The notes under the pieces: model-generated
The model's database searches: none
What the model was told of the DNA's origin: nothing
What the model saw: only the letters and a program-made list of their open reading frames with translations
In this document: piece after piece, positions 1-64,000 of the stretch
Layout: every line of letters begins with the position of its first letter
Numbering within the stretch: the stretch's first letter is position 1
Position numbers and translations under genes: made by a program
Assembly (NCBI GenBank): GCA_017633255.1
Contig: JAGBPS010000022.1
Coordinates: 2,963 to 66,962 of the forward strand
DNA length: 64,000 nucleotides
Direction: 5' to 3'
Origin: Bacteroidales bacterium
Lineage (GTDB): Bacteria > Bacteroidota > Bacteroidia > Bacteroidales > WCHB1-69

Positions 1-1359
1 GGGTTGTACAATCACGTTCCACATTCGTTCGTGGTGTTCCGCGGCGCAGTTCAGGATCTTATCCACCGTGGTGGCACCGATACCGCGCTGTGGATAGTTG
101 ATGACACGGCGCAAAGATTCCTCGTCGTAGTGGTTGACCGCCAAACGGAAATAAGCCATCAAGTCCTTGACTTCCTTTCTTTTATAGAAAGACAAGCCGG
201 CATAAATCTTATAGGGAATATGTCGTTTGATGAACACTTCCTCAATGGCACGCGACTGCGAGTTGGTGCGGTACAACACGGCAAACTGGCTGTGATTGGC
301 CTGGGTGTTCACCTTGATTTCAAACAGCTTGTCGGCAATGGCAAAGGCCTCTTCGGTGTCGCTGCCGGTTTTCATGATGTCTATCTTGGTCCCCTCGCCA
401 TTTTCTGTCCATATCTCCTTGTAGAGCTGGTCTTTGTTGTTTTTGATGATGGCGTTGGCGGCATTGACGATATTCTGTGTGGAGCGGTAGTTCTGCTCCA
501 ACTTGATGATGTTGCAGGTGGGATAGTCATGCTTGAAATTGAGAATATTCTGGATGTCGGCCCCACGGAAAGAGTAGATACTCTGGGCATCGTCGCCTAC
601 CACGCAGATGTTCTGGTAAGCGGCCGCCAATTTCTTGATGATCAAGTATTGTGCGAAATTGGTGTCTTGGTACTCATCCACCAGAATGTAACGGTAGCGT
701 TGCTGGTATTTATACAGCACTTCGGGATAGTCGCGCAACAATACGTTCATGTAGTACAGCAGGTCGTCGAAATCCATGGCGTTAGCGCTCTTGAGTCTTT
801 GGTTGTAGCGCTTGTAGATGTCAGCAATGAGAGGCTTTCCACTACGCTTGTCCGCCTCGATGATTTCGGGATTCTCACCATATTCCTGATCTGAAATCAG
901 ACTTGACTTGGCGGCGGAGATGCGGTTGAGGATATAGTTGGCCACGTAGATTTTCGGGTCTAACTGCATTTCTTTCACAATCGACTTAATCATACTCTTG
1001 CAGTCGTCGGTATCATAGACGGTCACATTGTGGTCGTAACCCAAGCGATAGCCCTCCACCCTGATAATGCGGTAGAAGATGGAGTGGAAAGTGCCCATGG
1101 AGACGGCCTTGGCGTTGCTGTCGCCCACCAGTTTGAAGATACGCTCTTTCATCTCGCCGGCAGCCTTGTTGGTAAATGTCAGCGCCAGAATCTGGAACGG
1201 GCTAATGCCCAAAGTGAGCATATAGGCGATGCGGTAGGTGAGCACACGGGTTTTTCCTGAGCCCGCCCCGGCAATCACCATCACCGGTCCTTCTACCTGT
1301 TTGACAGCTTTCTGCTGAGCATCATTAAGTTGCGAAAGTAATTCCTCTGCGTTGTTCAT
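1..1359 (-). CDS. UvrD/PcrA/Rep-family (SF1) ATP-dependent DNA helicase, N-terminal 453 aa; C-terminus lies beyond the window start
   Basis: Absent from the ORF track because it runs off the edge. Own translation from ATG at 1359: MNNAEELLSQLNDAQQKAVKQVEGPVMVIAGAGSGKTRVLTYRIAYML..LALTFTNKAAGEMKERI..RYILVDEYQDTNFAQY..EQNYRSTQ (Walker A, motif II DEYQD, QNYRS). The + ORF 4..894 is its antisense shadow. Confidence 0.9.
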   Translation of the reverse strand, partial: MNNAEELLSQLNDAQQKAVKQVEGPVMVIAGAGSGKTRVLTYRIAYMLTLGISPFQILALTFTNKAAGEMKERIFKLVGDSNAKAVSMGTFHSIFYRIIRVEGYRLGYDHNVTVYDTDDCKSMIKSIVKEMQLDPKIYVANYILNRISAAKSSLISDQEYGENPEIIEADKRSGKPLIADIYKRYNQRLKSANAMDFDDLLYYMNVLLRDYPEVLYKYQQRYRYILVDEYQDTNFAQYLIIKKLAAAYQNICVVGDDAQSIYSFRGADIQNILNFKHDYPTCNIIKLEQNYRSTQNIVNAANAIIKNNKDQLYKEIWTENGEGTKIDIMKTGSDTEEAFAIADKLFEIKVNTQANHSQFAVLYRTNSQSRAIEEVFIKRHIPYKIYAGLSFYKRKEVKDLMAYFRLAVNHYDEESLRRVINYPQRGIGATTVDKILNCAAEHHERMWNVIVQP

Positions 1360-1368
1360 TGTAGTCGA

Positions 1369-2397
1369 TTAAGCTTGTTTTTTCACTAGTTGGCCGCAGG
1401 CGGCGGCGATATCTTTGCCACGGCTACGGCGAAGGTTGACCACCATATTGCGACTTTCCAGAAACTGGATGAATTTACGCACATTCTCGGGGTTGCTCTG
1501 CTGGAAAGGAGAATCGGTGGCGTTGAATTCTATCAGGTTGATTTTCACGGGAAAGGCCCTGCAATAGTTTGCCAGCACTTCCGCATCGCGTTGCGAGTCG
1601 TTGATGCCGTTCAGCAGCAAGTATTCAAAAGTCACCCGCTCACCTGTCTTCTGATGATAGTATTTCAGCACCTCCTGTAGTTTGTCCAAGGGGTTGTGCT
1701 CCGTAACTGGCATCAGGTGAATTCTCTTTTTGGGGTCGGCACTGTGCAACGATACGGCCAGCCCTGGTTTGAAACTGGCATCGGCCAGCTTTCGGATGCC
1801 TTCGATGATGCCCGCTGTAGAAAGCGTGATACGTTGTGGTGATAGTCCTTGTCCTTCCGGAGAGGTGAGCAAGTCAATGGATTTCATCACGTTGGAATAA
1901 TTCAGCAAAGGCTCTCCCATGCCCATATAGACGATGTTAGAAATGGGATTACCGTAATATTCCTGTGCTTTTTGATTCATCAGTATAAACTGATCAAAGA
2001 TTTCAGAGTAATGCAGATTCCTGATAAACCCCATCTGCCCTGTGGCGCAAAAGGCGCAGTGCATGGCGCAACCCACTTGTGTGGACACGCAAGCAGTGAC
2101 CCTTTGTCCTGAAGGAATCAGCACGCCTTCAATCATTTTGTCGTCGTGCAGGCGGAAACCGAATTTCACCGTCTGGTCGCTGCTTTTGGCCTCTACCTCG
2201 ATTCTTGCCCGCTGAAAGCTGAAAGCTTCTTTCAAGTTTTCCTGTATGGCCTTCCCAATATTGCTCATCTCGTCAAAAGAACCCACCCCCTTTTTCCAGA
2301 GCCATTCATGAATCTGTTTGGCCCGGAAAGGCTTCTCCCCGGCCTGCACCAGAAAACTCTTTAGTTCATCAACAGTAATATCGCGTATATCTTTCAT
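1369..2397 (-). CDS. rlmN: 23S rRNA/tRNA (adenine-C2)-methyltransferase RlmN (radical SAM)
   Basis: 342 aa. Has the KQIHEWLWKKGV N-terminus, the radical-SAM cluster CAMHCAFCATG, and GMGEPL. Confidence 0.93.
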   Translation of the reverse strand: MKDIRDITVDELKSFLVQAGEKPFRAKQIHEWLWKKGVGSFDEMSNIGKAIQENLKEAFSFQRARIEVEAKSSDQTVKFGFRLHDDKMIEGVLIPSGQRVTACVSTQVGCAMHCAFCATGQMGFIRNLHYSEIFDQFILMNQKAQEYYGNPISNIVYMGMGEPLLNYSNVMKSIDLLTSPEGQGLSPQRITLSTAGIIEGIRKLADASFKPGLAVSLHSADPKKRIHLMPVTEHNPLDKLQEVLKYYHQKTGERVTFEYLLLNGINDSQRDAEVLANYCRAFPVKINLIEFNATDSPFQQSNPENVRKFIQFLESRNMVVNLRRSRGKDIAAACGQLVKKQA

Positions 2398-2430
2398 TAA
2401 ACTAAGAATTAAGAGTTAAGAACTAAAAAT

Positions 2431-2550
2431 CCATAACCCATAACCTTCTCACCTTCTCACCCTCTAATCGTGTAACCTTCTAATCGTGTAACCTTCTCAC
2501 CTTCTCACCCTGTAATCGTGTAACCGTGTAACCTTCTAACCATGTAACCC
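2431..2550. repeat. Array of 15 gap-free octamers (TCTCACCT/TCTAATCG/TGTAACCT variants)
   Basis: ccataacc cataacct tctcacct tctcaccc tctaatcg tgtaacct tctaatcg tgtaacct tctcacct tctcaccc tgtaatcg tgtaaccg tgtaacct tctaacca tgtaaccc. It fills the spacer between gene 2553..3377 and rlmN. Confidence 0.9.
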
Positions 2551-2552
2551 CG

Positions 2553-3377
2553 TTAATAGATAAAAGGAAATACCCTCTTCAACTTCCTACCCTTCATTTC
2601 TTCAGGGAATTCCTCCTGATAACGTTTGTAGATGGTGCGTGTGCGCGGCACCAGGTTGGCAAAGGTCCAGATGAAGAACACCAAACCCGACACCGACCAG
2701 GTGAGGATGGCAAAACCGAGCCACTCCATCAGTTCACCGAAATAGTTGGCGGAGGTCACATAGTTGAACAGACCGCCTTTCGGCAGATAATGTTTGGTAT
2801 CGTTGTCATCTTTTCTCAGATGGCGGATGATATAGTCGGAATGCAGGTTGATGATAAAGCCTGAGATAAAGATGATGGTGCCAATGATGAATTGGGGCGA
2901 CCACAGCCAGGCTATATCCGTATATCCTAATCCAAAAACTTTATAATCAACATTATATGATTCAAAGAAAATCCAATACCCTTGCATCACGGCATTCAGA
3001 ATATTGAAACAGATGCCCATAATCATAATACCGATGGGCATTTTGCTATTGCCTTTGATAATCCAGGGGAAGATCAAAGCCCTTTGAAAATAGTGCATCT
3101 CAAAAAGAAGCAGGAATACACAGGGTACAATGTCAAAACGATGGGGAGAGCATGCCCAGATGATGATCATCACCAGAAAAACAGGCAATTCCATAAAGAA
3201 CCATGCCACTTTGTTGTTGATAGCTGGTCCCAACTTGACTGTATTTTTGCCTTTCTGGGTATAAAGCATCCCGTAACCGGCATTGAAGAACTGCAACGCG
3301 ATGAAAACTACCGCGGCGAGACACACCATCACCCACAAGTAAATGTGGAAGGCGTTGGTTAAAAAAGAAGTATCCAT
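2553..3377 (-). CDS. Steroid 5-alpha-reductase / DUF1295-family polytopic membrane protein
   Basis: 274 aa, multi-TM. The C-terminal LHSDYIIRHLRK..GGLFNYVTSANYFGELMEWLGFA is typical of this family. Confidence 0.75.
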   Translation of the reverse strand: MDTSFLTNAFHIYLWVMVCLAAVVFIALQFFNAGYGMLYTQKGKNTVKLGPAINNKVAWFFMELPVFLVMIIIWACSPHRFDIVPCVFLLLFEMHYFQRALIFPWIIKGNSKMPIGIMIMGICFNILNAVMQGYWIFFESYNVDYKVFGLGYTDIAWLWSPQFIIGTIIFISGFIINLHSDYIIRHLRKDDNDTKHYLPKGGLFNYVTSANYFGELMEWLGFAILTWSVSGLVFFIWTFANLVPRTRTIYKRYQEEFPEEMKGRKLKRVFPFIY

Positions 3378-3381
3378 AATG

Positions 3382-5205
3382 TTATTCTATGCTGATTTGC
3401 ATGGGCATCATAGCCTGTACGCCTTCAGCTCTTTTCAGTTGATTTAATCCTTGATAAATGTAATACTGGTCGCCTAATTCCTGTTTGATGAAAGCCTGGA
3501 CATTGTTGTCACTGCTGGATTTCTCCATCAATTTGGTCCAGAAATCTTTCTTCTTGGGATAATAGCTGATCTTGTAATTTTCCAGCTTAGCCAGCTCGGC
3601 GGCTTTGGCTACAGCGTCATCGATATTACCCAGGGCATCCACCAGACCGATTTTCAGGGCGTCGGAACCTGCCCATACACGACCTTGTCCGATTTCATCC
3701 ACTGCGGATTGTTCCATGCCACGGCCATCGGCCACACGCTGGGTGAATACTCCGTAGAAGTCGTCAATAAATTCTTGATAAACAGCCAATTCTTCGGCAT
3801 TCATCGGACGCATGGTGCCACCAGCGTCAGAATGCTTGTTGGTGCTTACGCCATCAACAGTTACACCCAGTTTGTTTTTCAACGCTCTTTGGAATGACGG
3901 AACCACGCCAAACACACCGATAGAGCCGGTCAAAGTGTTGGGCTGTGCGATGATGTAGTTGGAGTTGCAGGAAATGTAATAACCGCCGGAAGCTGCATAG
4001 TCGCCCATGGAGGTCACCACAATCTTACCGGCTTTCTTGGCCTGTTCGATTTCATGCCAGATAATGTCGGAAGCAGTGCCGTCGCCACCGGGAGAGTTGA
4101 CACGCAACACAATAGCCTTCACATTGTCAGAAGTATAGGCCTCTTTGATCAGTTTCACCATTGTTTCAGAGCCCATGATATCATTTCCTGATTTGCCACC
4201 TCTGATTTCGCCAACGGCATAGATTATCGCAATCTCGTCCTTGGCCGTGTTATTCTCTGCTTTGAGAGCCTTGGTGTATTCAGCCAAAGTGGTGATATTC
4301 AAATCTTTGTCATTCTCTACATTCACCAGTTTCTTCAGATCCTGAACCACGTCGCTTTTGTAGCAAGCCTTGTCGATGAGTTTGCTTTCGACGGCTTTGG
4401 CGGCCGTGCCGATGAACATGCCGTCAGCAATGTTGTTCACTTCTTCTGTACTCAATTTTCTTGATGCCGCGATGTCTTCCACCATAGTGTTCCACAAGGT
4501 GTTGGCCAACAAGGTCATCTGTTCGCGGTTGGCATCGCTCATTTTATCCGTGAGGAACGGTTCCACCGCGCTTTTGAATTTGCCGTGACGGATTACCTGC
4601 ACATCCACATCCAACTTGTCGATAAGGCCTTTGTAAAACATCACCTGCATGGCGATACCCTTGAACTGGATCAGACCAGTGGTGCTCATGGTCACCTTGT
4701 CGGCTACAGATGACAGGTAATAGCCTCCCTGTGCATAGCTGTCGGCATACGCATAGATGAATTTTCCTGATGCTTTGAATTCCATCAGCGCATCATGGAT
4801 TTCCTTGAGGGTGGCGGGAGCGGCTCCCACAGACTCGCTGTTGATGTAGATACCTTTGATTTTCGGGTCTTTGGCGGCCGATTTGATGCAGGCCAGAATA
4901 TCGTCCAAGCCGATGGAAGATTGATAGTACTGGCTGAATTCATCGCCAAACATGTCGAAAGGATTCTCCACCGCCTGTTCACTGATGTTTTTCTGCAAGT
5001 CCAGTTTCAGGATGGAATTGTCTTTCACGCTCACGGTAGTGGTAGTGCCCATGGAGGCAATCATCGCTGCGAACATGAACATGGATAAAATGGAAACGAT
5101 GATGCAGGAGAAAAAGAAGCCCACCATGGTTCCGAACACGATGCGCCAGAATTTTCTTGCTCCGGTTTCTTTTTTCTTTGGTTTGAAATAGTCTTCTTGT
5201 CCCAT
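3382..5205 (-). CDS. sppA: Signal peptide peptidase SppA, 67K type
   Basis: 607 aa with an N-terminal TM helix and two ClpP-like halves. Motifs VNSPGGDGTASD and AASGGYYIS. Confidence 0.9.
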   Translation of the reverse strand: MGQEDYFKPKKKETGARKFWRIVFGTMVGFFFSCIIVSILSMFMFAAMIASMGTTTTVSVKDNSILKLDLQKNISEQAVENPFDMFGDEFSQYYQSSIGLDDILACIKSAAKDPKIKGIYINSESVGAAPATLKEIHDALMEFKASGKFIYAYADSYAQGGYYLSSVADKVTMSTTGLIQFKGIAMQVMFYKGLIDKLDVDVQVIRHGKFKSAVEPFLTDKMSDANREQMTLLANTLWNTMVEDIAASRKLSTEEVNNIADGMFIGTAAKAVESKLIDKACYKSDVVQDLKKLVNVENDKDLNITTLAEYTKALKAENNTAKDEIAIIYAVGEIRGGKSGNDIMGSETMVKLIKEAYTSDNVKAIVLRVNSPGGDGTASDIIWHEIEQAKKAGKIVVTSMGDYAASGGYYISCNSNYIIAQPNTLTGSIGVFGVVPSFQRALKNKLGVTVDGVSTNKHSDAGGTMRPMNAEELAVYQEFIDDFYGVFTQRVADGRGMEQSAVDEIGQGRVWAGSDALKIGLVDALGNIDDAVAKAAELAKLENYKISYYPKKKDFWTKLMEKSSSDNNVQAFIKQELGDQYYIYQGLNQLKRAEGVQAMMPMQISIE

Positions 5206-5332
5206 AATTTATGTTTTAAAGTTATATTATTCCAGATATATTTAAAAATGCAATATTACAAAAAAAATTTTATATCACAGCTTTGTTTCCTGAATTTAAA
5301 TTGTATTTGTGCAGGTTATTTGAAATTTTGCG

Positions 5333-5340
5333 TACATTTG
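5333..5340 (+). promoter_or_regulatory. Bacteroidota -7 promoter box TACATTTG
   Basis: Matches TAnnTTTG, 25 nt upstream of ATG 5365. Confidence 0.55.
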
Positions 5341-5364
5341 CAAATTCATTTCAATGGAATAGTG

Positions 5365-5784
5365 ATGAAAAAACTGATATTTATCCTGATAGCTGCTGTG
5401 ATATGTGGATCCTGCAACGGCCGCTATGAGCACGAAACCATTCCCAATGTGGATTTGCGTTTCACCATTTACCCGAATAGTACCACCTATCTTAATCTGA
5501 ATTATTATGGTGGTTATGAGTATTTTACTGGTGGAGTGGCCGGTGTGATTGTCTATCGGCTCGATGAAACTACTTTCTTTGCCTACGACCGTGCTTGTCC
5601 TTACGATTGGGAAGATCCTGACTCATGGCTGTGGGTTGATGAAAGCGGTATCCTGATTGTGGACTATTGCTGCGGAGCGAAATTCAGTATCTTGGACGGA
5701 ACTCCGGTATCGGGACCCACCTCGCTTTCCTTGAAACATTACAAATGCCGTTATGACGGTGCGTCGCTCTTGGTTTACAACTGA
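5365..5784 (+). CDS. Small lipoprotein, unknown function
   Basis: Track ORF 5197..5784 trimmed to ATG 5365 (MKKLIFILIAAVICGSC lipobox), 25 nt downstream of the -7 box TACATTTG. Cys-rich (ACPYDW..CCGAKF). No family recognised. Confidence 0.55.
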   Translation: MKKLIFILIAAVICGSCNGRYEHETIPNVDLRFTIYPNSTTYLNLNYYGGYEYFTGGVAGVIVYRLDETTFFAYDRACPYDWEDPDSWLWVDESGILIVDYCCGAKFSILDGTPVSGPTSLSLKHYKCRYDGASLLVYN

Positions 5785-6587
5785 GGCATCATCTCGTAAA
5801 CAATCTTGACCATGCGGGGACCTGCCGCATTGGCTTCCTTCAGTACCTCCTCGTGAGAGGCTTTCTCCACAATTCCTACAACGCCTAAGTCGGTGATGAC
5901 TGAAAAAGCCACCACTTCCATGCCTCCATGTCGCGCCACAATGGTTTCAGGCACGGTGGACATCCCCACGGCGTCACCACCAAGGATGTGGAACATGCGG
6001 TATTCTGACGGGGTTTCATAACAAGGACCCGTTACACCCACATATACACCTTCTAGTAAGTGGATGTCGAGTTTTTTGGCTGTGGCCTGGGCGATTTTGC
6101 GAAGACGCTTGGAATAGGCTTCGCTCATGTCCAGGAAACGGGGACCCAGTTCATCATCATTCGGTCCCATCAGGGGATTGTTGCCAAACAAGTTGATGTG
6201 GTCTCTGAACAGCATAATGTCGCCTACCTTGAAGGCGGGGTTCATGCCGCCTGCGGCATTGGACAATACCAGAACCTCGATGCCCAGCTCTTTATACACG
6301 CGCACTGGGAAGGTCAGTGTTTTCATATCATAGCCTTCATAATAATGAAAACGGCCGCTTTGCACCACCACTTCCACATTGTTCAGTGTTCCGAAGATAA
6401 GGGCTCCTTTGTGTCCTTTCACTGTGGAAACAGGAAAATTGGGAATCTGTGCGTATGGAATTTCTTTCTCTATTTTCAAACTTTCCACCAGTCCCCCGAG
6501 ACCAGAGCCCAACACTATGGCAACACGGGGACGCAAGCTGGTTTGTCCTTTCAAAAATGCAGCGGTTTCCTTTATTTTAGCGATCAT
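5775..6587 (-). CDS. Purine nucleoside phosphorylase (PNP family 2, PunA-like)
   Basis: 270 aa. Motifs RPRVAIVLGSGLGG, GHKGALIFG, GDAVGMSTVPE. Confidence 0.9.
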   Translation of the reverse strand: MIAKIKETAAFLKGQTSLRPRVAIVLGSGLGGLVESLKIEKEIPYAQIPNFPVSTVKGHKGALIFGTLNNVEVVVQSGRFHYYEGYDMKTLTFPVRVYKELGIEVLVLSNAAGGMNPAFKVGDIMLFRDHINLFGNNPLMGPNDDELGPRFLDMSEAYSKRLRKIAQATAKKLDIHLLEGVYVGVTGPCYETPSEYRMFHILGGDAVGMSTVPETIVARHGGMEVVAFSVITDLGVVGIVEKASHEEVLKEANAAGPRMVKIVYEMMPQL

Positions 6588-6599
6588 AGCAAATTCATT

Positions 6600-7655
6600 T
6601 TAGTGTGCAAAATTACACAAAATCCTTGAAATATTAGATTTTTCTTGAAATAAGAAATACGGTTCTATTGGCAGAGAAAACAAGGGAATAGTTTCCAGGT
6701 GTTTGGAGAGAGTTCCATAAATCAACCGCATACTGTCTTTTTCAGTGGTAACCAGTATTCGTTTTTGATTTTTATCTGAAAAAAATGTTTTTTGGATTTC
6801 CGCTATTTCCTCGGTTGAAAAATAATGATGGTCTGCAAAATGGTAATGATGGATAATCTTGAACTTTTCAGACAGATACTTAACCATTGGCTCAGGGTGG
6901 GCGATGGCGGTGAGTACCACCACTTCGGTTTGTGGGGTCAGCTGATGCTGTTTCCCGCATTCATTCAAAGCGACCAGTTCTCCGTAATGCATGGTGGTGA
7001 AAAACAGCTGCTGATAATCTTGCAATTTCAGCAACTGAGCCATCTCAGAGCATTGTACTTCGGTCATGTCCGCTGGGCATTTGCTCACTATCACGATATC
7101 AGCATAGCGGGCAGCAGAGCGAAACTCCCTCAAACGGCCTGCCGGCAGAGGATAATCTTTTGCGTATGGGGTTTGATATTCCGTAATCAGAATATTCAGA
7201 TGAGGTTTGACCTGCAAATGCTGATAGCAGTCATCCAAAATAATGTATTGCAAGTCGGGGAAACGTTGCAGCAGTTGCTGAATACCGTCTTTTCTTTTTT
7301 CATCCACCGCCACTTTGATGTGCGGAAATTTGGTATAGAACTGCAAGGGCTCATCTCCAATCATTTCCGCCGAGAGTTGCTGAGGGTCAATGTCGTTGGC
7401 TAGCACAAAGCCTTTGGTTTTGCGCTTGTATCCGCGACTCAGGGTGGCGATTTTATATTGATTTGATAATAAACGGATTAAATATTCAACATGAGGCGTT
7501 TTTCCTGTGCCACCCACCGACAGATTGCCCACCCCGATGGTTGGAACCGGGGCTTGATATGCTTTCCTCAAACCACAGCGGTACATCCAGCGGCGAAAGG
7601 CCGCCACCGCACCGTATATCAATGCAAAAGGGTATAAAAGTTTTTGTGGACGCAC
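6600..7655 (-). CDS. lpxK: Tetraacyldisaccharide 4'-kinase
   Basis: 351 aa with P-loop GVGNLSVGGTGKTPHVEYL. The start codon is GTG (plus strand reads cac at 7653-7655). Confidence 0.9.
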   Translation of the reverse strand: MRPQKLLYPFALIYGAVAAFRRWMYRCGLRKAYQAPVPTIGVGNLSVGGTGKTPHVEYLIRLLSNQYKIATLSRGYKRKTKGFVLANDIDPQQLSAEMIGDEPLQFYTKFPHIKVAVDEKRKDGIQQLLQRFPDLQYIILDDCYQHLQVKPHLNILITEYQTPYAKDYPLPAGRLREFRSAARYADIVIVSKCPADMTEVQCSEMAQLLKLQDYQQLFFTTMHYGELVALNECGKQHQLTPQTEVVVLTAIAHPEPMVKYLSEKFKIIHHYHFADHHYFSTEEIAEIQKTFFSDKNQKRILVTTEKDSMRLIYGTLSKHLETIPLFSLPIEPYFLFQEKSNISRILCNFAH

Positions 7656-7682
7656 TTTTTGAACTGTTGATTTGTTATTTGT

Positions 7683-7849
7683 TTCGTTTATACGTTAAGG
7701 CGTTAAGTCATTCGCTGCGCTCGTTCGTCAAGACGTTAAGTCATTCGCTGCGCTCATTCGTCAAGGCGTCAAGACAATTATCGTCTTCACGAGCGAACGA
7801 AGTGAGCGTCTCCACGTCTCCACGCCTCCACGTCTCCACGTCTTAACGA
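7683..7849 (+). repeat. Composite intergenic element (family shared with 61814-62030)
   Basis: Starts with TTCGTTTATACGTTAAGGCGTTAAG (exact 25-mer also at 61814-61838). This is followed by a 33-bp tandem duplication (7701-7733, 7734-7766), GAACGAAGTGAGCGTCTCC, and (GTCTCCAC)x4 at 7808-7842. Confidence 0.85.
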
Positions 7850-8842
7850 CTACTCTCTACTTTCTTGTCTCTCCTGTCTCTCCTGTTGTTTCGCCTCTTC
7901 CCACTGCTCAAAACGCTGGATGATTTTGGTCACCAGCTGGTGGCGCACCACATCGCCATTATCCATGTAGATGAAATCAATGCCTTTAATGTCTTTCAGT
8001 ACTTTGCCGATATGAATCAGACCTGATTTTTGGTGTTTCGGAAGGTCAATCTGGGTGATGTCGCCGGTGATGAAGAACTTGGCGTTGCGGCCCATACGGG
8101 TCAGGAACATCTTGATTTGGCTTTCGGTGGCGTTTTGTGCTTCGTCCAAAATAACATAGGCGTTGTCGAGAGTGCGGCCACGCATAAAAGCCAGAGGGGC
8201 TATTTCAATGGTTTTGTCGTCCAGGTAGGAAATCAGTTTTTGCATGGGCATCATGTCCCACAGGGCGTCGTATAAGGGTTGGAGGTAGGGGTCGAGTTTG
8301 TCGCGCAGGTCGCCGGGCAGAAAGCCCAGGTTTTCGCCAGCCTCTACCGCGGGGCGGGTCAGGATAACCCTGCGCACCTGCTTGTTTTTGAGAGCCCGCA
8401 CCGCCAAAGCTACCGCTGTGTAGGTCTTACCCGTACCGGCAGGACCGATGGCGAACACCATGTCGTTGGTGGCGGCACTGGCTACCATCTTACGCTGGTT
8501 GGGCGTGATGGCCTTGATGACGCGTCCCTCACGACCGTGTAAAATGATATTGTCAACAATACCGCTGCTGTCCATGCGGTAAAAACTGTCGTCTTCAGCG
8601 GCTGTGATGTTCAGAATGTCATTCTCATTAATCTTGCCAAATTGCTCGAAATGCTTTAGCAGCAACTCGAAACGAGACAGGAATAGCTCCACTTCACTGT
8701 CCTCACCCATGACCTTCACCTCGTTGCCCCGGGCGATGATTTTCACCTTGGGATAAATGTTTCGAAGCAGGTCGATATTGGAGTTATTATGCCCATAGAT
8801 GCCCATCACATTGGCAGGGTCAAGCGTAATATTTCTTTCCAT
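7850..8842 (-). CDS. phoH: PhoH-family ATPase
   Basis: 330 aa. Walker A GPAGTGKTYTAVALAV and DEAQN. The C-terminal QERQERQESRE is encoded by a 9-nt tandem repeat (CAGGAGAGA x2). Confidence 0.9.
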   Translation of the reverse strand: MERNITLDPANVMGIYGHNNSNIDLLRNIYPKVKIIARGNEVKVMGEDSEVELFLSRFELLLKHFEQFGKINENDILNITAAEDDSFYRMDSSGIVDNIILHGREGRVIKAITPNQRKMVASAATNDMVFAIGPAGTGKTYTAVALAVRALKNKQVRRVILTRPAVEAGENLGFLPGDLRDKLDPYLQPLYDALWDMMPMQKLISYLDDKTIEIAPLAFMRGRTLDNAYVILDEAQNATESQIKMFLTRMGRNAKFFITGDITQIDLPKHQKSGLIHIGKVLKDIKGIDFIYMDNGDVVRHQLVTKIIQRFEQWEEAKQQERQERQESRE

Positions 8843-8852
8843 TATGTGGACT

Positions 8853-9776
8853 TTATTTAATGACGATATAATCTAAAGGATTGACAGGGAAACCGTTATA
8901 CCATAGTTCGAAATGCAGGTGCGCCGACTGCATGCGGTTCTGTCCGCTGCTGCCCATCTTGGCAATCGCTTCTCCCATATTCACCTTGGCACCCACAGAC
9001 TTCAGCAGCACCTCGTTGTGTTTGTATATTGAGATAATATTGCCAGGATGCTGTATCACGATGGTGTTGCCGTTCATGGGGTCGAAACCGGTATAGATGA
9101 CAATACCTTCCGCCACGCTGGTGATAATCGTGTTCTTTTTGTTCTGAATATCAATACCATAATGATTGCTGGCCGCGTCAAACTCTTGAATCAGGATGCC
9201 TGTGGTGGGTGTATATAAGGTGATATTGCTGATGTCGGCTCGGTGGGATACTGGCAGTTTGCTGTTCTCTTCCTCGCTTTTCAGGTGATTGGCCAGCAGG
9301 TCTTCCGCCTGCATATCCACTTCCCGCATGGCTTCCATCTCCTCTTCTTTTCGTTCGGTCAGTTCATGGCTGGCGGCTTTGGATTTTCCAGCGGCCATGC
9401 TGTTTTCATCTTCTGTAATATTATCATTGATAACATTATAGAAATTATCCAGATACTGCTGATTCTGCTGTACCAGCAACGAAAGGGAGTCCATCTGTGC
9501 GGATACTTTCAGGTACAGCTTATGCTCTTCCAAAGTGGTGTAGCCGGGAATATAGTATTTCAGCGGGGTGACACTGATGATGATGGCCGTGAGGGCAATC
9601 AGAGCTACCGCCGCCGTGCCGCCAATGACAAAAATACGCTGGGGAGTGAGGATAAATGAATATTTTTCCTCGTGGTTCTCCTCCGTTTTGATGGACAGAC
9701 GATACCGGGTTTTCCAGTTGGAGGACAGCTTTTTCATAAACTGCTTGAACTTTCCGAATAGCTGGACAATGGACAT
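8853..9776 (-). CDS. M23 (LytM) family metallopeptidase, membrane anchored
   Basis: 307 aa with an N-terminal TM helix. The C-terminal domain has HYGIDI..HLHFELWYNGFPVNPLDY. Confidence 0.85.
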   Translation of the reverse strand: MSIVQLFGKFKQFMKKLSSNWKTRYRLSIKTEENHEEKYSFILTPQRIFVIGGTAAVALIALTAIIISVTPLKYYIPGYTTLEEHKLYLKVSAQMDSLSLLVQQNQQYLDNFYNVINDNITEDENSMAAGKSKAASHELTERKEEEMEAMREVDMQAEDLLANHLKSEEENSKLPVSHRADISNITLYTPTTGILIQEFDAASNHYGIDIQNKKNTIITSVAEGIVIYTGFDPMNGNTIVIQHPGNIISIYKHNEVLLKSVGAKVNMGEAIAKMGSSGQNRMQSAHLHFELWYNGFPVNPLDYIVIK

Positions 9777-9782
9777 TATTAA

Positions 9783-9845
9783 GGGTTAGGGATTAGGCGT
9801 TAGTAATTCAATTTTCAGTTTTCAGTTTTCAACTTTCAGTTTTTA
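9783..9845 (-). repeat. Stop-phased heptamer array (9 units) starting at the stop codon of the M23 gene
   Basis: Minus strand from 9845: TAAAAAC TGAAAGT TGAAAAC TGAAAAC TGAAAAT TGAATTA CTAACGC CTAATCC CTAACCC. Confidence 0.9.
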
Positions 9846-10802
9846 TGATAGAGCTTGATTGACAATTTTGGAGGATTCAAGAATAGCGTCGTATTCTTCG
9901 GGAGTGATGTCATCGAAGAAATAGTGTACAGGGTTAACTTTCACCCCGTTTTTGATTACTTCGTAATGCAGGTGGGGACCAAACGACAGACCCGTGTTGC
10001 CCACATAGCCTATCAGTTCGCCTCGTTTCACCTTCTGTCCAGGTTTCACCACCTTCTTGGAAAGGTGGGCATACAGCGATTGATACGAGAAACCGTGATT
10101 GATAATCACCGTGATACCGTATCCGCTGCCGCCTTTCTCGCGCGAAACCACTCCGTCGGCGGTGGCATATACCGGGGTTCCCTTTGGGGCGGTCAGATCC
10201 ACACCGGTGTGCATACGCATGGTTTTCAGAATAGGATGGTAGCGCGGACCGAAACCGGAGGTGATGGTCTTCAGGTTTTTCAGCGGACGGATAGCCGGGA
10301 TGGAGGTGATCATCTCCGATTTGCGCTGGGCAATGTCGGCGATGGTGTCGAACGACCGTGCCTGTGCGGACAAACGCACAATCAATTGGTCTGCTTTGGC
10401 AGAGGCGTTTTGCAGCAAAGACAGAGCGTCCTGATTGCCTGCGTCAACAGTTTGGTGCGCATAGAGTTGCGGATAACGCTCCGTGGCGGGTACGGGGTTG
10501 GTCTCGAAGATGACTCGGTAGATATTGTCGTCTCTGTTTTCAATGTCCGCCAGGGCTTCCGACATCAGGTCCAGTTGCTTGTCCATGTCCTGCAACTGTT
10601 CTTTCAGTTGCTCGTTTTCCTGCTGGAGCATCTTCTCCTTGGGAGAATCAATCAGATAAAAGGCAATCCAAATAAAAATGACCGCAAACGTCAAGGCGCT
10701 GGCAAATAGCCACAACACGCGCTTGATAATATCTTTAACGCTCAGCTTCACCTTCTCGAACGATAGGGTGTTGGTGTTAAAATGATAAAAGGTCTTGGCC
10801 AT
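9843..10802 (-). CDS. M23 (LytM) family metallopeptidase, membrane anchored, coiled-coil
   Basis: 319 aa. Motifs HTGVDL..GNTGLSFGPHLHYEVIKNGVKVNPVHYF. Confidence 0.88.
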   Translation of the reverse strand: MAKTFYHFNTNTLSFEKVKLSVKDIIKRVLWLFASALTFAVIFIWIAFYLIDSPKEKMLQQENEQLKEQLQDMDKQLDLMSEALADIENRDDNIYRVIFETNPVPATERYPQLYAHQTVDAGNQDALSLLQNASAKADQLIVRLSAQARSFDTIADIAQRKSEMITSIPAIRPLKNLKTITSGFGPRYHPILKTMRMHTGVDLTAPKGTPVYATADGVVSREKGGSGYGITVIINHGFSYQSLYAHLSKKVVKPGQKVKRGELIGYVGNTGLSFGPHLHYEVIKNGVKVNPVHYFFDDITPEEYDAILESSKIVNQALS

Positions 10803-10810
10803 TAAATTTG

Positions 10811-10890
10811 TTTAGGTTTTAGGGGTTAGGTTTTAGGGATTAGAATTTAGAAGTTTATCTTTTGAATTTTGAATTCTGAATTCTTTATTA
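10811..10890 (-). repeat. Heptamer array (11 units) in phase with the glucosaminidase stop codon
   Basis: Plus strand: TTTAGGT TTTAGGG GTTAGGT TTTAGGG ATTAGAA TTTAGAA GTTTATC TTTTGAA TTTTGAA TTCTGAA TTCTTTA, then tta (the stop complement). Confidence 0.85.
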
Positions 10891-12066
10891 CTTGCAGTCA
10901 ATACAAATCAACGATCCCACCTTAAATCCTCCGTCTGGGGTTTTGTTTCTTTTTATCAGGGTTTTCAGCTGAACCGCATATTTCTGTGACAGGTATCGGA
11001 ATGAATCCGCCATCTCCAGTTTGTGGTAGCTCACATCCGATTTGGTGTTTTTCATTTGCAGATATACCACCTCGCCTGGGATGGGCTCATAGTCGTCGGA
11101 GGCATCATTGTAAAATCTTAAATCCGATTCCATCAACTGGGCATCTTTGGCAATCTTGGCGTAGGTCTCACCTTTTTTGGCAATCACAAATTTGATTTTG
11201 TTGTTCTCGTACACATCCCGCTTGGTATAAGGAAAATAGCTGACCTTGTACTCGTTGGGCTGGGCAGTGAAAACATTCATGCTCACAATTGGACGGTTGT
11301 CGTTGGCAGAAGTATTCGGACGTTTTCCACGTTGAATATATACCTCAATACCATTGATAACGGTGTCAGGTTCAGTTCCGTTTTCGTAAGTCCGCTTTTG
11401 TTGGGCTGCTTCGTTTTGCTGAGCGGTTTCCTGAACTTCAGTTTTCTTTTTAGGCTGTTCTTTCGGAGTCTGGGTATTGCCAGAAGTAGTGGTCACGGGC
11501 TTTGTCCCTGACGTTTGTTGAGGTTCGGCTACCTCTGGTTCCGCAGTTTGTGCGGGCATTCCCTGCTTGTCGAAACGGGTGAGCGTGTATTTCTCGATAA
11601 TCGCAATCAGACGCTGGGCGTATTCCGGATTGACGGAATAGCCGCATGCTTGCAAACCATTGGCCCATGCCTTGTAGTCCATCGGAGACAACTGAAACAG
11701 TGACTCATAGCGGGGACGGGTGGTGAGGAAGAGATTGTGATCCTGGAAGGATTCCTCTACAGTGGCATACGTTCTGTAGCAGTTGCCGCTGCGGTCGGAT
11801 GTCTCGTAATATTGCTCACCTTGGTATTCGGTGTTGCACAGCAGTCCGAAATGATTGCGTGCTTCCCGTGCCACCTTGCTCTGTCCCGCATTGGACGAGT
11901 AGATAGCCTGCGCCAGCTTGATACTGGCGGGAATTTTATAGGTTTTCATGGACTGCACCGCCAGTTTCGAGTAATTGTCGATGTAGTTCAAAACGTCCTC
12001 TTCAGCATATTGTGAGTAGGCGCAAATTGTTGATAAACAAACAAATAATAATAATATTTTTTTCAT
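10888..12066 (-). CDS. Glucosaminidase (mannosyl-glycoprotein endo-beta-N-acetylglucosaminidase) with C-terminal LysM domains
   Basis: 392 aa with a signal peptide. Contains IPASIKLAQAIYSSNAGQSKVAREARNHFGL (glucosaminidase domain), a low-complexity linker, and LysM-like repeats (YAKIAKDAQL.., FRYLSQKYAVQLKTLIKRN). Confidence 0.8.
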   Translation of the reverse strand: MKKILLLFVCLSTICAYSQYAEEDVLNYIDNYSKLAVQSMKTYKIPASIKLAQAIYSSNAGQSKVAREARNHFGLLCNTEYQGEQYYETSDRSGNCYRTYATVEESFQDHNLFLTTRPRYESLFQLSPMDYKAWANGLQACGYSVNPEYAQRLIAIIEKYTLTRFDKQGMPAQTAEPEVAEPQQTSGTKPVTTTSGNTQTPKEQPKKKTEVQETAQQNEAAQQKRTYENGTEPDTVINGIEVYIQRGKRPNTSANDNRPIVSMNVFTAQPNEYKVSYFPYTKRDVYENNKIKFVIAKKGETYAKIAKDAQLMESDLRFYNDASDDYEPIPGEVVYLQMKNTKSDVSYHKLEMADSFRYLSQKYAVQLKTLIKRNKTPDGGFKVGSLICIDCK

Positions 12067-12071
12067 AATGT

Positions 12072-13181
12072 TTAGTGTTTCAATAAGATTATATCATTAG
12101 GATGAATAACTGAATTTTCGTTCAAATTATTGTATTTGAAAATGGAATTAAGCTGGACTCCATATTTCTGTGAGATGTAACGTAGTGTCTCTCCGGCACT
12201 TACTGTGTGTTTCTTTTCTTTGCCGGCTTTGGCTTTCAGGCCGATATACACCACTTCGCCCACTACAGCTTCCTGTTTTTTATCCACAATATCATTATAT
12301 CTGCGGATGTTTTTTTCAGAATCCTGCACATCCTTGGCGATGGAAGCGTAAGTCTCACCCTCAGCGACAATGACAAAATAGCAGCGGTTATTGGCATACA
12401 CCTCACGTTCCGTAAACGGATACTTCACTTTCGGATACTGATTGGGTTCCGCGGTGAATACTCCTGTCCTCGTAGGCTGTTGATCTATATTCGAAGAAGT
12501 CCCTTCCTGAGGAATAGCACTATTACTTGCTACCTGATTCCTGTCACCTGATTCCTGACCACTATTTTCTGTCCCCTGTAACTTGTCCCCTGTAACCTGA
12601 TAAGCTGTAACATGAGCTTCTGCCCAAGCGATATTTTCCTCGGTAAACCAGTTGCTCTCAGCTCGCTGTTGGCAAAGCGTGTCCCATTGGGCAATGTTGA
12701 AGCGTTCAATCAGGTCGATCAGTCGTTCGGCATATTTGGGATTGGTGGCGTAGCCGGCGGCTTTCAAGCCTTTGGCCCAGGCCTTGTAGTCCATCACATC
12801 CAGCTGAAACAGTCCTGCATAGCGGGGACGGGAAGTCAGAAAGAGGGAATGGTCGTTGTAAGAGTCTTCCACCCGTTCGTATTTTCTGAAGCATTCCTGG
12901 AGTTCGTCATCGTCAATTCTCACGGTGTCGCCGGTCCATTCTTTGTGGCACTTGATGCCGAAATGGTTTTTTCCGTCACGGGCCAAGCGGCTGGTGCCGC
13001 AGGCGCTTTCAAATACGCCCTGTGCCAAAGTGATGCTGGCGGGGATCTTGTACTGGTACATCTTCAGGATGGCCAACTCCTTGTATTGGTCGATATAGCG
13101 GGCAATGTCCTCCTCAGTATATTGGGCGGAGACTTGCAAGCTGACTAACAGGCAAAGAAGTGCAATTATTGTCTTTCTCAT
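12072..13181 (-). CDS. Glucosaminidase with C-terminal LysM domains (tandem paralog of 10888..12066)
   Basis: Track ORF 12072..13208 trimmed to MRKTIIALLCLL (signal peptide). Contains IPASITLAQGVFESACGTSRLARDGKNHFGI. The linker is encoded by 7-nt periodic DNA. Confidence 0.8.
   Translation of the reverse strand: MRKTIIALLCLLVSLQVSAQYTEEDIARYIDQYKELAILKMYQYKIPASITLAQGVFESACGTSRLARDGKNHFGIKCHKEWTGDTVRIDDDELQECFRKYERVEDSYNDHSLFLTSRPRYAGLFQLDVMDYKAWAKGLKAAGYATNPKYAERLIDLIERFNIAQWDTLCQQRAESNWFTEENIAWAEAHVTAYQVTGDKLQGTENSGQESGDRNQVASNSAIPQEGTSSNIDQQPTRTGVFTAEPNQYPKVKYPFTEREVYANNRCYFVIVAEGETYASIAKDVQDSEKNIRRYNDIVDKKQEAVVGEVVYIGLKAKAGKEKKHTVSAGETLRYISQKYGVQLNSIFKYNNLNENSVIHPNDIILLKH
12531..12612 (-). 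repeat. 7-nt periodic repeat inside the coding linker of glucosaminidase 12072..13181
   Basis: cctgattcctgtca/cctgattcctgacca and tgtcccctgtaac x2. The 15-mer TGTCCCCTGTAACCT (12584-12598) recurs intergenically at 57240-57254. Confidence 0.8.
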
Positions 13182-13262
13182 CAGGTTGTTTTTTTTAATT
13201 AAGAACAAAGAATTAAGAGTTAAGAATGTTGATTTGTTTTTTTCGTTAAGAAGTTGAGATGA

Positions 13263-13325
13263 ATTTTTAATTCTTAGTTTTTAGTTCTTAATTTTCAACT
13301 TTCAGTTTTCAATTTTCAGTTTTCA
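13263..13325 (-). repeat. Stop-phased heptamer array (9 units) starting at the ddl stop codon
   Basis: Minus strand from 13325: TGAAAAC TGAAAAT TGAAAAC TGAAAGT TGAAAAT TAAGAAC TAAAAAC TAAGAAT TAAAAAT. Confidence 0.92.
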
Positions 13326-14303
13326 GTTTTTTAAAGCGTCCATCACCACACTTGTGTAAAAGTCCTTCAAGTTAAACCCACTGGCTGTCAGCTGGGCAGG
13401 AATGATACTCATCGCCGTCTGTCCCGGAATGGTGTTGATTTCGATAAAATAGGGAACTCCGTCCGGCGTGATGATAAAATCGACTCTCACAATTCCGTCG
13501 CAGTTTAAAAAGTGGTAAATCTGCTCCGAATATTTCAGCACCAGTTCATAGCTTTCTTTCGGAATACGGGCGGGGGTGTACATGTCGTGCAGACCGTCGG
13601 TGTATTTGGCTTGGTAGTCGTAGAATTCGTTTTTGGGACAGATTTCGGTCACGGCCAAAGCTCTGGGCTTGCCATCCACCAGGGCCACACCGCAGGCAAG
13701 TTCCTGACCGGGCACCAATTTCTCGATCATCAGCTGATCGTCATATTTGAAAGCCTCTTCCACAGCGGCTTTCACCTCGCTGGGGTTATGCACCTTGGTC
13801 ACCCCCACGCTGGAACCTGAGTTGCACGATTTGATGAAGCAGGGATAGCCACAAACCTTCTCTATCTCGTCCATGTCGATTTTATCGTCGTGGTAGTAAT
13901 GCAGCGACGGAGCAATCGGCACTTTCAGCTCGCGCACAGCCAAATTGCAGAAATATTTGTTGAAGGTCAAAGCCGAACAGAAGCAGTCGCAGCCGGTATA
14001 GGGGATATCGAGCATGTCGAAATAACCCTGGAACTTGCCGTTTTCGCCTGGATTGCCGTGGATGGCAATAAACACCACATCGAAAACGATTTTTTGCCCG
14101 TTGATTGTCAGCGAGAAATCGTTTTTGTCAATCAGGTGTTTCTGTTTTTGCTCATCTGTGTAGCTCCATTCGGTGCCTTTTACATGGATAAAGTAAGGAT
14201 TGAACAAATTTCTGTCTAACTGCGACATGATGTTGTCGCCGCTTCTGAGGGAGACCTCGTATTCGCCGGAATTTCCGCCTGCCAGAACTGCTACGTTTTT
14301 CAT
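13323..14303 (-). CDS. ddl: D-alanine--D-alanine ligase
   Basis: 326 aa. MKNVAVLAGGNSGEYEVSLRSG plus ATP-grasp motifs. Confidence 0.92.
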   Translation of the reverse strand: MKNVAVLAGGNSGEYEVSLRSGDNIMSQLDRNLFNPYFIHVKGTEWSYTDEQKQKHLIDKNDFSLTINGQKIVFDVVFIAIHGNPGENGKFQGYFDMLDIPYTGCDCFCSALTFNKYFCNLAVRELKVPIAPSLHYYHDDKIDMDEIEKVCGYPCFIKSCNSGSSVGVTKVHNPSEVKAAVEEAFKYDDQLMIEKLVPGQELACGVALVDGKPRALAVTEICPKNEFYDYQAKYTDGLHDMYTPARIPKESYELVLKYSEQIYHFLNCDGIVRVDFIITPDGVPYFIEINTIPGQTAMSIIPAQLTASGFNLKDFYTSVVMDALKN

Positions 14304-14407
14304 TTTACATTATTATTTATTCTGGCAAAGATACAAAAATCAACCCCAGCAATTTCTTAATGAGGGATTACTTTTGAACATGGTGAAGTTAATTTTCACC
14401 TTTGTGT

Positions 14408-14564
14408 GAGATTCTGCCTGTCGCTGCGCTCCATGCGGAATGGTGCGCAGTGATTTGAAGTAACGGAGAGGAGGGGGGATGGGCGACGCCCATCCCCCCT
14501 CCTCTTATATCCATCAGGAGCATCACCATTCCGCAAGCTCACGCAGTGAGAGCAGCGGAATCTC
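14408..14564. repeat. 157-bp nested palindromic element (MITE/REP-like)
   Basis: Imperfect ~40-bp terminal inverted repeats (GAGATTCTGCCTGTCGCTGCG..GCGGAATGGTG / CACCATTCCGC..CGCAGTGAGAGCAGCGGAATCTC) flank a perfect 19-bp-arm palindrome at 14467-14505 (AGAGGAGGGGGGATGGGCG a CGCCCATCCCCCCTCCTCT). A third arm copy lies at 14595-14626. Confidence 0.85.
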
Positions 14565-14632
14565 CATTCTTTCGAATAACTTTTGTTTTAGGTACACCAT
14601 CACGCAGTGAGCGCCGCGGAATCCCCAGCATC

Positions 14633-15019
14633 TTATCCGTGCAAATCGTCTTGTTCTGTTTCTGACTTTCCCAATAATTCATCCATAACCTGTTTCACTT
14701 GTTCTGCCCAGGTTTTCTGTTTTTCGCAAAATCCATTTTCCGTCACTAGCTCCTTCCATTCGGGATTTCGATTGTTGATGAGTGTGAGTTTCTCACTCCT
14801 TGTCATGTTCTTTAGTTGATTCTCCCGCTGGATAGCAGAGTTGTAGTCGGGGATCTCTTCGAAATACACACAATATTCACAGTTATAACGGTCGGAAAAA
14901 GAGCCTTTGTAATAATGTTTTTTATGTTGTGTTACTCGCTTGACAATGTCAACGGTGCAGCCAGTATAAAGTACATTGTGGTATTTATTGGTCATGATGT
15001 ATGTATATCCTGATTTCAT
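14633..15019 (-). CDS. GIY-YIG nuclease-superfamily protein (COG2827-like) with C-terminal extension
   Basis: 128 aa. GYTYIMTNKYHNVLYTGCT..V.RV.QHK...AIQRENQLKN matches the GIY-YIG core. A -7 box lies at 15094-15101(-). Confidence 0.8.
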   Translation of the reverse strand: MKSGYTYIMTNKYHNVLYTGCTVDIVKRVTQHKKHYYKGSFSDRYNCEYCVYFEEIPDYNSAIQRENQLKNMTRSEKLTLINNRNPEWKELVTENGFCEKQKTWAEQVKQVMDELLGKSETEQDDLHG

Positions 15020-15219
15020 AGTTTATTGTATTGGTTCACGTAGGTGTTTGAAGCAGCAAGAGTCAGCCCATTTTAAATCATTTTTTTACATTGCAAATAT
15101 ACAATTTATTTTAATATAAATTGCAAAAATTATTTTTAATGTGATGTATGAAAACCAAATTCAAAAAATTTTCAGTAAGAGTAATTTAACTCCCATGCAT
15201 GGCAATCTTCTAAAAACAA

Positions 15220-15264
15220 TTGGCACATTAGCACATTTGCTAATTAGCACATTGAAAAATTTCG
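15220..15264 (+). repeat. Promoter-proximal octamer module TTGGCAC-ATTAGCAC-ATTTGCTA-ATTAGCAC-ATTGAAAA
   Basis: Runs directly into the prfA -7 box. Related copies at 30505-30537, 31977-32033 and 57704-57778(-). Confidence 0.85.
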
Positions 15265-15272
15265 TATCTTTG
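15265..15272 (+). promoter_or_regulatory. -7 box TATCTTTG (prfA)
   Basis: Matches TAnnTTTG, 28 nt upstream of ATG 15300. Immediately preceded by the octamer module 15220-15264. Confidence 0.65.
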
Positions 15273-15299
15273 CACGCTTATTTATATATTGGAGGAGAA

Positions 15300-16382
15300 A
15301 TGAACGATTTGTTAGACAAATTAGCGGTTATCCATCAGAAATGGCTGGAAATTGGTGAGGAGATTACCAAGCCTGAAGTCATCGCCGACATGAAGCGCTT
15401 TATCAAGCTGAGCAAGGACTACAAGGATTTGCAGGCGGTGGTGGAAGCCTATAAGAAATACAAAAATGTAGTAGAGAATATCGCCAACACCAAGGAGGTT
15501 ATTGCTACCGAAAAAGACGAGGACTTCCGTGAAATGGCCAAGCAGGAACTGGATACTTTTCTGCAGGAAAAAGAGAAAATGGAGGAGGATATCCGTCTGT
15601 TGCTATTGCCTTCCGACCCGCAGGACAGCAAAAACGCCCAGGTGGAAATCCGTGCCGGTACCGGTGGCGACGAGGCCAGTATCTTTGCTGGCGACCTTTT
15701 CCGCATGTATCAGCATTATTGCGACAAGAAAGGCTGGAAATACGATGTGGTTTCCATGACTGAGGGTACTGTGGGCGGTTTCAAGGAAATTGTGTTCACC
15801 ATCAGCGGTGAGGGTGTTTATGGCCTGATGAAATACGAGTCTGGTGTGCACCGCGTGCAGCGTGTGCCGCAAACCGAGGCCCAAGGCCGTGTGCATACTT
15901 CCGCCGCTTCAGTGGTGGTGCTGCCCGAAGCCGACGAGTTCGATGTGGAACTGAAGATGAGCGATATCCGCAAGGATACCTACTGCTCTTCAGGACCTGG
16001 CGGCCAGTCGGTGAACACAACCTACTCGGCTGTGCGTCTGACCCACATTCCCACGGGTATTGTGGTGGCCATCCAGGATGAAAAATCGCAGTTGAAGAAC
16101 CTCGATAAGGCCATGAGCGTGTTGAGAACCCGTCTGTTCGAGCGCGAGTACAAGAAATACCTCGATGAGGTGGCCTCCAAACGTAAGACCATGGTGTCAA
16201 CGGGTGACCGTTCCGCAAAAATCCGTACCTACAACTATCCGCAGAACCGTGTGACCGACCACCGTATCAACCTCACTATGTATAACCTTACGGGCTTCAT
16301 GGATGGTGATATCCAGGAGACTATTGAGGCGTTGCAGGTGGCCGAAAATGCGGAGAGACTGAAAGAGGCGGTGGAAATCTAA
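15300..16382 (+). CDS. prfA: Peptide chain release factor 1
   Basis: Track ORF 15141..16382 trimmed to ATG 15300 (MNDLLDKL..), 28 nt after the -7 box. Has the GGQ motif SGPGGQSVNTT and an RF1-type tripeptide region RVPQTEAQGRVHTSA. Confidence 0.93.
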   Translation: MNDLLDKLAVIHQKWLEIGEEITKPEVIADMKRFIKLSKDYKDLQAVVEAYKKYKNVVENIANTKEVIATEKDEDFREMAKQELDTFLQEKEKMEEDIRLLLLPSDPQDSKNAQVEIRAGTGGDEASIFAGDLFRMYQHYCDKKGWKYDVVSMTEGTVGGFKEIVFTISGEGVYGLMKYESGVHRVQRVPQTEAQGRVHTSAASVVVLPEADEFDVELKMSDIRKDTYCSSGPGGQSVNTTYSAVRLTHIPTGIVVAIQDEKSQLKNLDKAMSVLRTRLFEREYKKYLDEVASKRKTMVSTGDRSAKIRTYNYPQNRVTDHRINLTMYNLTGFMDGDIQETIEALQVAENAERLKEAVEI

Positions 16383-16470
16383 TTCAGAATTTATATTGCG
16401 GCTGTGGGAAGCAGTCGCCTCCATAGAAAAACATCAAAAAAATTTCATAACAACTTAAAATCACAAAAAT

Positions 16471-16785
16471 ATGGCATTAGCAATTACATCCGAAAATTTC
16501 GAAACTATCGCCAAGGGCGATAAGTTAGTGGTTATTGATTTCTGGGCACCCTGGTGCGGTCCTTGCAGAGCTTTGGGTCCGACCATCGAAGAGGTGGCTG
16601 CTGAATACGAAGGCAAAGCCGTTATCGGCAAATGCGATACCGACGCTGAAGGCGAACTCGCCATGCAGTTTGGTGTGCGTAATATCCCTATGCTGGTGTT
16701 CCTCAAGAACGGCGAGGTGAAAGACGTGCATGTGGGCACTATCAAAAAGAGTGATTTGACCGCCAAAATCGATTCACTGCTGTAA
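16471..16785 (+). CDS. trxA: Thioredoxin
   Basis: 104 aa with the WAPWCGPC active site. Confidence 0.93.
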   Translation: MALAITSENFETIAKGDKLVVIDFWAPWCGPCRALGPTIEEVAAEYEGKAVIGKCDTDAEGELAMQFGVRNIPMLVFLKNGEVKDVHVGTIKKSDLTAKIDSLL

Positions 16786-16825
16786 TCATCGAGACAAATT
16801 TATTATTCACTAAAACTTTCATATT

Positions 16826-18484
16826 ATGGAATTTATTTCGAATTTATGGCACAACGACCCCATGAAGCTCATCTTGATTGCGGTGTTGGTTGTCGTCATC
16901 CCGTTTCTGATTTTCTACATTGTCAAGGCTAAGAAAGAACATCCCAAAGGCCTTATCGCAGCTGCATTGAGCAACATGGGCGAGCGTTTCGGTTACTACA
17001 TCATGAATGCGGTGCTGTTGCTGTTCATCTGCTCCAAGTTCGGTATCAGTGACTCTGCTGCCGGTTGGATTTACGCTGTGTTCTATTTCTTGATTTATGT
17101 GTTGAGCTTGCCGGGCGGTGTTATCGCCGACAGAAGCCAGAACTACAAGGGCACTATCATCTCTGGTCTTTGTGTGATGGCCTTGGGTTATGGTTTGCTC
17201 TCCATTCCTGTTTTCGCCGAAGCAGGTGGTTTCTCATGGGTATTGGTATTCACTTGTGTTGCCCTGCTCCTCATTGCCTTTGGTAATGGTTTGTTCAAAG
17301 GAAACTTGCAGGCTATTGTGGGTCAGATGTATGACAATTTCGAAGCTGAAGCTGCCAAGAATGGTCCCGAAGCACTGGCCGAAGCCAAATCAAAACGCGA
17401 CAGCGGTTTCCAGATTTTCTATGTGTTCATCAATATTGGCGGTGTAATCGCTCCTTTTATCGCTCCTTTGCTCCGTAGTTGGTGGTTAAAAGCCCAGGGA
17501 TTAGCTTATCAGGCTGACCTTCCTCGTCTTTGCCACAGATTCCTTGAGAATACCATGGAGGGCAACGATATGAATAACATTACTGAACTTGCTGCACAAG
17601 TGGGTCATACGGGTGCTGTTGATAGTGCTTTCTGTACCAACTATCTGCAGGTGTTCAATACGGGTGTTCATTTCTCCTTTATCGCCTCAGTGGCCGCCAT
17701 GCTGATTTCTCTGATTATTTTCTTGGCTGTCAAGAAGAAATTTCCCAACCCTGCTAAGAAAGAAAAGAAAGAAGTTGAACAATACACTCAGGAAGAACTC
17801 CAAGCCAATGCAAAAGAAATCAAACAGAGAATGTATGCTCTGTTCGCAGTGCTGGGTGTTGCCGTGTTCTTCTGGTTCTCCTTCCACCAGAACGGTCAGT
17901 CTCTGTCCATCTTCGCCCGCGACTTTGTCAACACCTCATCACTTCCTGCTGAGATTTGGCAGTTCATCAACCCGGGCTTTGTTATTATCCTGACTCCTAT
18001 CATCATGTGGCTGTTTGCTGCTCTTGCCCGTAGCGGCAAAGAGGTTTCCACTCCGAGAAAAATCGCCATTGGTATGTTCATTGCCGCTTGCGCTTATATT
18101 TTCCTGATGATTATCGCTATTCTCAACAATTATCCGTCAGGCAACGAATTCAAAGGATTGGAAGAGGCTGTTAAGGTCACCATGCGTACAAGTCCTGTGG
18201 TACTCATCCTCACTTATTTCTTCCTCACAGTTGCCGAATTGTTCATCTCTCCGCTGGGATTGTCATTTGTGTCGAAAGTAGCCCCGAAGCATCTGCAAGG
18301 TATTTGCCAGGGTTTGTGGCTTTCCGCTACAGCTATTGGTAACCTCTTTATCGCATTGGGTGTTACCATGCTCAACAATTTCCCGCATCAATGGATGTGC
18401 TGGGCTGTATTCGCTGCATTCTGCCTCATCTCCATGGGTGTGATGCTCGGTATGGTGAAATGGCTGGAAAGAGTGGCTAAGTAA
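16826..18484 (+). CDS. Proton-dependent oligopeptide transporter (POT/PTR2 family, MFS)
   Basis: 552 aa, about 14 TM helices. Contains GERFGYYIMNAVLLLF and FGNGLFKGNLQAIVGQMY (PTR2 signatures). Confidence 0.88.
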   Translation: MEFISNLWHNDPMKLILIAVLVVVIPFLIFYIVKAKKEHPKGLIAAALSNMGERFGYYIMNAVLLLFICSKFGISDSAAGWIYAVFYFLIYVLSLPGGVIADRSQNYKGTIISGLCVMALGYGLLSIPVFAEAGGFSWVLVFTCVALLLIAFGNGLFKGNLQAIVGQMYDNFEAEAAKNGPEALAEAKSKRDSGFQIFYVFINIGGVIAPFIAPLLRSWWLKAQGLAYQADLPRLCHRFLENTMEGNDMNNITELAAQVGHTGAVDSAFCTNYLQVFNTGVHFSFIASVAAMLISLIIFLAVKKKFPNPAKKEKKEVEQYTQEELQANAKEIKQRMYALFAVLGVAVFFWFSFHQNGQSLSIFARDFVNTSSLPAEIWQFINPGFVIILTPIIMWLFAALARSGKEVSTPRKIAIGMFIAACAYIFLMIIAILNNYPSGNEFKGLEEAVKVTMRTSPVVLILTYFFLTVAELFISPLGLSFVSKVAPKHLQGICQGLWLSATAIGNLFIALGVTMLNNFPHQWMCWAVFAAFCLISMGVMLGMVKWLERVAK

Positions 18485-18512
18485 TCTCACTTATTTTGCT
18501 ATATCACTTTAA

Positions 18513-18540
18513 GAAGGCTGCCGTAAGGTGGCCTTCTTTT
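18513..18540 (+). terminator. Intrinsic terminator of the POT transporter gene
   Basis: GAAGGCTGCC-gtaa-GGTGGCCTTC (10-bp stem including 2 G-U pairs, GTAA loop) followed by TTTT. Confidence 0.7.
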
Positions 18541-18823
18541 TTGTGTGGTATCCTTAAATAAGCAATGAGGACATTAAAGCGAACATATAAAGGGACAAAT
18601 TAGCCTTTTCGACAGCGAGGAGACTAGGGGAAAGCTTAACGCAATGGGTAAATCTTTGGGGAAACCTTCAAAAGTTGTTGACCTTGAGTTGTTCAGAGAA
18701 GAGTTGGAAGCACTCTTTTATAAAGATGAATTTTTATATACTACATTGATTAACAATAAATTACCCCCCCCATTTTTAAAAATAAAAAATTTCAATAAAC
18801 ACTTGAAAAATAAAAAAAATATG

Positions 18824-18831
18824 TAACTTTG
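18824..18831 (+). promoter_or_regulatory. -7 box TAACTTTG (LRR protein gene)
   Basis: Matches TAnnTTTG, 110 nt upstream of ATG 18942. Confidence 0.45.
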
Positions 18832-18941
18832 CCCTGTCGTATTTTCAGATTTTGTTTGATGAAGTTCGCAAGGTTTGAAAGTATAACATGAAAAAAAATA
18901 GAAGGCCACCAATGTGTAACTTAATGATTAACGTGTAGCTT

Positions 18942-21900
18942 ATGAAACATCTTTTATGGTCGGTTTTAACCGTTGCTTTATTATGCATAACACTAAATTG
19001 TAAATCACAGAATTATGATTTCTCGGCTATAGCCCCAACTGGGCAAACGCTTTATTACAATATTGTGAATGGAGAAGCTCAATTAACGTACCCATCTGTG
19101 TCTAATGGTTATAATAATAGTTTACCAGGGCAGTTGATTATTCCGGATTCGGTGAGTTATCAAGGGAATATATACCCTGTTACTTCTATGGTGAATTCTG
19201 TATTTTATAATTGTAGCGCATTAACCAGTTTAATTATTCCTAATACAGTAAGATCAATAGGAACCGGAGCTTTTTCTATGTGTATGGGATTAACCAGCAT
19301 TACCCTTCCGGATTCTCTTAACTCGATTTCGGCCAATATGTTCAGCAACTGTTCATCTATAGAAAGCATCTTGATTCCGAATACTGTAACTTCAATTGGA
19401 GCCTGTGCTTTTAGTCAATGTTCGGCTCTGACCCACATTACCATTCCAAATTCCGTTACCTCAATTGGTGCAATCGCTTTTTCTGATTGTAGTTCCATGG
19501 CCAGTATCACACTCCCGGATTCCATTACTGCAATACAATATAACACCTTTTATGAATGCAGATCTCTTTCTCGCATTGTTATTCCCAATTCTGTTACTTC
19601 AATAGGAGAAACTGCTTTTCAAAGATGTATCTCACTGGACAGTGTTATTATTCCCAATTCCATTACAACAATTGAAGCAGGTGCTTTTAGTAGTTGCCTA
19701 TCTCTAACGAGCGTTGTTTTGCCTGATTCCGTCATTTCAATTAATAATTCTGCATTTTATAACTGTACTTCTCTTACTGGTATCACGTTTCCGGCAACTC
19801 TTACATCCATTGGGAATAGTGCTTTTTACAATTGTTCATCTTTGGCAAATGTTATTTTTCCGGATTCTCTGACATTCATTGGAGATAATGCTTTTTACAA
19901 CTGTCCGTTTAGCAGTATCACAATTCCCAATTCCGTGGAATCAATGGGTATAAACCCTTTTGCGGGATGCTCAAGTGTTAGTCAGATTGTTGTCTCATCT
20001 GGAAATACTGCGTTTGATAGTAGAAATGACTGCAATGCAATTGTTGGGACAGCAAATAACGTATTGATATCAGGCTGCATGAATACAATCATTCCCAATT
20101 CTGTTACCTCAATAGGAAATGAAGCCTTTAACGGATGTTCATCGCTCATCAGTATCAATATCCCAAACTCAGTTATTTCAATAGGTTCGGGTGCTTTCAA
20201 TCGTTGCACATCATTATCCAGTATTAATATCCCAAATACTATTACAACTATTCAAGCCAGTACTTTTGCATATTGTGTGTCACTAACCAATTTTATTATC
20301 CCCAATAGTGTTGCAACAATTAACGCTTATGCTTTTCGGAATAGTTCAATCGAAAAACTTTATATTCCAAATTCCATCACTTTTGTTAACCCGAATGCTT
20401 TTAAAGATACTCAAATCGATATCCTGAACATTGCTTTTGACACACCGTTTTACTTGACAGGTAGTAATGGTTCATTACGAAATGCGAATAAGATTAATGT
20501 TCCTTGTGGGGCGATAGTTAATTATCAAAACACATGGGGTGCTGGCAATTATTACGAATCAGTTCCAGGTTTGCAATTGATTCTTTCTGTATCAATGGTA
20601 AATGGAGGAACCACAACCATCATTCCGCAAGACAGTAGTTTGGTGAGTTGTTCTGATTCCACGGCTGTAATACAGGCCATACCCAACTACGGTTATCACT
20701 TTGTACAATGGGATAATGGCAACTATGCCAATCCTGACACATTGCACCTTTTGGGTGATAGCTCTGTGGTGGCTATTTTGGCTAGAAACCAATATTCGTT
20801 GGACCTTTTCAGCAATAACGATTCTATAGGAAGTGTAAGTGGGAGTGGCGTTTACGAATACCTTGATACGGTGACGGTCAATGCTACAACTATAGCTCCT
20901 AATCACCATTTCGTACAATGGAGTGACGGGGTGACAGACACTATACGTGTTATAACGATAACTCAAGATATGTCGCTGACAGCATTCTTTGCAATAGATA
21001 CATATTTAGTGGTTCTTTTGGTCAACGACAGTTTATATGGCAGAGCAGATGGGGCGGGAGCATATCCTTATCGTGGTTTTGCAACTTTAACGGCTACTCC
21101 AGAAGATGGTTATTATTTTGTTGGTTGGAATAATAGCGATGAGAGTAATCCAAATATTTTTACTGTCATGAAAGATACGCTACTGACAGCCATTTTTACT
21201 CCAATAGTAGTTCCTTCTCTTTGCATGGTTAGTGTGGAAAACGAACACAATGTTCTGCTGTGGGAGAAAGATCAGCCAGTATCAAGTTACAATATTTATC
21301 GTGAGGAAATCGCTTCCAACTCGTATGAATTGCAGGCTATCATTCCGTATGATTCTTTATCTACTTGGACCGATGTCTCATCATCTCCGCGTGAAAACAG
21401 TTATAGGTATCGGATAAGTGCCACAGATGTGTATGGCCATGAGGATGATATGAGTGATGTTCATAGTACAATGCATTTGACTATTAACCAAGAGACTGAT
21501 GGACAATGGAATCTTTCATGGACAGAATATGAAGGAACGGATTATTCCAATTGTATCATTTATCGTGGAACTGATGCCTCAAACTTACAGCAGATTGATG
21601 AGATTCCATTTGGTACAACTACTTATACGGACATGACTGCCCCAGAAGGCGATGTGTATTATCAAGTGGGTATATTGTTGTCCACTCCTTGCAATCCGAC
21701 AAAAAACAATCACATTGCACTGTCAAATTTGGCAACCAATAGTACAGTGAGCATTTATGAGAATGATGTTGACGATATAAAAGTGTTTACTCATCGTGGC
21801 AAGCTTATAGTCAACAATGTATCTGATATAAAGGATGTGCAATTATATGACATCACTGGCAAGTTGCTGCAAACAATTGATGTGAATGGGAACAACGTTG

Positions 21901-21989
21901 TAATTAACATATCAAACTTTGCGTCTGGCATATACATTGTTCGTGTCAATGCTGAGAATGGTTCGGTTACCCGCAAGGTGTCGAAGTAA
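18942..21989 (+). CDS. BspA-type leucine-rich-repeat surface protein with Listeria-Bacteroides repeat domains, an FN3-like region and a T9SS C-terminal sorting domain
   Basis: 1015 aa with a signal peptide. About 17 repeats of IPNSVTSIGxxAFxxCxSLTSIxIP. Contains GYHFVQWDNG/HHFVQWSDG/GYYFVGWNN repeats. The C-terminal ..GIYIVRVNAENGSVTRKVSK is CTD-like. The gene is AT-rich relative to its flanks. Confidence 0.85.
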   Translation: MKHLLWSVLTVALLCITLNCKSQNYDFSAIAPTGQTLYYNIVNGEAQLTYPSVSNGYNNSLPGQLIIPDSVSYQGNIYPVTSMVNSVFYNCSALTSLIIPNTVRSIGTGAFSMCMGLTSITLPDSLNSISANMFSNCSSIESILIPNTVTSIGACAFSQCSALTHITIPNSVTSIGAIAFSDCSSMASITLPDSITAIQYNTFYECRSLSRIVIPNSVTSIGETAFQRCISLDSVIIPNSITTIEAGAFSSCLSLTSVVLPDSVISINNSAFYNCTSLTGITFPATLTSIGNSAFYNCSSLANVIFPDSLTFIGDNAFYNCPFSSITIPNSVESMGINPFAGCSSVSQIVVSSGNTAFDSRNDCNAIVGTANNVLISGCMNTIIPNSVTSIGNEAFNGCSSLISINIPNSVISIGSGAFNRCTSLSSINIPNTITTIQASTFAYCVSLTNFIIPNSVATINAYAFRNSSIEKLYIPNSITFVNPNAFKDTQIDILNIAFDTPFYLTGSNGSLRNANKINVPCGAIVNYQNTWGAGNYYESVPGLQLILSVSMVNGGTTTIIPQDSSLVSCSDSTAVIQAIPNYGYHFVQWDNGNYANPDTLHLLGDSSVVAILARNQYSLDLFSNNDSIGSVSGSGVYEYLDTVTVNATTIAPNHHFVQWSDGVTDTIRVITITQDMSLTAFFAIDTYLVVLLVNDSLYGRADGAGAYPYRGFATLTATPEDGYYFVGWNNSDESNPNIFTVMKDTLLTAIFTPIVVPSLCMVSVENEHNVLLWEKDQPVSSYNIYREEIASNSYELQAIIPYDSLSTWTDVSSSPRENSYRYRISATDVYGHEDDMSDVHSTMHLTINQETDGQWNLSWTEYEGTDYSNCIIYRGTDASNLQQIDEIPFGTTTYTDMTAPEGDVYYQVGILLSTPCNPTKNNHIALSNLATNSTVSIYENDVDDIKVFTHRGKLIVNNVSDIKDVQLYDITGKLLQTIDVNGNNVVINISNFASGIYIVRVNAENGSVTRKVSK

Positions 21990-22060
21990 TCACCTTACGT
22001 TCATTCTACCGAAAAGAGAAGAAGATAAAAACTGTCAACCGTATGCTGCTATATTTTGAT

Positions 22061-22300
22061 TTATGGAACGAAATGCGTATTATCGGGTCGGCAGAGTGCA
22101 AGAATAGCGATGAGGGCAATAGGCGGCATTATCAATAGTGAGATAATCGTCCAAACAAAGAAGGAATGATTGCGACGGCGGGCAATATACCCATTCAGGA
22201 CAGCCCATCCGACGTAAAGGAAGGAAGCGGAAATAATAATAAGAATAAGAAGAGTTGTTGCCATATTGGTAATGGAATAATAAAATTTCCTGTAAATCAA
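22061..22300 (-). CDS. Small two-TM membrane protein, unknown function
   Basis: 79 aa. Begins 11 nt after the bcp stop on the same strand. Only hydrophobicity and position support it. Confidence 0.35.
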   Translation of the reverse strand: MIYRKFYYSITNMATTLLILIIISASFLYVGWAVLNGYIARRRNHSFFVWTIISLLIMPPIALIAILALCRPDNTHFVP

Positions 22301-22311
22301 TCTATTGTACT

Positions 22312-22758
22312 CTAATTCAGCAACTGTGCGGTGTGGTTTTTGGTATCGACTTTTCCAATGGCGTCAATAATTACGCCCTGCTCGTCGATGACGTATGTGG
22401 TGCGAAGGGTGCCCTCGGTCACCTTACCGTACATTTTCTTCTCGCCCCATGCCTCGTAGGCTTTCAGAATGGTGAGGTCGGTATCGGCGATGAGGTGGAA
22501 GGGCAGTTCATATTTGGCGATGAACTTCTGATGTGAGGCGGCAGAGTCGCGGCTCACCCCCAACACCTCATAGCCCATCGACAGAAAACGCTGGTAGTTG
22601 TCACGCAGGTCGCAAGCCTCGGCGGTGCATCCTGGCGTACTGTCCTTGGGGTAGAAGTAAAGCACAAGTTTCTTGCCTTGAAAATCCTTTAGGGAAACAT
22701 TGTTTCCGTTTTCGTCCTTGCCCTCGAAATACGGGGCTTTTGTTCCGATTTGCAGCAT
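22312..22758 (-). CDS. bcp: Thioredoxin-dependent peroxiredoxin Bcp
   Basis: 148 aa with YFYPKDSTPGCTAEAC. Confidence 0.9.
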   Translation of the reverse strand: MLQIGTKAPYFEGKDENGNNVSLKDFQGKKLVLYFYPKDSTPGCTAEACDLRDNYQRFLSMGYEVLGVSRDSAASHQKFIAKYELPFHLIADTDLTILKAYEAWGEKKMYGKVTEGTLRTTYVIDEQGVIIDAIGKVDTKNHTAQLLN

Positions 22759-22950
22759 AATGGTAATGTTTTTCTTTGGGAAGACAAAGATACTATTATT
22801 TCTGTTTTTCGGAAAGAATTTCCAGAAATTTTTCCTGTATGTGTCCTTGTATTATATTATTTTATATTTTTGCAAAAAGAAATTAAAATATAATATTGTA
22901 TAAAACCATGCAATCACAAATTGTGACCGCATGCTAAAAATCAATGACTT

Positions 22951-23559
22951 ATGGATAGTAATCTTGTACTTACTGGCAATTCAATCCAAAATATAATCTA
23001 CGACATCAGGGGTGTTAAAGTGATGCTGGACTATGACTTGGCAACAATGTATGAAGTAGAGGTGGCTCAATTAAAACGTCAGGTTCGTCGCAATTTAGAC
23101 CATTTCCCAAAAGATTTCATGTTTGAGCTGACAACTGAAGAACTTACCGCTTTAAGGTGCCAAAATGGCATCTTAAAGACAGGACGTGGTCAACATAGCA
23201 AATACTTGCCCTTTGCATTCACCGAGGAAGGAGTTGCCATGCTATCAGGACTACTTCGAAGCAAAATCGCCATACAAGTTAACATCAACATCATGCGAGC
23301 ATTTGTCGCCGTGAGACAAGCTGTTGCTGCTATGCAATCATCAGAACTACGTTATGAGCAACTCTCCCATAAGGTTGACCAACTGAACGCTTACGTTGAA
23401 GACATCCTCCATGATCAGAATGACATCAACGAGCATCAGGAACAATTTAACAATGAACTAGCCCTGCAAATCGAGATCATTAATGATGCATTGGACCAGT
23501 TGCGCGAGAAGAAAAACACACCAGGTAATCCAATTGGATTTAAATTACAAGGGAGATGA
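22951..23559 (+). CDS. ORF6N (KilA-N-related) DNA-binding domain protein with C-terminal coiled coil
   Basis: 202 aa. IRGVKVMLDYDLATMYEV..QLKRQVRRNLDHFPKDFMFELT..SKYLPFAFTEEGVAMLSGLLRS is the ORF6N signature. Confidence 0.8.
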   Translation: MDSNLVLTGNSIQNIIYDIRGVKVMLDYDLATMYEVEVAQLKRQVRRNLDHFPKDFMFELTTEELTALRCQNGILKTGRGQHSKYLPFAFTEEGVAMLSGLLRSKIAIQVNINIMRAFVAVRQAVAAMQSSELRYEQLSHKVDQLNAYVEDILHDQNDINEHQEQFNNELALQIEIINDALDQLREKKNTPGNPIGFKLQGR

Positions 23560-23607
23560 TGCCAAGAGATGGGATTTGTGCTTTTGTTTTTGTATTGGAA
23601 TATTTTG

Positions 23608-23615
23608 TACTTTTG
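23608..23615 (+). promoter_or_regulatory. -7 box TACTTTTG (orphan membrane protein)
   Basis: 21 nt upstream of ATG 23636. Part of a ~41-bp cassette shared with 24767-24810. Confidence 0.6.
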
Positions 23616-23635
23616 TAGGGTTGAAAATACTTATA

Positions 23636-24496
23636 ATGATGAATATTTCTATGGATAAACCGTTGGATTACAAATATTTTCTGCTTGGAATTATCCTTTA
23701 TTGGATGTTTGATGTCGCTTGGGCGTCATTTGCCCCCACTTTATTCTTCGCTTTGGATGCTGTGCTGCATCCGATAGCCGTGGTTGTGGGGAAATCCGTA
23801 GCGTACCTGCTGGTCTTCTACTTCCTGTTCCGAAAGCCGAGGATGTTCAATGTCAAATGGGGACATTTCGCAATCTTTGTGGGGGCGATTGTTCTGATAA
23901 ATTTCTTGACCTCTTTTATCTTTTATCGTTTCATTGACCTTAGCACTTTCTCAGCCAATCAGATGAAATGGGATATCCCCAACTACACGATGAAAAACGT
24001 ACGGATGTGGGTAAATCTGGTCACAACGCTTCTCACCGTCGGTTTCATTTGGTGGCGCTACGATTCGGATAACGCAGCCGCTGACCCTGAAATCTCTTCG
24101 AGCGAGTCACGAAGCTTTTACGCAGGGATGCTGTTCACCATCACCCTTGGGTACATCCTTTCCGTGGTTAATGTGCTCGGCAGCGAATATTGGAAATTTG
24201 CTCACTTTCCCATATTGGTTGAGGTGATTACCTGTCTGCTGATTGTGCTTATCACTATAGGAGCTGTCTTAATGCTGAATAAAAGACAAACGATGGTACT
24301 CTCCATCACAGCGATTATTATAATCATCACCATACACTTTTTCTTATCGCATTATTTACCGAACATCATGTCCAAGTGTCTCACGCCCAACGACGCCATA
24401 TACGGACAGGTGAATTATTTTGGCTATGTTTCGGCCTTTTGCGATATTGCGTTCAACTTGGATGTCTTTATCCTTTATCGTAGGGCAAACTCTTAA
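23636..24496 (+). CDS. Orphan polytopic membrane protein (about 7-8 TM)
   Basis: Track ORF 23483..24496 trimmed to ATG 23636 (MMNISMDK..), 21 nt after the -7 box TACTTTTG. No family recognised. Confidence 0.6.
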   Translation: MMNISMDKPLDYKYFLLGIILYWMFDVAWASFAPTLFFALDAVLHPIAVVVGKSVAYLLVFYFLFRKPRMFNVKWGHFAIFVGAIVLINFLTSFIFYRFIDLSTFSANQMKWDIPNYTMKNVRMWVNLVTTLLTVGFIWWRYDSDNAAADPEISSSESRSFYAGMLFTITLGYILSVVNVLGSEYWKFAHFPILVEVITCLLIVLITIGAVLMLNKRQTMVLSITAIIIIITIHFFLSHYLPNIMSKCLTPNDAIYGQVNYFGYVSAFCDIAFNLDVFILYRRANS

Positions 24497-24779
24497 AGCG
24501 CGGCTGCCGTGTGTTGAATCTGTTGAGGCTGCCGTGACACAACAGCCCTACAAGATGCTACCTGATGTGCCCCCATGTGATGTGCGAGTAGCGCCTTATA
24601 CAGACTTTCTATGGAAGAACCCGTCGGCATGGCTTTCGCACGCGGCATTAGTGCAAGTGTCAACCAGAATCATTCGCAAGTTACAAAAGTGACAACTAAA
24701 ATCAGCGAGACACATAGTTACCTATAGTTTGAACAATATTATATTGTAAAAGAAGGATGGCAGATATCAGAATATTTTG

Positions 24780-24787
24780 TAATTTTG
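24780..24787 (+). promoter_or_regulatory. -7 box TAATTTTG (MNT-HEPN operon)
   Basis: 21 nt upstream of ATG 24808. Confidence 0.6.
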
Positions 24788-24807
24788 CAGGATTGAAAAT
24801 TCTTGCT

Positions 24808-25122
24808 ATGAAAAATGTTTTGTCAGATATAAAACATCTTGCCTTGTCGGTTGTTCCAGAAGGAGGAGCAGCATGGCTGTATGGATCCCGGGCCCGTGGG
24901 ACAGCTCATCGTCACTCCGATTGGGATGTTTTACTCATTTTAAATAAGGATTTTCTTACTCAATCTGACTATGATACAGTAAGTTATCCTTTTGTATTAC
25001 TCGGTTGTGAATTGGGTGAGGAAATCAATCCCATTATGTACACGGAAAAAGAATGGAAGTCATATCGGGCAACCCCATTTTACGAGAATGTTCAACAAGA
25101 TGCCATAAATCTATTATCATGA
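24808..25122 (+). CDS. Minimal nucleotidyltransferase (MNT) antitoxin-type protein
   Basis: Track ORF 24757..25122 trimmed to ATG 24808, 21 nt after the -7 box TAATTTTG. Contains LYGSRARGTAHRHSDWDVLLIL (GS..RG..D.D NTase motif). Confidence 0.8.
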   Translation: MKNVLSDIKHLALSVVPEGGAAWLYGSRARGTAHRHSDWDVLLILNKDFLTQSDYDTVSYPFVLLGCELGEEINPIMYTEKEWKSYRATPFYENVQQDAINLLS

Positions 25123-25514
25123 TACAGGAAGAACGGCAGTTGTTAATTAATCGGCAAGTTGAAAAGGCACATCATTTTATCAATCAAGCTGATGAAATGA
25201 TGAGTTTAGGTCATACTGATTTAGCCGTCAACCGATATTATTATGCTTGCTTCCATATTGTGCAAGCATTGTTCTTACAAAAAGGAATCTCTGTTCGTAC
25301 ACATACTGGAATGTCATCACAATTTAGCCAACATTTTGTAAAAACGGGTATTGTTTCGATGGAAGATGGAAGCTTATTAGCCAGGTTATTCCAACTTCGG
25401 CAAAAAGCTGACTATAATTGTGCTTATGATATTTCTGATGAAGAAGCGAAAAGTTTAGAAGAACCGACGCATCGTTTTGTTGATAAGATAACAACCTTGA
25501 TAGAAAAAGGTTGA
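25119..25514 (+). CDS. HEPN domain protein (toxin partner of MNT)
   Basis: Track ORF 25053..25514 trimmed to ATG 25119, which overlaps the MNT stop (ATGA). Four-helix-type sequence with LRQKADYN. Confidence 0.75.
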   Translation: MIQEERQLLINRQVEKAHHFINQADEMMSLGHTDLAVNRYYYACFHIVQALFLQKGISVRTHTGMSSQFSQHFVKTGIVSMEDGSLLARLFQLRQKADYNCAYDISDEEAKSLEEPTHRFVDKITTLIEKG

Positions 25515-25611
25515 TCCATAATTAAATTTATAGTATTAACGAAAAATAATAACGAACAAAGAAAAAGACTAAAAACGAACCAAACACATATTAGATAGCG
25601 TTTGTGGCTAT

Positions 25612-25767
25612 CCTTGACTCTCAATTTCCACAACGTCCTCATTAAGAGGACAAAAACCAATCAAGGAAAGTTACCAATGCCGTAATGATACGGCGTGGAA
25701 TGACTTGTTAGATTGGTGGGCGTGGAAACCCGAGAGTCAAGCAAGGAATAAATTCCACGCTTTTTTT
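25612..25767 (+). ncRNA. Candidate structured leader/sRNA ending in a U7 terminator (unassigned family)
   Basis: Nested helices found by eye: 25613-25622/25732-25741 (10 bp perfect); 25625-25631/25722-25728; hairpins 25635-25651 and 25679-25694; 25674-25678/25712-25716. The competing stem is GCGTGGAA 25720-25727 / TTCCACGC 25753-25760, followed by T7. Confidence 0.3.
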
Positions 25768-25847
25768 ATGATAGAATAATAGGTGGAATCAAACAAAGAT
25801 AGAAACAAGTTTCGAGAAAAATCTTTTAATCATAAAAACCAATAGAA

Positions 25848-26648
25848 ATGAAAAAATTATTATTATCCAGCTTTTTAATCTTATTTGGATGTTTGTCTTT
25901 TGCACAAATCACATTGTTGCATACCTTTAGTAATAGTGATGGGGGGTCTATAGATGGTACGTATTATGGAAGTGCAATGCCATGTTTTGAGTTTGTATCA
26001 GAACCAATGGGTTGCTATTCATTTCTTAATCGTCAAAATAATAGTATTAGATTTTACAATGCTAATTTTCAACTAGTAAAAGAATGTATTTTACCGGCAA
26101 GCATATTTGCTAATGGTGGATATCCAGAATATGTGCAAATTTTCGGAAGACATATCATAAATACTGATGATAAAATAGAATTTTTGACAATTGTTTATAT
26201 TGATCACTCAGATGGAACAATGGATTGTTTTTCATATATTATCAACGAGGATGGTGATATTATTCATGAGTGTGGGAGCGATCCTATATATCCACATTCT
26301 GTGCATAAAGTCGGAAATCAATTGAGAGCATATGGCGGAGAAGGAGGTATAGTTCGAATTTATTCCCTTGGTGGCAATTATAATCCCAGCACTATGGTGA
26401 CATATACTCAACCAAGTAGCTCTTTGAATCCTTATCCCAATCCTTCTCGGAATACTATCACTTTGCCCTATACATTGCAATCGGGCGAAACCGCACAATT
26501 GCGAGTATTCAACATGAGTGGCCAACTATTGGAGACATTTAATATAGGTAGTGATTTTGATAAAATTGAATTGAATGTAAGTGATTATGCAAAGGGAACA
26601 TACATTTATACTTACAAAGGTGTTTCAAAGAAGTTTGTAGTACGGTAA
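25848..26648 (+). CDS. Secreted protein of unknown function with T9SS C-terminal sorting domain
   Basis: 266 aa with a signal peptide. The C-terminal NPYPNPSRNTITLPY..LRVFNMSGQLLETF..GTYIYTYKGVSKKFVV is CTD-like. Confidence 0.7.
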   Translation: MKKLLLSSFLILFGCLSFAQITLLHTFSNSDGGSIDGTYYGSAMPCFEFVSEPMGCYSFLNRQNNSIRFYNANFQLVKECILPASIFANGGYPEYVQIFGRHIINTDDKIEFLTIVYIDHSDGTMDCFSYIINEDGDIIHECGSDPIYPHSVHKVGNQLRAYGGEGGIVRIYSLGGNYNPSTMVTYTQPSSSLNPYPNPSRNTITLPYTLQSGETAQLRVFNMSGQLLETFNIGSDFDKIELNVSDYAKGTYIYTYKGVSKKFVVR

Positions 26649-26774
26649 CCCTATATGGTTTAGAACATTCTCCAATAGTCACGGAAAAATCATGTGTTAG
26701 CCGTGTGACAAAAATAAAAATTTTATTCCCAATCACGGAAATTTTCTTATTTTTGCCGTTATTATTTTTGGATT

Positions 26775-27725
26775 ATGTCTCTGAATACGATAAAGGTAAC
26801 CGATTATAACTGGCAAATCATCCTTAACCCCAATGCACAGGAACATAAGGGTTTGGAGCATTGGACTGAAATCGCCACTAAACTTGATGCGAACCATATC
26901 CGCTACGAACTGCACGAGGCCAACGGCAGCCACTCGGGGATGGAAACCGCACAAAAGTTGTGCCAAGAGGGTCACCGCCATCTGATGGTGATTGGTGGTG
27001 ACGGTACCATCAACGAAGTGGTTAACGGAATTTTCACCTCCGGTATTGACACACATGAGGTGTTTCTGGCGGTGATACCGCATGGCCGCGGTAACGATTG
27101 GGCACGTACACATCATTATCCTAAAGATTACCTGGATACGGTAGATGGCTTTCTGAAAGGGAGCTTTACCGCCCATGATGTGGGGTTGACAAAGGTTTTT
27201 CAAGGGAAAAACCAAATTGAACAGCGCTATTTCATCAACATCAACAGCTTCGGATTCTCGGCCGAGGTGATTTACGAAACCATTTATACCAAACCCAAGT
27301 TCCTCAACATCTCCGTGTATGTTTTGGGGGTGTTCCTTGCTTTGTTTAAGCATAAACCCCTCCCTGTGGTCATCAGTTCTGAGAATTTTCAGTATGAGGG
27401 CAAGCCTTTCCTCTTTGCGGTAGCCAACTGCAAGTATCATGGTGACGGGATGAAGCAGGCTCCCGATGCCAGTTTCGACGACGGCCTGTTTGATGTGGTG
27501 ATTCTTCCGCAGGTTGGCATATTGACGGTACTGTTTAAGATAAAGCATATTTTCACGGGAGAGCATATCCATAAAATCAAGGGCGTAGAGTACTTACGAA
27601 CCAACAAGCTCAGCATTAACGCGGAACCTCCTATTTTGGGAGAAATGGAAGGGGAGTTGTTGTCGCCAGGACGATATGAGATAGAAATGCTGCCTTTGGC
27701 TTTTAATACACTTACCTTCAACTGA
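26775..27725 (+). CDS. Diacylglycerol-kinase-family lipid kinase (YegS/BmrU-like)
   Basis: 316 aa with LMVIGGDGTINEVVNG. The minus ORF 26733..27572 is its antisense shadow. Confidence 0.85.
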   Translation: MSLNTIKVTDYNWQIILNPNAQEHKGLEHWTEIATKLDANHIRYELHEANGSHSGMETAQKLCQEGHRHLMVIGGDGTINEVVNGIFTSGIDTHEVFLAVIPHGRGNDWARTHHYPKDYLDTVDGFLKGSFTAHDVGLTKVFQGKNQIEQRYFININSFGFSAEVIYETIYTKPKFLNISVYVLGVFLALFKHKPLPVVISSENFQYEGKPFLFAVANCKYHGDGMKQAPDASFDDGLFDVVILPQVGILTVLFKIKHIFTGEHIHKIKGVEYLRTNKLSINAEPPILGEMEGELLSPGRYEIEMLPLAFNTLTFN

Positions 27726-27734
27726 TACTGAATC

Positions 27735-28772
27735 ATGCAGAACGCCATTATCATTGCGGGACCATGTGCTGCCGAAAGCAGAGAGCAGCTATTTCTTACT
27801 GCCAGAGGATTGAAGGAAAACCTGGCGGCCAAGGGGCTGGCGTTGGATTACTTTCGTGCTGGCGTGTGGAAACCTCGCAGCAATCCAGGAGATTTTGCTG
27901 GGGTGGGTACCGAGGCGCTCCAGTGGTTGCAAGAGATACAACAAGAGTTTGGCTTTCGGGTATGTGTGGAGGTGAGTGCGCCCGAGCAGTTGAACTGGTG
28001 TGAGCAGCATGACATTAAAGCCTGTTGGATAGGTGCCCGTACCGCGGTAAATCCTTTTGATGTGCAGGAGATAGCCACTGCTGCCCGAAACCGCGATTTT
28101 ACGGTGTTGGTCAAGAATCCGATGGTGGCGGACCTGAAACTCTGGGTCGGCAATATCGAAAGATTCCTCAACGCTGGCCTCACAAAGGTGATGGCGGTTC
28201 ATCGGGGTTTCGCTGATAGCAGCGAAAGCGTGTATCGCAACCGTCCCTCATGGGAAATAGCCATCGACCTGAAGGTTCGCTTTCCTCAAATTCCTTTGCT
28301 CTGCGATCCCTCGCACATTGCCGGACAGCGTCAGTATATCGCCCAGTTGTCCCAAATCGCTCTCGATTATGGCTTTGATGGTCTGATGATTGAGTCGCAT
28401 TGCCAGCCCGACAAGGCTTTGAGTGATGCCGCCCAGCAGCTGACACCTGAGGAGTTGGCCCAGATGCTTTCCGAACTTAAGTTCAAAGACGCGATGACCT
28501 CTCCTGCCGAAAACGAATTGCGCAAGCAAAGAACGCAGATACATAATATTGATACCCAATTGAGCGTTTTGTTGAGTAAACGTATGAAAATTGTGGACTC
28601 TATCGCCAAAATCAAAGCCGAACACAACCTGCCGGTGGTGCAACCCGAACAATGGAACAAGGTGGTACGGATGTATCAGGATAATTCATTACAAGATAAT
28701 GATTATCAAGAATTTATAACTGAATTTTTAGAATTGCTGCATCAATCCTCCATCAAACGACAAAGAAAATAA
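27735..28772 (+). CDS. Bifunctional 3-deoxy-7-phosphoheptulonate (DAHP) synthase class I-beta / chorismate mutase
   Basis: 345 aa. N-terminal IIAGPCAAESREQ..KPRS (KDO8P/DAHP synthase fold). The C-terminal ~90 aa, LRKQRTQIHNIDTQLSVLLSKRMKIVDSIAKIK, is chorismate-mutase type II-like. Confidence 0.85.
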   Translation: MQNAIIIAGPCAAESREQLFLTARGLKENLAAKGLALDYFRAGVWKPRSNPGDFAGVGTEALQWLQEIQQEFGFRVCVEVSAPEQLNWCEQHDIKACWIGARTAVNPFDVQEIATAARNRDFTVLVKNPMVADLKLWVGNIERFLNAGLTKVMAVHRGFADSSESVYRNRPSWEIAIDLKVRFPQIPLLCDPSHIAGQRQYIAQLSQIALDYGFDGLMIESHCQPDKALSDAAQQLTPEELAQMLSELKFKDAMTSPAENELRKQRTQIHNIDTQLSVLLSKRMKIVDSIAKIKAEHNLPVVQPEQWNKVVRMYQDNSLQDNDYQEFITEFLELLHQSSIKRQRK

Positions 28773-28774
28773 TC

Positions 28775-30391
28775 ATGGAAAACAATTATACTGACAACAA
28801 TAGTTCAGCCAACAACCGCATCAAGAATTTCTTCACCATCGCCATCTCGTTTCTGGTGGGTATGACGGTGGCGCTGTATTTTGTTCCCGGTCGGCAAAGC
28901 GGACTGAGCAAGATGCAAAGCAACAAATTGGATGAGGTGGTGAAGTACGTTAACTCATATTATGTGGATACGGTGAACACGGACAAATTGTTTGAAATCG
29001 CCATTAATTCGATGTTGCAGGAGCTGGACCCGCACTCCACCTACGCCAATGCCACTGAAAACAAAGCCATGATGGAGAGTTTGGAAGGGGCTTTTGAGGG
29101 AGTGGGCATCCAGTTCAGCATCATGAACGACACCATTATGGTAATTTCCACGGTCAGTGGCGGTCCTTCCGAAAAGCAGGGCATTCGTGCCGGCGACCGT
29201 ATTGTGACTGTGGATGGCAAGAATGTGGCGGGTATCGGTATTCAGAATGATGAGGTGATGAAGATGCTCCGTGGCAAGAAGAAAACCACGGTGGTCATCG
29301 GCATTTTGCGACAAGGTTCCGTAAATGATTACACGGTCACCCGTGACGTGATACCTACCTATACGCTTGATATTTCCTACATGGTTGATGATCACACGGG
29401 TTATATCAAAATCAACCAGTTTGGGGCTACGACTGCCGACGAATTTGAGGCGGCGATCAAGAAGTTGAAAAAACAGGGTATGACCAAGATGATACTGGAT
29501 TTGCGAAGCAATTCAGGAGGTTTCCTGGATGCCGCTATCCAGATTTGTGACGAGTTCTTGGCCAAGGGGGAGATGATTGTTTACACGGAAGGCTTGCATG
29601 TGCCTACGGACAAGATATATGCCACTCGTTATGGTAATTTTGAAAAGGGTGAAGTGGTGGTACTGATTGACGATTTCAGCGCTTCTGCCAGTGAGATTGT
29701 GGCCGGAGCCATCCAGGATAATGACCGTGGTATTGTGGTGGGTCGTCGTTCTTTCGGAAAAGGACTGGTACAAAGACAGATAGACCTTTCTGACAAGTCT
29801 AGCATCCGTCTGACAGTGGCGCGTTATCATACCCCCAGTGGACGATGCATCCAGCGTGAATACGGCGAGGGAACGGAAGCTTATTACGAGGATTTCATTG
29901 ACCGCTATTATCGTGGCGAGATGAGCCATTCCGATAGCATCAAGTTTGATGAGAACCAGAAATTCACTACCAAGAAAGGACGTACGGTGTATGGTGGTGG
30001 CGGCATTATGCCCGACTATTTCATTCCTTTGGATGAAGACAGCACATTGAATGCTTATTACCAGGTGTTGAATTCATCAGCCATTATCCAGTTTGCTTTC
30101 AATTATGCTACTGATCATAAGGATAAAATTCTGAAACAATTCCCCACGGCTCAAGACTATGTGAAGAAAATGACGGTGAGCAATGATTTACTCAAACAAC
30201 TGCTGAATTTCTATACGCAAAAGACAGGATTGAAGGTGAAAGACCTTAATGCAGAATCTATCAAGGAACTCAAGGTTTGGCTCAAAGCCTTGATTGGACG
30301 TGATGTATACCAAGACGAAGCTTTCTATCCCGTCATCAACAGCACTGACAAAACTTTCCTGAAAGCAGTAGAGCTGACAATTGAAAACTGA
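28775..30391 (+). CDS. S41-family C-terminal processing peptidase (Ctp/Tsp) with PDZ domain
   Basis: 538 aa. Contains GVGIQF, a PDZ domain (GPSEKQGIRAGDRIVTVDG), DLRSNSGG and SASASEI..GKGLVQ. Confidence 0.9.
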   Translation: MENNYTDNNSSANNRIKNFFTIAISFLVGMTVALYFVPGRQSGLSKMQSNKLDEVVKYVNSYYVDTVNTDKLFEIAINSMLQELDPHSTYANATENKAMMESLEGAFEGVGIQFSIMNDTIMVISTVSGGPSEKQGIRAGDRIVTVDGKNVAGIGIQNDEVMKMLRGKKKTTVVIGILRQGSVNDYTVTRDVIPTYTLDISYMVDDHTGYIKINQFGATTADEFEAAIKKLKKQGMTKMILDLRSNSGGFLDAAIQICDEFLAKGEMIVYTEGLHVPTDKIYATRYGNFEKGEVVVLIDDFSASASEIVAGAIQDNDRGIVVGRRSFGKGLVQRQIDLSDKSSIRLTVARYHTPSGRCIQREYGEGTEAYYEDFIDRYYRGEMSHSDSIKFDENQKFTTKKGRTVYGGGGIMPDYFIPLDEDSTLNAYYQVLNSSAIIQFAFNYATDHKDKILKQFPTAQDYVKKMTVSNDLLKQLLNFYTQKTGLKVKDLNAESIKELKVWLKALIGRDVYQDEAFYPVINSTDKTFLKAVELTIEN

Positions 30392-30430
30392 AAACTGAAA
30401 GTTGAAAACTGAAAACTAAGAATTAAAAAT
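30382..30430 (+). repeat. Stop-phased heptamer array (7 units) spanning the ctp stop codon
   Basis: TGAAAAC TGAAAAC TGAAAGT TGAAAAC TGAAAAC TAAGAAT TAAAAAT. The second unit (30389-30391) is the real stop. Confidence 0.92.
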
Positions 30431-30492
30431 ATTTCAACAATTCAACAATTCAACAGTTCAACAATTCAACATTCTTAACTTTTAATTCTTAG
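30416..30492 (+). repeat. 13-bp perfect stem CTAAGAATTAAAA / TTTTAATTCTTAG enclosing a (TTCAACAA)x5 octamer array
   Basis: Stem arms at 30416-30428 and 30480-30492. The loop at 30433-30472 reads TTCAACAA TTCAACAA TTCAACAG TTCAACAA TTCAACAT. Confidence 0.8.
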
Positions 30493-30504
30493 TTCTTAAC
30501 TTAA

Positions 30505-30537
30505 TTGGCATATTAGCACATTGATAATTAGCACATT
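30505..30537 (+). repeat. Octamer module copy TTGGCATATTAGCACATTGATAATTAGCACATT
   Basis: Ends 7 nt before the kdsC ATG (30544). Confidence 0.8.
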
Positions 30538-30543
30538 AAATAT

Positions 30544-31065
30544 ATGAACGATTATCGCGACAAACTGAAAAACATCACCACCTTCATTTTTGATTTTGAC
30601 GGGGTGCTTTCAGATGGTAAAATATGGGTATTGCCCGATGGCGACCAACTGAGAGCCACTGGCGTAAAAGACGGCTATGCCTTGCAATACGCGCTTCGCA
30701 AAGGCTACAGGGTAGCGGTCATTTCCGGTGGCTATTCCGAATCCATGCGCCTGCGCTACAAGAATTTTCCAGGCATGGAAATCTTTTTGCAGGTACGCAA
30801 TAAGGTCAAAGTTTATAACGAGTATCTGGACAAATATGGTCTCAGCCGCGAGGAGGTGATGATGATGGGCGATGACATTCCCGATTATGAGATTATGCAG
30901 CTTAGCGGCCTCAAATGCTGTCCTGCCGATGCCGCCGAGGAAATCAAAGCCATTGCCGACTATGTTTCCGTGAAAAAAGGTGGTGAAGGAGCCGCCCGCG
31001 ATGTCATTGAACAGACTCTCAAAGCCCAGGGACGCTGGTTCGAAAAGGATGCCTGCATCTGGTAA
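30544..31065 (+). CDS. kdsC: 3-deoxy-D-manno-octulosonate 8-phosphate phosphatase (HAD family)
   Basis: 173 aa. Motifs FIFDFDGVLSDG and MGDDIPD. Confidence 0.85.
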   Translation: MNDYRDKLKNITTFIFDFDGVLSDGKIWVLPDGDQLRATGVKDGYALQYALRKGYRVAVISGGYSESMRLRYKNFPGMEIFLQVRNKVKVYNEYLDKYGLSREEVMMMGDDIPDYEIMQLSGLKCCPADAAEEIKAIADYVSVKKGGEGAARDVIEQTLKAQGRWFEKDACIW

Positions 31066-31079
31066 CAAAATGTCTGAGC

Positions 31080-31964
31080 ATGGAGGCCTGCATTCAGTTG
31101 TATAAAAACTACATCAAGCTCGAACGTTCCCTTTCACCCAAGACTGTGGAAGCGTATCTGCATGATGTGGAAAAGCTGAATGACTTTTTAAACGGAAGAA
31201 AAAAACTGGAGGAGGTTGAACTTTCTGATTTACAATCTTTTTTGGCATCTTTATATGACGAAGATATGTCCGCCCGAAGTCAAGCGCGTATCATCTCTGG
31301 TCTGAAATCCTTTTATAAATTCATGCTTTACGAGCGCCGTATTGTGCATGATCCCACGGAATTGCTGGATGCTCCCAAAATTGGCCGCCACTTGCCCGAA
31401 GTGCTCTCTATCCCTGAGATTGAGGCAATTTTGAACGGGATAGACCTGAGCAAGCCTGAAGGACACCGCAACAAGGCTATCATTGAAGTGATGTACGGTT
31501 GTGGCTTGCGGGTCAGTGAGGTGGTGAATCTGCGCATCTCTAACCTGCATTTCCGCGAAAATTATGTCCGCATCATCGGCAAAGGCGACAAAGAACGTCT
31601 GGTGCCCATTGGTCATACTGCCCAACAGGCCGTACTGCTATATTTGGAAGGCTATCGTATGCACCTGAAAATCAAAAAGGGAGAAGAAGATTTTGTCTTC
31701 CTCAACCGCCGTGGCAGTCGGCTTTCAAGAGAGATGATTTTCATGATGATCAAGGAAATGGCTGCTGCTGCGGGCATCCGCAAAACCATCAGTCCGCATA
31801 CCTTTCGCCACTCTTTCGCCACCCATTTGGTGGAGGGCGGCGCCGACCTGCGTGCCGTTCAGGAAATGCTTGGCCACGAAAGCATCACCACCACCGAAAT
31901 CTATACCCATCTGGACCGCGAATACGTCAAAAACATCATCGAACAATACCATCCGCGAAAATAG
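31080..31964 (+). CDS. xerD: Tyrosine recombinase XerD
   Basis: 294 aa. HTFRHSFATHLVEGGADLRAVQEMLGHESITTTEIYTHL, with the ARSQARIISGLKSFYKF N-domain. Confidence 0.88.
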   Translation: MEACIQLYKNYIKLERSLSPKTVEAYLHDVEKLNDFLNGRKKLEEVELSDLQSFLASLYDEDMSARSQARIISGLKSFYKFMLYERRIVHDPTELLDAPKIGRHLPEVLSIPEIEAILNGIDLSKPEGHRNKAIIEVMYGCGLRVSEVVNLRISNLHFRENYVRIIGKGDKERLVPIGHTAQQAVLLYLEGYRMHLKIKKGEEDFVFLNRRGSRLSREMIFMMIKEMAAAAGIRKTISPHTFRHSFATHLVEGGADLRAVQEMLGHESITTTEIYTHLDREYVKNIIEQYHPRK

Positions 31965-31976
31965 GGTATAAGTGTA

Positions 31977-32033
31977 TTGGCATATTAGTACATTGAAAAT
32001 TAGCACATTAACTAATTTGCTAATTTGCTAATT
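31977..32033 (+). repeat. Octamer module copy TTGGCATATTAGTACATTGAAAATTAGCACATTAACTAATTTGCTAATTTGCTAATT
   Basis: Lies between the xerD stop and the -7 box at 32042. Confidence 0.85.
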
Positions 32034-32041
32034 ATTTTTTG

Positions 32042-32049
32042 TATCTTTG
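32042..32049 (+). promoter_or_regulatory. -7 box TATCTTTG (DUF4197-like lipoprotein)
   Basis: 27 nt upstream of ATG 32076. Preceded by the octamer module 31977-32033. Confidence 0.65.
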
Positions 32050-32075
32050 CAGTTTATTGTATTAAATATTTTAAG

Positions 32076-32798
32076 ATGAAAAAACTGCAAATTTTACTAC
32101 TTGGCTTAATCGCAATTGTCTTTGTCTCGTGTAAAGACACATCTGGAAAATATATCGCTAAACAATTGACTTATACGCAGATGGAAAATGCGTTCAACGA
32201 TTGTTTGGAGCTGGCGACGGAGTTGGCCGTTGAGAGTCTCTGTCCCGAAGATGAACTGGATTATATTCTGGGTTATGGATATTATGAATACGAAGACCAA
32301 GCCTATCGTATAACTTTGCCCACATCCGCCCGTGCTATCGTGGATAGTTTGACGGCTCACGGACAGGGTGCTCTTATCGATACGATGGTACTGCATATCA
32401 ATCGTGCCGCCGAGGCTTCGGGTGCCGCTATCGGCAGTGCCTATTCTTCCGCACGGTCAAGCTTGACTTACACGAATCATCAGGCTATGGTCTCCACTTC
32501 CAATACCAGTGCTTTGACCGAATATTTCAAAACCCAGTGTTCCTCCCAGATTCACCAGTCCTTGATGACACCGGTTCGCATGAAGCTGACCGAAAAGGGT
32601 GTTCCTGATGAGTGGGACCATATTCTGTCAGTGTATTATACTTATAATCCGCAACCTGTGTCGATAGATATTTATAGCCATATTGTGGACAAGATGATGG
32701 ACGGCATTTTTGCGGAAATGGCTGAGGCGGAAGAATTGATTCGTACGGATCCTACTTTGCGAATCACTGAGAGTATGGAGATTGTTTTTGGGAATTAA
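32076..32798 (+). CDS. DUF4197-like lipoprotein
   Basis: Track ORF 32025..32798 trimmed to ATG 32076 (MKKLQILLLGLIAIVFVSC lipobox), 27 nt after the -7 box. NRAAEASG..AEAEELIRTDPTLRITESMEIVFG resembles DUF4197 as I remember it. Confidence 0.6.
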   Translation: MKKLQILLLGLIAIVFVSCKDTSGKYIAKQLTYTQMENAFNDCLELATELAVESLCPEDELDYILGYGYYEYEDQAYRITLPTSARAIVDSLTAHGQGALIDTMVLHINRAAEASGAAIGSAYSSARSSLTYTNHQAMVSTSNTSALTEYFKTQCSSQIHQSLMTPVRMKLTEKGVPDEWDHILSVYYTYNPQPVSIDIYSHIVDKMMDGIFAEMAEAEELIRTDPTLRITESMEIVFGN

Positions 32799-32832
32799 TC
32801 ATCAGAAAAATTAATAATCAAAAAATATAACT

Positions 32833-34065
32833 ATGAGAAACGAGAAAATTTTTGCCGGCAAAACCCTGGCAATTCTGTCTGGAGGTGGCGATACCCCCGC
32901 TATCAATTCAAGTATTGAAGCTGTAAGAAACCGTGCATCCATGCTGGGTTTCAAGGTTTATGGTATCCTTCGTGGCTGGAAAGGCCTCCTCGGCGACGGT
33001 GATGTGGTGGATTTGACCAACATTGCATACAATGGTATTTATGGCGGTACCGGCCTGCTGTCAAGCCGTACCAACCCCTTCCCCAGCAAGAAAAATCCGG
33101 AAGACCGCTCCCAACAGATTCTGAAAAATATCGAGAGATACAAAATCGATGTGTTGGTGACCATCGGTGGTGACGATACCAATGGCGCTGCCAAGAAGAT
33201 GTACGAGAAATATGGCATTCCCGTAATAGGTTTCCCGAAGACTATTGACAATGACTTGAGAACCAGAACAATTCATCATTATCAGGGACAGCAATATGAG
33301 ACTGTTTTGTGCCCAGGTTTCCCTTCAGGCGCAATGGCTATCAAGAAACTGACGAGTAAGTTGCATACCACCAATGAATCCCACCAGCGTATTATGGTGC
33401 TGGAGGTGATGGGTCGTGATGCTGGTTGGTTGACAGGCACGGCTGTTTTCGGTGGTGCCCAGATTGCTTTGGTTCCTGAAGTGGAGATGACCAAAGAGCG
33501 CAAGGACTTCTTCTTCGAACATGTGAAAGAACAGTATATGCGTTCCCCGAAACACAGCTTGATTATTGCTGTGTCAGAGGGTGTTAGATGGTGGAATGAA
33601 GAGAAACAGAGCCTGGAGATGGTGTATGCCAGCCCCGATTTGGATGAGTATGGTCATCCTCGTTTCGGTGGTATCAGTGGCGTTATCGCTTCCGAAATTT
33701 CCAAGAAACTGGGTATCGAGGCCCGTGGTCAGATTTCAGGTTACATTCCTCGTTCGGGCAAATGCTACGAGTACGATCGTCGCTTGACCTCTACCTTGGC
33801 TGACAAAGTGGTGGATTTGCTGCTGCGTGAGGACTATGGCAAAATGCCGGTGATGCGTGACATCGTGCCTTACAGCGAATTGGAAGAATTCCACACCGAC
33901 GCTATCGACATGGGCAATATCGGCAATTTCCCGCTGCCGTCAAATTATTACAACCCCAACGAATTCCAGTTCACCGACCAGTATGTTGACTTCCTGACCA
34001 ACATCATCGGTGCACCGTATCGTATGGAGTTCACTCACAATTTCCCGATTGTCATCCCACAGTAA
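32833..34065 (+). CDS. Phosphofructokinase family protein, probably PPi-dependent (GGDDT variant)
   Basis: 410 aa. Motifs ILSGGGDTPAIN, TIGGDDTNGAA, PKTIDNDL, MGRDAGWL. Confidence 0.88.
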   Translation: MRNEKIFAGKTLAILSGGGDTPAINSSIEAVRNRASMLGFKVYGILRGWKGLLGDGDVVDLTNIAYNGIYGGTGLLSSRTNPFPSKKNPEDRSQQILKNIERYKIDVLVTIGGDDTNGAAKKMYEKYGIPVIGFPKTIDNDLRTRTIHHYQGQQYETVLCPGFPSGAMAIKKLTSKLHTTNESHQRIMVLEVMGRDAGWLTGTAVFGGAQIALVPEVEMTKERKDFFFEHVKEQYMRSPKHSLIIAVSEGVRWWNEEKQSLEMVYASPDLDEYGHPRFGGISGVIASEISKKLGIEARGQISGYIPRSGKCYEYDRRLTSTLADKVVDLLLREDYGKMPVMRDIVPYSELEEFHTDAIDMGNIGNFPLPSNYYNPNEFQFTDQYVDFLTNIIGAPYRMEFTHNFPIVIPQ

Positions 34066-34118
34066 TTATTAGGTTATAGGGATTAGGTTTTAGGGATTAG
34101 TGAGGAGTTAGTAATTAA
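34063..34118 (+). repeat. Stop-phased heptamer array starting at the pfk stop codon
   Basis: TAATTAT TAGGTTA TAGGGAT TAGGTTT TAGGGAT TAGTGAG gagttag TAATTAA. Confidence 0.9.
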
Positions 34119-34134
34119 ACTTCAGCAGAATAAA

Positions 34135-35376
34135 ATGAAACGGATTGCAGTCGTTTTGGTCTTTTGTTTTTTGAGTCTGGCTTTGTCGGCTCAACGTTAT
34201 GTGTCAATGTCAGAAGCCAAGACGGCTGCGGTGCATTATATGTCCTCCCGCTGGGGCAGCCAATATAATCCCGAGAGTATTCTGGTGGTTCATGAGTTGA
34301 AGGAAAATGGGCATACCTTGGTGTATGAGGTGCTGTTCAAAAACAACTCTTCTATCTTGTTGACAGGGGTGAAGAGTTGTAAGGCGGTCATAGGCTATCG
34401 CTTCCAGACTGGCGGCATTTCCGTGTTGAACCAGCAGGAAGATGTGGTTTCTCCAGGAATGAATATTTTCTTGGAAAAATGTTGTGTGCAGATTCGCTAT
34501 GCTATTGAGAACTTGGAAGATAAAAACTGGGAGAACAGTGAGTGGAAGGAGTTGTTGTGTTTGGACAAGAACGCTGTCGAAATATCTTCCAAAGGCGTGT
34601 ATGGTCCCTTGCTGACTAGCGCCTGGGGACAGACAAGGGCATATCCCAAGATTTGCGATGGCTACAATTTTTATGTGAAAGAAACAGTTGCGCAATGTGC
34701 CTGTGCAAATATCAGCAAATGCCCCACGGGTTGTGTGGCAACGGCCATGGGGCAAATTGTGCGTTATTGGCAGTATCCCTCGAAATCACCATATACGGGT
34801 GAGAATTATGATTGGTCGAGTATGCCCGATACGCTGAAAGCCAAGTCTATCCATTTCGAACGGGAAAGAAAGGCTATTGCACGCTTGTTACGTGATTGTG
34901 GCGAGTCGGCGGAGACACAGTATTGCTATGCCCCGAAACGCTACGGTTGTCAATCGTTTGCATGGCCGTCAAAGGCCTGTGACGGCTTTGTGAACAAATT
35001 CAATTACAGCAGTTCAGCGGACAGAAAATTACGCTCCAGCTGTAAAACTAAAACATGGAAGGCCATGATTATCGACAATATACAGCGTGGTTTTCCAGTA
35101 CTGTACGCCAGCGCTTCGTTGGCCGTCAAGGATTATGCGGAATGCGGCCACGCCTACGTGTGCGATGGCTATAACGAGAACACCGATATGTTCCATTTCA
35201 ACTGGGGCTACGATGGTGAGGCTAACGGCTGGTATTCGCTGGATGATTTGGTGATGAAACTTTCCAAACACACCTATAACTGGAATCATCTGGAGCGTAT
35301 GGTTATCAATATTTATCCTTCTTATATGGATGAGGTGAAAGAGGTGATTTCTGGAAGTAAAGTCGCTGAAAAATAA
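34135..35376 (+). CDS. C10-family cysteine peptidase (streptopain/interpain-like) with N-terminal Spi inhibitor-type prodomain
   Basis: 413 aa with a signal peptide. Contains SEAKTAAVHYMS (prodomain), LLTSAWGQ, CPTGCVATAMGQIVRYWQYP (catalytic Cys) and GHAYVCDGY (His). Confidence 0.8.
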   Translation: MKRIAVVLVFCFLSLALSAQRYVSMSEAKTAAVHYMSSRWGSQYNPESILVVHELKENGHTLVYEVLFKNNSSILLTGVKSCKAVIGYRFQTGGISVLNQQEDVVSPGMNIFLEKCCVQIRYAIENLEDKNWENSEWKELLCLDKNAVEISSKGVYGPLLTSAWGQTRAYPKICDGYNFYVKETVAQCACANISKCPTGCVATAMGQIVRYWQYPSKSPYTGENYDWSSMPDTLKAKSIHFERERKAIARLLRDCGESAETQYCYAPKRYGCQSFAWPSKACDGFVNKFNYSSSADRKLRSSCKTKTWKAMIIDNIQRGFPVLYASASLAVKDYAECGHAYVCDGYNENTDMFHFNWGYDGEANGWYSLDDLVMKLSKHTYNWNHLERMVINIYPSYMDEVKEVISGSKVAEK

Positions 35377-35395
35377 ACTGTTATAAAATCAAACT

Positions 35396-36700
35396 ATGGG
35401 CAAATTTGTCATTCAAGGCGGTCGGAAACTGAAAGGGGAGATTGTCCCCCAGGGAGCCAAAAACGAGGCGTTGCAGGTACTGTGCGCTGTGCTGCTGACT
35501 AACGAGCCAGTGGTAATTTCCAATGTTCCCGCTATCCGTGATGTACACCGACTGATGGAAATTCTTTCCGCTATAGGGGTGGAAATCTCTCCGTTATCTT
35601 CCGATACTTTTAAGTTTCATGCGGAAAATATCAATCTCGACTTCCTGAAATCTCCGGAATTCATCCGTTTGTCAGGGGCTATACGAGCTTCCATCATGAT
35701 TCTGGGACCGCTCTTGGGTCGCTTCGGCAAAGCTTATTCCGCCAAGCCAGGTGGCGACAAGATTGGTCGTCGCCCGCTGACCACCCACTTCGAGGGTTTT
35801 GCGAACTTGGGAGCTACGGTGACCTTGACCGATGAAAATATTTATGAGCTGAGTGCCAGTCCTTTGAAGGGTACTTATATGTTGCTGAATGAGGCTTCTG
35901 TGACTGGTACAGCCAATATCGTGATGGCAGCGGTCAGAGCCAAGGGAACCACTACCATTTTCAATGCGGCCTGCGAGCCGTATCTGTATCAGCTGTGTAC
36001 CATGCTGAACAAAATGGGAGCGAAAATCAGCGGTATCGGCTCCAACTTGCTGACCATTGAAGGAGTGGATGAATTGCACGGTTGTGAGCACCGTATCTTG
36101 CCCGACATGATTGAAGTGGGCAGCTTTATGGGTATGGCTGCCATCACGGGATCGGAAATCACCATCAAGGATTGTGCGGTTAAACATCTGGGTATCATTC
36201 CTTATACTTTTTCAAAACTGGGTGTGAAATTTGACATCAAAGGAGATGATATTGTGATTCCTGAACATCAGGAATATGAAATCGAAACCAATATGGATGG
36301 TTCTATCCTGACCATTGCAGATGCTCCGTGGCCCGGCTTTACCCCCGACTTGATCAGTATCGCGTTGGTGACGGCTATTCAGGCTAAGGGTAGCGTGCTC
36401 ATCCATCAGAAAATGTTCGAGAGCCGTTTGTTTTTTGTGGACAAACTGCAGGAAATGGGAGCGCAGATTATCCTGTGTGACCCGCATCGTGCCACGGTGA
36501 TCGGCTTGAATCACAAGTACCGTTTGCGTGCCACCACCATGGCTTCGCCGGATATCCGTGCGGGTGTGGCCCTGCTGATTGCGGCCCTGTCGGCCGAAGG
36601 TACCAGCATCATCCAGAATGTGGAGCAGATTGACCGCGGTTATCAGCATATTGTGGAACGACTGAATGCGCTGGGTGCGGCTATCATCCGGGAAGCATAA
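35396..36700 (+). CDS. murA: UDP-N-acetylglucosamine 1-carboxyvinyltransferase
   Basis: 434 aa. Motifs GAKNEALQVLCAVLL and KPGGDKIGRRPL. Confidence 0.95.
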   Translation: MGKFVIQGGRKLKGEIVPQGAKNEALQVLCAVLLTNEPVVISNVPAIRDVHRLMEILSAIGVEISPLSSDTFKFHAENINLDFLKSPEFIRLSGAIRASIMILGPLLGRFGKAYSAKPGGDKIGRRPLTTHFEGFANLGATVTLTDENIYELSASPLKGTYMLLNEASVTGTANIVMAAVRAKGTTTIFNAACEPYLYQLCTMLNKMGAKISGIGSNLLTIEGVDELHGCEHRILPDMIEVGSFMGMAAITGSEITIKDCAVKHLGIIPYTFSKLGVKFDIKGDDIVIPEHQEYEIETNMDGSILTIADAPWPGFTPDLISIALVTAIQAKGSVLIHQKMFESRLFFVDKLQEMGAQIILCDPHRATVIGLNHKYRLRATTMASPDIRAGVALLIAALSAEGTSIIQNVEQIDRGYQHIVERLNALGAAIIREA

Positions 36701-36715
36701 CTTTATTGGACTGTT

Positions 36716-37459
36716 ATGATTAGAAAATTTATCGAGACTTTCGGAGAATATTTCATGTTTCTGGGCAAGGTGTTTACCAAGCCCGGAAAGTGGAAGGTTT
36801 TCTCCCGGAAACTTATCTATGAGATGGATGCCATGGGCATCGGTTCATTGCTGATTGTCAGCATCGTGTCCATCACCTTGGGTAGCGTTATCACCATGCA
36901 GACCGCCATGCAGATTGAAAGCAACTGGATTCCGAAGTGGTGCGTGGGTTACATTGTGAAGACCTCTGCGGTCATGGAACTTTGTCCCACCATCATCAGC
37001 TTGCTGCTGGTCGGTAACCTGGGCTCACGTATTACGGCCGAGATTGGCAGTATGCGGGTTACGGAACAGATTGACGCTTTGGAGGTGATGGGTATCAATC
37101 CCGCTTCTTATCTGGTGCTGCCCAAGATTGTGGCCGCCGTCATCATGATTCCTTTGCTGATAATTGTCAGTATTTTCTTCGCTTTGTCAGGTGGCTATGT
37201 CACCGTTCTCCTGACGGGCTCTGTGTCCACCTATGACTTTGTGGACGGTATGACTTCCTTCTTCCGTATGTACGACATCTTTTACGCACTGACCAAAACT
37301 TTTATTTTTGCCTTTGTAATATCTTCTGTATCATCATTTTATGGATACAGAATTGATGGCGGTGCCTTGGAATTGGGTGAAGCCAGTACAAAAGGAATTG
37401 TGGTGGCCAGTTTTGTGATTCTGATTCTCAATATGGTGGTTACACAGATTATGCTTTAA
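36716..37459 (+). CDS. mlaE: MlaE-family ABC transporter permease
   Basis: 247 aa, 5-6 TM helices. GSMRVTEQIDALEVMGINP is the MlaE signature. Confidence 0.85.
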   Translation: MIRKFIETFGEYFMFLGKVFTKPGKWKVFSRKLIYEMDAMGIGSLLIVSIVSITLGSVITMQTAMQIESNWIPKWCVGYIVKTSAVMELCPTIISLLLVGNLGSRITAEIGSMRVTEQIDALEVMGINPASYLVLPKIVAAVIMIPLLIIVSIFFALSGGYVTVLLTGSVSTYDFVDGMTSFFRMYDIFYALTKTFIFAFVISSVSSFYGYRIDGGALELGEASTKGIVVASFVILILNMVVTQIML

Positions 37460-37477
37460 TTTTCAAACTGAAAGAAG

Positions 37478-38242
37478 ATGATAGAAGTTAAGAATGTTTC
37501 GAAATATTTTGGCGAGAAGCAGGTGCTGAAAAATATCACCACGCAGTTTGAGGAAGGCAAAGTCAACCTGATTATTGGTCGTTCTGGTTCCGGCAAAACC
37601 GTGATGATGAAATGTCTGGTGGGGCTTCATACTCCTGATGAAGGTGAGATACTATACAATGACAGGGCTTTCAGACGTCTGTCGGAGAAAGAGAAACGTG
37701 ATCTGCGTGCCGATATGGGCATGGTGTTCCAGGGTTCTGCATTGTTCGATTCCATGACCATTGAGGAGAATGTGCGTTTCCCGTTGGATATGCTGAAAGA
37801 TATGGAATATGGAGAGAAAATGGAGCGTGTGAATTTCTGCCTGAAGCGTGTGGATTTGGAAAATACCAACAAACTGTTTCCTGATGAGTTGAGTGGCGGT
37901 ATGAAGAAACGCGCCGCTATTGCCCGTGCCATTGCCTGCAATCCCAAGTACTTGTTCTGCGATGAGCCCAACTCCGGTTTGGATCCGAAGACCTCTTTAA
38001 TCATTGATGACCTGATTTTTGACATTACCCATGAATTTGGCATCACCACGGTGGTGAATACCCACGACCTGAACTCGGTGATTACGATAGGGGAGACCAT
38101 CTCTTACATTTACGAGGGTAACCTGGCTTGGGTAGGCACCATGAATAATGTGCTGACCTCCGATAACAAACTGTTGAATGAGTTCATCTATGCCCAACCC
38201 CTGACACAAAGAATAAGACAGGTGTCAGGTGTTAGTGATTAG
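37478..38242 (+). CDS. mlaF: ABC transporter ATP-binding protein (MlaF-like)
   Basis: 254 aa. Walker A GRSGSGKT, LSGGMKKR and LFCDEP. The last codons lie inside the heptamer array. Confidence 0.88.
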   Translation: MIEVKNVSKYFGEKQVLKNITTQFEEGKVNLIIGRSGSGKTVMMKCLVGLHTPDEGEILYNDRAFRRLSEKEKRDLRADMGMVFQGSALFDSMTIEENVRFPLDMLKDMEYGEKMERVNFCLKRVDLENTNKLFPDELSGGMKKRAAIARAIACNPKYLFCDEPNSGLDPKTSLIIDDLIFDITHEFGITTVVNTHDLNSVITIGETISYIYEGNLAWVGTMNNVLTSDNKLLNEFIYAQPLTQRIRQVSGVSD

Positions 38243-38302
38243 GTGTTAGATGACAGGAAACAGTATACTAACCCCTAATCCCTATAACCTAACACCTAGA
38301 AT
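38219..38302 (+). repeat. Heptamer array (12 units) spanning the mlaF 3' end, its stop codon and the whole spacer to the cvpA ATG
   Basis: CAGGTGT CAGGTGT TAGTGAT TAGGTGT(real stop 38240) TAGATGA CAGGAAA CAGTATA CTAACCC CTAATCC CTATAAC CTAACAC CTAGAAT. Confidence 0.88.
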
Positions 38303-38840
38303 GAACTGGCTTGACATCGTCATATTGATTCCCACCGCCTGGTACGCATACAAGGGCTTGAAAAACGGCCTGATATGCGAATTGGCGTCCATTATCGCAT
38401 TGATTCTGGGTGTCTGGGCCACGGTGCATTATTCCGATGTGCTGGCGGCACGAATGGGCGAAGGTCAAACCTATAAAATCATCGCGTTTGCGGGCATTTT
38501 CATCGCCACGCTGGTACTGGTTCATTTTGCCGGAAAACTCATGGAGAAAGTCGTAAAACTGATGATTCCGGGCTTCTGGAACAATTTGGCAGGCTTGCTT
38601 TTCGGTGTGGCCAAGGTAGTTATTGTTTTCAGTGTGCTGCTGATGTTCATTGAGAAAGTGGACACGAAACAGGTTATCTTGAAACCCAAATTCAAAACCG
38701 AATCATTCACCTACAAATATGTGGAACCCGTCGCCCCCTTCCTCACAGACTGGTATTCAGATGTCAGAGGACAGGTGTCAGGGGATAGTGAACGGGAGAA
38801 CGAGGATACAGGGTGCCTCGAAGAGGCAACACCTCAATAA
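38301..38840 (+). CDS. cvpA: CvpA-family membrane protein
   Basis: Track ORF 38250..38840 trimmed to ATG 38301 (MNWLDIVILIPTAWYAYKGLKNG). The last 9 codons (GCLEEATPQ) are supplied by a hairpin repeat element. Confidence 0.8.
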   Translation: MNWLDIVILIPTAWYAYKGLKNGLICELASIIALILGVWATVHYSDVLAARMGEGQTYKIIAFAGIFIATLVLVHFAGKLMEKVVKLMIPGFWNNLAGLLFGVAKVVIVFSVLLMFIEKVDTKQVILKPKFKTESFTYKYVEPVAPFLTDWYSDVRGQVSGDSERENEDTGCLEEATPQ

Positions 38841-38860
38841 CCCCATACGTCAGTATGGGG
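38815..38860 (+). repeat. Hairpin element, copy A (GCCTC-GAA-GAGGC .. AATAA CCCCATAC-gtca-GTATGGGG)
   Basis: Hairpin 1 lies inside the last cvpA codons and hairpin 2 starts right after the stop. A partial second hairpin-1 copy is at 38888-38900. Confidence 0.8.
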
Positions 38861-38924
38861 TGGGTGAACAATCTCTGTCATCGTCAAGCCTCGAAGAGGC
38901 AACACTATCAATAGAAACTGTATA

Positions 38925-39212
38925 ATGAAAAATAACGAGCAACTCCTCAAAGACCTCCTCCAGCAGTTTATCGACAAGTCGGGCAGACAGCGGCTTTACG
39001 ATGAGCGGCGGGTGTTGTCGTTGTGGACTGAGGTGGTGGAGCCGGTGGTTGCCCAAAATACCCAGTGCAAGGACATCAAGAACGGGGTACTGACGGTGAA
39101 AGTCACCAACGCAGCCCTCAGATTTGAATTGTTAGCCCGCAAGAGCGAAATCATCCGCCGCCTCAACGACCGCCTCGGCGTGGAAGTGGTGAAGGATGTG
39201 ATTTTCAGGTAA
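38925..39212 (+). CDS. DUF721 (DciA-like) domain protein
   Basis: 95 aa. LWTEVVEPVVAQNTQCKDIKNGVLTVKVTNAALRFELLARKSEIIRRLN fits DUF721. Confidence 0.7.
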   Translation: MKNNEQLLKDLLQQFIDKSGRQRLYDERRVLSLWTEVVEPVVAQNTQCKDIKNGVLTVKVTNAALRFELLARKSEIIRRLNDRLGVEVVKDVIFR

Positions 39213-39232
39213 AAAATGCAAAACATCAAGCA

Positions 39233-40441
39233 ATGGAGACCTATCGTTTTAGAAAAGGAATACATCGGTTGCCAGGCAAGGTGATACATCATGTGCCGAT
39301 GCCCGAACCACAGGTGGTGGAAGGCCACCAGTCAAGGGTGAAAATCGGCGAGATTTGCAAGCAGTGTGGCTATAAGCAGGTGCTGTTAGTGACTGACGAG
39401 ACTCTCCATAAACTCGGTTACGACCAGGCAATAATGCAATCTCTTGATGCCGCTGGGGTGTCTTGTACCTTGTTTGCCGACATCAACTCCGAACCGACTA
39501 TTGACTTGATTGATGCAGGTCGCGAGGCGGCTTTTGCTTGCCATGCCGAGTGCGTGATTGCATTAGGTGGTGGTTCAGTGCTGGATACCTGTAAAATGAT
39601 TGCCGCTGGTGTGCGCTTGCCCAATCTAAGAACAAGAGCCCTATTACTCAAATTCTTGGTGGTGCCAAGCAAAACCTTGCCGATGATTACCGTGCCTTCG
39701 ACGGCAGGTACGGGCGCAGAGGTAACTGTAGGTGCGGTCGTGACCAATGCACGAGGCACGAAAGGATCCACCGTGATTGTCGGTTTGGATATTACTCATG
39801 TTATCCTCGACAGCGAGCTCACTATCCATGCTCCACAATTGGTAACTGCCGCTTGCGGCATGGATGCCCTCAGCCACGTGGTGGAGGGAACGGTGGGTGA
39901 TGTAGCGGTTGATGTGGAAGACGCCTATTATTCTATAGAGGGTGTGCGGCTGATATTGCAACACCTTCCTGTGGTGATGCGGGAACCGGAGAATATTGAG
40001 TCGCGACTGGCCATGTGCCGTGCTGCTATGTATGGGGGGAATGCCATCAACAAGCAGCTGGCAGGCTATGTGCATGCTTTCGCCCACAGTATTGGAGCTA
40101 TGTATCATATTCCTCATGGACAAGCGATTACGCTGATGATGTTGCCTGTGCTTCGTTACCAGATGAAGGCTTGCCAAAGGAAATATGCACTGCTGGCACG
40201 ATATTGTCAGTTGGCGAATGAAAATACTACTGACCATGAAGCCGCCGAAAAATTTCTGCAAACCATTGCGCGGTTGATTGTGGAATGTGGTATGGATAAG
40301 TTGGTTTCCCCAGTGAAACCAGATGATTTTGAAGCTCTGATTCACATGGTGGCCAAGGATTCCATCAATTATTCAGCCCCCATGACGTTTAGCAACGAGG
40401 ATATAGAACAAGTGTTGAAAATGGTTACAGTTTCTGATTAG
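39233..40441 (+). CDS. Iron-containing (group III) alcohol dehydrogenase
   Basis: 402 aa. Contains IALGGGSVLDTCK, a His-rich metal site (HAFAHSIGAMYHIPHG) and STAGTGAE. Confidence 0.85.
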   Translation: METYRFRKGIHRLPGKVIHHVPMPEPQVVEGHQSRVKIGEICKQCGYKQVLLVTDETLHKLGYDQAIMQSLDAAGVSCTLFADINSEPTIDLIDAGREAAFACHAECVIALGGGSVLDTCKMIAAGVRLPNLRTRALLLKFLVVPSKTLPMITVPSTAGTGAEVTVGAVVTNARGTKGSTVIVGLDITHVILDSELTIHAPQLVTAACGMDALSHVVEGTVGDVAVDVEDAYYSIEGVRLILQHLPVVMREPENIESRLAMCRAAMYGGNAINKQLAGYVHAFAHSIGAMYHIPHGQAITLMMLPVLRYQMKACQRKYALLARYCQLANENTTDHEAAEKFLQTIARLIVECGMDKLVSPVKPDDFEALIHMVAKDSINYSAPMTFSNEDIEQVLKMVTVSD

Positions 40442-40453
40442 AAAATATATCGT

Positions 40454-41398
40454 ATGAAATTCAAACTTAACATTAAAGAGCGTTGGCAGCGTTTCAAGGT
40501 ATGGAGGGAGCAGCCTTCCCAAATGACTCCGTTATCAGAGGATTCTCACGAATGTGAGTGTTGCCATACAAGTTTCCAGGGCAATTACTGTCCCCGTTGT
40601 GGACAGTCGTGGCGTATAGGAAGATATTCTTTTAAAACGGCTATGCTGGGTTTCCTGAATGTGTGGGGACTGGGCAATCGTGGTATGTTTCGCACTATTC
40701 GTGACCTTATCTTGCGTCCCGGTTATATGATCCGCGACTATCTCAAGGGTATGCAGGCAGCCTATTTCCCTCCTTTTCAGATGTTCTTTGTACTGGCGGT
40801 GTTTTCCATTCTTGTAACGCATGGCTTTAATATAAAAATGGAAACCTATGCGGAGGACAAGAGTGTGGAATCCGTTGAGCGGTCTTTGAAGTTTAAAGCT
40901 AATCAAGATGTAACTGCCATTCCCCAAACTTCATCGCAGCAGGAGAACAAGGAAGGCACTTTCCTCAGTGATGAAAATAAAGAAAAAGCACATGATATTT
41001 TTACGGATTTGCTTGTTTATCTATCCTATTTTTCGGTGCGTTTCCCTAGTATTTTTTCTTTGCTTTTATTGATGTCTTTTTCTGGCGTCCTTTATCTGTT
41101 TTTCCGACATTGTCCCAATATCCCAGACCTCCGTTTCTCCGAGTTTTTTGTCTCGCTGGTATATGCCAATAATATGTACAGTATTTATTGCATCATCTTT
41201 GGCTTTCTCCGTCTGTCAATGTTGGTTTCATTAAGCATTTTGCTCGTGATTATTCCGTTAAAACAGTTGTCAGGATACTCATGGATTCGTATCGTTTTGA
41301 AAACCTGTGCGGCTTTTCTGCTGATGGTGCTGCTGGTAGTGGCAATCTTTTTCATCATAGATCTTTTGATAATGGGATATGTGGCGTTGAGGTACTAA
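40454..41398 (+). CDS. DUF3667-like membrane protein with N-terminal zinc ribbon
   Basis: 314 aa. CECCHTSFQGNYCPRCGQ followed by TM helices. Confidence 0.7.
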   Translation: MKFKLNIKERWQRFKVWREQPSQMTPLSEDSHECECCHTSFQGNYCPRCGQSWRIGRYSFKTAMLGFLNVWGLGNRGMFRTIRDLILRPGYMIRDYLKGMQAAYFPPFQMFFVLAVFSILVTHGFNIKMETYAEDKSVESVERSLKFKANQDVTAIPQTSSQQENKEGTFLSDENKEKAHDIFTDLLVYLSYFSVRFPSIFSLLLLMSFSGVLYLFFRHCPNIPDLRFSEFFVSLVYANNMYSIYCIIFGFLRLSMLVSLSILLVIIPLKQLSGYSWIRIVLKTCAAFLLMVLLVVAIFFIIDLLIMGYVALRY

Positions 41399-41430
41399 TT
41401 TTAAAGAATATAAAGATAATTCCTTAAGCA

Positions 41431-41515
41431 GCCTCGAAGAGGCAAGATTTTAATAACCCCGCACAAGCGATAGCGCAGTGTGGGGCACCGCACAAGGCGA
41501 AGCCGAAGTGTGGGG
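41431..41515 (+). repeat. Hairpin element, copy B (three hairpins)
   Basis: GCCTCGAAGAGGC aagattttaataa CCCCGCACaaGCGatagCGCaGTGTGGGG CACCGCACaaggcgaagccgaaGTGTGGGG. Confidence 0.85.
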
Positions 41516-41539
41516 AGTGTGAAACAAAAGAAATAAGCA

Positions 41540-41624
41540 GCCTCGAAGAGGCAAGATTTTAATAACCCCGCACAAGCGATAGCGCAGTGTGGGGCACCTC
41601 ACAAGGCGCAGCCGCAGTGTGGGG
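41540..41624 (+). repeat. Hairpin element, copy C (tandem, 109-bp period with copy B)
   Basis: Identical to B through hairpin 2. Hairpin 3 differs at 4 positions (CACCTCAC..GGCGCAGCCGCA..). Confidence 0.85.
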
Positions 41625-41638
41625 ATAAAAAGAAATAT

Positions 41639-43057
41639 ATGATATACACCGAACAAGAAATCAGCAATATCGTGGCGGCACAGCGGAAATATTTCCGTAC
41701 TGGTGCTACCCTTCCTGTGAAATGGAGAATCCAGCAACTCAAAAAGCTGAAAGAGGCTGTCATTGCCCATGAGGCTGAGTTTGAAGAGGCTTTGGCCAAA
41801 GACCTTGGCCGTAGCAAAGTGGAGGCATATCTTTGCGATGTGGGTCCCATTATTGTGGAAATCAATGAGATGATACATGGTCTGCGCCGCTGGGCACGCC
41901 CCGAGTGTCATTTTAGTGGATTGATGTGCTTTCCGAGCCTGTTCACCAAAGTTTATAAGATGCCTTATGGTGTTTCATTGGTTATCAGTCCCTTTAATTT
42001 TCCGTTCCTACTCACCATTGGTGTGGTGGCGGCGGCCATGTGCGGGGGCAACACAGCAGTCATTAAGGCCAGTTCCAAGTCAGCTGCTTGCACTGAGGTG
42101 CTGAAACGCTTCTTCGCGGAGGTGTTCCCACCCGAATATGTCACAGTGATTGACGGAGGCCATGATGTGGCGGATATGTGCCTGGCTCAGCGCTTTGACA
42201 AGATTTTCTACACGGGCTCGCCTGCAGTTGGTAAACATGTGTTGGCCGAGGCCGCCAAAAACCTGACCCCTGTCGCTTTGGAGTTGGGTGGCGAGACGGG
42301 CAACTGGTGTGTGGTGCGCAAAGATGCCGACTTGAAAGACGCAGCTCACAAAATAGCCTTCTTCAAATTGCTTAATGCGGGTCAGATATGCATCAACATC
42401 AATCAGATTGCGGTGGCCAAAGAGGTTGCGGAGCCGTTTTTGGAGGAATTGAAACAAGCCTTTATTTCGCTCATTGGCGAGGAGCCTGTAAGCAACCCTG
42501 AATATCCCAAACTTATCACGGCGACGGCCTACGACAAGTGTGCCAAGCTGGCTGATGAATACCGCGATCGCATTGTGTTTGGCGGGGTAGGCAACCGTGA
42601 TACGCAGCGCTATGCACCCACTATGATTTATCCCGTGAACATCAATGAGCACATCGTTCAGCACGAGCTCTTCTGTCCATTGCTCCCCATTGTTCCATTC
42701 AATGATGCGGAGGTGGATGCTCTGATGGAAACCATTGCCGACCGTGAGCATCCCTTGGCGATGTATCTTTTTACCAAAGATATGAAGTGGGCAAAGCGCA
42801 CCATGCAAACCCAGCAATATGGTGGTGGCTGTATCAACGAAGTGTGTATCCACATGATGGTGAAGGGAGTGCCTTTTAACGGCACGGGCCATTCCGGTAT
42901 GGGAGCCTACCATGGTGAGTGGGGCTTCCGCGAGTTCACCCATCCGCAAACGGTTCTCAAGGGCAGCACCCGTTTCAATCTTCCCCTCCGCGACCATCCA
43001 TACAGCGGCAAAGCGGAAGCCCTTAAAATGAAGATTCTGAAAGTATTTGAAAAATAG
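41639..43057 (+). CDS. Aldehyde dehydrogenase (class-3-like)
   Basis: 472 aa. ELGGETGNW (catalytic Glu region) and LNAGQICININ (catalytic Cys). Confidence 0.9.
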   Translation: MIYTEQEISNIVAAQRKYFRTGATLPVKWRIQQLKKLKEAVIAHEAEFEEALAKDLGRSKVEAYLCDVGPIIVEINEMIHGLRRWARPECHFSGLMCFPSLFTKVYKMPYGVSLVISPFNFPFLLTIGVVAAAMCGGNTAVIKASSKSAACTEVLKRFFAEVFPPEYVTVIDGGHDVADMCLAQRFDKIFYTGSPAVGKHVLAEAAKNLTPVALELGGETGNWCVVRKDADLKDAAHKIAFFKLLNAGQICININQIAVAKEVAEPFLEELKQAFISLIGEEPVSNPEYPKLITATAYDKCAKLADEYRDRIVFGGVGNRDTQRYAPTMIYPVNINEHIVQHELFCPLLPIVPFNDAEVDALMETIADREHPLAMYLFTKDMKWAKRTMQTQQYGGGCINEVCIHMMVKGVPFNGTGHSGMGAYHGEWGFREFTHPQTVLKGSTRFNLPLRDHPYSGKAEALKMKILKVFEK

Positions 43058-43061
43058 AAGT

Positions 43062-44531
43062 ATGAAAAAGCGGTCCTTTTTGCTTCATTTTTTAGCTTGT
43101 TGTCTCTTATATGGGGCAGTTTTCGTCGCGTGGGCAAATGGCGGGCCGATACGGAAATATTCCGCAATGACTCTTTCACCACAACCTGTGTCGGTATATG
43201 TTCCGGAAGTCCAATTGGTGGACGAATGTGTGAGTTTTACTCCGAATGACAGGTATATGGACGTGGTGGTGCGCTATCTGTTGCACAACCATTCTGACAG
43301 TTCTTTTGATAATCTTCCATACGGTTTTCCTATCGACTATTTTGGCAGCGGTTCGGCCCGATGGGATTATTTGAATGATTATAGTGAGGCAAGGCAGGAG
43401 GTGGGCTGGCGCGATGGTTATATCCGCAATCTTAGCTTTATGTTGGGAGAACGGCAACTTGCATGGCAGTGTTCCCAAGATACCATTATTGTTCCAAAGT
43501 CTTCCGCTACCCATGAAATCTCCCGCCGTTGGTTTTATACTTATTTGACTATTCCGGCTCAAAGTTTTGTGACTCTCGAGGTGCGTTATGAGGTGGAATG
43601 TACTCGAGCGGGGGATGTTAATGGAGTGATGAATAATCTGATTGAGCCTTATTGGGGAACCTTGGATTTTCAGTATGATTTTACTCCGGCGGCTTATTGG
43701 GGCGATGGTTATGCTGACCATTTTTTAATAGTACTTGACACAAGTGAAATTAAGATCACCAATGATGAATTACTTGTATCCGCAGAAAGGAATATCAATG
43801 AACTGCTGATGAAGCAGGATGGTCAATATTGGCGTTATGAGTGCAATCATTTTGCTTTGTCGAAAGCGGTTCCTTTTAACTTGTCTTTTTATTACAAAAA
43901 TGAGGGGTTGATTCAGCAGCCTCTTGACAAGATACTTACCCATCGCATTTCTCCTTCGGAATATAGTATTGAGGTAAGTGGTGTCAACGAGGGGTATCCT
44001 ATCTCAAATCTTAGTGATGCCAATCCCGCAACGGCGGCCATGCTTTTACCTGATAAAAACGACTCTGTTTATATCACTATCCGCTTTCATCAGCCCACAG
44101 TTTTGGAGGGAATGTTATTGCTGAATGGTTATACCAGAAGTGAAGAGGATTATCGAAATTATGCCCGTATTGATAGTTTGCTCATCACTGGCCAATGTTT
44201 CTATGTAACTACTTCTACGAATAATGATGGTGTCAGAGAAACCACTAATAACAGTGTGAAAATGCTGTTTGGAAGAGAGTCTTTCGATGCAAGGAACAAG
44301 AGCTTATTGCCGAGACCAAATAAATATGCGGGCCGTGATCCTGCGGGTTTTGATTGGCAGTCACTTTTCGATAGTGCTATGATGCTTAAATTGTCGGATG
44401 GAATAATGGGGAGAGACAACTATTATTCTGAGCTATATTATTCAGAAATACGCATTGTTATTACATCCACCTCCCCGGGCTTCAAATACAAAGACCTCTG
44501 TTTGTCAGAGATTGTTTTTGTTGGCAGGTGA
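43062..44531 (+). CDS. Secreted hypothetical protein
   Basis: The track ORF starts at TTG 43047. I prefer ATG 43062 (MKKRSFLLHFLACCLLYGAVFVAWA signal peptide), which removes the overlap with the ALDH gene. The N-terminal half vaguely resembles DUF4424, from memory only. Confidence 0.6.
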   Translation: MKKRSFLLHFLACCLLYGAVFVAWANGGPIRKYSAMTLSPQPVSVYVPEVQLVDECVSFTPNDRYMDVVVRYLLHNHSDSSFDNLPYGFPIDYFGSGSARWDYLNDYSEARQEVGWRDGYIRNLSFMLGERQLAWQCSQDTIIVPKSSATHEISRRWFYTYLTIPAQSFVTLEVRYEVECTRAGDVNGVMNNLIEPYWGTLDFQYDFTPAAYWGDGYADHFLIVLDTSEIKITNDELLVSAERNINELLMKQDGQYWRYECNHFALSKAVPFNLSFYYKNEGLIQQPLDKILTHRISPSEYSIEVSGVNEGYPISNLSDANPATAAMLLPDKNDSVYITIRFHQPTVLEGMLLLNGYTRSEEDYRNYARIDSLLITGQCFYVTTSTNNDGVRETTNNSVKMLFGRESFDARNKSLLPRPNKYAGRDPAGFDWQSLFDSAMMLKLSDGIMGRDNYYSELYYSEIRIVITSTSPGFKYKDLCLSEIVFVGR

Positions 44532-44542
44532 TGATGGTGAGT

Positions 44543-44588
44543 TGTCCAACGTAAAGTGCAGTTGAGCATGCTTGTTTCTGGTTGGACA
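44543..44588. terminator. Possible hairpin between convergent genes
   Basis: TGTCCAAC..30 nt..GTTGGACA. Large loop and no clean U-tract. Confidence 0.25.
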
Positions 44589-44606
44589 TTTGTTGGCACA
44601 AATTCA

Positions 44607-44972
44607 TCAAATCCTTAATACGACTTCTGCGGGTATGTCCAGTTTGATGCACATCATACGGGCTGTCTGAAGTGTTGGGTCAGCATTTCCATTGATGATT
44701 TCACTCATTCGTGGAGCACTTATTCCGAGCATCTCTGCCATGGTTCTCTGTGACAGTCGCATATCATGCATGCATTTCCTTAGGTAATTGGAGAGCACTT
44801 CGCGCCCCATTGGATAGTGGATATTCTCATATTCTTCAACTAAGTCTATTAACATATCCAATTCCAAATAGTTGGGGTCATTTGTAGGGGTGTTGTCATT
44901 GACAATGTTGTCAAGCTCTTCAATGCGTCGCATTGCAGCTTGGTATGCTTCTTCTGATTTTAACTGTGCCAT
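44607..44972 (-). CDS. higA: HigA-type antitoxin (HTH, XRE-like)
   Basis: 121 aa. LSQRTMAEMLGISAPRMSEIINGNADPTL is the HTH. Begins 2 nt after the higB stop. Confidence 0.75.
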   Translation of the reverse strand: MAQLKSEEAYQAAMRRIEELDNIVNDNTPTNDPNYLELDMLIDLVEEYENIHYPMGREVLSNYLRKCMHDMRLSQRTMAEMLGISAPRMSEIINGNADPTLQTARMMCIKLDIPAEVVLRI

Positions 44973-44974
44973 GG

Positions 44975-45271
44975 TTATATGTTTTTGATGTCCTTAATTT
45001 TGTCATATTCACTGTGTGTACCTATAAATCTGATAAGCACATGACTTGGGTGGAATTTTATCAGTACAATAAGTCGATAGTCATTTCCTTTTATATTGAA
45101 AACATAGCGCTGATTTCCAACACTTGATACGGTATTGAAGGTGGCTTTAATATCAGCAAAGTTTTTCCAATCAGCTTTTTTTACGGTGTCATACCAGTCA
45201 TTTAAGGGTATGGTAGCGGCAGGATTTGCCACACAATACTCATTCAATATTTTTTTCGAAATCACTCTCAT
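44975..45271 (-). CDS. higB: HigB-family (RelE-fold) mRNA interferase toxin
   Basis: Track ORF 44975..45295 trimmed to ATG 45271 (MRVISKKILNEY..) because the longer start lies inside the -7 box (45293-45300). ADWKNFADIK..GNQRYVFNIKGNDYRLIVLIKF..IRFIGTHSEYDKI is HigB-like. Confidence 0.8.
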   Translation of the reverse strand: MRVISKKILNEYCVANPAATIPLNDWYDTVKKADWKNFADIKATFNTVSSVGNQRYVFNIKGNDYRLIVLIKFHPSHVLIRFIGTHSEYDKIKDIKNI

Positions 45272-45292
45272 GCCCTTTTGTTTTAACAGTTG

Positions 45293-45300
45293 CAAAGATA
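45293..45300 (-). promoter_or_regulatory. -7 box TATCTTTG (higBA)
   Basis: Plus strand reads CAAAGATA. 22 nt upstream of ATG 45271. Confidence 0.6.
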
Positions 45301-45348
45301 CAAAAATATTTCATGTTGCGAAATTATATTTTGTAATATGAAATTCAA

Positions 45349-45406
45349 GGCATCGAAGATGCCAAATCTCAGTAACCCCAGACTAAGTCGAAGACGCAGT
45401 CTGGGG
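45349..45406 (+). repeat. Hairpin element, copy D (diverged sequence, same architecture)
   Basis: GGCATC-GAA-GATGCC aaatctcagtaa CCCCAGACT-aa-GTC-GAA-GAC-gc-AGTCTGGGG. Confidence 0.75.
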
Positions 45407-45552
45407 TAGATGCGAAACTTGTGTATATCCTCCGCGGTGCGTCATGAACTTGCACCGAAGCACTGAACTTGCACACCGCGGAACGGACTCATCATAGCTG
45501 ATGCAAAAAATATGCGGCAGCTGTTGGAGTGTAGGCTACGATGAGTCCGTGT

Positions 45553-46140
45553 TTACAAATCTTCACCATTTGATTGATTATTGTAGTTGTCGTAATACAT
45601 AGTAATAGAATATTTTCCATAGTGTTCTGAAATTGTGAACCACACTACTTTCTTGGAAATTTGCTCAATTTCTTCTATAGATTTATCGTAATAGGAAGAT
45701 GCACCATTGGGACCAACCTGATAAAACCCAGCTTGATATTCTTTTTTGTGTACTGTCATTTCGTATGAAATATCTTCTGATTCACCTATTTCTTGGTTAT
45801 CTTTCATAGGTAGATATTTCTTGTTGTTTTCAAATTGATAACATAATTTGTTGAACCGGATTTTGATTTGGGATTCGCTTGTTTCATTCTTATCAATTAT
45901 GCAAATGCGGTAAACTTTATTATTTTCTGTTACAATTGCTATTAATACATCTTGACCATTGAACTCTCCTTCTAACATGTCAAGAGTTGCATCATAAGTA
46001 AAACCTTTGGCTTTCAATTTCTGAATCATGTCAATTTTTGTTCCGTCAACGGGGATACCAAGAAATTGTGTTACATCGTTTTGTGCAAAAGATGTTGCTG
46101 ACAACAACAGGATTAGTGCAACTATCAAAAATCTTTTCAT
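45553..46140 (-). CDS. Secreted hypothetical protein
   Basis: 195 aa with signal peptide MKRFLIVALILLLSATSFAQ. No family recognised. AT-rich. Confidence 0.6.
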   Translation of the reverse strand: MKRFLIVALILLLSATSFAQNDVTQFLGIPVDGTKIDMIQKLKAKGFTYDATLDMLEGEFNGQDVLIAIVTENNKVYRICIIDKNETSESQIKIRFNKLCYQFENNKKYLPMKDNQEIGESEDISYEMTVHKKEYQAGFYQVGPNGASSYYDKSIEEIEQISKKVVWFTISEHYGKYSITMYYDNYNNQSNGEDL

Positions 46141-46452
46141 GTTTTAAGGATTTTCTTGCTCTCCAGCACCCCAAGAGCAATTATACAAAAGAAGCGTGGT
46201 ACTGAATCACCGCACTTTGTTAGAAGGTCGTAGGAAACCCGAAGATAAAGATGTAGGTTAAAGCAGTCCACGCTGAAACGTGAGAACCGCTTGGCTTCCT
46301 TGCATCTTCAGAAAATTTCCTACGTTTTCTAACGCAAGTATAAGCGAAACGCTTCGTTTTTTCAACAAAATTTAGGTTTGAGTATCTACTCAAACCAACG
46401 GCAAAGATATAAAAATATCTTTTTCAAAATGCCAATCAGACATAATTGAGTA

Positions 46453-46489
46453 AAAAAATATTTACAACTACCAGTTGTAAATATTTTTT
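46453..46489. promoter_or_regulatory. Perfect 17-bp inverted repeat (candidate operator)
   Basis: AAAAAATATTTACAACT-acc-AGTTGTAAATATTTTTT. It ends 2 nt before the -7 box of the XRE gene and covers the -33 region. Confidence 0.6.
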
Positions 46490-46490
46490 G

Positions 46491-46498
46491 TATATTTG
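46491..46498 (+). promoter_or_regulatory. -7 box TATATTTG (XRE regulator)
   Basis: 20 nt upstream of ATG 46518. Confidence 0.6.
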
Positions 46499-46517
46499 CA
46501 TGTAAAATTATTTTAAT

Positions 46518-46805
46518 ATGTCTCTTGATTATTTGGAAGCACACCAAAGTAAAACAGCTTCAAAGTGGAGGGATGAAGCCGAATGGAGACGGATTAATCA
46601 TACGTGGCTCCGGCACTCACAACATATTGCTGTGAAATTGCTCTCTTATATGAAGAAGGAAAATCTCACACAAAGTGCAATGGCGGAACGTCTAAATTGC
46701 ACTCAACAATATATTTCTAAGATTCTTCGTGGTAATGAAAATATGACTTTGGAAATTCTTACCAAGCTAGAACAGGCCATGGAAACACAATTGATTGTTG
46801 AGTAG
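46518..46805 (+). CDS. XRE-family helix-turn-helix transcriptional regulator
   Basis: 95 aa. LTQSAMAERLNCTQQYISKILRGNENMTLEILTKLEQAM is the HTH. A perfect palindrome overlaps its promoter. Confidence 0.75.
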   Translation: MSLDYLEAHQSKTASKWRDEAEWRRINHTWLRHSQHIAVKLLSYMKKENLTQSAMAERLNCTQQYISKILRGNENMTLEILTKLEQAMETQLIVE

Positions 46806-46826
46806 GAAACGTTATAACAATTTCTG

Positions 46827-48764
46827 TTATCTCCCCACCTCCACAATCTTGAACTCAGTGCGGCGGTTGGCGGCGCGGCCTTCCTCGGTGCCGTTGTCAG
46901 CGATGGGCTGGCTCTTGCCATAACCTTTGTAACTTACTTGGCTGGCCTCAATGCCTTTCGACAGCAGATAGTCATACACCGCCTTGGCACGGGCCAACGA
47001 TAGACGGTTGTTGTAGTCGTCGCTGCCTTGGTCGTCGGTGTGGCCGCCAATCTCGATGGCTATGTCGTGGTTTTGCTTGAGGTAATCCACCAAGAGGTTC
47101 AGCTCTACGTAAGAGGCGGGCTGCAAGTCGCTTTTGTCAAATTCAAAGAAGATATTTTTCAGGATATAAGTCTTGCCAACTCCTGCCTTGTGAAGCGGAA
47201 TGTCCTTGATGTAAGGCTCCATTTCAGAGGCTTCTTGGTTAATCTGGAAGTTCTCGGAATAGAAGGGGTACAAGGGGTTGGATACGTTCAGCAGGACATT
47301 GGTACCGGTTAAGATACAAGCCAAAAACTCACCCGTTTCGGGGTCAGAGGTGGTGGAAGTTAGCAGTTTGTCCTGGTTGAGGTCTATCATCTCGATTTGG
47401 GCTTCTACCGGGCGTTTGGTGAAGGCGTCAATCACACGGCCTTTGAGGTAGGTAACAGGTGTAGGACGCAGTTTCTCGTCCAGAGTAAAGCTATACAAAT
47501 CCAAGCCACCGAAACCACCTTCTTTGTCAGAGGCGATATAGCCGGTGTTTCCAGCCGCATTGATGGAAATGTTGATTTCATCGGCAGGTGTGTTCAGCGG
47601 ATAGCCCATGTTGACGGGCGCACTCCAGCTCCCGTCGCTGAGCAGGGTGGAGTAGTAGATGTCCTTGCCACCCATACCGGGTCGTCCATCTGAACAGAAA
47701 TACAGGGTCTTGCCGTCGCTGTGGATAAAGGGAGCGGTGTCGTCGCCTTTGGTGTTGATGACAGGTCCAAGGTTTTCAGGCACGGAAAAAACGCCCTCTT
47801 CCGTCATGGTGGTTTTCCATAGGTCCACGCCGCCAAATCCGCCGGGACGGTTGGAGGCGAAGATAATGGTTCTGCCATCGGGAGCGATAGTGGGTTGGCT
47901 TTCCCAGTGCTTGCTGTTCACTGGCTCGCCGAAGTTGCGGGGACGGGACCAGCGGTCACCGATGCGTTTGGCCCAGTACAGGTCGCAGCTGCCCATGCCG
48001 TAATCGGTGTTGCAGAGGGTGTAAAACAGGTAACGGCCATCGGGCGAGATGCACTGCGCACCTTCGTTGTAGCCCGATTTGATGGGGGCTCCCATCGCCT
48101 CACGGGGCTGCCAGCTGTTGTTGACCTGCTTGCTCACATAAAAGTCTTCTTCCGTTTGGCAGAAGACACAAATGGTATTCTCGTTACGCGGCTGTCGCAC
48201 TGTGAAGATAATCTCCTGCTCGTCGGCGGTAAGAGCCGCCAGATATTCGTCATGCTCGCTGTTGATGTTCGGCCCCATATTGATAGGATTGAAGTGCATC
48301 GGGTTTTTGATGGCTTCTTTACCGAATTGTGCGGTTTCCATGGCTTTCTCAAATTCTTTCGCCAGAGGAGTGATGTCTTTTTCCCTTTCCTGAAAGATGA
48401 GCAGATGGTTGTATGCGTCTTGATAAAGTCCGCATTTCAATTCTTCCTCAGCGGTGATATAGAATAAAATAGGTTTCTGATTGGGTTTGAGTTGGATGGC
48501 TTTGTTGTAGTTGGCAACCGCCCCTACGGAATTTGACTGGAAATTGTACACGTCGCCTTGCAGCAGATAAGCTTCCGCAAAGTTCGGGTCCAATTCCAAA
48601 GCTTTGTCAAGGTAGGTCTGTGCCTTGTCGAAATGGTGGCTGTTAAGGGCGTCCTGAGCTTTGCGGTACAGGGCATCCGCCTTTTTGTTGGACGATTGCG
48701 CCATGAGCATACCGCATGACAAAGTCATGAACATAATGATCAGAAAGAACCATTTTTTACTCAT
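46827..48764 (-). CDS. OmpA-family protein with N-terminal TPR and TolB-like beta-propeller repeats
   Basis: 645 aa with a signal peptide and TPR repeats. Has repeated P.IS.DG..L.F.S.R.GG.GG.DL(Y/W) units and a C-terminal OmpA domain GHTDDQGSDDYNNRLSLARAKAVYDYL. Confidence 0.85.
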   Translation of the reverse strand: MSKKWFFLIIMFMTLSCGMLMAQSSNKKADALYRKAQDALNSHHFDKAQTYLDKALELDPNFAEAYLLQGDVYNFQSNSVGAVANYNKAIQLKPNQKPILFYITAEEELKCGLYQDAYNHLLIFQEREKDITPLAKEFEKAMETAQFGKEAIKNPMHFNPINMGPNINSEHDEYLAALTADEQEIIFTVRQPRNENTICVFCQTEEDFYVSKQVNNSWQPREAMGAPIKSGYNEGAQCISPDGRYLFYTLCNTDYGMGSCDLYWAKRIGDRWSRPRNFGEPVNSKHWESQPTIAPDGRTIIFASNRPGGFGGVDLWKTTMTEEGVFSVPENLGPVINTKGDDTAPFIHSDGKTLYFCSDGRPGMGGKDIYYSTLLSDGSWSAPVNMGYPLNTPADEINISINAAGNTGYIASDKEGGFGGLDLYSFTLDEKLRPTPVTYLKGRVIDAFTKRPVEAQIEMIDLNQDKLLTSTTSDPETGEFLACILTGTNVLLNVSNPLYPFYSENFQINQEASEMEPYIKDIPLHKAGVGKTYILKNIFFEFDKSDLQPASYVELNLLVDYLKQNHDIAIEIGGHTDDQGSDDYNNRLSLARAKAVYDYLLSKGIEASQVSYKGYGKSQPIADNGTEEGRAANRRTEFKIVEVGR

Positions 48765-48777
48765 ATATCATTATGTA

Positions 48778-49347
48778 TTAATGATTTAAAATTCTCTCTA
48801 ATACTTTTGGATACAACTGGTGCTCCAATTGATGAATGCGGGTTTCCACTTCTTCCACACTTTCTCCTTCTTTTTTCTTGAAGGATTCCTGGTCGATAAT
48901 GGGACCGGTATCCATGCCCGCATCCACATAATGAATGGTGATACCAAACACTTTTACGCCATGATTATAGGCTTTTTCGATAGAATGCGTGCCAGGAAAA
49001 GAGGGCAGCAATGCCGGATGGATATTGATGATGCGATGGGCATAATTTTCCAGCAACACCGAACCCACCAAGCGCATGTAGCCAGCCAGGGCAACCAGGT
49101 CAATCTGATAGGCTTGCAGCTGCTTCACAATTTCTTTCTCGTAAGCTTCCTTGGAGTCGTAGTCCTTGGGGTTGAAGGCGAATACGGGAATGTTGTGGTT
49201 ATGGGCGCGTTCCACCGCATAGCAGGCGGGCTTGTCCACTACCAACAGCGCGATATTGGCATGTAGCGTGCCATTGTTGGCAGCCTCTATGATGGCCTCG
49301 AAGTTAGAGCCGAAGCCACTGGCAAAAACAGCGATATTTTTCATCAT
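48778..49347 (-). CDS. purN: Phosphoribosylglycinamide formyltransferase
   Basis: 189 aa. Motifs IAVFASGFGSNFEAI, LAGYMRL and NIHPALLP. Confidence 0.92.
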   Translation of the reverse strand: MMKNIAVFASGFGSNFEAIIEAANNGTLHANIALLVVDKPACYAVERAHNHNIPVFAFNPKDYDSKEAYEKEIVKQLQAYQIDLVALAGYMRLVGSVLLENYAHRIINIHPALLPSFPGTHSIEKAYNHGVKVFGITIHYVDAGMDTGPIIDQESFKKKEGESVEEVETRIHQLEHQLYPKVLERILNH

Positions 49348-49446
49348 TAAAGCTTATAATTATTCATGACATCCGGATTTCGGAAAGGATTAAAATTATA
49401 GAGACGCAGTATGCCACGTCTCTACAATATATACTATACACTTATT

Positions 49447-50478
49447 TTACAGTAAATCAATTTCCACACCTTCCTTGTCGGTTACACGACCGATAACAGA
49501 GGCTTTTTCACCCAGTTCTTTCAGCATTGACAGGGTCTTCTGCTCGTCTTTGGGATCCACCACCAGAATCATGCCGACACCCATGTTGAAGATGTTGAAC
49601 ATTTCACGATGAGGCACCTTGCCGTATTTCTCCAGGAAGGGGAAGATAGGCGGAATGGTCCAGCTGCCTTCCTTGATATAGATACCTTGGCCGTCGTGCA
49701 GCACACGGGGAATATTCTCGTCGAAGCCGCCGCCAGTGATATGGCAGATGGCATGGATGTCAATATTTTTCAGCAGTTCCAGCACCGGTTTCACATAGAT
49801 GCGGGTGGGGGTCAGCAGGGTGTCGCCAAGTGTGCCACCCAATTCATCATAGTGCTGTTTCAGGTCTAATTGGTTATCCTTGAAGATAATCTTTCTCACC
49901 AAAGAGAAACCGTTGGAGTGCACGCCTGAGGAGCTGATGCCGACCAGCAGATCGCCCACGTTCACCTTGGAGCCGTCGATGAGCTTGCTTTTCTCCACGG
50001 CACCTACGGTAAAGCCGGCGATGTCATATTCGTCAATGTCGTACATGTCGGGCATCTCAGCGGTTTCGCCACCGATGAGTGCGCAGTCGCTCAACACGCA
50101 GCCGTCAGCCACGCCCTTCACAATCTGCTCAATTTTCTTGGGGTCGTTTTTGCCCACTGCGATATAGTCGAGGAAGAACAGCGGGGCAGCGCCCTGTGCC
50201 AGCACGTCGTTCACGCACATGGCCACGGCATCCTGGCCGATAGTGTCATGTTTGTCCATCATGAACGCCAGTTTTAGCTTGGTGCCCACACCGTCGGTGC
50301 CGCTCACCAGCACGGGTTCTTTCATATTGAGCAGCGAGAGGTCGAACATGCCGCCAAAGCTGCCGATGTTGCCCATCATGCCCAAGCGGGCGGTACGGGA
50401 AATATGTTTCTTGATCAGTCTTACTGATTCGTAACCGGCTTCCAGATTGACACCGGCCTTGCTATATGATTCTGCCAT
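49447..50478 (-). CDS. purM: Phosphoribosylformylglycinamidine cyclo-ligase (AIR synthetase)
   Basis: 343 aa. Motifs [22 protein letters not shown] and FLDYIA. Confidence 0.95.
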
Positions 50479-50488
50479 AACTATTTGA

Positions 50489-51547
50489 TTAATCCATTAT
50501 TAACATTGCGTCTCCGTAGGTAAGGAATCTATACTTTTCGGCCACGGCTTCCTTATAGGCCTTCATGATGAATTCATAACCGCCGTATGCGGCCACCATC
50601 ATCAGCATGGGGCTTTCTGAAGGATGGAAATTCGTGATCAATGCATCGCCGATAGAGAAAGTATAGGGAGGGAAGATGAACTTGTTGGTCCAGCCGTCGA
50701 ATATCTTTACATGTCCGTTGGTATATACGGAGGATTCCAGGGCTTTCATGGTGGTAGTGCCTACAATGGCCACTTTGTGTCCGTTGTCACGGGCGTTGTT
50801 GATGGCATTGGCGGCCTCCTCGGTGATGACCATCGCTTCAGATTCGGTCTTGTGCTTGGTGAGGTCTTCCACGTCAATTTCGCGGAAGTTGCCCAAACCT
50901 GCGTGGAGGGTAATTTCGGTGAAGTCGATGCCTTTGAGTTCCATGCGTTTCAGCAGATGTTTGCTGAAGTGGAAACCTGCGGCGGGGGCGGCCACAGCAC
51001 CCTCTACTTTAGCATAGATGGTCTGGTAGTTCTCCTCGTCCTCGGGCACAATCTCACGCAGTCTCTGCAGGTCTTCCGGCAGTGGCGTCAAGCCCAGCTC
51101 GTTCAGCTTCTGCTTGAAAGCGTCGTGGTTGTCGTCGAACAGGAAACGCAAGGTACGGCCGCGTGAGGTGGTGTTGTCGATAACCTCAGCCACCAAACTC
51201 TCGTCGTCTCCGAAATACAGTTTGTTGCCGATTCTGATTTTGCGGGCGGGATCCACCAGCACGTCCCACAGACGGCTTTCCTCGTCCAATTCGCGGAGCA
51301 GGAATACACGGATTTTGGCACCGGTTTTCTCTTTCTCGCCGAACAGCAATGACGGGAATACTTTGGTGTTGTTGGTGACAAAGATGTCTCCCTCGTCAAA
51401 ATAGTCGACAATGTCCTTGAAAATTTTATGCTCGATGGTTTGCGTTTTGCGGTGCAATACCATCAGACGGGCTTCATCACGCTCTTCGGTGGGGAACAGG
51501 GCAATCTGCTCCTGCGGGAGGTGATATTTGAATTGCGATAATTTCAT
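50489..51547 (-). CDS. queA: S-adenosylmethionine:tRNA ribosyltransferase-isomerase
   Basis: 352 aa. [27 protein letters not shown] plus [12 protein letters not shown]. Confidence 0.95.
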
Positions 51548-51550
51548 GCT

Positions 51551-51973
51551 TTATGCTTGTTTTTTATTTTCTTCCGATGAAAATTTATGTTCGTTTTCCT
51601 TTTTCAGAATGACCACTTCGAAAATGGAATACAGGAAGTAGATGATCATAAAAGCCACGACAAAGCGTATCTTGTCGTTGTCGGGGCAAAATAGCAAATA
51701 GAGTACGACGAATATAATGACGGAAAAGAACTTGATGATGCGCGACAGCATGTAGCTCGACACGAAACGCCTGTCGTTCTTGCCAATATCATCACGTAAT
51801 ACAATATATAATGTAAAGAGAGTGATGACAAAGAAGAAGAGCACGATGAAAGGCAGGGCAGGAGTGCTGTACTGCGGCAGTACAAGTTGCATAATAACCG
51901 AACAGGCCGCTATGACAGCGGAGAAGACAATCAGCCGGACTGAGAATTTTCTAATCGGTATTTTTTTCGCCAT
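51551..51973 (-). CDS. Small polytopic membrane protein, unknown function
   Basis: 140 aa, 4 TM helices. Overlaps the AtpZ-like gene end by 23 nt on the same strand. Confidence 0.5.
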   Translation of the reverse strand: MAKKIPIRKFSVRLIVFSAVIAACSVIMQLVLPQYSTPALPFIVLFFFVITLFTLYIVLRDDIGKNDRRFVSSYMLSRIIKFFSVIIFVVLYLLFCPDNDKIRFVVAFMIIYFLYSIFEVVILKKENEHKFSSEENKKQA

Positions 51974-52214
51974 GGTCGGGATGGTGATTGGTACGAAGGG
52001 TGTCTTTAATCACAACGTAGAAGGCTATAGCGACACCTAACAAGGAACAAACCAGTGTCAGAATGGGTTTGGTATGCAGCCATTCATCCAGTTTTACACC
52101 TCCAAAAGCCCCGGCGGCAATGATGAAAAACATTTCAAACGCCATACCGGAATAACGCGCATAGTTATTCAACGATCGGGTATATTGGGTTTTCCTTTTC
52201 GTGGGTTGGGGCAC
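51951..52214 (-). CDS. AtpZ/AtpI-family small membrane protein
   Basis: 87 aa. Y.RYSGMAFEMFFIIAAGAFGGVKLDEWL plus a second TM helix resembles the AtpZ/AtpI family. Confidence 0.65.
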   Translation of the reverse strand: MPQPTKRKTQYTRSLNNYARYSGMAFEMFFIIAAGAFGGVKLDEWLHTKPILTLVCSLLGVAIAFYVVIKDTLRTNHHPDHGEKNTD

Positions 52215-52231
52215 CTTCGTGGGATTAAACC

Positions 52232-52627
52232 TTATTTATTGTCGTTGGCGGGTGCGGCAGGATGGACGTCGGCTTTCATGCCCTGCATCTTGCAGTTTCC
52301 GGCGAAGTTGGCACCGGGTTCAATCGCTAACTTGCCAGCGCAGATGTTGCCTACCAAGTTGGCGGTCGATTTTAATGACATCAGGTCTGTAACGGTCACG
52401 TTGGCCTTCACATTACCTTCGATTTCAATGGATTTGCAGTTGATGTCTCCATCAATGATACCGCTTTGTCCAACGATAACTTTGGCTTTGGATCTGACAT
52501 TGCCCTTGATGTTGCCGTCAATTCTCAAATCGCCTGAGCAGACTACATCGCCAGTAATCATGGTGCCGGAGGAAATAACGTTTACACCAGCATTGCTGCT
52601 CTCTTCTTGTTCGTATAATTTTGCCAT
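52232..52627 (-). CDS. Bactofilin (polymer-forming cytoskeletal protein, DUF583)
   Basis: 131 aa. ISSGTMITGDVVCSGDLRIDGNIKGNVRSKAKVIVGQSGIIDGDINCKSIEIEGNV is the beta-helix repeat. Confidence 0.85.
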   Translation of the reverse strand: MAKLYEQEESSNAGVNVISSGTMITGDVVCSGDLRIDGNIKGNVRSKAKVIVGQSGIIDGDINCKSIEIEGNVKANVTVTDLMSLKSTANLVGNICAGKLAIEPGANFAGNCKMQGMKADVHPAAPANDNK

Positions 52628-52667
52628 AGGAAAATGATTTTATGTTATTATTATATTTTGTGTCTTT

Positions 52668-55355
52668 TTATTTCTGCTGAAGATAGTTCTCATTGAAGAA
52701 TGCAGGATACATGTCCCGTTTGTCTTTCATGTTGTAGAAGGATGTGTAGTTGGTAGATGACATGGCGTAGATATTGTAGTGACCTCCTGACAGATGCGTG
52801 GCAAAAATAGGATTCTGTACCATGATGTTGTAATAGTTTATGGCAGCTTCCTTGTTCTTGAATTTGGAGATGGTAATCATCTGGTCGGTCTTGTTCAGGA
52901 AGAAACTGTTGAGGTTGAATTGCTCCAGACTGAAGAACTCTCTGTTGAAGTTGGCCACCTCGTCTTTGACGGTTTGCATAGGTACAGCACTGGAGTTCAG
53001 AATGATCACCAAATAGTGAATCTCGTCAGGTTTGTCAACGAAAGGCGATATTCTGGCCAGCTCCTGCTTGGCCACTTCTTTCTGTGCGGTGGTGTCACCA
53101 GCCTGCGCCAAAGTCACATTCACATCCTCGGCAAAATTAGACAAGTAGATACGTGCCAGTTGCTCCACTTCGGTGTTGGGGAAGTTCATGATGACCCTGG
53201 TCAAGGCTTTTTTCAGGGAATCCTCACCCATAATCTGTCCAATGGCCACCGCCCGTATGTAGGCGAATTTGGAGGCCAGTTTTACGTCAGTACAGGAAGG
53301 CAGCACGTCGTTGGCAATCTCCACGGTCTTTTTCCAGTTTTTCTGGGTGTAATAGTCGTAGGCGATATCATATTTCCGTTCATGTTCTTTGGCTTTTTCT
53401 TCCATCCTGATGTAATACGTCGGGTCGGAAATCAGTCTGGCATAGTCGGTATTGGCATATTGGGTCAAGATAATGTTTTTGTAATAGTCCGATTGCTGCT
53501 GGTCATTCATCTTCCCGTAATTGAGGTATAGCAGATAGATGGATGACAGGGCAAGGTCGTGGTCGGGATAGCGCTCAATCAGTTTCTTCAGGGTCTCATT
53601 AGCCCTTTTCATATCGTTGAGCTGGTCCATGTAGATGAGGGCACAGTTGTAAAGAGCCTCTACCACCATGGCGTTGGATGAGTCCATGGCTGCCTGTGTC
53701 AGAGGCAAGTCCTGGGTATAGAACGCTGGCTTCTTCGGGTCCGTTTCTCTTTTGGGGATAGGATTTCCATCTTCGTCGTACTCTACTGTATCTTGGGCGG
53801 CGTTGGGATTGTTCATGACTTCCATATCCTCAAACGAAATCTGCTGTTTGTTGCTGATACGCCAGTTGTCCTCCAGTTTACGGTTACCCCAACGCCTGTA
53901 GAATTCGGTCTGACCGGCGGTAATCAGCGAGGAGTTATAAAAGTACCATTTGCCGCTTTGGTTGGTGTTGACATTCACATTGGCCATGCCAGCGGTGGAC
54001 TGGAGTGCTAGCATACGGGCGGCTTCTTCTTCGGCCTCTTTCCGTTCCTTCTCAGTATAGGCTGCAATCATGCTTTGTACCCACTGGTTGCGCTGAGCTT
54101 CGCTCATCTTGGCAATGCGCTGCAAACTGTCTTGCAAAGCAATCATTTTCAAATTATCCGTCAGATCTCGCAACACATTCGATTTCTTGATAATATCGTC
54201 GTAGCTGGGATAGTTTTTGGGCATCGTCATGGTGGCGGTGTCGTAGTAATTCTGCGCCTCCATGTAGCTCTCCTCGTTGAAATAGATGTCTGCCAATGCA
54301 AGACTCGAAAAGGTACGCTGGTACTCGTTGTTGCTGTAAGCGGCTACCGACTTGGCCAGATATTCCTTTTGCATGTCGGTGTCCTCGTCAATGCGGTAAA
54401 TCTCCGACATGGCGTAGTAAATCTGGTCTTTGTAGTCCTCGTTTTTCTTCTCGTCCAGCATCTTGTTCAATTCTTTCAAAATTGAGTTCTTGGCCTCTTT
54501 GGTGCCGTCGTAGTTGGTGGCCAGATGCATGTGTGCGCTGAATTCCATCTCGTAGGGAGGGGTGCGCTTGATGACGGTCATGAAACTCTTGTGGGCGTCG
54601 GTGGATTGGCCGAGTTGCTCATAGAGTTGTCCGCGAATAAAATACAGTCTCGTTTTGAAGTCCCGTTTCGGGCGGTTGGCAATGGCGGTGTTGATGTAGT
54701 CAATGGCACTCTCGATCTCTCCGTCAGGAGCGGTCAGGTGGTATTCCGCCATGGCAGCATTATACTGAACATTCAGTTTTTTGGATTTTTTCTTGTAGAT
54801 GGCATGGTCCACCTCGTTGAGCAGGTCGAAAGCACGGGTGTAGTACTTCTGGCGGATAGCGGTGCGGGCATTCATGATTTTGGCTTCTTCCTTGATATCT
54901 GACACTTTGTAAGTGTTCTCGATATAGGTGAAAGTCCGTTGCGCCTGGTTGTAGTCTTGTTTATAAAAATAGGCTTTTCCCATCAGGAAATAGGCGTTGT
55001 CGATATATTTCACATATTCCTTGCCACGAATGTACATCGAGTGCTTGTAGATACACTTCGAGGACTTTTGAATCACTCGGTCCATGTGGGGCAAAATGGC
55101 CCCTAACTCATTCTGTGGTGGATAGTTATAGATAGGCAGGGTGGCGGTGTAATTGTCCTTGACTTTGGTTTCCAACACCGCTTCTCCGGCTTTCATAGCC
55201 TCTTTGCCGTTGAACAGCACGTTGAATCTTGCCGTGGTGTTATGGTATGCTCTGTTCGGGAAGGTGTTCTTGCGGGTGGAGCATGAAGACAACAGCAGCA
55301 GTGCAATGATTACAAAGCTGAATGCAAAGTATGATATGTTCGTTTTCGTTTTCAA
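52668..55355 (-). CDS. porW: TPR-repeat lipoprotein, probable T9SS component PorW/SprE
   Basis: 895 aa. Lipobox LLLSSCS followed by RKNTFPNRAYHNTTARFNVLFNGKEA, which resembles the SprE/PorW N-terminus as I remember it. Many TPR-like helices. Confidence 0.6.
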   Translation of the reverse strand: MKTKTNISYFAFSFVIIALLLLSSCSTRKNTFPNRAYHNTTARFNVLFNGKEAMKAGEAVLETKVKDNYTATLPIYNYPPQNELGAILPHMDRVIQKSSKCIYKHSMYIRGKEYVKYIDNAYFLMGKAYFYKQDYNQAQRTFTYIENTYKVSDIKEEAKIMNARTAIRQKYYTRAFDLLNEVDHAIYKKKSKKLNVQYNAAMAEYHLTAPDGEIESAIDYINTAIANRPKRDFKTRLYFIRGQLYEQLGQSTDAHKSFMTVIKRTPPYEMEFSAHMHLATNYDGTKEAKNSILKELNKMLDEKKNEDYKDQIYYAMSEIYRIDEDTDMQKEYLAKSVAAYSNNEYQRTFSSLALADIYFNEESYMEAQNYYDTATMTMPKNYPSYDDIIKKSNVLRDLTDNLKMIALQDSLQRIAKMSEAQRNQWVQSMIAAYTEKERKEAEEEAARMLALQSTAGMANVNVNTNQSGKWYFYNSSLITAGQTEFYRRWGNRKLEDNWRISNKQQISFEDMEVMNNPNAAQDTVEYDEDGNPIPKRETDPKKPAFYTQDLPLTQAAMDSSNAMVVEALYNCALIYMDQLNDMKRANETLKKLIERYPDHDLALSSIYLLYLNYGKMNDQQQSDYYKNIILTQYANTDYARLISDPTYYIRMEEKAKEHERKYDIAYDYYTQKNWKKTVEIANDVLPSCTDVKLASKFAYIRAVAIGQIMGEDSLKKALTRVIMNFPNTEVEQLARIYLSNFAEDVNVTLAQAGDTTAQKEVAKQELARISPFVDKPDEIHYLVIILNSSAVPMQTVKDEVANFNREFFSLEQFNLNSFFLNKTDQMITISKFKNKEAAINYYNIMVQNPIFATHLSGGHYNIYAMSSTNYTSFYNMKDKRDMYPAFFNENYLQQK

Positions 55356-55404
55356 TTTTTTCTTTTTTAGATGATGAAAAGTGATAACGAGTAATCAGTG
55401 GCTT

Positions 55405-56019
55405 TTATTGTCTTTTCTGGTCAGCAAAATATTGCTCCAACAGTCTCTGGACATACTTTCCGAAAACGTCGAATTCGATGTTCACTACTGTGCCTTTCTT
55501 GAAGTTGTGGAAGTTGGTGACTTTGTGGGTGTAAGGAATGATGGCCACGGAAAACATGCCTTTCTCAGAGTCCACCACGGTAAGGCTGACACCGTTGACT
55601 GAAATAGAGCCTTTGGGTACAGTGAAATTGTTTTTTGTGCTGTCGTAAGAGAAATAATAACGCCAGCTGCCATTGTCGTCCACCACCTTTTCACATACCG
55701 CCGTTTGGTCCACATGTCCCTGCACGATATGGCCGTCGAAACGTCCGTCCATCTTCATGCTGCGCTCCAGGTTAACCTCATAGCCCACTTCCCAGTTCTT
55801 CAGGTTGGTTTTCAGCATGGTCTCGTCCATGGCGGTCACCACATACTGTTTTTTTTCTTTGTCCAGCTTTACCACCGTGAGACAGCACCCGTCGTGGGCC
55901 ATGCTTTGGTCAATCTTCAATTCGTCGGCAAAGTCAACTTCTATGGTGAAATGATAATTGGTGTTTTCTTTCTCTATCTTGACGATTTTTCCAGTCTTTT
56001 CAACGATTCCAGTGAACAT
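55405..56019 (-). CDS. ribE: Riboflavin synthase (alpha chain)
   Basis: Track ORF 55405..56055 trimmed to MFTGIVEKTGKIV (ATG 56019). Internal duplication with SMAHDGCCLTV / SISVNGVSLTV. Confidence 0.9.
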   Translation of the reverse strand: MFTGIVEKTGKIVKIEKENTNYHFTIEVDFADELKIDQSMAHDGCCLTVVKLDKEKKQYVVTAMDETMLKTNLKNWEVGYEVNLERSMKMDGRFDGHIVQGHVDQTAVCEKVVDDNGSWRYYFSYDSTKNNFTVPKGSISVNGVSLTVVDSEKGMFSVAIIPYTHKVTNFHNFKKGTVVNIEFDVFGKYVQRLLEQYFADQKRQ

Positions 56020-56220
56020 AATCCTCCTAATTTTGTAAATAATTTGAGTTTGCAAAAATAGTGTTTTTTTATATATAATACATTACACAAAAAGATTTTT
56101 TTTGGAATTGTTGAATTGTTTGGTGTCGCATTGAATTTTTTTTTATTTTTGCATACGATTCAAATTTGCTGAATTTTAATTTAAAATATTGATTATCAAG
56201 AAAATAAAAAATAAATTCAC

Positions 56221-57168
56221 ATGAAAAAAATTTCAAATAACGTTTTTTTGGGCCGATTGACTCAGATTTTGAATGTGGCCATTTTGGTTCTTTTTGTACT
56301 TTCTGTCGTCTTTTTGTTGAAGTTTGACAAGATCAACGTGGTGAAAGTGGGTTCGGAACCTTCTTACCTTAAGGCCAAGGATCATTTGCATGCTGTGGAG
56401 CATCCTCTGAAACAGAATCAGGCTGAGGTTGATTACTATGCATATAAGTTGGATACCTTGAGCAAGCACCAGGCTGCAGTTGCCAATGATAAAAAGGCTG
56501 TCAAGTCATTGCAGGAAGATATCGACAGAACGAAAAACACTTTATCAGAGAAGCAAAAAGCTTTGGCTGAGACCGAACAGGCTATTGCCGACGAGAAGGC
56601 CGTGTTTGAACCGATAGAGGCTGAATATAATGACCTCGTTGACCAAACTGCCAAGGCAGAGGGAACTTTCAATGTTGTTGCCATGATCACGTTGGTGCTT
56701 TTCCTGATCAAAATTGTGGTTTGGGCCGTTTGGACTTACAAGAATTCAAAGGGTCTGCGCAATGTATGCCCATGGATGACAAAGGCTGCTGCTCCCTCAT
56801 GGGCTTTCTGGGGCTGGATTATCCCTGTGTATAATCTGATTAAACCTTACACCTTCTTCAACGAATTATATGAGGAAACTGAATATGCCTTGGTTGATAA
56901 AAACATCATGCCTGAAGATAGCAAGAGCGATAATGATTTCTTGCTCGGATTCTGGTGGGGTATGTTCCTCTTTACCGTTTGTCTGTTCAGCTTTATTTTG
57001 GTGACGACTTTCTTTGGTGATGGTCCCGCTTTCTACAAATTGAACCACAACACCGTGGCTATCGTGGCTATCATTTTCTGGTTGGTATATGTCCTGATGG
57101 AAATTATGGTGGCAGGTAAATACAACAAGATGAACAAAATGATGGTGGATAACGAAGACAAGTTCTAG
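56221..57168 (+). CDS. Membrane protein with coiled-coil N-terminal region and DUF4328-like C-terminal domain
   Basis: 315 aa. APSWAFWGWIIPVYNLIKPYTFFNELY resembles the DUF4328 motif, from memory only. Confidence 0.55.
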   Translation: MKKISNNVFLGRLTQILNVAILVLFVLSVVFLLKFDKINVVKVGSEPSYLKAKDHLHAVEHPLKQNQAEVDYYAYKLDTLSKHQAAVANDKKAVKSLQEDIDRTKNTLSEKQKALAETEQAIADEKAVFEPIEAEYNDLVDQTAKAEGTFNVVAMITLVLFLIKIVVWAVWTYKNSKGLRNVCPWMTKAAAPSWAFWGWIIPVYNLIKPYTFFNELYEETEYALVDKNIMPEDSKSDNDFLLGFWWGMFLFTVCLFSFILVTTFFGDGPAFYKLNHNTVAIVAIIFWLVYVLMEIMVAGKYNKMNKMMVDNEDKF

Positions 57169-57182
57169 TATCCAAATCCAAT

Positions 57183-57222
57183 ACAACAAAAAAGGACGCT
57201 TTTAGGCGTCCTTTTTTGTTGT
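57183..57222. terminator. Bidirectional intrinsic terminator
   Basis: Perfect 17-bp inverted repeat ACAACAAAAAAGGACGC-ttttag-GCGTCCTTTTTTGTTGT, lying between convergent genes 56221..57168(+) and 57263..57667(-). Confidence 0.8.
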
Positions 57223-57262
57223 ATCTGTTCCCTGAAACCTGTCCCCTGTAACCTAAATCTTG

Positions 57263-57667
57263 TCATGGCGACATGTTGAAATACTCTTCAATCATGTCCC
57301 CTTCGTATTGTTTGATACATTCGTTGATATAATGTTTGATAAGGGCCTTGTGTTCCTTGTCTTTTTGTAAGCTGATGACTCGCAGCGCCTTGTTCACTCT
57401 GGCGATGCGGAGACGGTTGGGGTAGGGGTTGCTCACCAGTCCCGCCAGCTCGTTGAATTCGGGAATCAGTTCGGTGTTTTCCAACAGGTCTGTCCCGAAA
57501 AGTTGGATTAATTCCTCGTTGCTGAATTGGGGGGCCAGCATGATGTAAGTATATAGGCAGCTGGCACAATGACCACATTGGTCCATGCCCTTGATCTGTT
57601 CAATTAAATCTTCAGGTATGGCTTCCCCCACAGGAATCAGGTCCGCATTGAAGTCGTTACAATTCAT
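57263..57667 (-). CDS. Hypothetical cytoplasmic protein (Cys cluster CGHCASC)
   Basis: Track ORF 57263..57712 trimmed to ATG 57667 (MNCNDFNADL..), 20 nt after the -7 box TATATTTG (57687-57694, minus). Confidence 0.5.
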   Translation of the reverse strand: MNCNDFNADLIPVGEAIPEDLIEQIKGMDQCGHCASCLYTYIMLAPQFSNEELIQLFGTDLLENTELIPEFNELAGLVSNPYPNRLRIARVNKALRVISLQKDKEHKALIKHYINECIKQYEGDMIEEYFNMSP

Positions 57668-57686
57668 TCTATATTTTTTGAGACTG

Positions 57687-57694
57687 CAAATATA
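57687..57694 (-). promoter_or_regulatory. -7 box TATATTTG (gene 57263..57667)
   Basis: Plus strand reads CAAATATA. Preceded (in the minus sense) by the octamer module 57704-57778. Confidence 0.6.
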
Positions 57695-57703
57695 CGATTT
57701 TTC

Positions 57704-57778
57704 AATTAGCAAATTAGCAAATTAGTTAATTAGTAAATGATTTTAATGTGCTAATGAGTCTATGTGCTAATGTGCCAA
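57704..57778 (-). repeat. Octamer module copy (minus orientation)
   Basis: Reverse complement: TTGGCACATTAGCACATAGACTCATTAGCACATTAAAATCATTTACTAATTAACTAATTTGCTAATTTGCTAATTG, followed by the -7 box. Confidence 0.85.
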
Positions 57779-58045
57779 TGAATAATTGGTAATTTACTGA
57801 ACGAATTAATGTACCAGTGGAAGATGTTGAAGAGGACAAATACATGAAAGGGATAGAAGGAGGGTGCCGAAGGTCGGGTTTTCGGAATTTTGGAAGGAAA
57901 TTTTGCAAAACTTGAAAGCCTGAAATCGGTCTCCAAAGGGTCGACTCTCACTACCATAAGCGATGATTGATGAGGGCGTTTAAAACAAAAAACCAGCAAA
58001 CTAATTTATTTAACTTGCTGATTCTGATTGTTTTGCAAACTGCTG

Positions 58046-58130
58046 CGGAGAGAGAGGGATTCGAACCCCCGGACCCGTGAGGGTCAACGGTTTTCAAGAC
58101 CGCCGCAATCGACCACTCTGCCATCTCTCC
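58046..58130 (-). tRNA. tRNA-Ser (anticodon UGA)
   Basis: Reverse complement: GGAGAGATGGCAGAGTGGTCGATTGCGGCGGTCTTGAAAACCGTTGACCCTCACGGGTCCGGGGGTTCGAATCCCTCTCTCTCCG. It has a 7-bp acceptor stem, anticodon loop CUUGAAA, a long variable arm, T-loop TTCGAAT and discriminator G, with no encoded CCA. A -7 box TACTTTTG sits at 58136-58143(-). Confidence 0.93.
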
Positions 58131-58189
58131 GCCGGCAAAAGTACAAAAATTTTTGTTTGATGCAACAGGTGGATGAAAAAAATTTCAAA

Positions 58190-58292
58190 GGGTAGTCTCG
58201 TTTCGCTTAAGGGGAGTCTCATGCTATGCATTCGAGGGGAGTTGTGCTGACGCACAAAAGGGGAGTCTCGCACTGCGTGCTCGAGGGGAGTT
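58190..58292. repeat. GGGGAGTCTC / TCGAGGGGAGTT repeat block with small hairpins
   Basis: GGGTAGTCTCG..GGGGAGTCTC atgctatgcat TCGAGGGGAGTT gtgctgacgcac AAAA GGGGAGTCTC gcactgcgtgc TCGAGGGGAGTT. The period is about 49 bp. Confidence 0.8.
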
Positions 58293-58296
58293 TAAA

Positions 58297-58366
58297 AAGT
58301 CTAATTGTCAATTGTCAATTATCAATTGTCAACTGTTAACTGTTAACTGTTAACTGTTAACTGTCA
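58297..58366 (-). repeat. Stop-phased heptamer array (10 units) starting at the stop codon of the MurU-like gene
   Basis: Minus strand from 58366: TGACAGT TAACAGT TAACAGT TAACAGT TAACAGT TGACAAT TGATAAT TGACAAT TGACAAT TAGACTT. Confidence 0.93.
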
Positions 58367-59074
58367 ACTATTAAAGTCCTCAAACTTCCCCATATCCTTC
58401 CAGTGACCTTCATTGTGCAGAAAACCTTTAAGCAGGTTTGTTTTCGCCAAATCAATGTATATCGGGGTGATGGACTGTTTCTCGGCAGAGGGAATCTGCT
58501 TAATGAGCTCACGGTGCACCACATGGATGCCGCTGAATGCCAGTTCCTGGTAAGTGGCGGTTTGCAGAGAAATAATCTCCTCGCCAGTCTTGCTGTTGCG
58601 CCAGCCGCAGAGTCTCATCTCTTCGTCAAACAGGAAATAACGGCTGGTCTTGCGCCGTCGTACCGCCAAAGTGGCCAAAGCCCCGTGGTTTTCGTGATAA
58701 GCTATAAGTTGTCCCAGATCGATGTCGGATAGTATATCGACATTGTGCAACAGGATGTTTTCGCTGTCAGCCAGCAGGGGTTCTGCGAATTTCAACCCGC
58801 CACCGGTGTCGCGCAGGTAATCACGTTCGTCGGAAATCTGGATTTCCGCATCATGGGGATGCTCTTTCAGGTATTGGATGATGAGGTCGGGAAAATGGTG
58901 CACGTTGACCACAATGTGCTGGATGCCAGCGGTGATGATTTTGCGCAGCACGTGCTCTAACAGTGGTTCTCCGTGGTATTCAACCAGGGCCTTCGGCTTG
59001 TCGGCCGTGAGCGGATACAGGCGTGTTCCCAAGCCTGCCGCAAATATCATGGCGGAAATATTTTTCATCTTCAA
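58364..59074 (-). CDS. Sugar-phosphate nucleotidyltransferase (MurU-like)
   Basis: 236 aa. MIFAAGLGTRLYPLTADKPKALV is the NTP_transferase signature. Confidence 0.8.
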   Translation of the reverse strand: MKMKNISAMIFAAGLGTRLYPLTADKPKALVEYHGEPLLEHVLRKIITAGIQHIVVNVHHFPDLIIQYLKEHPHDAEIQISDERDYLRDTGGGLKFAEPLLADSENILLHNVDILSDIDLGQLIAYHENHGALATLAVRRRKTSRYFLFDEEMRLCGWRNSKTGEEIISLQTATYQELAFSGIHVVHRELIKQIPSAEKQSITPIYIDLAKTNLLKGFLHNEGHWKDMGKFEDFNS

Positions 59075-59077
59075 AAA

Positions 59078-60814
59078 TTATTCTTGTGCCGCATTCATTT
59101 CTTTGGCATTCAGATTATTCATGAAATTGTCCTCTATTTTGGTGAACCGTCGCAACGTGCGGCGAGAGAAGAGGAATAAAAATACTATGGCAATGGCCAT
59201 GAGGAAAATCACAAACTTGGTGAATCTGAACGATTTGGATAAAATGGCCATGACAAAGAATCCTGCCAAGATGATGCGCAAGACAGTCCAGGCTACAATG
59301 CCCACGCGGTTTAGCTGTCCTTCTTTCCACAGTTGCGCATACAGGGATTGTGTGGAGTGGTTGTTGCTCATTAGTCCGTATAGGAAGGGCGAGATGAATG
59401 TCAACAGTATCACTGCATTGATACTGTTGATGAGAGTCTCTGGCATGTGACCCGAAAGCAGCTTTGTCATAAAGGGATAGAAATACTGGAAGGCTAAGAA
59501 AGTGATGGAGAAACACAGTATTCCGAATATGGCAGTCCTTAACAGGGATTTTTTCAGAATGGTTCCCCAGGCTCCGGGAGTTCGGTTGGTCTTCCCCACC
59601 AGACTGTACTCATCCAGCGCTTTTTTTGTTTGCGGGGGAAGGACTCTCTCCACCAAGCGTGTAAATGGGTCGGCCAAACGGATGCAGTACGGAGTGGTGA
59701 AGGTGGTGATGACCGACACCGCCACGATGACAGGGTAAATGTAGTTGCTCAACACACCTAAAGACACACCCAGTGAGGCGATAATAAAGGCGAACTCACC
59801 AATCTGCGACAGACTGAAACCTGTTTTGACAGACACATTGAGCGATTCGCCGGCGACCAAGACACTGCCTGAGGAGATAAAGCCCTTTATTACCAAGGTG
59901 ATGAAGGTTAAAAAGAGGATGGGTTTCCAATAGTTAATCAAAATGGCCGGGTCAACCATCATACCGACCGAAACGAAGAAAATGGCGCCAAAAAGATCTT
60001 TGGTGCCCTTAGTGATCTTCTCAATATGCTCTCCTTCAATGGTTTCACACAAAATAGAACCCATGACGAAAGCGCCCAAAGCCGAAGAAAAACCCACATA
60101 ATTGGCAAACACCACCATGCCGAAACAAAGTCCGATGGAAATGATAAGCAGGGTTTCGTCGTTGATGTACTTCTTGGCCTTCCTGAAAAAAGTGGGGATG
60201 ATGGCAATACCTACCACAAACCATAGAATCAGGAAAAACAGCAGCTTGGCGATGACCGTCAGCATCTCTTTCCCATGGAATTGCTGCGAGGCAGCGGCAG
60301 TGGACAGCAGCACCATCATCACAATAGCTACAATGTCCTGGATAATCAGGATAACCATGGTGAGGTCGGCGAAGGGCTCTCTCTTCAGCTTCAAGTCTTC
60401 AAAGGCCTTGATAATGATGGTGGTGGATGACATGGCCAGCATACCGCCGAGGAAGATACACTCCATCAGGCTCCAGTGCATCAGGTAACCCGACAAGGCA
60501 CCAATGCCTATCATCAGCACAATCTCGGTGGCTGCCGCGATGATGGCGGTACTGCCCATCTTCAGCAGTTTTTTGAAGCTGAACTCCAAGCCCAATGCGA
60601 ACATGAGGAAGATGATGCCGATCTCTGACCATTCCTCAATGCTGGTGGTGTCGAAAACGGTGGGGAACAGACCGAAATGCGGTCCCACAATGAATCCGGC
60701 TACTATATAACCCAGTACCAAAGGCTGTTTCAACAATTTAAATATAATGGTGATAACGCCTGCGGAAATCAAAATCAATGCAAGGTCCTCCACCAAATTC
60801 ATGTTTTCTCCCAT
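59078..60814 (-). CDS. Cation:proton antiporter (CPA2/Kef-type Na+/H+ exchanger family)
   Basis: 578 aa, about 13 TM helices. Motifs GYIVAGFIVGP, FLMFALGLEF and GEFAFI. Confidence 0.88.
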   Translation of the reverse strand: MGENMNLVEDLALILISAGVITIIFKLLKQPLVLGYIVAGFIVGPHFGLFPTVFDTTSIEEWSEIGIIFLMFALGLEFSFKKLLKMGSTAIIAAATEIVLMIGIGALSGYLMHWSLMECIFLGGMLAMSSTTIIIKAFEDLKLKREPFADLTMVILIIQDIVAIVMMVLLSTAAASQQFHGKEMLTVIAKLLFFLILWFVVGIAIIPTFFRKAKKYINDETLLIISIGLCFGMVVFANYVGFSSALGAFVMGSILCETIEGEHIEKITKGTKDLFGAIFFVSVGMMVDPAILINYWKPILFLTFITLVIKGFISSGSVLVAGESLNVSVKTGFSLSQIGEFAFIIASLGVSLGVLSNYIYPVIVAVSVITTFTTPYCIRLADPFTRLVERVLPPQTKKALDEYSLVGKTNRTPGAWGTILKKSLLRTAIFGILCFSITFLAFQYFYPFMTKLLSGHMPETLINSINAVILLTFISPFLYGLMSNNHSTQSLYAQLWKEGQLNRVGIVAWTVLRIILAGFFVMAILSKSFRFTKFVIFLMAIAIVFLFLFSRRTLRRFTKIEDNFMNNLNAKEMNAAQE

Positions 60815-60820
60815 AGACAG

Positions 60821-61762
60821 TTATTTTTTGCAAGTTACAAAACGGGCTTTCCCGTTCAAATCTTTTAGTTTTTCTATATTTTGATAATGAAGTTGAAGCA
60901 GCAAGGACTCCAATTCATTGTGGTAATCTTCGTGTGTTTCAAAAAACAGCATTCCGTTGTCTGCCAGCAGCTCCCGGCCCAGGAGGGCAATGCGCTCGTA
61001 AAAGAGAAGGGGCTTCTCATCGGGGACGAACAACGCCTCCGAGGGCTCATAGTCCGTTACATTTTTGTGCAACAGTTGTTTGTTTGATTTCGGTATATAC
61101 GGCGGATTGCTGATGATGGCCTGGTAACCTTGTCCCAGTTTTTCTGTATCCTCCCGCAAAACATCATGCCGGATAAAGTGTATTTGTGTATGATTATCTT
61201 CTGCGTTTTTTTGTGCCAATTTCAGAATGTCTTCACTATAATCTGTCGCAAAAACTTCTGAATTAGGAAGTTGTTTCGAAATGGCGATAGCGATAGCACC
61301 GCTTCCTGTGCAAAAATCCAGAATACGAAGGGGTGGGGTAGCATGGTGGCCAACATTATCCTTGCTGTTGAAGGAAGAATCATGGAGTCCAACTGTGTCC
61401 TTGCAGTTGGAAGATACAGTATGGACAGAAAAGTGTTGCAATAGCAATTGTACCAATTCCTCCGTTTCGGGACGCGGAATCAGCACCAGCGGGTTCACCT
61501 GCAAAGTTAAGCCGTAAAATTCCGACTTTCCGACCACATATTGCACTGGCTCGCTGTTTTGCAAGCGCTGCATGTCCGCCTTTACCGTCGGGATGTTTTC
61601 TTCTGGGAAATTTTGGCCCCGTTGAAGCGCAAACTGGTACGGGTTGATCCCCCATTTTACTTCAAAGTAATAATTCGCAATAGCCGAAGCCTCCCTCTCA
61701 TCATATAATGTATGTAGGGAAGACTGCAACAAATCCCTGATTTCTCCCAGCGTATAATTCAT
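60821..61762 (-). CDS. prmC: Release-factor glutamine N5-methyltransferase PrmC (HemK), with ~26-aa tandem-repeat insertion
   Basis: 313 aa. ILDFCTGSGAIAI (motif I) and ISNPPYIP (NPPY). The insertion SNCKDTVGLHDSS/FNSKDNVGHHATP lies between the N-terminal domain and motif I. Confidence 0.88.
   Translation of the reverse strand: MNYTLGEIRDLLQSSLHTLYDEREASAIANYYFEVKWGINPYQFALQRGQNFPEENIPTVKADMQRLQNSEPVQYVVGKSEFYGLTLQVNPLVLIPRPETEELVQLLLQHFSVHTVSSNCKDTVGLHDSSFNSKDNVGHHATPPLRILDFCTGSGAIAIAISKQLPNSEVFATDYSEDILKLAQKNAEDNHTQIHFIRHDVLREDTEKLGQGYQAIISNPPYIPKSNKQLLHKNVTDYEPSEALFVPDEKPLLFYERIALLGRELLADNGMLFFETHEDYHNELESLLLQLHYQNIEKLKDLNGKARFVTCKK
61340..61411 (-). repeat. In-frame tandem 39-nt repeat (two hairpin-capable units) inside prmC
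   Basis: Gene strand: tCCAACTGcaaggacaCAGTTGGactccatgattcttcc / ttCAACAgcaaggataaTGTTGgccaccatgctacccca. Confidence 0.75.
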
Positions 61763-61813
61763 GCTGCAAAAATACGAAAAACGTTTGTATTGTCATATAT
61801 ATGTTTGTGCTTT

Positions 61814-62030
61814 TTCGTTTATACGTTAAGGCGTTAAGACATGCATTGCGTGCATTCGTGAAGACGGAAAGACGATATCGTATAACCGAGTGAACGAAGT
61901 GAACGACTTAACGAGCGAATGGAATGAGCGTCTCCCCGAGCGAGCACAGCGAGTGTCTCCTCAAGCGAATGAGATGAGTGTCTCCTCAAGCGAATGAGAT
62001 GAGTGTCTCCACGCCTTCACGAAAAAAATC
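61814..62030 (+). repeat. Composite intergenic element (second member of the family at 7683-7849)
   Basis: Has the same 25-mer head, GAACGAAGTGAACG, GAGCGTCTCC, then a 25-bp tandem repeat GAGTGTCTCCTCAAGCGAATGAGAT x2.4 (61961-62020). Confidence 0.85.
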
Positions 62031-62061
62031 AACACCCTGTTGTTCGTATCAAAAAAAGTTG

Positions 62062-62069
62062 TATTTTTG
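62062..62069 (+). promoter_or_regulatory. -7 box TATTTTTG (rpsF-rpsR-rplI operon)
   Basis: 50 nt upstream of ATG 62119. Confidence 0.55.
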
Positions 62070-62118
62070 CACCCCCAAAATTTAACCATTTTAATAAACC
62101 AAAAAAAAAATCAAAATT

Positions 62119-62466
62119 ATGTTGAATCAGTACGAAACCGTTTTCATTATGACGCCCGTTTTATCTGATGACCAGATGAAGGAAACGGTAAAGAAATTTG
62201 AGAACATTCTCACCAGCAATGGTGCGGAATTAGTTCACGAAGAGGACTGGGGTCTCCGCAAATTCGAGTATCCTATCCAGAAAAAGTCCTCTGGATTTTA
62301 CCACCTGTTCGAATTCAAGGCAGAAGGTCCTGTGGTGAAAGAACTCGAACTGCAGTATCGCCGTGACGAGAGAGTCCTGAGATACCTGACCGTAGCTATG
62401 GACAAACACGCCGTCGCTTACAGCGAAAAGAGACGTAACCTGAAAAAAGAACCCAAAGCAGAATAA
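62119..62466 (+). CDS. rpsF: 30S ribosomal protein S6
   Basis: 115 aa. [25 protein letters not shown]. Confidence 0.95.
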
Positions 62467-62480
62467 GGAGGTAAAGAATT

Positions 62481-62756
62481 ATGGCAACAAATAACGAAAT
62501 CAAATATTTGACCCCGATCGCGGTTGATATCAAGAAGAAAAAATACTGCCGTTTCAAAAAGAGCGGTATCAAGTACATCGACTATAAAGATGCCGAATTT
62601 TTGAAGAAATTCGTCAACGAGCAAGGTAGAATCCTGCCTCGCCGTTTGACCGGTACTTCATTGAAATTCCAGAAGAAAGTGGCCCAGGCCGTGAAGAGAG
62701 CAAGACACCTTGCCTTACTTCCTTTCGTAACTGATAACTTAAAGTCAAACAACTAA
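62481..62756 (+). CDS. rpsR: 30S ribosomal protein S18
   Basis: 91 aa. [31 protein letters not shown]...A.KRAR.LALLP. Confidence 0.95.
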
Positions 62757-62770
62757 AAGGAGGAACAGCA

Positions 62771-63226
62771 ATGGAAATTATATTGAAACAAGACGTACAG
62801 AATCTCGGCTATGCCGACGAAATCGTTAAGGTGAAAGACGGCTATGCCAGAAATTACCTCATTCCCCAGGGAATGGCTATCTTGGCTACCGAACCCAATA
62901 AGAAAATGCTGGCCGAAACTTTGAAACAGCGCGCTTTCAAAGCTGAGAAGATCAGAAAAGAAGCTGAATTCTTGGCTGGAAAGATCGACGGCCTGACCGT
63001 GAAGATCTACACCAAGGCTTCTGAAAAAGGTACTATCTTCGGTTCTGTGAACAATATCGCAGTGGCTAACGCCCTGAAAGAACAGCACGATATTGAGATC
63101 GACCGTAAGAAAATCATCATCAAGGAAGACCATATTAAGGAATTGGGCAACTACACCGCTGTGGTGAACCTGCACAAGGACTTCAATAAGGTGAACTTGA
63201 ACCTGGAAGTGCTGGCCGAAGAGTAG
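62771..63226 (+). CDS. rplI: 50S ribosomal protein L9
   Basis: 151 aa. MEIILKQDVQNLGYADEIVKVKDGYARNYLIPQGMA. Confidence 0.95.
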   Translation: MEIILKQDVQNLGYADEIVKVKDGYARNYLIPQGMAILATEPNKKMLAETLKQRAFKAEKIRKEAEFLAGKIDGLTVKIYTKASEKGTIFGSVNNIAVANALKEQHDIEIDRKKIIIKEDHIKELGNYTAVVNLHKDFNKVNLNLEVLAEE

Positions 63227-63255
63227 TCGGAAGCGATTTCCAAAACCATAAAGAA

Positions 63256-63284
63256 ACGGATGCAAATGCGTCCGTTTTTTTTTT
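63256..63284 (+). terminator. Intrinsic terminator of the rpsF-rpsR-rplI operon
   Basis: ACGGATGC-aaat-GCGTCCGT (8 bp, one G-U pair) followed by a T9-10 run. Confidence 0.8.
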
Positions 63285-63363
63285 GCTTTGGGGTACTGTA
63301 AAAACTCCAATTTAAAAAAAATTTCAGATAGTCAATTTTTTTTGCGAATTGTAATAATTATTG

Positions 63364-63371
63364 TATATTTG
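63364..63371 (+). promoter_or_regulatory. -7 box TATATTTG with ~250-nt leader
   Basis: The only TAnnTTTG between the rplI terminator and ATG 63622. Confidence 0.45.
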
Positions 63372-63621
63372 CAGGATAATGTACTATTCTGAATAGCCAG
63401 CATTGTATTCTGTGTAATTGGCTGATATTCAGAATATTACAGAAAAAAGAAAGAGCCGTGGAAGACGAAAACACGTTCGTTTTTGCGTGTGGAATGTGCA
63501 AAAATGTGCCAAAAATGAGGTGTTTTTGAGGGAGAGAGAGGGTGAAAAAAGGTAAAAAAACGAAAGAAATTGAAAAGATAAACTAAAGAAGAGAAAAACG
63601 AAAAAAACAAAAATAATTACT

Positions 63622-64000
63622 ATGAAAAAAACATTATTAATTTTGAGTATGCTCTTGTCCGTGGCACTGGTGAATGCCCAGTCTGTGGATAGGGTTTACG
63701 GTGATTTTGCCTATGGCTTTGGCATGGCTAACGGGCAAGCCGGCAATTCGAGTTTCGAGATGGGCATACCGTTCTTCAGCCAGTATGGAACTTCCTATAC
63801 AGTGAGCGAGGGCGTTATGCAGGCTCAATTGCAGCTTTTCCAATTCGATTTGGCAGGTTGCCAGAATTCTGATGAGGTAAATCCCGACACGGTGAAGTTG
63901 AAAACAGGCTTCTTCCAAGGGTATGTGCCGGAAATGATTGTTTTTAATCATGATACCCTCTGGGTTTTCCCTCCGGGACATTATGATTCCACGGCTTACA
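63622..64000 (+). CDS. Secreted hypothetical protein, N-terminal 126 aa (continues past the window end)
   Basis: Not in the ORF track because there is no stop in the window. Own translation from ATG 63622: MKKTLLILSMLLSVALVNAQSVDRVYGDFAYGFGMANGQAGNSSFEMGIPFF.. is open to the edge. The minus ORF 63637..63981 is its shadow. Confidence 0.6.
   Translation, partial: MKKTLLILSMLLSVALVNAQSVDRVYGDFAYGFGMANGQAGNSSFEMGIPFFSQYGTSYTVSEGVMQAQLQLFQFDLAGCQNSDEVNPDTVKLKTGFFQGYVPEMIVFNHDTLWVFPPGHYDSTAY

Follow-up and report, generated by a model that had tools for sequence, protein, structure and literature searches.

A stop-anchored heptamer array between two M23 peptidase genes of a rumen Bacteroidales genome

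The spacer between the two M23 peptidase genes

The window analysed here is a stretch of 64,000 nucleotides (C26:2963-66962) from a 2.28-Mb rumen Bacteroidales MAG of 44 contigs and 46% GC, related to Bacteroidales MAGs from the rumen of yak, sheep, deer and cattle. Its minus strand carries a cell-wall operon in which ddl, two glucosaminidase-LysM genes, two M23 cell-wall peptidase genes and phoH follow one another head to tail. The upstream M23 gene (9843..10802, minus strand) encodes a protein of 319 aa that matches Pfam PF01551 (E 6.4e-35), and an identical protein has been called on 23 public contigs. The downstream M23 gene (8853..9776, minus strand; 307 aa) is supported by the ORF list, by Pfam and by public gene calls. 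The same two genes, with the same 66-nt gap between them, appear in the gene calls of ten other assemblies, and the species is the same.

The two M23 genes are separated by a 63-nt array. Read on the minus strand from 9845 to 9783, it consists of nine gap-free heptamers: TAAAAAC, TGAAAGT, TGAAAAC, TGAAAAC, TGAAAAT, TGAATTA, CTAACGC, CTAATCC and CTAACCC. A stop triplet (TAA or TGA) forms the first three bases of units 1 to 6, and that of unit 1 is the genuine stop codon of the upstream gene (TAA, 9845..9843). Units 7 to 9 (CTAAYSC) carry TAA at unit positions 2-4, and as a result each of the three sense frames is closed three times within the array. [quoted passage not shown] A sequence-only reading of this DNA had described nine heptamers starting on the M23 stop, six of them opening on a stop triplet and the last three with TAA shifted by one, in an array that ends 6 nt ahead of the next start at 9776; sequence and coordinates agree exactly with this description, and the placement of the stop triplets and the 6-nt distance were borne out on re-reading.

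The periodicity of the array is well beyond chance. Identity at lag 7 is 39/56 and at lag 14 is 32/49, compared with 10-25 matches at other lags, and none of 100,000 shuffles reached a lag-7 count of 39 (shuffle maximum 33). TRF reports positions 9807-9843 as a repeat of period 7 with 5.3 copies and a score of 53. With nine units, the spacer contains more than the three head-to-tail 7-nt copies beyond chance that are the minimum for a heptanucleotide simple-sequence repeat (SSR).

Sequence reading, TRF and a count of unit families divide the array into two modules. Module 1 (9804..9845, minus strand) comprises six heptamers of the family TGAAARY, in which unit 1 is the stop codon together with its ancestral A-rich context and unit 6 is degenerate. 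Triple-unit matches to TGAAARY number 97 in the genome, compared with 3 for the reversed control. Module 2 (9783..9803, minus strand), defined by sequence reading, comprises CTAACGC, CTAATCC and CTAACCC, the reverse complement of a TAGGGRT/TTAGGG-type family. On the antisense strand this module is rich in purines, and it adjoins the downstream start. Units of the same family also lie at 10811-10850, ahead of the point where the upstream M23 gene starts.

Elsewhere in the operon, the glucosaminidase-LysM protein encoded at 12072-13208 is 369 aa long in most contigs of the same species and 376 aa in two of them (L040 and L041). This difference is probably a 21-nt (three-heptamer) in-frame polymorphism sited in a 7-nt-periodic linker near 12530-12600.

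Heptamer arrays across the genome

TRF reports 564 rows of period 7 and 374 rows of period 8 in the genome, with about 85% of their bases in intergenic DNA. Although 87% of the genome is coding, only 15% of the bases in period-7 rows lie there; TRF rows of periods 6, 9 and 12 are mostly coding. Arrays of 7- and 8-nt units make up about 9% of intergenic bases, and the extragenic excess of 7-nt repeats that marks heptanucleotide SSRs is present genome-wide. Within the genus, the families have a patchy distribution.

Our own lag-7 detector found 734 arrays, in 263 spacers. The gene calls were also our own, dicodon-scored ORFs in which stop positions are robust and start positions less so. Tandem spacers contain 2.3 arrays per kb and convergent spacers 2.1, compared with 0.49 in divergent spacers. 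Behind the 923 genes followed by a downstream region of 50 nt or more, the counts of stop triplets are 132, 120, 128 and 102 at +7, +14, +21 and +28, compared with about 50-55 elsewhere. Stops at both +7 and +14 follow 75 genes, and the corresponding counts for the six other phases are 13, 8, 10, 27, 10 and 10. Array onsets crowd at -10 to +8 around the first base of the stop codon, with the mode at 0/+1.

There is also a clear polarity. In tandem spacers, sense purine-rich arrays favour the stop side (143:32; median distance from the stop, 4 nt), and antisense purine-rich arrays favour the start side (56:28). Convergent spacers have a sense purine-rich array after each gene (35:2 and 19:8). 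Both halves of this polarity are seen in the M23 spacer, with TGAAARY units on the stop and CTAAYCC units against the next start. Inverted arms of the same family were considered as a general architecture and rejected, as they were found in only 37 of the 263 array-bearing spacers; the M23 spacer is not among these.

A few unit families are dominant among these arrays, recurring at hundreds of loci, and the pattern T-R-R-N-R-R-Y fits 44% of arrays, compared with 13% expected. Ordinary stop contexts are a weak candidate for the local seed of these families: stops without arrays are mostly TAA, their contexts are diverse, and 14% of them fit T-R-R-N-R-R-Y.

In composite spacers, families follow one another in a single 7-nt phase and in a fixed order, TGAAARY, TAGKGRT, TAAGAAY, TCARAAT, CCATAAY, C-rich 8-mers (CCTYCTMA) and then units of the ACCCCTA type. 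Within the window, minus-strand reading places such ordered spacers at 13209-13325, 30374-30499 and 2403-2550. With TRAYART left out, transitions between families in the genome are 21 forward and 1 backward. TAAGAAY-TCARAAT-TCARAAT has 27 matches in 7 genomes and the reverse order has 1; in the genus, TGAAARY-N7-TAGKGRT-TAGKGRT has 5 matches against 0. A further rule, TRAYART before TGAAARY, was set aside, since its ratio of 9:3 in the genome was not replicated in the genus (29:24). No description of a fixed order of heptamer families within composite spacers was found in the literature. The pneumococcal BOX elements (boxA-(boxB)n-boxC) are ordered intergenic modules of variable copy number, 45-59 nt in length, that fold. 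The composite spacers resemble BOX elements in their ordered modules, variable copies and dispersed intergenic location, but differ from them in that the modules are runs of 7-nt units and mostly unfolded.

Other repeats of similar period were encountered. The octamer families GTGCTAAT / ATTAGCAC and CTAATTTG form tandem arrays of their own (59 and 34 TRF rows); octamer arrays, which in the window lie at 15219-15261 and 57704-57780, are often near gene starts genome-wide and constitute a class separate from the stop-anchored heptamers. In two genomes of another genus of the family (G024 and G039; loci L062-L081), (TGAAAAT)3-4 lies within a dispersed repeat with conserved flanks, ..TTCAATAAT (TGAAAAT)3-4 GAGCTGACGCA.., the consensus of which reads ..YTTCAWTAAT, array, GAGCTGACGCAYGA..TGATGTY.. 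and which is mostly away from ORF ends. As a replicate of the stop-anchored arrays, (TGAAAAT)n of G024 and G039 was rejected because it belongs to a different repeat and only 6 of 22 copies lie behind a long ORF. Pattern matches in other genera are accordingly not all one phenomenon.

Evolution of the spacer and its stop phase

Gene trees group the loci as ((window, L002), L001), sister to (L003, (L005, (L004, L017))), with the horse-gut loci L006-L008 outside. In the horse-gut clade the operon is tightly packed, with gaps of 5/9 nt between ddl and the first glucosaminidase gene, 4/6 nt between the glucosaminidase genes, 9/17 nt before the first M23 gene and 10/12 nt between the M23 genes, and 39 kb of sequence from this clade contains no 7/8-nt arrays. 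The same four junctions measure 19-141, 4-6, 5-98 and 11-109 nt in the rumen relatives, which indicates that the arrays are expansions of very short operon spacers. An array born in so short a spacer will touch both the stop and the start.

Between species, the M23 spacer changes in steps of whole units, as is characteristic of heptanucleotide SSRs; orthologous spacers range from 11 to 109 nt and differ in unit count. L002, L003, L004 and L017 have 4 to 7 TGAAARY-type units (counting the stop-context unit) followed by differing second modules, L005 has a different unit family, and L001 has an array-less spacer of 11 nt despite grouping with the window and L002. The flanking proteins are 87-97% identical between species whose M23 arrays differ in type, number or presence. 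The alleles also differ beyond the spacer, in the five codons after the downstream ATG: array-bearing alleles (window, L002, L003, L004, L005 and L017) encode the N-terminus MSIV(Q/E), while array-less alleles encode MKIKEF (L001) or MEFKSF (L006/L007). MSIVQ is itself encoded by a two-unit heptamer duplication, TGTCCAT TGTCCAG (9775..9762). This replaced N-terminus suggests recombination or the sorting of alleles, not simple growth in steps, and arrays seem able to rewrite gene starts.

Within the species, six complete contigs from different samples have an M23 spacer of the identical length of 66 nt, and the sole SNP among them, G to A at 9816 (TGAAAAT to TAAAAAT), occurs in L040, L041 and L043. 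Slippage at this spacer is therefore not rapid. The spacer also differs from phase-variation SSRs, in which shifts in unit number within a population toggle a reading frame or the spacing of a promoter, as it lies between a stop and a start and was constant in length in these six contigs. The ddl spacer does vary within the species, by 14 nt (two units) in L042 and by more in two other samples. In one strain of the species, L047, the spacer between ddl and the glucosaminidase gene reads GGGTGGCCGAAGGCCGGGGTAGTGACG... in place of heptamer arrays and resembles a REP-like hairpin family of this genome. Four of the Logan short-read contigs (L042, L044, L045 and L047) stop 27-30 nt into the M23 array. 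Array-rich genomes are likely under-assembled in MAGs because shared TGAAARY units break de Bruijn assemblies, and perhaps the array-armed cassettes described below are under-assembled too.

The phase between array and stop codon can probably be traced to the arrays themselves. Of the 75 in-phase genes, about 45% have an array that extends one or two units upstream into the ORF; as the ORF then has to end at the first unit in frame, the phase is inevitable in these cases. Stop usage in the 75 genes (TGA 31, TAG 20, TAA 24) departs from that of the genome (18%, 19% and 64%, respectively), and it is therefore the array family that sets the stop codon, and not the stop codon that sets the family. 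The phase-0 stop triplet is kept at a rate of 0.94 in sense arrays abutting a stop, 0.91 in those further off and 0.89 in arrays antisense to the neighbouring gene, and TGG is rare to nearly absent in units in all three settings. Since retention is equal across orientations, T-R-R belongs to the unit families and is not maintained by translation. At the M23 spacer, the window and L002 have a first unit of 7 nt, L003 has one of 6 nt, and L004 and L017 have one of 8 nt; the orthologues thus lack a conserved stop phase. Array-less relatives, which read TAAAAATCTGC(A/G)..ATG, also have the stop TAA and the context TAAAAAT-CTG around it, and both are therefore ancestral.

The stop phase is thus most likely a by-product of array anchoring and unit turnover, and not a translational device. 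It is very improbable that the M23 array is a selected three-frame 'backstop' for ribosomes that run out of the first peptidase gene by read-through or in a shifted frame. Such a device would fit the repeated closure of all sense frames in 63 nt, the periodic stop triplets on at least one strand in 87% of intergenic arrays (56% for random intergenic heptamers) and the sense stops borne by 81% of stop-abutting arrays. However, stop retention is alike in antisense arrays and TGG avoidance ignores orientation, so that selection for a three-frame stop is unsupported; in addition, the abundant TCARAAT family follows genes without providing any sense stop, close relatives manage without the array, and one or two stops would be enough, leaving nine units superfluous. 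The recurrent pattern to which the sequence-only reading assigned the array, stop-phased heptamers, is strongly present genome-wide at gene 3' ends, with the M23 array as a typical case; any purpose-built translational role of the phase or of the stop triplets is unsupported. The variable first unit, the retention of T-R-R in antisense arrays and the missing array in L001 and the horse-gut clade speak against such a role. For annotation, the stop-in-phase appearance should not be taken as a recoding or termination signal, and the ends and starts of genes beside such arrays can be rewritten by them; in this genome, an array unit provides the end of many genes.

The transcribed spacer offers no structured element. 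Its RNA is 46% A and essentially unstructured, with an MFE of -1.3 kcal/mol, compared with -4.2 kcal/mol for shuffles, of which 192 of 200 fold at least as well. No terminator-like site, with a GC-rich hairpin and a U tract, was found on the minus strand within 8700-14500, and the Rfam 15 covariance models gave no match at E<=1 within 9300-11100. A hairpin or terminator was rejected on account of the absent fold and the absent site on the gene strand.

An unstructured RNA could nevertheless act in cis. Each 7-nt unit would then be a putative binding site for a protein that recognises single-stranded RNA, such as ribosomal protein S1 or one with a cold-shock domain, and this protein would control downstream translation or the stability of the upstream message. 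Such a role has been proposed for the TAACTGA repeats of Beggiatoaceae, where it is argued for repeats just ahead of starts, with CspB binding as one protein per heptamer (MacGregor, 2015; PMC4679880). The strong sense-strand polarity relative to the upstream gene, the A-rich and unfolded RNA, the array end 6 nt from the start codon, and the limited set of unit families with their excess of T-R-R-N-R-R-Y would all suit this role, yet nothing is conserved at the M23 site, where unit type, number and presence vary between species with nearly the same flanking proteins. Moreover, the same families are found both in sense and in antisense to genes, and the affected genes are functionally unrelated. 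A cis-acting RNA element is accordingly improbable.

Origin of the arrays and relation to known repeats

The best explanation, with a probability of roughly 0.6, is that the M23 spacer is a pair of heptanucleotide SSR arrays that expanded in an ancestral 10-12-nt gap of the cell-wall operon and is a dispensable by-product. It builds on the observed periodicity, genome-wide anchoring and polarity, short ancestral spacers and change in unit number between species; as the generating process at this spacer we infer slippage. Indels of 7 nt would be lethal within ORFs and harmless between them, and arrays arising by replication slippage or unequal exchange in a short gap would come to butt on the stop on one side and on the start on the other. 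Module 1 (TGAAARY) may have absorbed the ancestral stop and its A-rich context (TAAAAAT-CTG) as its first unit. With T-R-R in every unit of module 1 and gain or loss in 7-nt steps, the ORF would always end on a unit, and the array therefore looks in phase with the stop. Module 2 (CTAAYCC) would be a TTAGGG-type array that runs the opposite way and has its anchor at the downstream start.

On this reading, the genes themselves can do without the array. Its presumed effect on expression would be to replace tight translational coupling with a 66-nt A-rich unstructured linker in which all three frames are closed, and the second peptidase gene would then start by independent, Shine-Dalgarno-less initiation.

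Plain slippage nevertheless fails to explain why a few families recur at hundreds of loci, or why families keep a fixed order in one continuous phase. Neither does it account for the five replaced N-terminal codons downstream of the array, or for a distribution at odds with the gene tree, in which L001, sister to the window and L002, has a spacer of the ancestral type. Several of these features lend some weight to a less likely alternative, in which the M23 spacer is an ORF-less remnant or non-autonomous relative of modular intergenic elements with 7/8-nt array arms. The full-length members would hold an Avd-like gene for a four-helix-bundle protein (PF05635, '23S rRNA intervening-sequence protein') between inverted arms that span the distance from a stop to the next start. 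Blocks would be placed or replaced by transposition-like insertion or gene conversion, and slippage would only tune unit numbers afterwards.

Elements of this form exist in the genus. Among 14 PF05635 genes (L048-L061) sampled from six congeners (G050, G087, G037, G071, G062 and G079), 13 are flanked by inverted 7/8-nt arrays; the copies represent some 10 different sites, of which 9 have array arms. The distance from the upstream stop to the left arm is at most about 15 nt, and the right arm extends as far as the downstream ATG. Examples of left and right arms, respectively, are AGTGGTC x6.7 and CTGACCC x8.3, CGGGAAGA x3 and TCTTCCCG x2, and ATTGTTGA x6.8 and TAAACAAC x7.1.

Comparison of orthologous sites reveals filled and empty states. 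In the genome studied here, the site at C7:5188-5326 is empty (stop, TCCCT, ATG), while G050 and G087 carry a cassette of ~480 nt there. C30:64981-65122 is nearly empty, and G062 and G079 carry two different cassettes at that position. At C40:76340-76505, where G050 and G087 again carry a cassette, this genome has an ORF-less composite array of 165 nt. The arm families CCTGTAA, CTGACCC, CCTYCTAA and AAGACGGG also form ORF-less arrays in this genome, and L004, L005 and L017 have arm families in their M23 spacers. Placement or replacement in blocks would be consistent with these states, as well as with the ordered grammar, the replaced N-terminus, the tree-incongruent M23 allele and the patchy distribution within the genus.

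The M23 spacer itself shares only one feature with the cassettes, a gap filled from the stop to the next start. It lacks both a PF05635 ORF between arms and arms that are reverse-complementary. Its two modules are not complementary to each other, the spacer does not fold, and GTTTTCA, the complement of TGAAAAC, is missing from it; neither a terminal inverted repeat nor a target duplication is visible. A PF05635 ORF is found in the M23 spacer at none of 47 related loci, and tblastn with the 14 cassette proteins gave no match in the window, L001-L035 or L038-L047. Furthermore, the ancestral TAAAAAT-CTG could have seeded the unit AAAACTG locally.

Across the family, PF05635 is present in 108 of 121 genomes, including the array-poor G062, G079 and G108, and its copy number does not track array load. 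The array-rich genome studied here has a single divergent copy without arms. PF05635 was therefore rejected as a determinant of array load, given the lack of correlation over the 121 family genomes and the arm-less copy of this genome.

The wider proposition, that the M23 spacer and several hundred similar arrays are not independent slippage products and instead are ORF-less members of one modular element that homes to stop-start gaps and whose full-length form carries PF05635, is doubtful. If it were true, the order of unit families would record how the elements are built or layered. It would also tie the bacterial heptamer repeats (STRR, TAACTGA and GGGAATC) to a gene-carrying element that resembles the ORF-bearing intervening sequences (IVS) of 23S rRNA.

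That resemblance has its limits. PF05635 is Avd-like (PMC10053308), and the ORFs of 23S rRNA IVS (S23p / PF05635; Leptospira and Coxiella) and the accessory protein Avd of diversity-generating retroelements belong to the same protein family as the genes of the congener cassettes. As in IVS, the congener PF05635 genes are enclosed by long inverted arms with the potential to pair into a stem of the RNase III type. Unlike IVS, the cassettes are sited between protein-coding genes instead of in rRNA, with tandem 7/8-nt arrays as arms. The M23 spacer differs further from IVS in having no ORF and no complementary arms.

Under the preferred reading of a slippage-grown SSR pair, the closest comparisons are with heptamer repeats described in other bacteria. 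Heptamers dominate the simple-sequence repeats for which a slippage hypothesis was put forward by Mrazek, Guo and Shah (2007), as summarised in PMC4679880. In that summary, these LSSRs resemble the present arrays in their tandem 7-nt units, intergenic location, copy number varying between relatives, patchy distribution and attribution to polymerase slippage; the arrays here differ from the LSSRs so summarised in that several families occupy ~9% of intergenic DNA in one 2.3-Mb genome and follow a fixed order.

The GGGAATC and GGGGAYT heptamers of Xanthomonas and Nostoc lie at most 50 bp past a stop on the sense strand or ahead of a start on the antisense strand, overlap stop codons, are scarce between divergent ORFs and change fast between relatives (Rehm et al., 2015; PMC4692102). 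The arrays described here follow the same positional rules: module 1 of the M23 spacer begins on the stop, and module 2 represents the case that is G-rich on the antisense strand. Unlike the Rehm repeats, module 1 is A-rich and contains no GG, making a quadruplex impossible, and no preference for four units is seen. On the antisense strand, module 2 reads GGGTTAG GGATTAG GCGTTAG, with one GGG tract, compared with the at least four G3+ tracts of a G-quadruplex.

TAACTGA direct repeats have been described in marine Beggiatoaceae, in Cyanobacteria and in five Bacteroidetes including Paludibacter, where they close all forward frames, overlap upstream stops and end just ahead of starts (MacGregor, 2015; PMC4679880). 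They share with the present arrays an intergenic location, a heptamer unit with stops in three frames, frequent placement on the upstream stop and an end few nt before the start, without a Shine-Dalgarno sequence. Rotated to TGATAAC, the TAACTGA unit differs by one or two changes from a TGATAAT/TGACAGT family of this genome. However, the M23 units are TGAAARY and CTAAYSC, and anchoring in this genome is mainly to the stop and not to the start.

The M23 array is thus a known kind of heptamer repeat, in which the lineage and the unit families are new, and the parts worth following are the ordered grammar and the arms of the PF05635 cassettes. This small gut genome is a clean comparative system for an old puzzle, the accumulation of 7-nt repeats after bacterial stop codons: sister clades with and without arrays can be compared, the ancestral spacer measures 10-12 nt, sites occur in both empty and filled form, the unit families are ordered, and PF05635 cassettes have array arms.

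Follow-up and report, generated by a model that had tools for sequence, protein, structure and literature searches.

The end of the ddl gene raises a simple question: why should a stop codon be repeated, seven nucleotides at a time, beyond the point where the gene already ends? The locus lies in a 64,000-nt stretch of DNA from an uncultured rumen Bacteroidales bacterium, hereafter called the window, and a first reading of that stretch from its letters alone (the sequence-only reading) had described nine gap-free heptamers, each led by a stop triplet, that start from the ddl TGA. This description proved exact on the gene strand from 13325 to 13263, which reads TGAAAAC TGAAAAT TGAAAAC TGAAAGT TGAAAAT TAAGAAC TAAAAAC TAAGAAT TAAAAAT without a gap. 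The TGA stop codon (13325-13323) is itself unit 1 of the array, and the final two ddl codons (AAA AAC) together with TGA also fit the repeat unit (AAG AAC TAA in the relative L011). Two features make up the junction:

13263..13325, minus strand: ddl array of nine heptamers, TGAAAAY/TGAAAGT x5, then TAAGAAY/TAAAAAY x4
13197..13290, minus strand: AT-rich cassette [TAAGAAY]n - 36-nt loop - [RTTCTTA]n, homologous to the ctp cassette

Our answer is that this array and its counterparts elsewhere in the window are probably heptanucleotide (in some cases octanucleotide) simple-sequence repeats, which have lately been expanding the tiny operon spacers of one rumen Bacteroidales lineage. The argument draws on orthologous junctions from about 25 related genomes and metagenome contigs, covering about 0.4 Mb of lineage sequence. 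Syntenic loci at graded distances were gathered by searching a genome collection with Ddl and metagenomes with Ctp, and MurU-like homologs provided further loci. Gene calls and Pfam labels were taken from public contigs and transferred to window coordinates, and the tandem arrays of the window were located by TRF. Ddl shares 97% identity between the window and a Bacteroidales metagenome-assembled genome (MAG) from red-deer gut, and 87-95% between the window and several rumen MAGs. Since several metagenome assemblies hold identical copies of the region, with no difference in length, the arrays are not assembly artefacts.

TRF recovered period-7 arrays at all seven loci where in-phase arrays had been claimed, and found many 8-mer arrays as well. 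Besides the ddl junction, the window contains the following:

2403..2552, minus strand: DUF1295-orf342 spacer, octamers GGTTACAC/GGTTAGAA/GGTGAGAA x14, then RTTCTTA heptamers
7807..7843, minus strand: octamer array GACGTGGA x4.6, right after the PhoH stop
9783..9845, minus strand: M23a-M23b spacer, TAAAAAC (holding the stop), TGAAAxY x4, TGAATTA, CTAAnCC x3
10811..10890, minus strand: glucosaminidase-M23a spacer, GAATTCA x3 without a sense stop, then CTAAnCC-type units
12533..12596, minus strand: CAGGNNN heptamers within the glucosaminidase-LysM (GlcLysM) CDS, coding for a linker with a 7-residue period
30375..30430, plus strand: ctp array, TGAAAxY, then TAAGAAT/TAAAAAT units, after a start within the CDS
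30433..30499, plus strand: octamer array TTCAACAA x5 without a sense stop, then the RTTCTTA arm of the cassette
34063..34118, plus strand: PFK array, TAATTAT TAGGTTA TAGGGAT TAGGTTT TAGGGAT TAGTGAG GAGTTAG TAATTAA
38219..38298, plus strand: MlaF-CvpA inverted heptamer arrays, CAGGTGT/TAGGTGT arm against CTAACCC/CTAACAC arm
57225..57254, minus strand: YAGGNNN heptamers in a convergent spacer, 3' of the MurL_C-domain gene
58297..58373, minus strand: MurU-like array, TAATAGT (last codons), TGACAGT (stop), TAACAGT x4, TGACAAT/TGATAAT x4, TAGACTT

The general anatomy first reported (a period of seven, a stop triplet in most units, a location in spacers between co-directional genes) was therefore largely right, and the claim of phase with the upstream stop holds at five of the seven loci, namely M23a, ddl, ctp, PFK (in phase with the PFK TAA) and the MurU-like gene. 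It fails at the other two. The glucosaminidase locus does carry period-7 arrays, but its GAATTCA units hold no sense stop and its CTAAnCC array is not in phase with the annotated stop. The heptamers at MlaF are equally real, but the first three units belong to the CDS, whose frame crosses two stop-less CAGGTGT units before it reaches the stop TAG at 38240-38242, and the remainder is an inverted array. The ctp array is in phase with its stop as stated, with the correction that units 1-2 (TGACAAT TGAAAAC) lie within the CDS, where they code for the final residues ..ELTIEN*, and that the stop at 30389-30391 comes from the third unit. The M23a-M23b spacer consists nearly entirely of heptamers and ends 6 nt ahead of the M23b ATG. 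The block at 2403..2552, absent from the earlier list, occupies the whole DUF1295-orf342 spacer. The GACGTGGA array after PhoH is a counter-example to the stop-led pattern, with a stop triplet on neither strand, and the array next to the MurL_C-domain gene is made mainly of CAGG units and is hence stop-less.

The pattern can be put in numbers. The motif (TRA-N4)x4-TRA occurs as 19 overlapping matches at 5 loci, against 0.02 expected from shuffles, and every match reads in the sense direction of the genes on either side. The test proposed in the sequence-only reading, run on 64 gene ends, counted 58 stop triplets in the 0 mod 7 offset class versus 19-34 in the other six classes. This excess is owed entirely to M23a, Ddl, Ctp, PFK and the MurU-like gene, and the same test in relatives gave a weak or absent excess. 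Array bases are mostly intergenic (613/750 in the window, and alike in relatives), with the coding linker as the exception. Per kb of spacer, 2.4 arrays are found between co-directional genes, 1.6 between convergent and 0.7 between divergent ones, orthologous loci not being independent samples. In many cases, the array starts at or within the upstream stop. TRF arrays overlap the upstream coding end by 1-18 nt, and the 23 nt at MlaF exceed this range only because two of its units are stop-less.

Could base composition alone make such units stop-rich? A sense stop is present in 30/36 arrays compared with 18.0 +/- 2.5 when unit letters are shuffled, and in 14/19 distinct units compared with 9.5 expected (P = 0.006). 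Composition as the sole source of sense-strand stop richness was rejected on these counts. On the antisense strand, stops occur in 18/36 arrays for 17.2 expected, without enrichment, and their content is accounted for by composition. The sense-specific enrichment in arrays is real, although the statistic is weakened because modules are copied and about 8 unit families are independent. As a yardstick, heptamers sampled from non-array co-directional spacers would, if repeated, give a sense stop in 35% of cases, and those sampled from short spacers including the stop codon in 51%. Unit positions 1, 3 and 5 are the conserved ones; the changes, chiefly transitions (TGA/TAA), affect positions 2, 4, 6 and 7. 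The equal conservation of position 5 weakly suggests that stop positions enjoy no unique protection; this per-position test is biased and weakly informative, since the register was picked to maximise stops.

The arrays turn over quickly. They are hypervariable, and neither their presence nor their stop phase is conserved across orthologous gene ends. The density of 7/8-mer arrays per 10 kb is 1.6-4.7 in the window and close relatives, against 0-0.5 in outgroup Bacteroidales. There, only 4-17 nt of repeat-free sequence separate the members of the ddl-GlcLysM, Glc-M23a and M23a-M23b pairs, which indicates that the arrays are recent insertions into tight operon junctions. Even among relatives with 93-97% protein identity, individual junctions lack the array or have one of another unit family. 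At the Glc-M23a junction, L020 has no array, the window and L011 have GAATTCA/CTAAnCC units, L010 carries a TAAGAAC/TCTTAAT cassette, and the units of L012/L013 are of the CTGACCC type. The M23a-M23b junction is empty in L011 despite 97% amino acid identity of the flanking protein. At ctp, the TGAAAAC array is missing in relatives of 95% and 89% identity. Length differences correspond to whole units (ddl +7 nt, MurU-like +14 nt, TTCAACAA block +8 nt, the last with 6 copies in a 95%-identical relative), and copy number ranges from 2 to 10 across orthologs, with 5-10 units in the MurU-like relatives. The phase drifts as well: at the M23a junction, the first TGA unit stands at +7 from the stop in the window and L020, at +6 in L010 and at +8 in L012 and L013. 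In L043, the C-terminus of CvpA is even substituted by a GATTCAG array. Arrays were also met in unrelated MAGs, where several heptamer arrays are stop-less. The notion of a designed three-frame insulator with its period and phase kept does not withstand these comparisons and fails the refuting conditions set in the sequence-only reading itself, with arrays lost or replaced, the phase at +6, +7 or +8 and the +7n signal weak or absent in relatives; instead of a period and phase that persist across orthologous spacers, we found empty junctions, other families and drifting phase.

The unit vocabularies of the loci are not independent of one another: a 33-nt module (TGAAAAC TGAAAAT TGAAAAC TGAAAGT TGAAA) is identical at the window ddl junction and at the M23a junctions of L012/L013. 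In addition, the [TAAGAAY]n-loop-[RTTCTTA]n cassette occurs at at least five junctions, some of them convergent, its homologs including the ctp spacer, 2403-2430 and other junctions in relatives. The shared module and cassette imply that modules are copied between loci and that one design was not invented afresh at each of them. The spacers of ddl and ctp had been described as one cassette with a long-loop hairpin; their homology is confirmed, but the fold is no better than shuffles (z = -0.6 for the ddl cassette). Among eight spacers folded as RNA, only that of MlaF, with its inverted heptamers, is significantly structured compared with shuffles (-33.4 kcal/mol, z = -5.7), while for M23a, ddl, ctp and PFK the spacer folds show no advantage over shuffled sequence. 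Short-loop copies of the cassette in relatives do form strong AT-rich hairpins (z about -5.4). A scan of the ddl-M23 region for consensus terminators and promoters gave no candidate terminator at the arrays on the gene strand, and an Rfam scan of the whole window had a tRNA-Ser as its only match, with nothing in the arrays. A terminator or REP-like role was dropped as a general explanation, because only the MlaF spacer folds above shuffles. In unrelated phyla, period-7 hairpins with six pairs plus one mismatch fit flush into the interval from stop codon to ribosome-binding site.

These observations can be brought together in a simple scenario. Replication slippage would tandemly duplicate a 7-nt stretch in or beside a spacer of 4-17 nt. 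With so small a spacer, the duplicated heptamer would often include the stop codon of the upstream gene, and every copy would then contain an in-phase stop because the copied heptamer holds it. The MurU-like array fits the expected product of such a duplication: its repeat unit equals the last 4 nt of the CDS plus the stop (CAGT TGA), and the C-terminus ..FNS* is native in homologs of 80-89% identity. Once formed, arrays lengthen and shorten by whole units and gather transitions (for example TGA/TAA or C/T), as the comparison of relatives shows for both. Modules are also shared between junctions, to which they would be copied by recombination or by a switch of template at A-rich microhomologies.

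Where array and gene end overlap, the reading frame closes at the first in-frame stop that the array offers. This is what happens at ctp, at MlaF and in the ddl genes of L013/L014, in which a 1-nt deletion has moved the stop one array unit on. The in-phase position of annotated stops is in this sense only apparent, because the gene end is read to the first in-frame stop of the array. At ctp, the array codes for IEN* after a conserved ..KAVELT, and the corresponding ends in relatives are KER*, TGD*, TEK* and E*. Arrays are thus able to rewrite the last few codons of genes and to furnish them with new stop codons. A second effect would come from selection against the alternative: stop-less sense arrays abutting a gene end would extend the protein, and sense-stop units would be those tolerated there. 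The coding linker may illustrate the converse, with the YAGGNNN family surviving there only as stop-free CAGG variants; this heptamer-coded linker differs in length among relatives and is missing in outgroups. The presence of CAGGNNN heptamers within the GlcLysM CDS suggests that repeat formation is blind to location and that selection decides on the survivors.

Enrichment in sense stops is expected from this scenario without any dedicated function, since arrays nucleated on a stop inherit it, and since in a spacer of 4-17 nt every array abuts the coding end, at which stop-less sense units would extend the protein, as was argued for TAACTGA repeats (PMC4679880). Moreover, whenever the copied heptamer includes a stop codon, closure of all three frames is inevitable. 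Three-frame closure is best explained as a real side effect rather than a maintained function, and the case serves as a warning against reading function into a pattern that is set by the birth of a repeat. Three facts weigh against slippage as the whole story: sense-strand stops in array units exceed the composition-matched null, all long TRA-N4 runs are gene-sense, and the downstream CTAAnCC and RTTCTTA arrays hold sense stops yet do not touch the stop codon. These stop signals fit a tolerance filter combined with copied modules, and weak selection for stops is compatible with them too. The account gives no reason for the period of 7.

The sequence-only reading knew of no described element class with such properties. 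However, tandem repeats of 7-nt units have already been described as a class among bacterial simple-sequence repeats (PMC4679880, PMC4692102), and, as cited in these two papers, heptamers are over-represented among the longer simple-sequence repeats (LSSRs) of many bacteria, with polymerase slippage proposed as their origin (Mrazek 2007). The window arrays show the features of this class: tandem 7-nt units, intergenic location, change by unit steps, lineage-specific occurrence, and a bias towards 3' ends and co-directional genes. As far as Mrazek's work is relayed there, the likeness extends to head-to-tail units that are mostly intergenic, sporadic and lineage-specific in abundance, variable by unit steps between relatives and proposed to arise by slippage. 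Our case departs from the same accounts of the class in that its units are rich in AT and in stops, modules of several families occur together in one spacer, operon-internal spacers are filled from stop to start, and the host is an uncultured rumen Bacteroidales. The repeats are real and best explained as a lineage-specific burst of such heptamers, generated by slippage and copied between loci.

Close in behaviour are the TAACTGA direct repeats known from Beggiatoaceae, from Cyanobacteria and from a few members of the Bacteroidetes (MacGregor 2015, PMC4679880). In forward orientation, these provide stops in all frames, which limits the overlap with gene ends to at most 18 nt, and in several Bacteroidetes heptamer arrays are mixed with TAACTGA repeats and absent at the same junction in close relatives (PMC4679880). 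The TAACTGA-associated arrays also display indels in 7-nt steps, and our arrays resemble them in these steps, in relatives devoid of the array at the same junction and in limited coding overlap (PMC4679880). The TAACTGA unit itself, by contrast, is not repeated here: no dimer with one mismatch or fewer was found within any array, and the closest units are AAACTGA and, on the opposite strand, TAACTGT, in a search relaxed to 2 mismatches. The TAACTGA repeats of the Beggiatoaceae genome BOGUAY are located just upstream of start codons (PMC4679880), while the arrays here touch both stop and start because they occupy the whole spacer. The GGGAATC/GGGGAYT heptamers of Xanthomonas and Nostoc are about 90% intergenic and mostly between co-directional genes, where they keep far closer to the 3' end of the preceding ORF than to the gene that follows (Rehm et al. 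2015, PMC4692102). Like our arrays, they differ in length and sequence between close species; unlike them, their units are G-rich, quadruplex-forming and stop-less on both strands, whereas those of the window are A/T-rich and mostly stop-bearing (PMC4692102). Such stop-less units, together with the stop-less arrays of unrelated MAGs, indicate that stops are no general property of the class.

Two further families invite comparison. With REP/BIME elements, the arrays share the organisation in modular intergenic mosaics between co-directional or convergent genes, in which some modules are inverted and hairpin-forming (the MlaF spacer and the TAAGAAY/RTTCTTA cassette), but most of the present arrays are direct repeats without structure. 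The STRR families are tandem heptamers of heterocystous cyanobacteria, reportedly described by Mazel and colleagues in 1990, with the units CCCCAGT, TTGGTCA and CAACAGT. They resemble our arrays as tandem heptamer families dispersed in intergenic DNA. TAACAGT is one base away from the STRR3 unit CAACAGT, a similarity that implies no homology given another phylum and other units, and no TRF consensus in the window matched an STRR unit.

Which other explanations could account for the arrays? The one that survives best, though we consider it rather unlikely, places their role at the RNA level: they would punctuate operons as unstructured A-rich spacers or multivalent protein sites that uncouple or tune translation of the downstream cistron, with ribosomal protein S1, cold-shock proteins or a ring-shaped HutP/TRAP-type protein as candidate binders. 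Such a role would agree with arrays that run flush from stop to start codon in gene-sense orientation, with the near absence of structure in direct arrays (-0.8 kcal/mol for the M23a spacer) and with the CTAAnCC-type units directly 5' of three start codons in the window. HutP recognises UAG-N4 x3, and a U-R-A every 7 nt in gene sense resembles the multivalent RNA sites of HutP/TRAP-type proteins; this is a resemblance only, and the window's genes include no oligomeric RNA-binding protein of that type. Binding of S1 or cold-shock proteins was itself proposed by MacGregor for TAACTGA repeats 5' of starts (PMC4679880). Against this stands the variation in presence and unit family among close relatives at the same junction, from which it follows that no junction depends on its array. 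Besides, fold energies equal those of shuffles, being neither higher nor lower, and many differing unit sequences would have to be recognised.

It is also unlikely that the arrays are dispersed mobile cassettes, that is, non-autonomous MITE/REP-like elements inserting at gene ends with their tandem units as an intrinsic part. This reading applies above all to the [TGAAAAY]n[TAAGAAY]n-loop-[RTTCTTA]n module, and it would readily account for the 33-nt identity between different junctions of different genomes, for the recurrence of the cassette at no fewer than five sites, convergent ones included, and for the differing families that sister lineages exhibit at one junction. A separate GC-hairpin element is clearly mobile between junctions of the same lineage. 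However, the MurU-like array is made of the gene's own last 4 nt and stop, in 5-10 units among relatives, lengths differ by single units, and neither terminal inverted repeats nor target-site duplications nor a transposase came to light. The reading overlaps in any case with the slippage account, in which copying between loci already figures.

A broader proposal, which we regard as quite improbable, would unite the sense U-R-A-N4 arrays with the period-7 hairpins of unrelated phyla mentioned above. Both might constitute a widespread functional RNA punctuation of operons, read by a ribosome-associated or ring-shaped RNA-binding protein, or else selected backup terminators, for example against phages that suppress stop codons.

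Least probable of all are selected three-frame stop insulators, kept to end readthrough or frameshifted ribosomes at the upstream gene end. Like fail-safe or 'ambush' stops, the arrays place extra stops in all frames after the real one and would end readthrough or frameshift products early. The stop enrichment beyond composition on the sense strand only, the uniform orientation of long TRA-N4 runs and the 1-nt deletion in ddl of L013/L014, 'rescued' three codons on by the next array stop, all point that way. Unlike selected fail-safe stops, neither the presence nor the phase of the arrays is conserved: outgroups lack them, as do some relatives whose flanking proteins are 93-97% identical, other unit families take over at some junctions, and the +6/+7/+8 wandering comes without a robust +7n excess in relatives. 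Stop-less arrays (GAATTCA, GACGTGGA and CAGG-type) lie right after stops, conservation within the unit is no lower at position 5 than at stop positions 1 and 3, and a TGA-only array offers no backup for TGA readthrough. More generally, no evidence for fail-safe stop selection has been found in bacteria, which show no general selection of this kind (PMC6764699). Telomere-like TTTAGGG units and 7-bp transposon footprints were set aside, as no feature supported either.

The slippage account agrees with a suggestion already made in the sequence-only reading, where slippage-prone spacers were one of four possible roles. The window and its relatives offer a clean natural example of simple-sequence repeats colonising tiny operon spacers and, with many families and dense comparative data in one lineage, a good place to study the preference for 7 nt in bacteria. 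The arrays also leave a trace in the assemblies themselves. Three short ddl contigs end about 21-23 nt past the ddl stop, many contigs with MurU-like homologs are only 1-3 kb long, and many metagenome contigs of the lineage break at gene ends because of the arrays.

Intergenic repeats of several kinds are unusually abundant in the window's genome. Besides the heptamer-array spacers, other co-directional spacers of the window carry several families of GC-rich hairpin repeats:
41425-41625, GC-rich hairpin repeats
38841-38900, GC-rich hairpin repeats
14304-14500, GC-rich hairpin repeats
58160-58290, GC-rich hairpin repeats
One example is a 109-nt unit present in 1.8 copies, with CCCCGCACAAG..GTGTGGGG and AGCCTCGAAGAGGCA hairpins; another is a set of hairpins that are punctuated by ACTCCCC and adjoin tRNA-Ser. 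A further GC-rich element, a double hairpin (CCCCTTCTNTTAGAAGGGGTGGCCGAAGGCCGGGG...), was not found in the window and is scattered among the compared loci:
L010:5007; L012:5083; L013:1877 and 7334; L014:11007, double hairpin
L020:8528; L037:42; L043:20110; L052:5406, further copies
The junctions that it occupies differ from relative to relative, one of them lying immediately 3' of the ddl heptamers, and in this respect it behaves like a mobile REP/MITE-like element.

Heptamer periodicity also takes an inverted form in three other MAGs, one Nitrospirota and two unclassified (L025-L027):
L026:1900-1995, 6843-6931 and 14359-14464, inverted heptamer arrays
L027:2472-2580 and 3811-3923, inverted heptamer arrays
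L025:3493-3561, inverted heptamer array
These arrays take up whole co-directional spacers, beginning at the stop codon and reaching as far as the Shine-Dalgarno sequence. Their predicted fold is a long hairpin in which each unit contributes six pairs and one mismatch (z = -4.4 to -7.1 relative to shuffled sequences); stop triplets are often missing from the units. To our knowledge, such a periodic hairpin architecture has not been described.

Heptamers are found within a gene as well:
12533-12596, minus strand, in-frame CAGGNNN heptamers inside the glucosaminidase-LysM gene
Read in frame (..YQVTGDKLQGTENSGQESGDRNQVAS..), they encode the interdomain linker, which is variable in length across relatives and unrelated to the linkers of outgroups. 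A non-coding repeat family has here been co-opted to encode a protein linker.

Heptamer arrays are also breakpoints for k-mer assemblers. Short-read ddl or MurU-like contigs often terminate inside the array, at most ~21 nt from the stop codon (L003, L004, L005 and many short contigs), and MAGs from the window's lineage are consequently fragmented at gene ends.

A different repeated module, TTGGCAYATTAGCACATT...ATTAGCACATT, which includes the 8-mer ATTAGCAC, occurs at four window sites:
15219-15261, module
30506-30540, module
31976-32033, module
57704-57780, module
It is followed by CTAATTTG repeats at two of the four, and TTAGCACATT occurs six times versus 0.14 expected. In front of RF2, DUF4197 and the MurL_C-domain gene, three of the four sites, the module is closely followed by a Bacteroidetes-type -7 promoter motif (TAnnTTTG); none was found in the HAD upstream region, the fourth site. 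The module looks like a candidate promoter-proximal element or regulator site, and its placement with the -7 motif suggests that the true starts of RF2 and DUF4197 are further downstream than those called.

Annotation may be incomplete at 23560-24756, a 1.2-kb stretch with no called gene. A 337-aa ORF (23483-24496) with many hydrophobic stretches lies in this apparent spacer and is probably an unannotated membrane protein, so that the stretch would not be non-coding DNA.

Finally, a tandem repeat preceding the S6-S18-L9 ribosomal protein genes varies in copy number:
61951-62010, 25-nt tandem repeat
The window differs here by exactly one copy from contigs L008 and L009, which are otherwise 99.85% identical to it.

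Follow-up and report, generated by a model that had tools for sequence, protein, structure and literature searches.

The 152 nt that separate ctp from kdsC in this rumen Bacteroidales bacterium consist entirely of short repeats. Our tentative leading interpretation, held with somewhat less than even confidence, is that they form a clade-specific, modular intercistronic cassette that would be read through in transcription and would act as a translational leader for kdsC. The locus lies on the plus strand of a window of 64,000 nt, the whole stretch of DNA analysed here. The genes ctp (28775-30391, S41 C-terminal processing peptidase) and kdsC (30544-31065, KDO 8-phosphate phosphatase) keep the names given to them in the initial annotation, since their products match TIGR00225 with 276 bits (cut-off 219) and TIGR01670 with 121 bits (cut-off 107), respectively. 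The N-terminus of the kdsC product is conserved in relatives, and xerD begins 14 nt after kdsC.

That the whole spacer is repeat-built, as had been proposed, was borne out both by direct reading and by the arrays detected with Tandem Repeats Finder. It opens with the expected seven stop-led heptamers (30382-30430, plus strand; in order TGAAAAC, TGAAAAC, TGAAAGT, TGAAAAC, TGAAAAC, TAAGAAT and TAAAAAT), the second of which does supply the real ctp stop, the TGA at 30389-30391; the program delimits the period-7 array as 30374-30417. The end of ctp is itself drawn from the array, its last three codons being ATT GAA AAC, and the residues that follow KAVELT vary in every relative (IEN, GDN, KEK and others). 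With a stop triplet (TGA or TAA) at the head of each heptamer and a frame that shifts at every 7-nt step, stop triplets are present in all three frames. The left arm of an inverted repeat, AACTAAGAATTAAAA (30414-30428, plus strand), is of a TTAAGAA heptamer type that recurs in paralogous cassettes. It is followed by 4.9 copies of the octamer TTCAACAA (30433-30471, plus strand, 93% matches), in agreement with the five octamers previously placed in the loop that they fill, and by a block of TTCTTAA heptamers, ATTCTTAACTTTTAATTCTTAGTTCTTAACTTA (30472-30504, plus strand; detected as a period-7 ATTCTTA array at 30471-30499), which contains the right arm (30480-30494). The stem is perfect, as stated earlier, but its length is 15 and not 13 bp; the two arms are 100% complementary with 51 nt between them, and an inverted repeat of this length was reached in none of 1000 dinucleotide shuffles (maximum 14, mean 7.7). 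Since both arms are one repeated heptamer, the alignment register would be ambiguous, and so would any covariation.

The start-proximal part of the spacer is the ATTAGCACATT module (30505-30537, plus strand), organised as TTGGCATATTAGCACATT-GATA-ATTAGCACATT. The module had been correctly noticed in front of kdsC, but it ends 6 nt rather than 7 nt before the ATG at 30544, with its second ATTAGCACATT unit at 30527-30537, and the 18-mer by which it had been named, TTGGCATATTAGCACATT (30506-30523), ends 20 nt before this ATG. It consists of three direct repeats with spacings of 8 and 14 nt, copies 1 and 3 being 22 nt apart, or about two helical turns. The gap to the start codon is filled by the A-rich hexamer AAATAT (30538-30543, plus strand), which has the counterparts GAAATC, AAAAAC, AAAAAT and TAAATT in other modules that abut a start codon (class B, to which the kdsC copy belongs).

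In the model of the initial annotation, the long-loop hairpin would terminate transcription of ctp, and the TTGGCATATTAGCACATT module would be a promoter that restarts it for kdsC. The sigma-A promoters of Bacteroidota have a TAnnTTTG -7 box that precedes the start codon by about 20-40 nt. This box is absent throughout 30392-30543, nothing like aAAAAATTTTTGTAtTTTTGCA, a sequence shared by 429 module-free promoter-like sites of this genome, is found between 30505 and 30543, and the 6 nt between the module and the ATG leave no space for a -7 box and a leader; a scan for E. coli-type -35/-10 elements produced a weak 9/12 match inside the heptamers, at chance level. The hairpin did not qualify as a terminator either. 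Its stem is not GC-rich, being made of A/U pairs and two G-C pairs; it closes a 51-nt loop and is followed by the tail CTTAACTTAATT with no U-tract; the terminator scan found no terminator-like site in the spacer. The minimum free energy fold of the spacer is no better than that of shuffles (z = -0.12), its centroid structure lacks the stem, and the kdsC and ddl spacers are the least structured among the AT-hairpin spacers. A search of Rfam 15 at the gathering threshold yielded nothing in the spacer, the only match in the 64-kb window being a tRNA at 58046-58130. In favour of termination and restart one can cite the non-random inverted repeat, the at least 30 loci at which a canonical core promoter directly follows the module, and the paralogues at C25:8531 and C28:36668 that join the same arm and module to a real TATCTTTG box. 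In relatives, however, the two genes are either tightly coupled or, after an insertion, provided with a separate genuine promoter. The missing -7 box and U-tract, the fold statistics and the 9-nt junction of relatives together make a terminator followed by a promoter at this junction unlikely, and we consider such a model very improbable. The hairpin may have a role of its own, for example in mRNA stability or attenuation, since the 15-bp inverted repeat is non-random and other members of the family form tight hairpins of 25-30 bp.

As for transcription itself, three RNA-labelled runs (X22-X24) were discarded as evidence, their contigs, which reach 45 kb, being probably DNA; in X22 and X23 (contigs of 40-45 kb) the depth is equal over ctp, the spacer and kdsC. 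In true rumen metatranscriptomes, represented by Logan contigs that carry no read ends, the organism is present at only ~2-9x. One rumen metatranscriptome contig bridges nusA-infB through a variant array spacer, a case of read-through in a comparable spacer.

The ctp-kdsC spacer belongs to a family. The previously suggested homology of its first half to the cassette at the 3' end of ddl was confirmed, 13194-13319 on the minus strand matching 30374-30504 with 76% identity over 131 nt (E = 1.4e-21); the ddl copy has the stop heptamers, the TTAAGAA arm, the loop and the TTCTTAA arm, and has no module. At other junctions of the genome itself and of the sister species, the complete cassette is found again with its parts in the same order. 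Full-length homologues of the spacer at other junctions of the genomes G002, G007 and G009 (72-83% over 165-178 nt) all end 0-7 nt before an ATG, and their loops are filled by CAATTMAA octamers. The left end differs among the copies, being formed by TGAAAAC, TTGACAG or AGGGGAC arrays, and the right-arm block together with the module constitutes a dispersed block, with paralogues of 90-93% identity at C18:17242-17328, C25:8531-8618 and C28:36668-36746. Judging from the aligned cassette examples, the order of the parts appears to be stop heptamers, TTAAGAA arm, octamer loop, TTCTTAA arm, ATTAGCACATT module, 4-7 A-rich nucleotides and ATG.

The ATTAGCACATT module itself is represented in the genome by 440 units in 243 clusters. 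Eight clusters of class B, including the kdsC copy, leave 0-6 nt between their end and an ATG (six of them 6 nt) and have no -7 box. In 30 clusters (class A) a TAnnTTTG box follows the last module unit, at a distance of exactly 11 nt in 21 of them. At 15220-15272 (plus strand; C26:18182) a class A module is followed by GAAAAATTTCG and then by TATCTTTG, which make a canonical core promoter; at 31977-32049 (plus strand), upstream of the next operon, the module is combined with CTAATTTG octamers and the TATCTTTG -7 box, an arrangement conserved in L001 and L002. The designation of the sequence as a promoter module is thus justified by its association with promoters elsewhere, but not by its copy at kdsC. 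Elsewhere in the genome there are 487 TAnnTTTG boxes, and its module-free promoters show no -33 TTTG peak at all. Class A modules, being upstream of promoters, would lie outside the mRNA unless there is read-in, so a DNA-level role fits them better than a translational one. The distribution of the module across genera and families is patchy; with its length of about 35 nt it abuts ATGs in other species, in another Bacteroidales family and in phages.

On the scale of the 2.28-Mb genome we found 564 period-7 and 374 period-8 arrays, ~85% of which are intergenic although intergenic DNA makes up only 12% of the sequence (475 intergenic vs. 89 genic for period 7, 305 vs. 69 for period 8), while arrays of periods 6, 9 and 12 are mostly genic. 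The spacer shares the properties of long simple sequence repeats: tandem units of 5-11 nt, intergenic bias and slippage in copy number. The pattern TGAAAACTGAAAAC has 54 occurrences in G000, and its reversed form, used as a control, has none. The earlier suggestion that the cassette follows gene orientation held genome-wide, the (TGAAAAC)n arrays in co-directional gaps being sense to the upstream gene in a ratio of 30:2, with a median distance of 0 nt from the stop; 47 of the 70 arrays of the TGAAAAC family lie within 40 nt of a called stop. Along co-directional spacers the G-minus-C content of the repeat units declines (rho = -0.51, p = 6e-33). Stop triplets are enriched after stops (1742 vs. 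1551) and start triplets are depleted before starts (981 vs. 1556; for ATG alone 224 vs. 456), a depletion partly forced by crude first-ATG gene calls. Genome-wide, array-rich spacers are not more structured than others (mean z -2.2 vs. -2.1). The arrays also break short-read assemblies, with contigs ending inside them.

The history of the junction can be followed in relatives. In L007 and L008 ctp and kdsC stand 9 nt apart, in L009 23 nt, and the 9-nt junction points to a probable ancestral operon. The sister species L001 has a different repeat set at this place, and in L002 and L004-L006 the genes are separated by ~1 kb of inserted sequence, behind which kdsC possesses its own TAnnTTTG promoter. 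Array length is variable: run X6 has an 8-nt deletion at 30433, that is, one TTCAACAA unit fewer; G007 and G009 differ by one TGAAAAC heptamer; and in phages 8 to 16 octamers, in arrays of 66 to 132 nt, precede the endolysin gene. Between G000 and G007 an aligned fraction below 0.5 was found for 13 of 22 array-bearing spacers vs. 5 of 18 spacers without arrays. Orthologous cassettes show 2 differences in 116 positions vs. 17-18% in the flanking coding sequences and ~40% at third codon positions, and in one strain the kdsC spacer shows 2 differences in 113 positions where the flanking genes diverge by 6-10%. Orthologues are 98% identical and paralogues 81-93%; being closer to each other than to paralogues, the orthologues are not made alike by conversion from the latter. 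Recombination limited to the cassette, rather than selection, could be the cause of this extreme conservation.

The cassette replaced an operon junction that was ancestrally 9 nt long, and we suggest that it would be read through as a part of a ctp-kdsC-xerD message. The heptamers, begun in the last ctp codons, would stop translation whatever its frame. Next comes a weakly structured tract, poor in G and in start codons and closed by the conserved module and the A-rich hexamer, which would present the kdsC ATG for Shine-Dalgarno-independent initiation, as is usual in Bacteroidota. The array lengths would shift by replication slippage, and whole modules would spread between spacers by recombination. 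More generally, parts of the cassette family probably affect the expression of downstream genes.

One alternative is that the spacer is neutral simple-sequence DNA in which slippage-born arrays are tolerated, selection filters nothing but their orientation, and the order of the parts is a by-product. Long simple sequence repeats with heptamer units form a known class that is mostly intergenic, as summarised in PMC4679880, and neutrality would agree with the short ancestral junction, with copy-number polymorphism and with the predominant restructuring of array spacers between G000 and G007. Neutral DNA should, however, diverge at least as fast as third codon positions, which the cassette cores with their two substitutions do not; conversion does not account for the similarity of orthologues, the module keeps a fixed distance of 11 nt from the -7 box and of 6 nt from the ATG, and it abuts ATGs as far away as another family and phages. 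We therefore find neutrality rather unlikely. Entry of a mobile element into intercistronic junctions, either MITE-like or mobilised by RAYT (Y1 transposase) in the manner of REP/BIME, would explain dispersed copies of 80-93% identity, inverted arms and a patchy distribution that includes phages; each genome of the genus carries Y1-transposase genes, and repeat-rich species tend to have more of them (1-6, mean 3.7, vs. 1-2). Yet on either side of the three RAYT-like genes of G000 stand hairpins of another family, rich in GC (CCCCGCAC...GTGTGGGG, GTACCGAAGGTAC), and not AT-rich heptamers or the module. No target-site duplication was seen by eye, and no sharp common boundary, the left end being variable and the inverted arms internal; the modules also occur separately and in other combinations, and cassettes at orthologous junctions in three species imply vertical inheritance. 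A mobile element is, in our opinion, quite improbable.

A third possibility places the function in the DNA, with the cassette serving as a binding array for some protein, perhaps a global regulator, a recombinase or a protein of the nucleoid, or as a slippage-tunable rheostat of spacing or leader length as in Haemophilus hmw1A. The two-turn distance between copies 1 and 3 of the module, its occurrence both upstream of promoters and at ATGs, and its patchy distribution, as expected for a horizontally moving factor with its sites, are consistent with protein binding; the 8 to 16 octamers of the phages, and the 7-nt repeat precedent in PMC12721329, suggest a rheostat. On the other hand, the analysis brought up no candidate protein, a specific regulator would hardly need as many as 440 units in 2.3 Mb, the downstream genes (kdsC and unrelated housekeeping genes) have no common theme, and the sense-strand polarity points to RNA or translation and not to double-stranded DNA. 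This possibility appears improbable to us. A bolder proposition is unlikely, though conceivable: the ATTAGCACATT module and the cassette would be a cis-acting element, as yet undescribed, that serves expression in Bacteroidales and their phages, read by a host factor or by the Shine-Dalgarno-independent ribosome, kept in fixed register to starts or core promoters under strong purifying selection, with the 7-8-nt arrays as slippage-tunable spacers that set the downstream output.

Bacteroidota mostly do without Shine-Dalgarno pairing, and to our knowledge the expression of internal operon cistrons in this phylum is poorly understood. A family with fixed order and strand polarity, better conserved than the adjacent coding sequences, would offer a concrete handle on this question. 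It is common to several rumen and gut lineages and to phages, and its cassettes could supply parts for expression control in these organisms. In practical terms, the arrays can mislead gene-start and gene-stop calls in rumen MAGs.

A literature search for the exact repeat words returned nothing relevant, and the cassette can be compared with known systems by its features. Tandem heptamers are also characteristic of the cyanobacterial STRR families, which fill intergenic regions of particular lineages in a different phylum and with different units; we know of no fixed module order or conserved start-proximal module described for them. The REP/BIME elements of enterobacteria are GC-rich imperfect palindromes mobilised by RAYTs, and their hairpins can stabilise upstream mRNA. 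Our cassettes resemble them in being extragenic mosaics, dispersed and with short motifs combined in a fixed manner, often between co-transcribed genes; unlike them, they are AT-rich and contain tandem heptamers and octamers, and the RAYT genes of the genome are associated with another repeat family. The long simple sequence repeats of prokaryotes (Mrazek et al. 2007, summarised in PMC4679880) have units of 5-11 nt, mostly 7, and are strongly intergenic, lineage-specific in abundance and resized by slippage. The tandem units, intergenic bias, lineage-specific abundance and slippage are the same here, whereas in our case many unit families follow a recurrent order with strict sense-strand polarity and are joined to a non-tandem conserved module, in whole composites that occur dispersed and that species share in conserved form. 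In Haemophilus, the 7-nt repeats in front of hmw1A are described as a repeat-number rheostat (PMC12721329, PMC8262952); there, as here, heptamers separate a start codon from the promoter or gene that precedes it and vary in copy number in populations, but hmw1A is described as a single contingency locus of a pathogen, and the present arrays occupy hundreds of housekeeping junctions. A role in translation was proposed for the TAACTGA direct repeats, which are known from marine Beggiatoaceae, cyanobacteria and a few Bacteroidetes and whose patchy occurrence is suggestive of transfer (MacGregor 2015, PMC4679880). Both systems comprise intergenic heptamers with stops in three frames, some overlapping the upstream stop, oriented with the genes and often located at junctions without Shine-Dalgarno sites. 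The TAACTGA unit itself was not encountered here, the units being TGAAAAC, TGAAAGT, TAAGAAT, TTCAACAA and ATTAGCAC, and while TAACTGA arrays lie mostly just upstream of starts, the TGAAAAC arrays occupy the stop side of the junction and the ATTAGCACATT octamers its start side.

Between ctp and kdsC, the initial annotation had described a spacer built wholly from repeats, and a direct reading of the sequence bears out its seven stop-triplet-led heptamers, which fill 30382–30430; the ORF call places the end of the ctp frame at the TGA of the second. There follow 4.9 copies of the octamer TTCAACAA (30433–30471), ATTCTTA-type heptamers (30471–30499), a TTGGCATATTAGCACATT-GATA-ATTAGCACATT module (30506–30537), the hexamer AAATAT and the kdsC ATG at 30544. 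The perfect inverted repeat around the octamers is present, with arms of 15 nt (30414–30428/30480–30494) rather than the 13 nt first reported, a length reached by none of 1000 shuffles. Likewise the module does precede kdsC, with its second ATTAGCACATT unit, not the 18-mer that had been named, ending 6 nt before the ATG. The gene names (ctp and kdsC) are correct, and xerD is next after kdsC. Among the relatives found via the ctp protein, which are Bacteroidales MAGs from rumen, deer and horse, the last three Ctp residues (window 30380–30391 and its equivalents in L001–L006) are unlike in every case (IEN, GDN, KEK, KER, TEK, NEN and others), because these codons and the stop come from the repeat array or from other DNA 3' of the gene.

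The spacer is a copy of a composite cassette and more than a product of local slippage. Its right half (octamers, right arm and module) has paralogues within the genome at 90–93% identity over 79–88 nt, and at unrelated gene junctions three further species of the genus carry full-length homologues of the whole spacer (72–83% over 165–178 nt). The order common to all of the latter is stop-side heptamers, (T/C)TAAGAA units, CAATTMAA octamers, ATTCTTAACTCTTAATTCTTAGTTCTTAA, an ATT(A/G)GCACATT module, 0–7 A-rich nucleotides and ATG. The proposed homology to the ddl cassette (13194–13319, minus strand) holds at 76% over 131 aligned nt, and the suggested genome search for the stem sequence found the arm CTAAGAATTAAAA seven times, every time in a cassette-type hairpin context. 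Some of these hairpins have short loops and stems of 25–30 bp, which makes the large loop at ctp–kdsC look like an expansion site.

The spacer is also one instance of a genome-wide class. In the 2.28-Mb source genome (46% GC, 44 contigs), of which the window is C26:2963–66962, TRF found 2188 arrays; period 7 (564) and period 8 (374) are sharply over-represented. When placed by crude gene calls (88% coding), about 85% of the arrays of period 7, 8, 14, 16 and 21 are intergenic and those of period 6, 9 and 12 mostly genic; a period-7 or period-8 array is present in one third of all gaps of at least 40 nt. In co-directional gaps (TGAAAAC)n lies on the sense strand of the upstream gene by 30:2, with a median start 0 nt from the stop, and TGACAGT, TGAAAGT, TAAGAAC and TAGGGAT behave alike. 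For the 485 arrays of co-directional spacers, unit G-minus-C on the mRNA strand declines on going from stop to start (rho = −0.51, p = 6e-33). Sense-strand stop triplets are enriched just past stops. Immediately ahead of starts, start triplets are under-represented about 1.6- to 2-fold, a depletion in part forced by the first-ATG gene calls used. The initial annotation was therefore right that the cassette tracks gene orientation, and the rule is general.

The reading as neutral simple-sequence DNA is weakened by the unexpected conservation of the cassettes, which at shared orthologous junctions are almost unchanged. One of 32 positions of the module differs at junction J1; at J2 the cassette differs between species at 2 of 116 positions and the adjacent coding sequences at 17–18% overall and about 40% of third codon positions. 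In a metagenomic strain the ctp–kdsC spacer carries 2 differences in 113 nt, while ctp differs by 8% and kdsC by 6–10%. Because orthologues resemble each other more than paralogues do, conversion from other copies was rejected as the cause; the cause is either selection or exchange between lineages that is limited to the cassette. In the same strain a tract of about 300 nt (30308–30611), running from 65 nt before the end of ctp through the spacer to 67 nt into kdsC, has only about three differences, which reflects selection acting on an extended initiation region or else a recombination tract.

The terminator followed by a promoter that had been proposed is disfavoured at this junction. Dinucleotide shuffles fold as well as the spacer (minimum free energy −15.8 kcal/mol, z = −0.12), the stem is absent from its centroid fold, and neither a terminator-like site nor a convincing promoter was found in it; the ctp–kdsC and ddl spacers are the least structured of nine from the AT-hairpin family. 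Genome-wide, ATTAGCACATT occurs 440 times at ≤1 mismatch, in 243 clusters. Among clusters of at least two units, 30 end a short way upstream of a canonical TAnnTTTG box, 21 of them at exactly 11 nt, in the arrangement ...ATTAGCACATT-GAAAAAATTTG-TATCTTTGCA, and for many copies "promoter module" is thus a fair name, though not at kdsC, where the core promoter is absent. Eight such clusters, kdsC among them, stop 0–6 nt short of an ATG (6 nt in six of them) without a −7 box, and others extend into a convergent gene at its 3' end. The 429 promoter-like sites without the module have the consensus aAAAAATTTTTGTAtTTTTGCA and no −33 TTTG peak.

Array-bearing spacers are frequently restructured from species to species, and array copy numbers vary. 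The ctp–kdsC gap is 9 nt in L007 and L008, 23 nt in L009, and 120 nt in the sister species (L001), where different heptamers (TTAACAG) are joined by REP-like, GC-rich hairpins; in L002 and L004–L006 about 1 kb of inserted genes separates ctp from kdsC, which is there preceded by a genuine TATCTTTG promoter. In G003, G006 and G008, the repeat-poor members of the genus, junctions are tight and array density is at background. This makes the cassette a young expansion of an operon junction and argues that transcription must cross it to express kdsC and xerD. In rumen metagenomes (X1, X4, X6, X9, X33), depth summed over the repeats of 30372–30560 is 10–1000 times that of the flanking genes, and assembly contigs terminate within these arrays; the community is therefore very rich in these repeat words, which break up short-read assemblies.

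Of the ten species of the genus, seven, the source species included, have abundant TGAAAAC arrays, which are rare elsewhere. Those seven are rich in the module too, as are three other genera of the family and one genome of another Bacteroidales family (191 matches; G054, 5.1 Mb); most others lack it. In G054 the module again adjoins ATGs, as in ATTGGCACATTAGCACATTGATTAATTGGCACATT-ATG, and does so directly in several places (L068, L069, L076); its neighbours there include further heptamer and octamer arrays (CCAGTGA and GGCATAAG among them). Fourteen IMG/VR phage contigs carry the module. In one phage group (L081–L085, L088, L090–L094; e.g. L081:6642–6770), 8–16 ATTNNCAC octamers (66–132 nt) occupy the interval from a structural gene to a 153-aa gene whose sequence reads as a putative amidase (endolysin), with reversed AATGTGCT units directly after the upstream stop; octamer number differs between otherwise similar contigs. 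The nusA–infB spacer of the source genome (C5, L062:2575–2699) combines TGAAAAC-type arrays with the inverted complement (CAACTTT)n, and no −7 box was seen in it; a rumen metatranscriptome contig from a related strain spans nusA to infB across a 73-nt variant spacer.

The evidence best supports a read-through intercistronic cassette, for which we infer a role in translation. The C-free, stop-rich heptamers would shut all frames past ctp; a G-poor, start-codon-poor, weakly folded tract would then end in the conserved module and A-rich hexamer, presenting the kdsC start, while slippage would resize the arrays and recombination spread the modules. Besides the neutral and terminator-plus-promoter readings, there are two further main rivals. 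An array of DNA-binding sites, or a repeat-number rheostat, draws support from the promoter-side module copies and from the repeat variation in phages. The other, a mobile element, is countered by the lack of visible ends or target duplications and by the different repeat family that flanks the RAYT-like genes of the genome. These Y1-transposase genes of about 150 aa (C30:203663–204115, C30:84239–84691, C21:14074–14700), whose like occur in all ten genomes of the genus, are each flanked by GC-rich REP-like hairpins, CCCCGCAC...GTGTGGGG and GTACCGAAGGTAC, which look like the family forming 109-bp tandem units in the window (41425–41625, 38841–38924); similar CCGAAGG-type hairpins lie in the L001 ctp–kdsC spacer.

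No description of these units or of the cassette was found in the searchable literature. We take the arrays to be simple repeats made by slippage that sit within a dispersed and conserved cassette. They fall into the class of heptanucleotide long simple sequence repeats and are closest to MacGregor's TAACTGA system (PMC4679880), and the cassette resembles the enterobacterial BIMEs in its mosaic, intercistronic and hairpin-bearing organisation.
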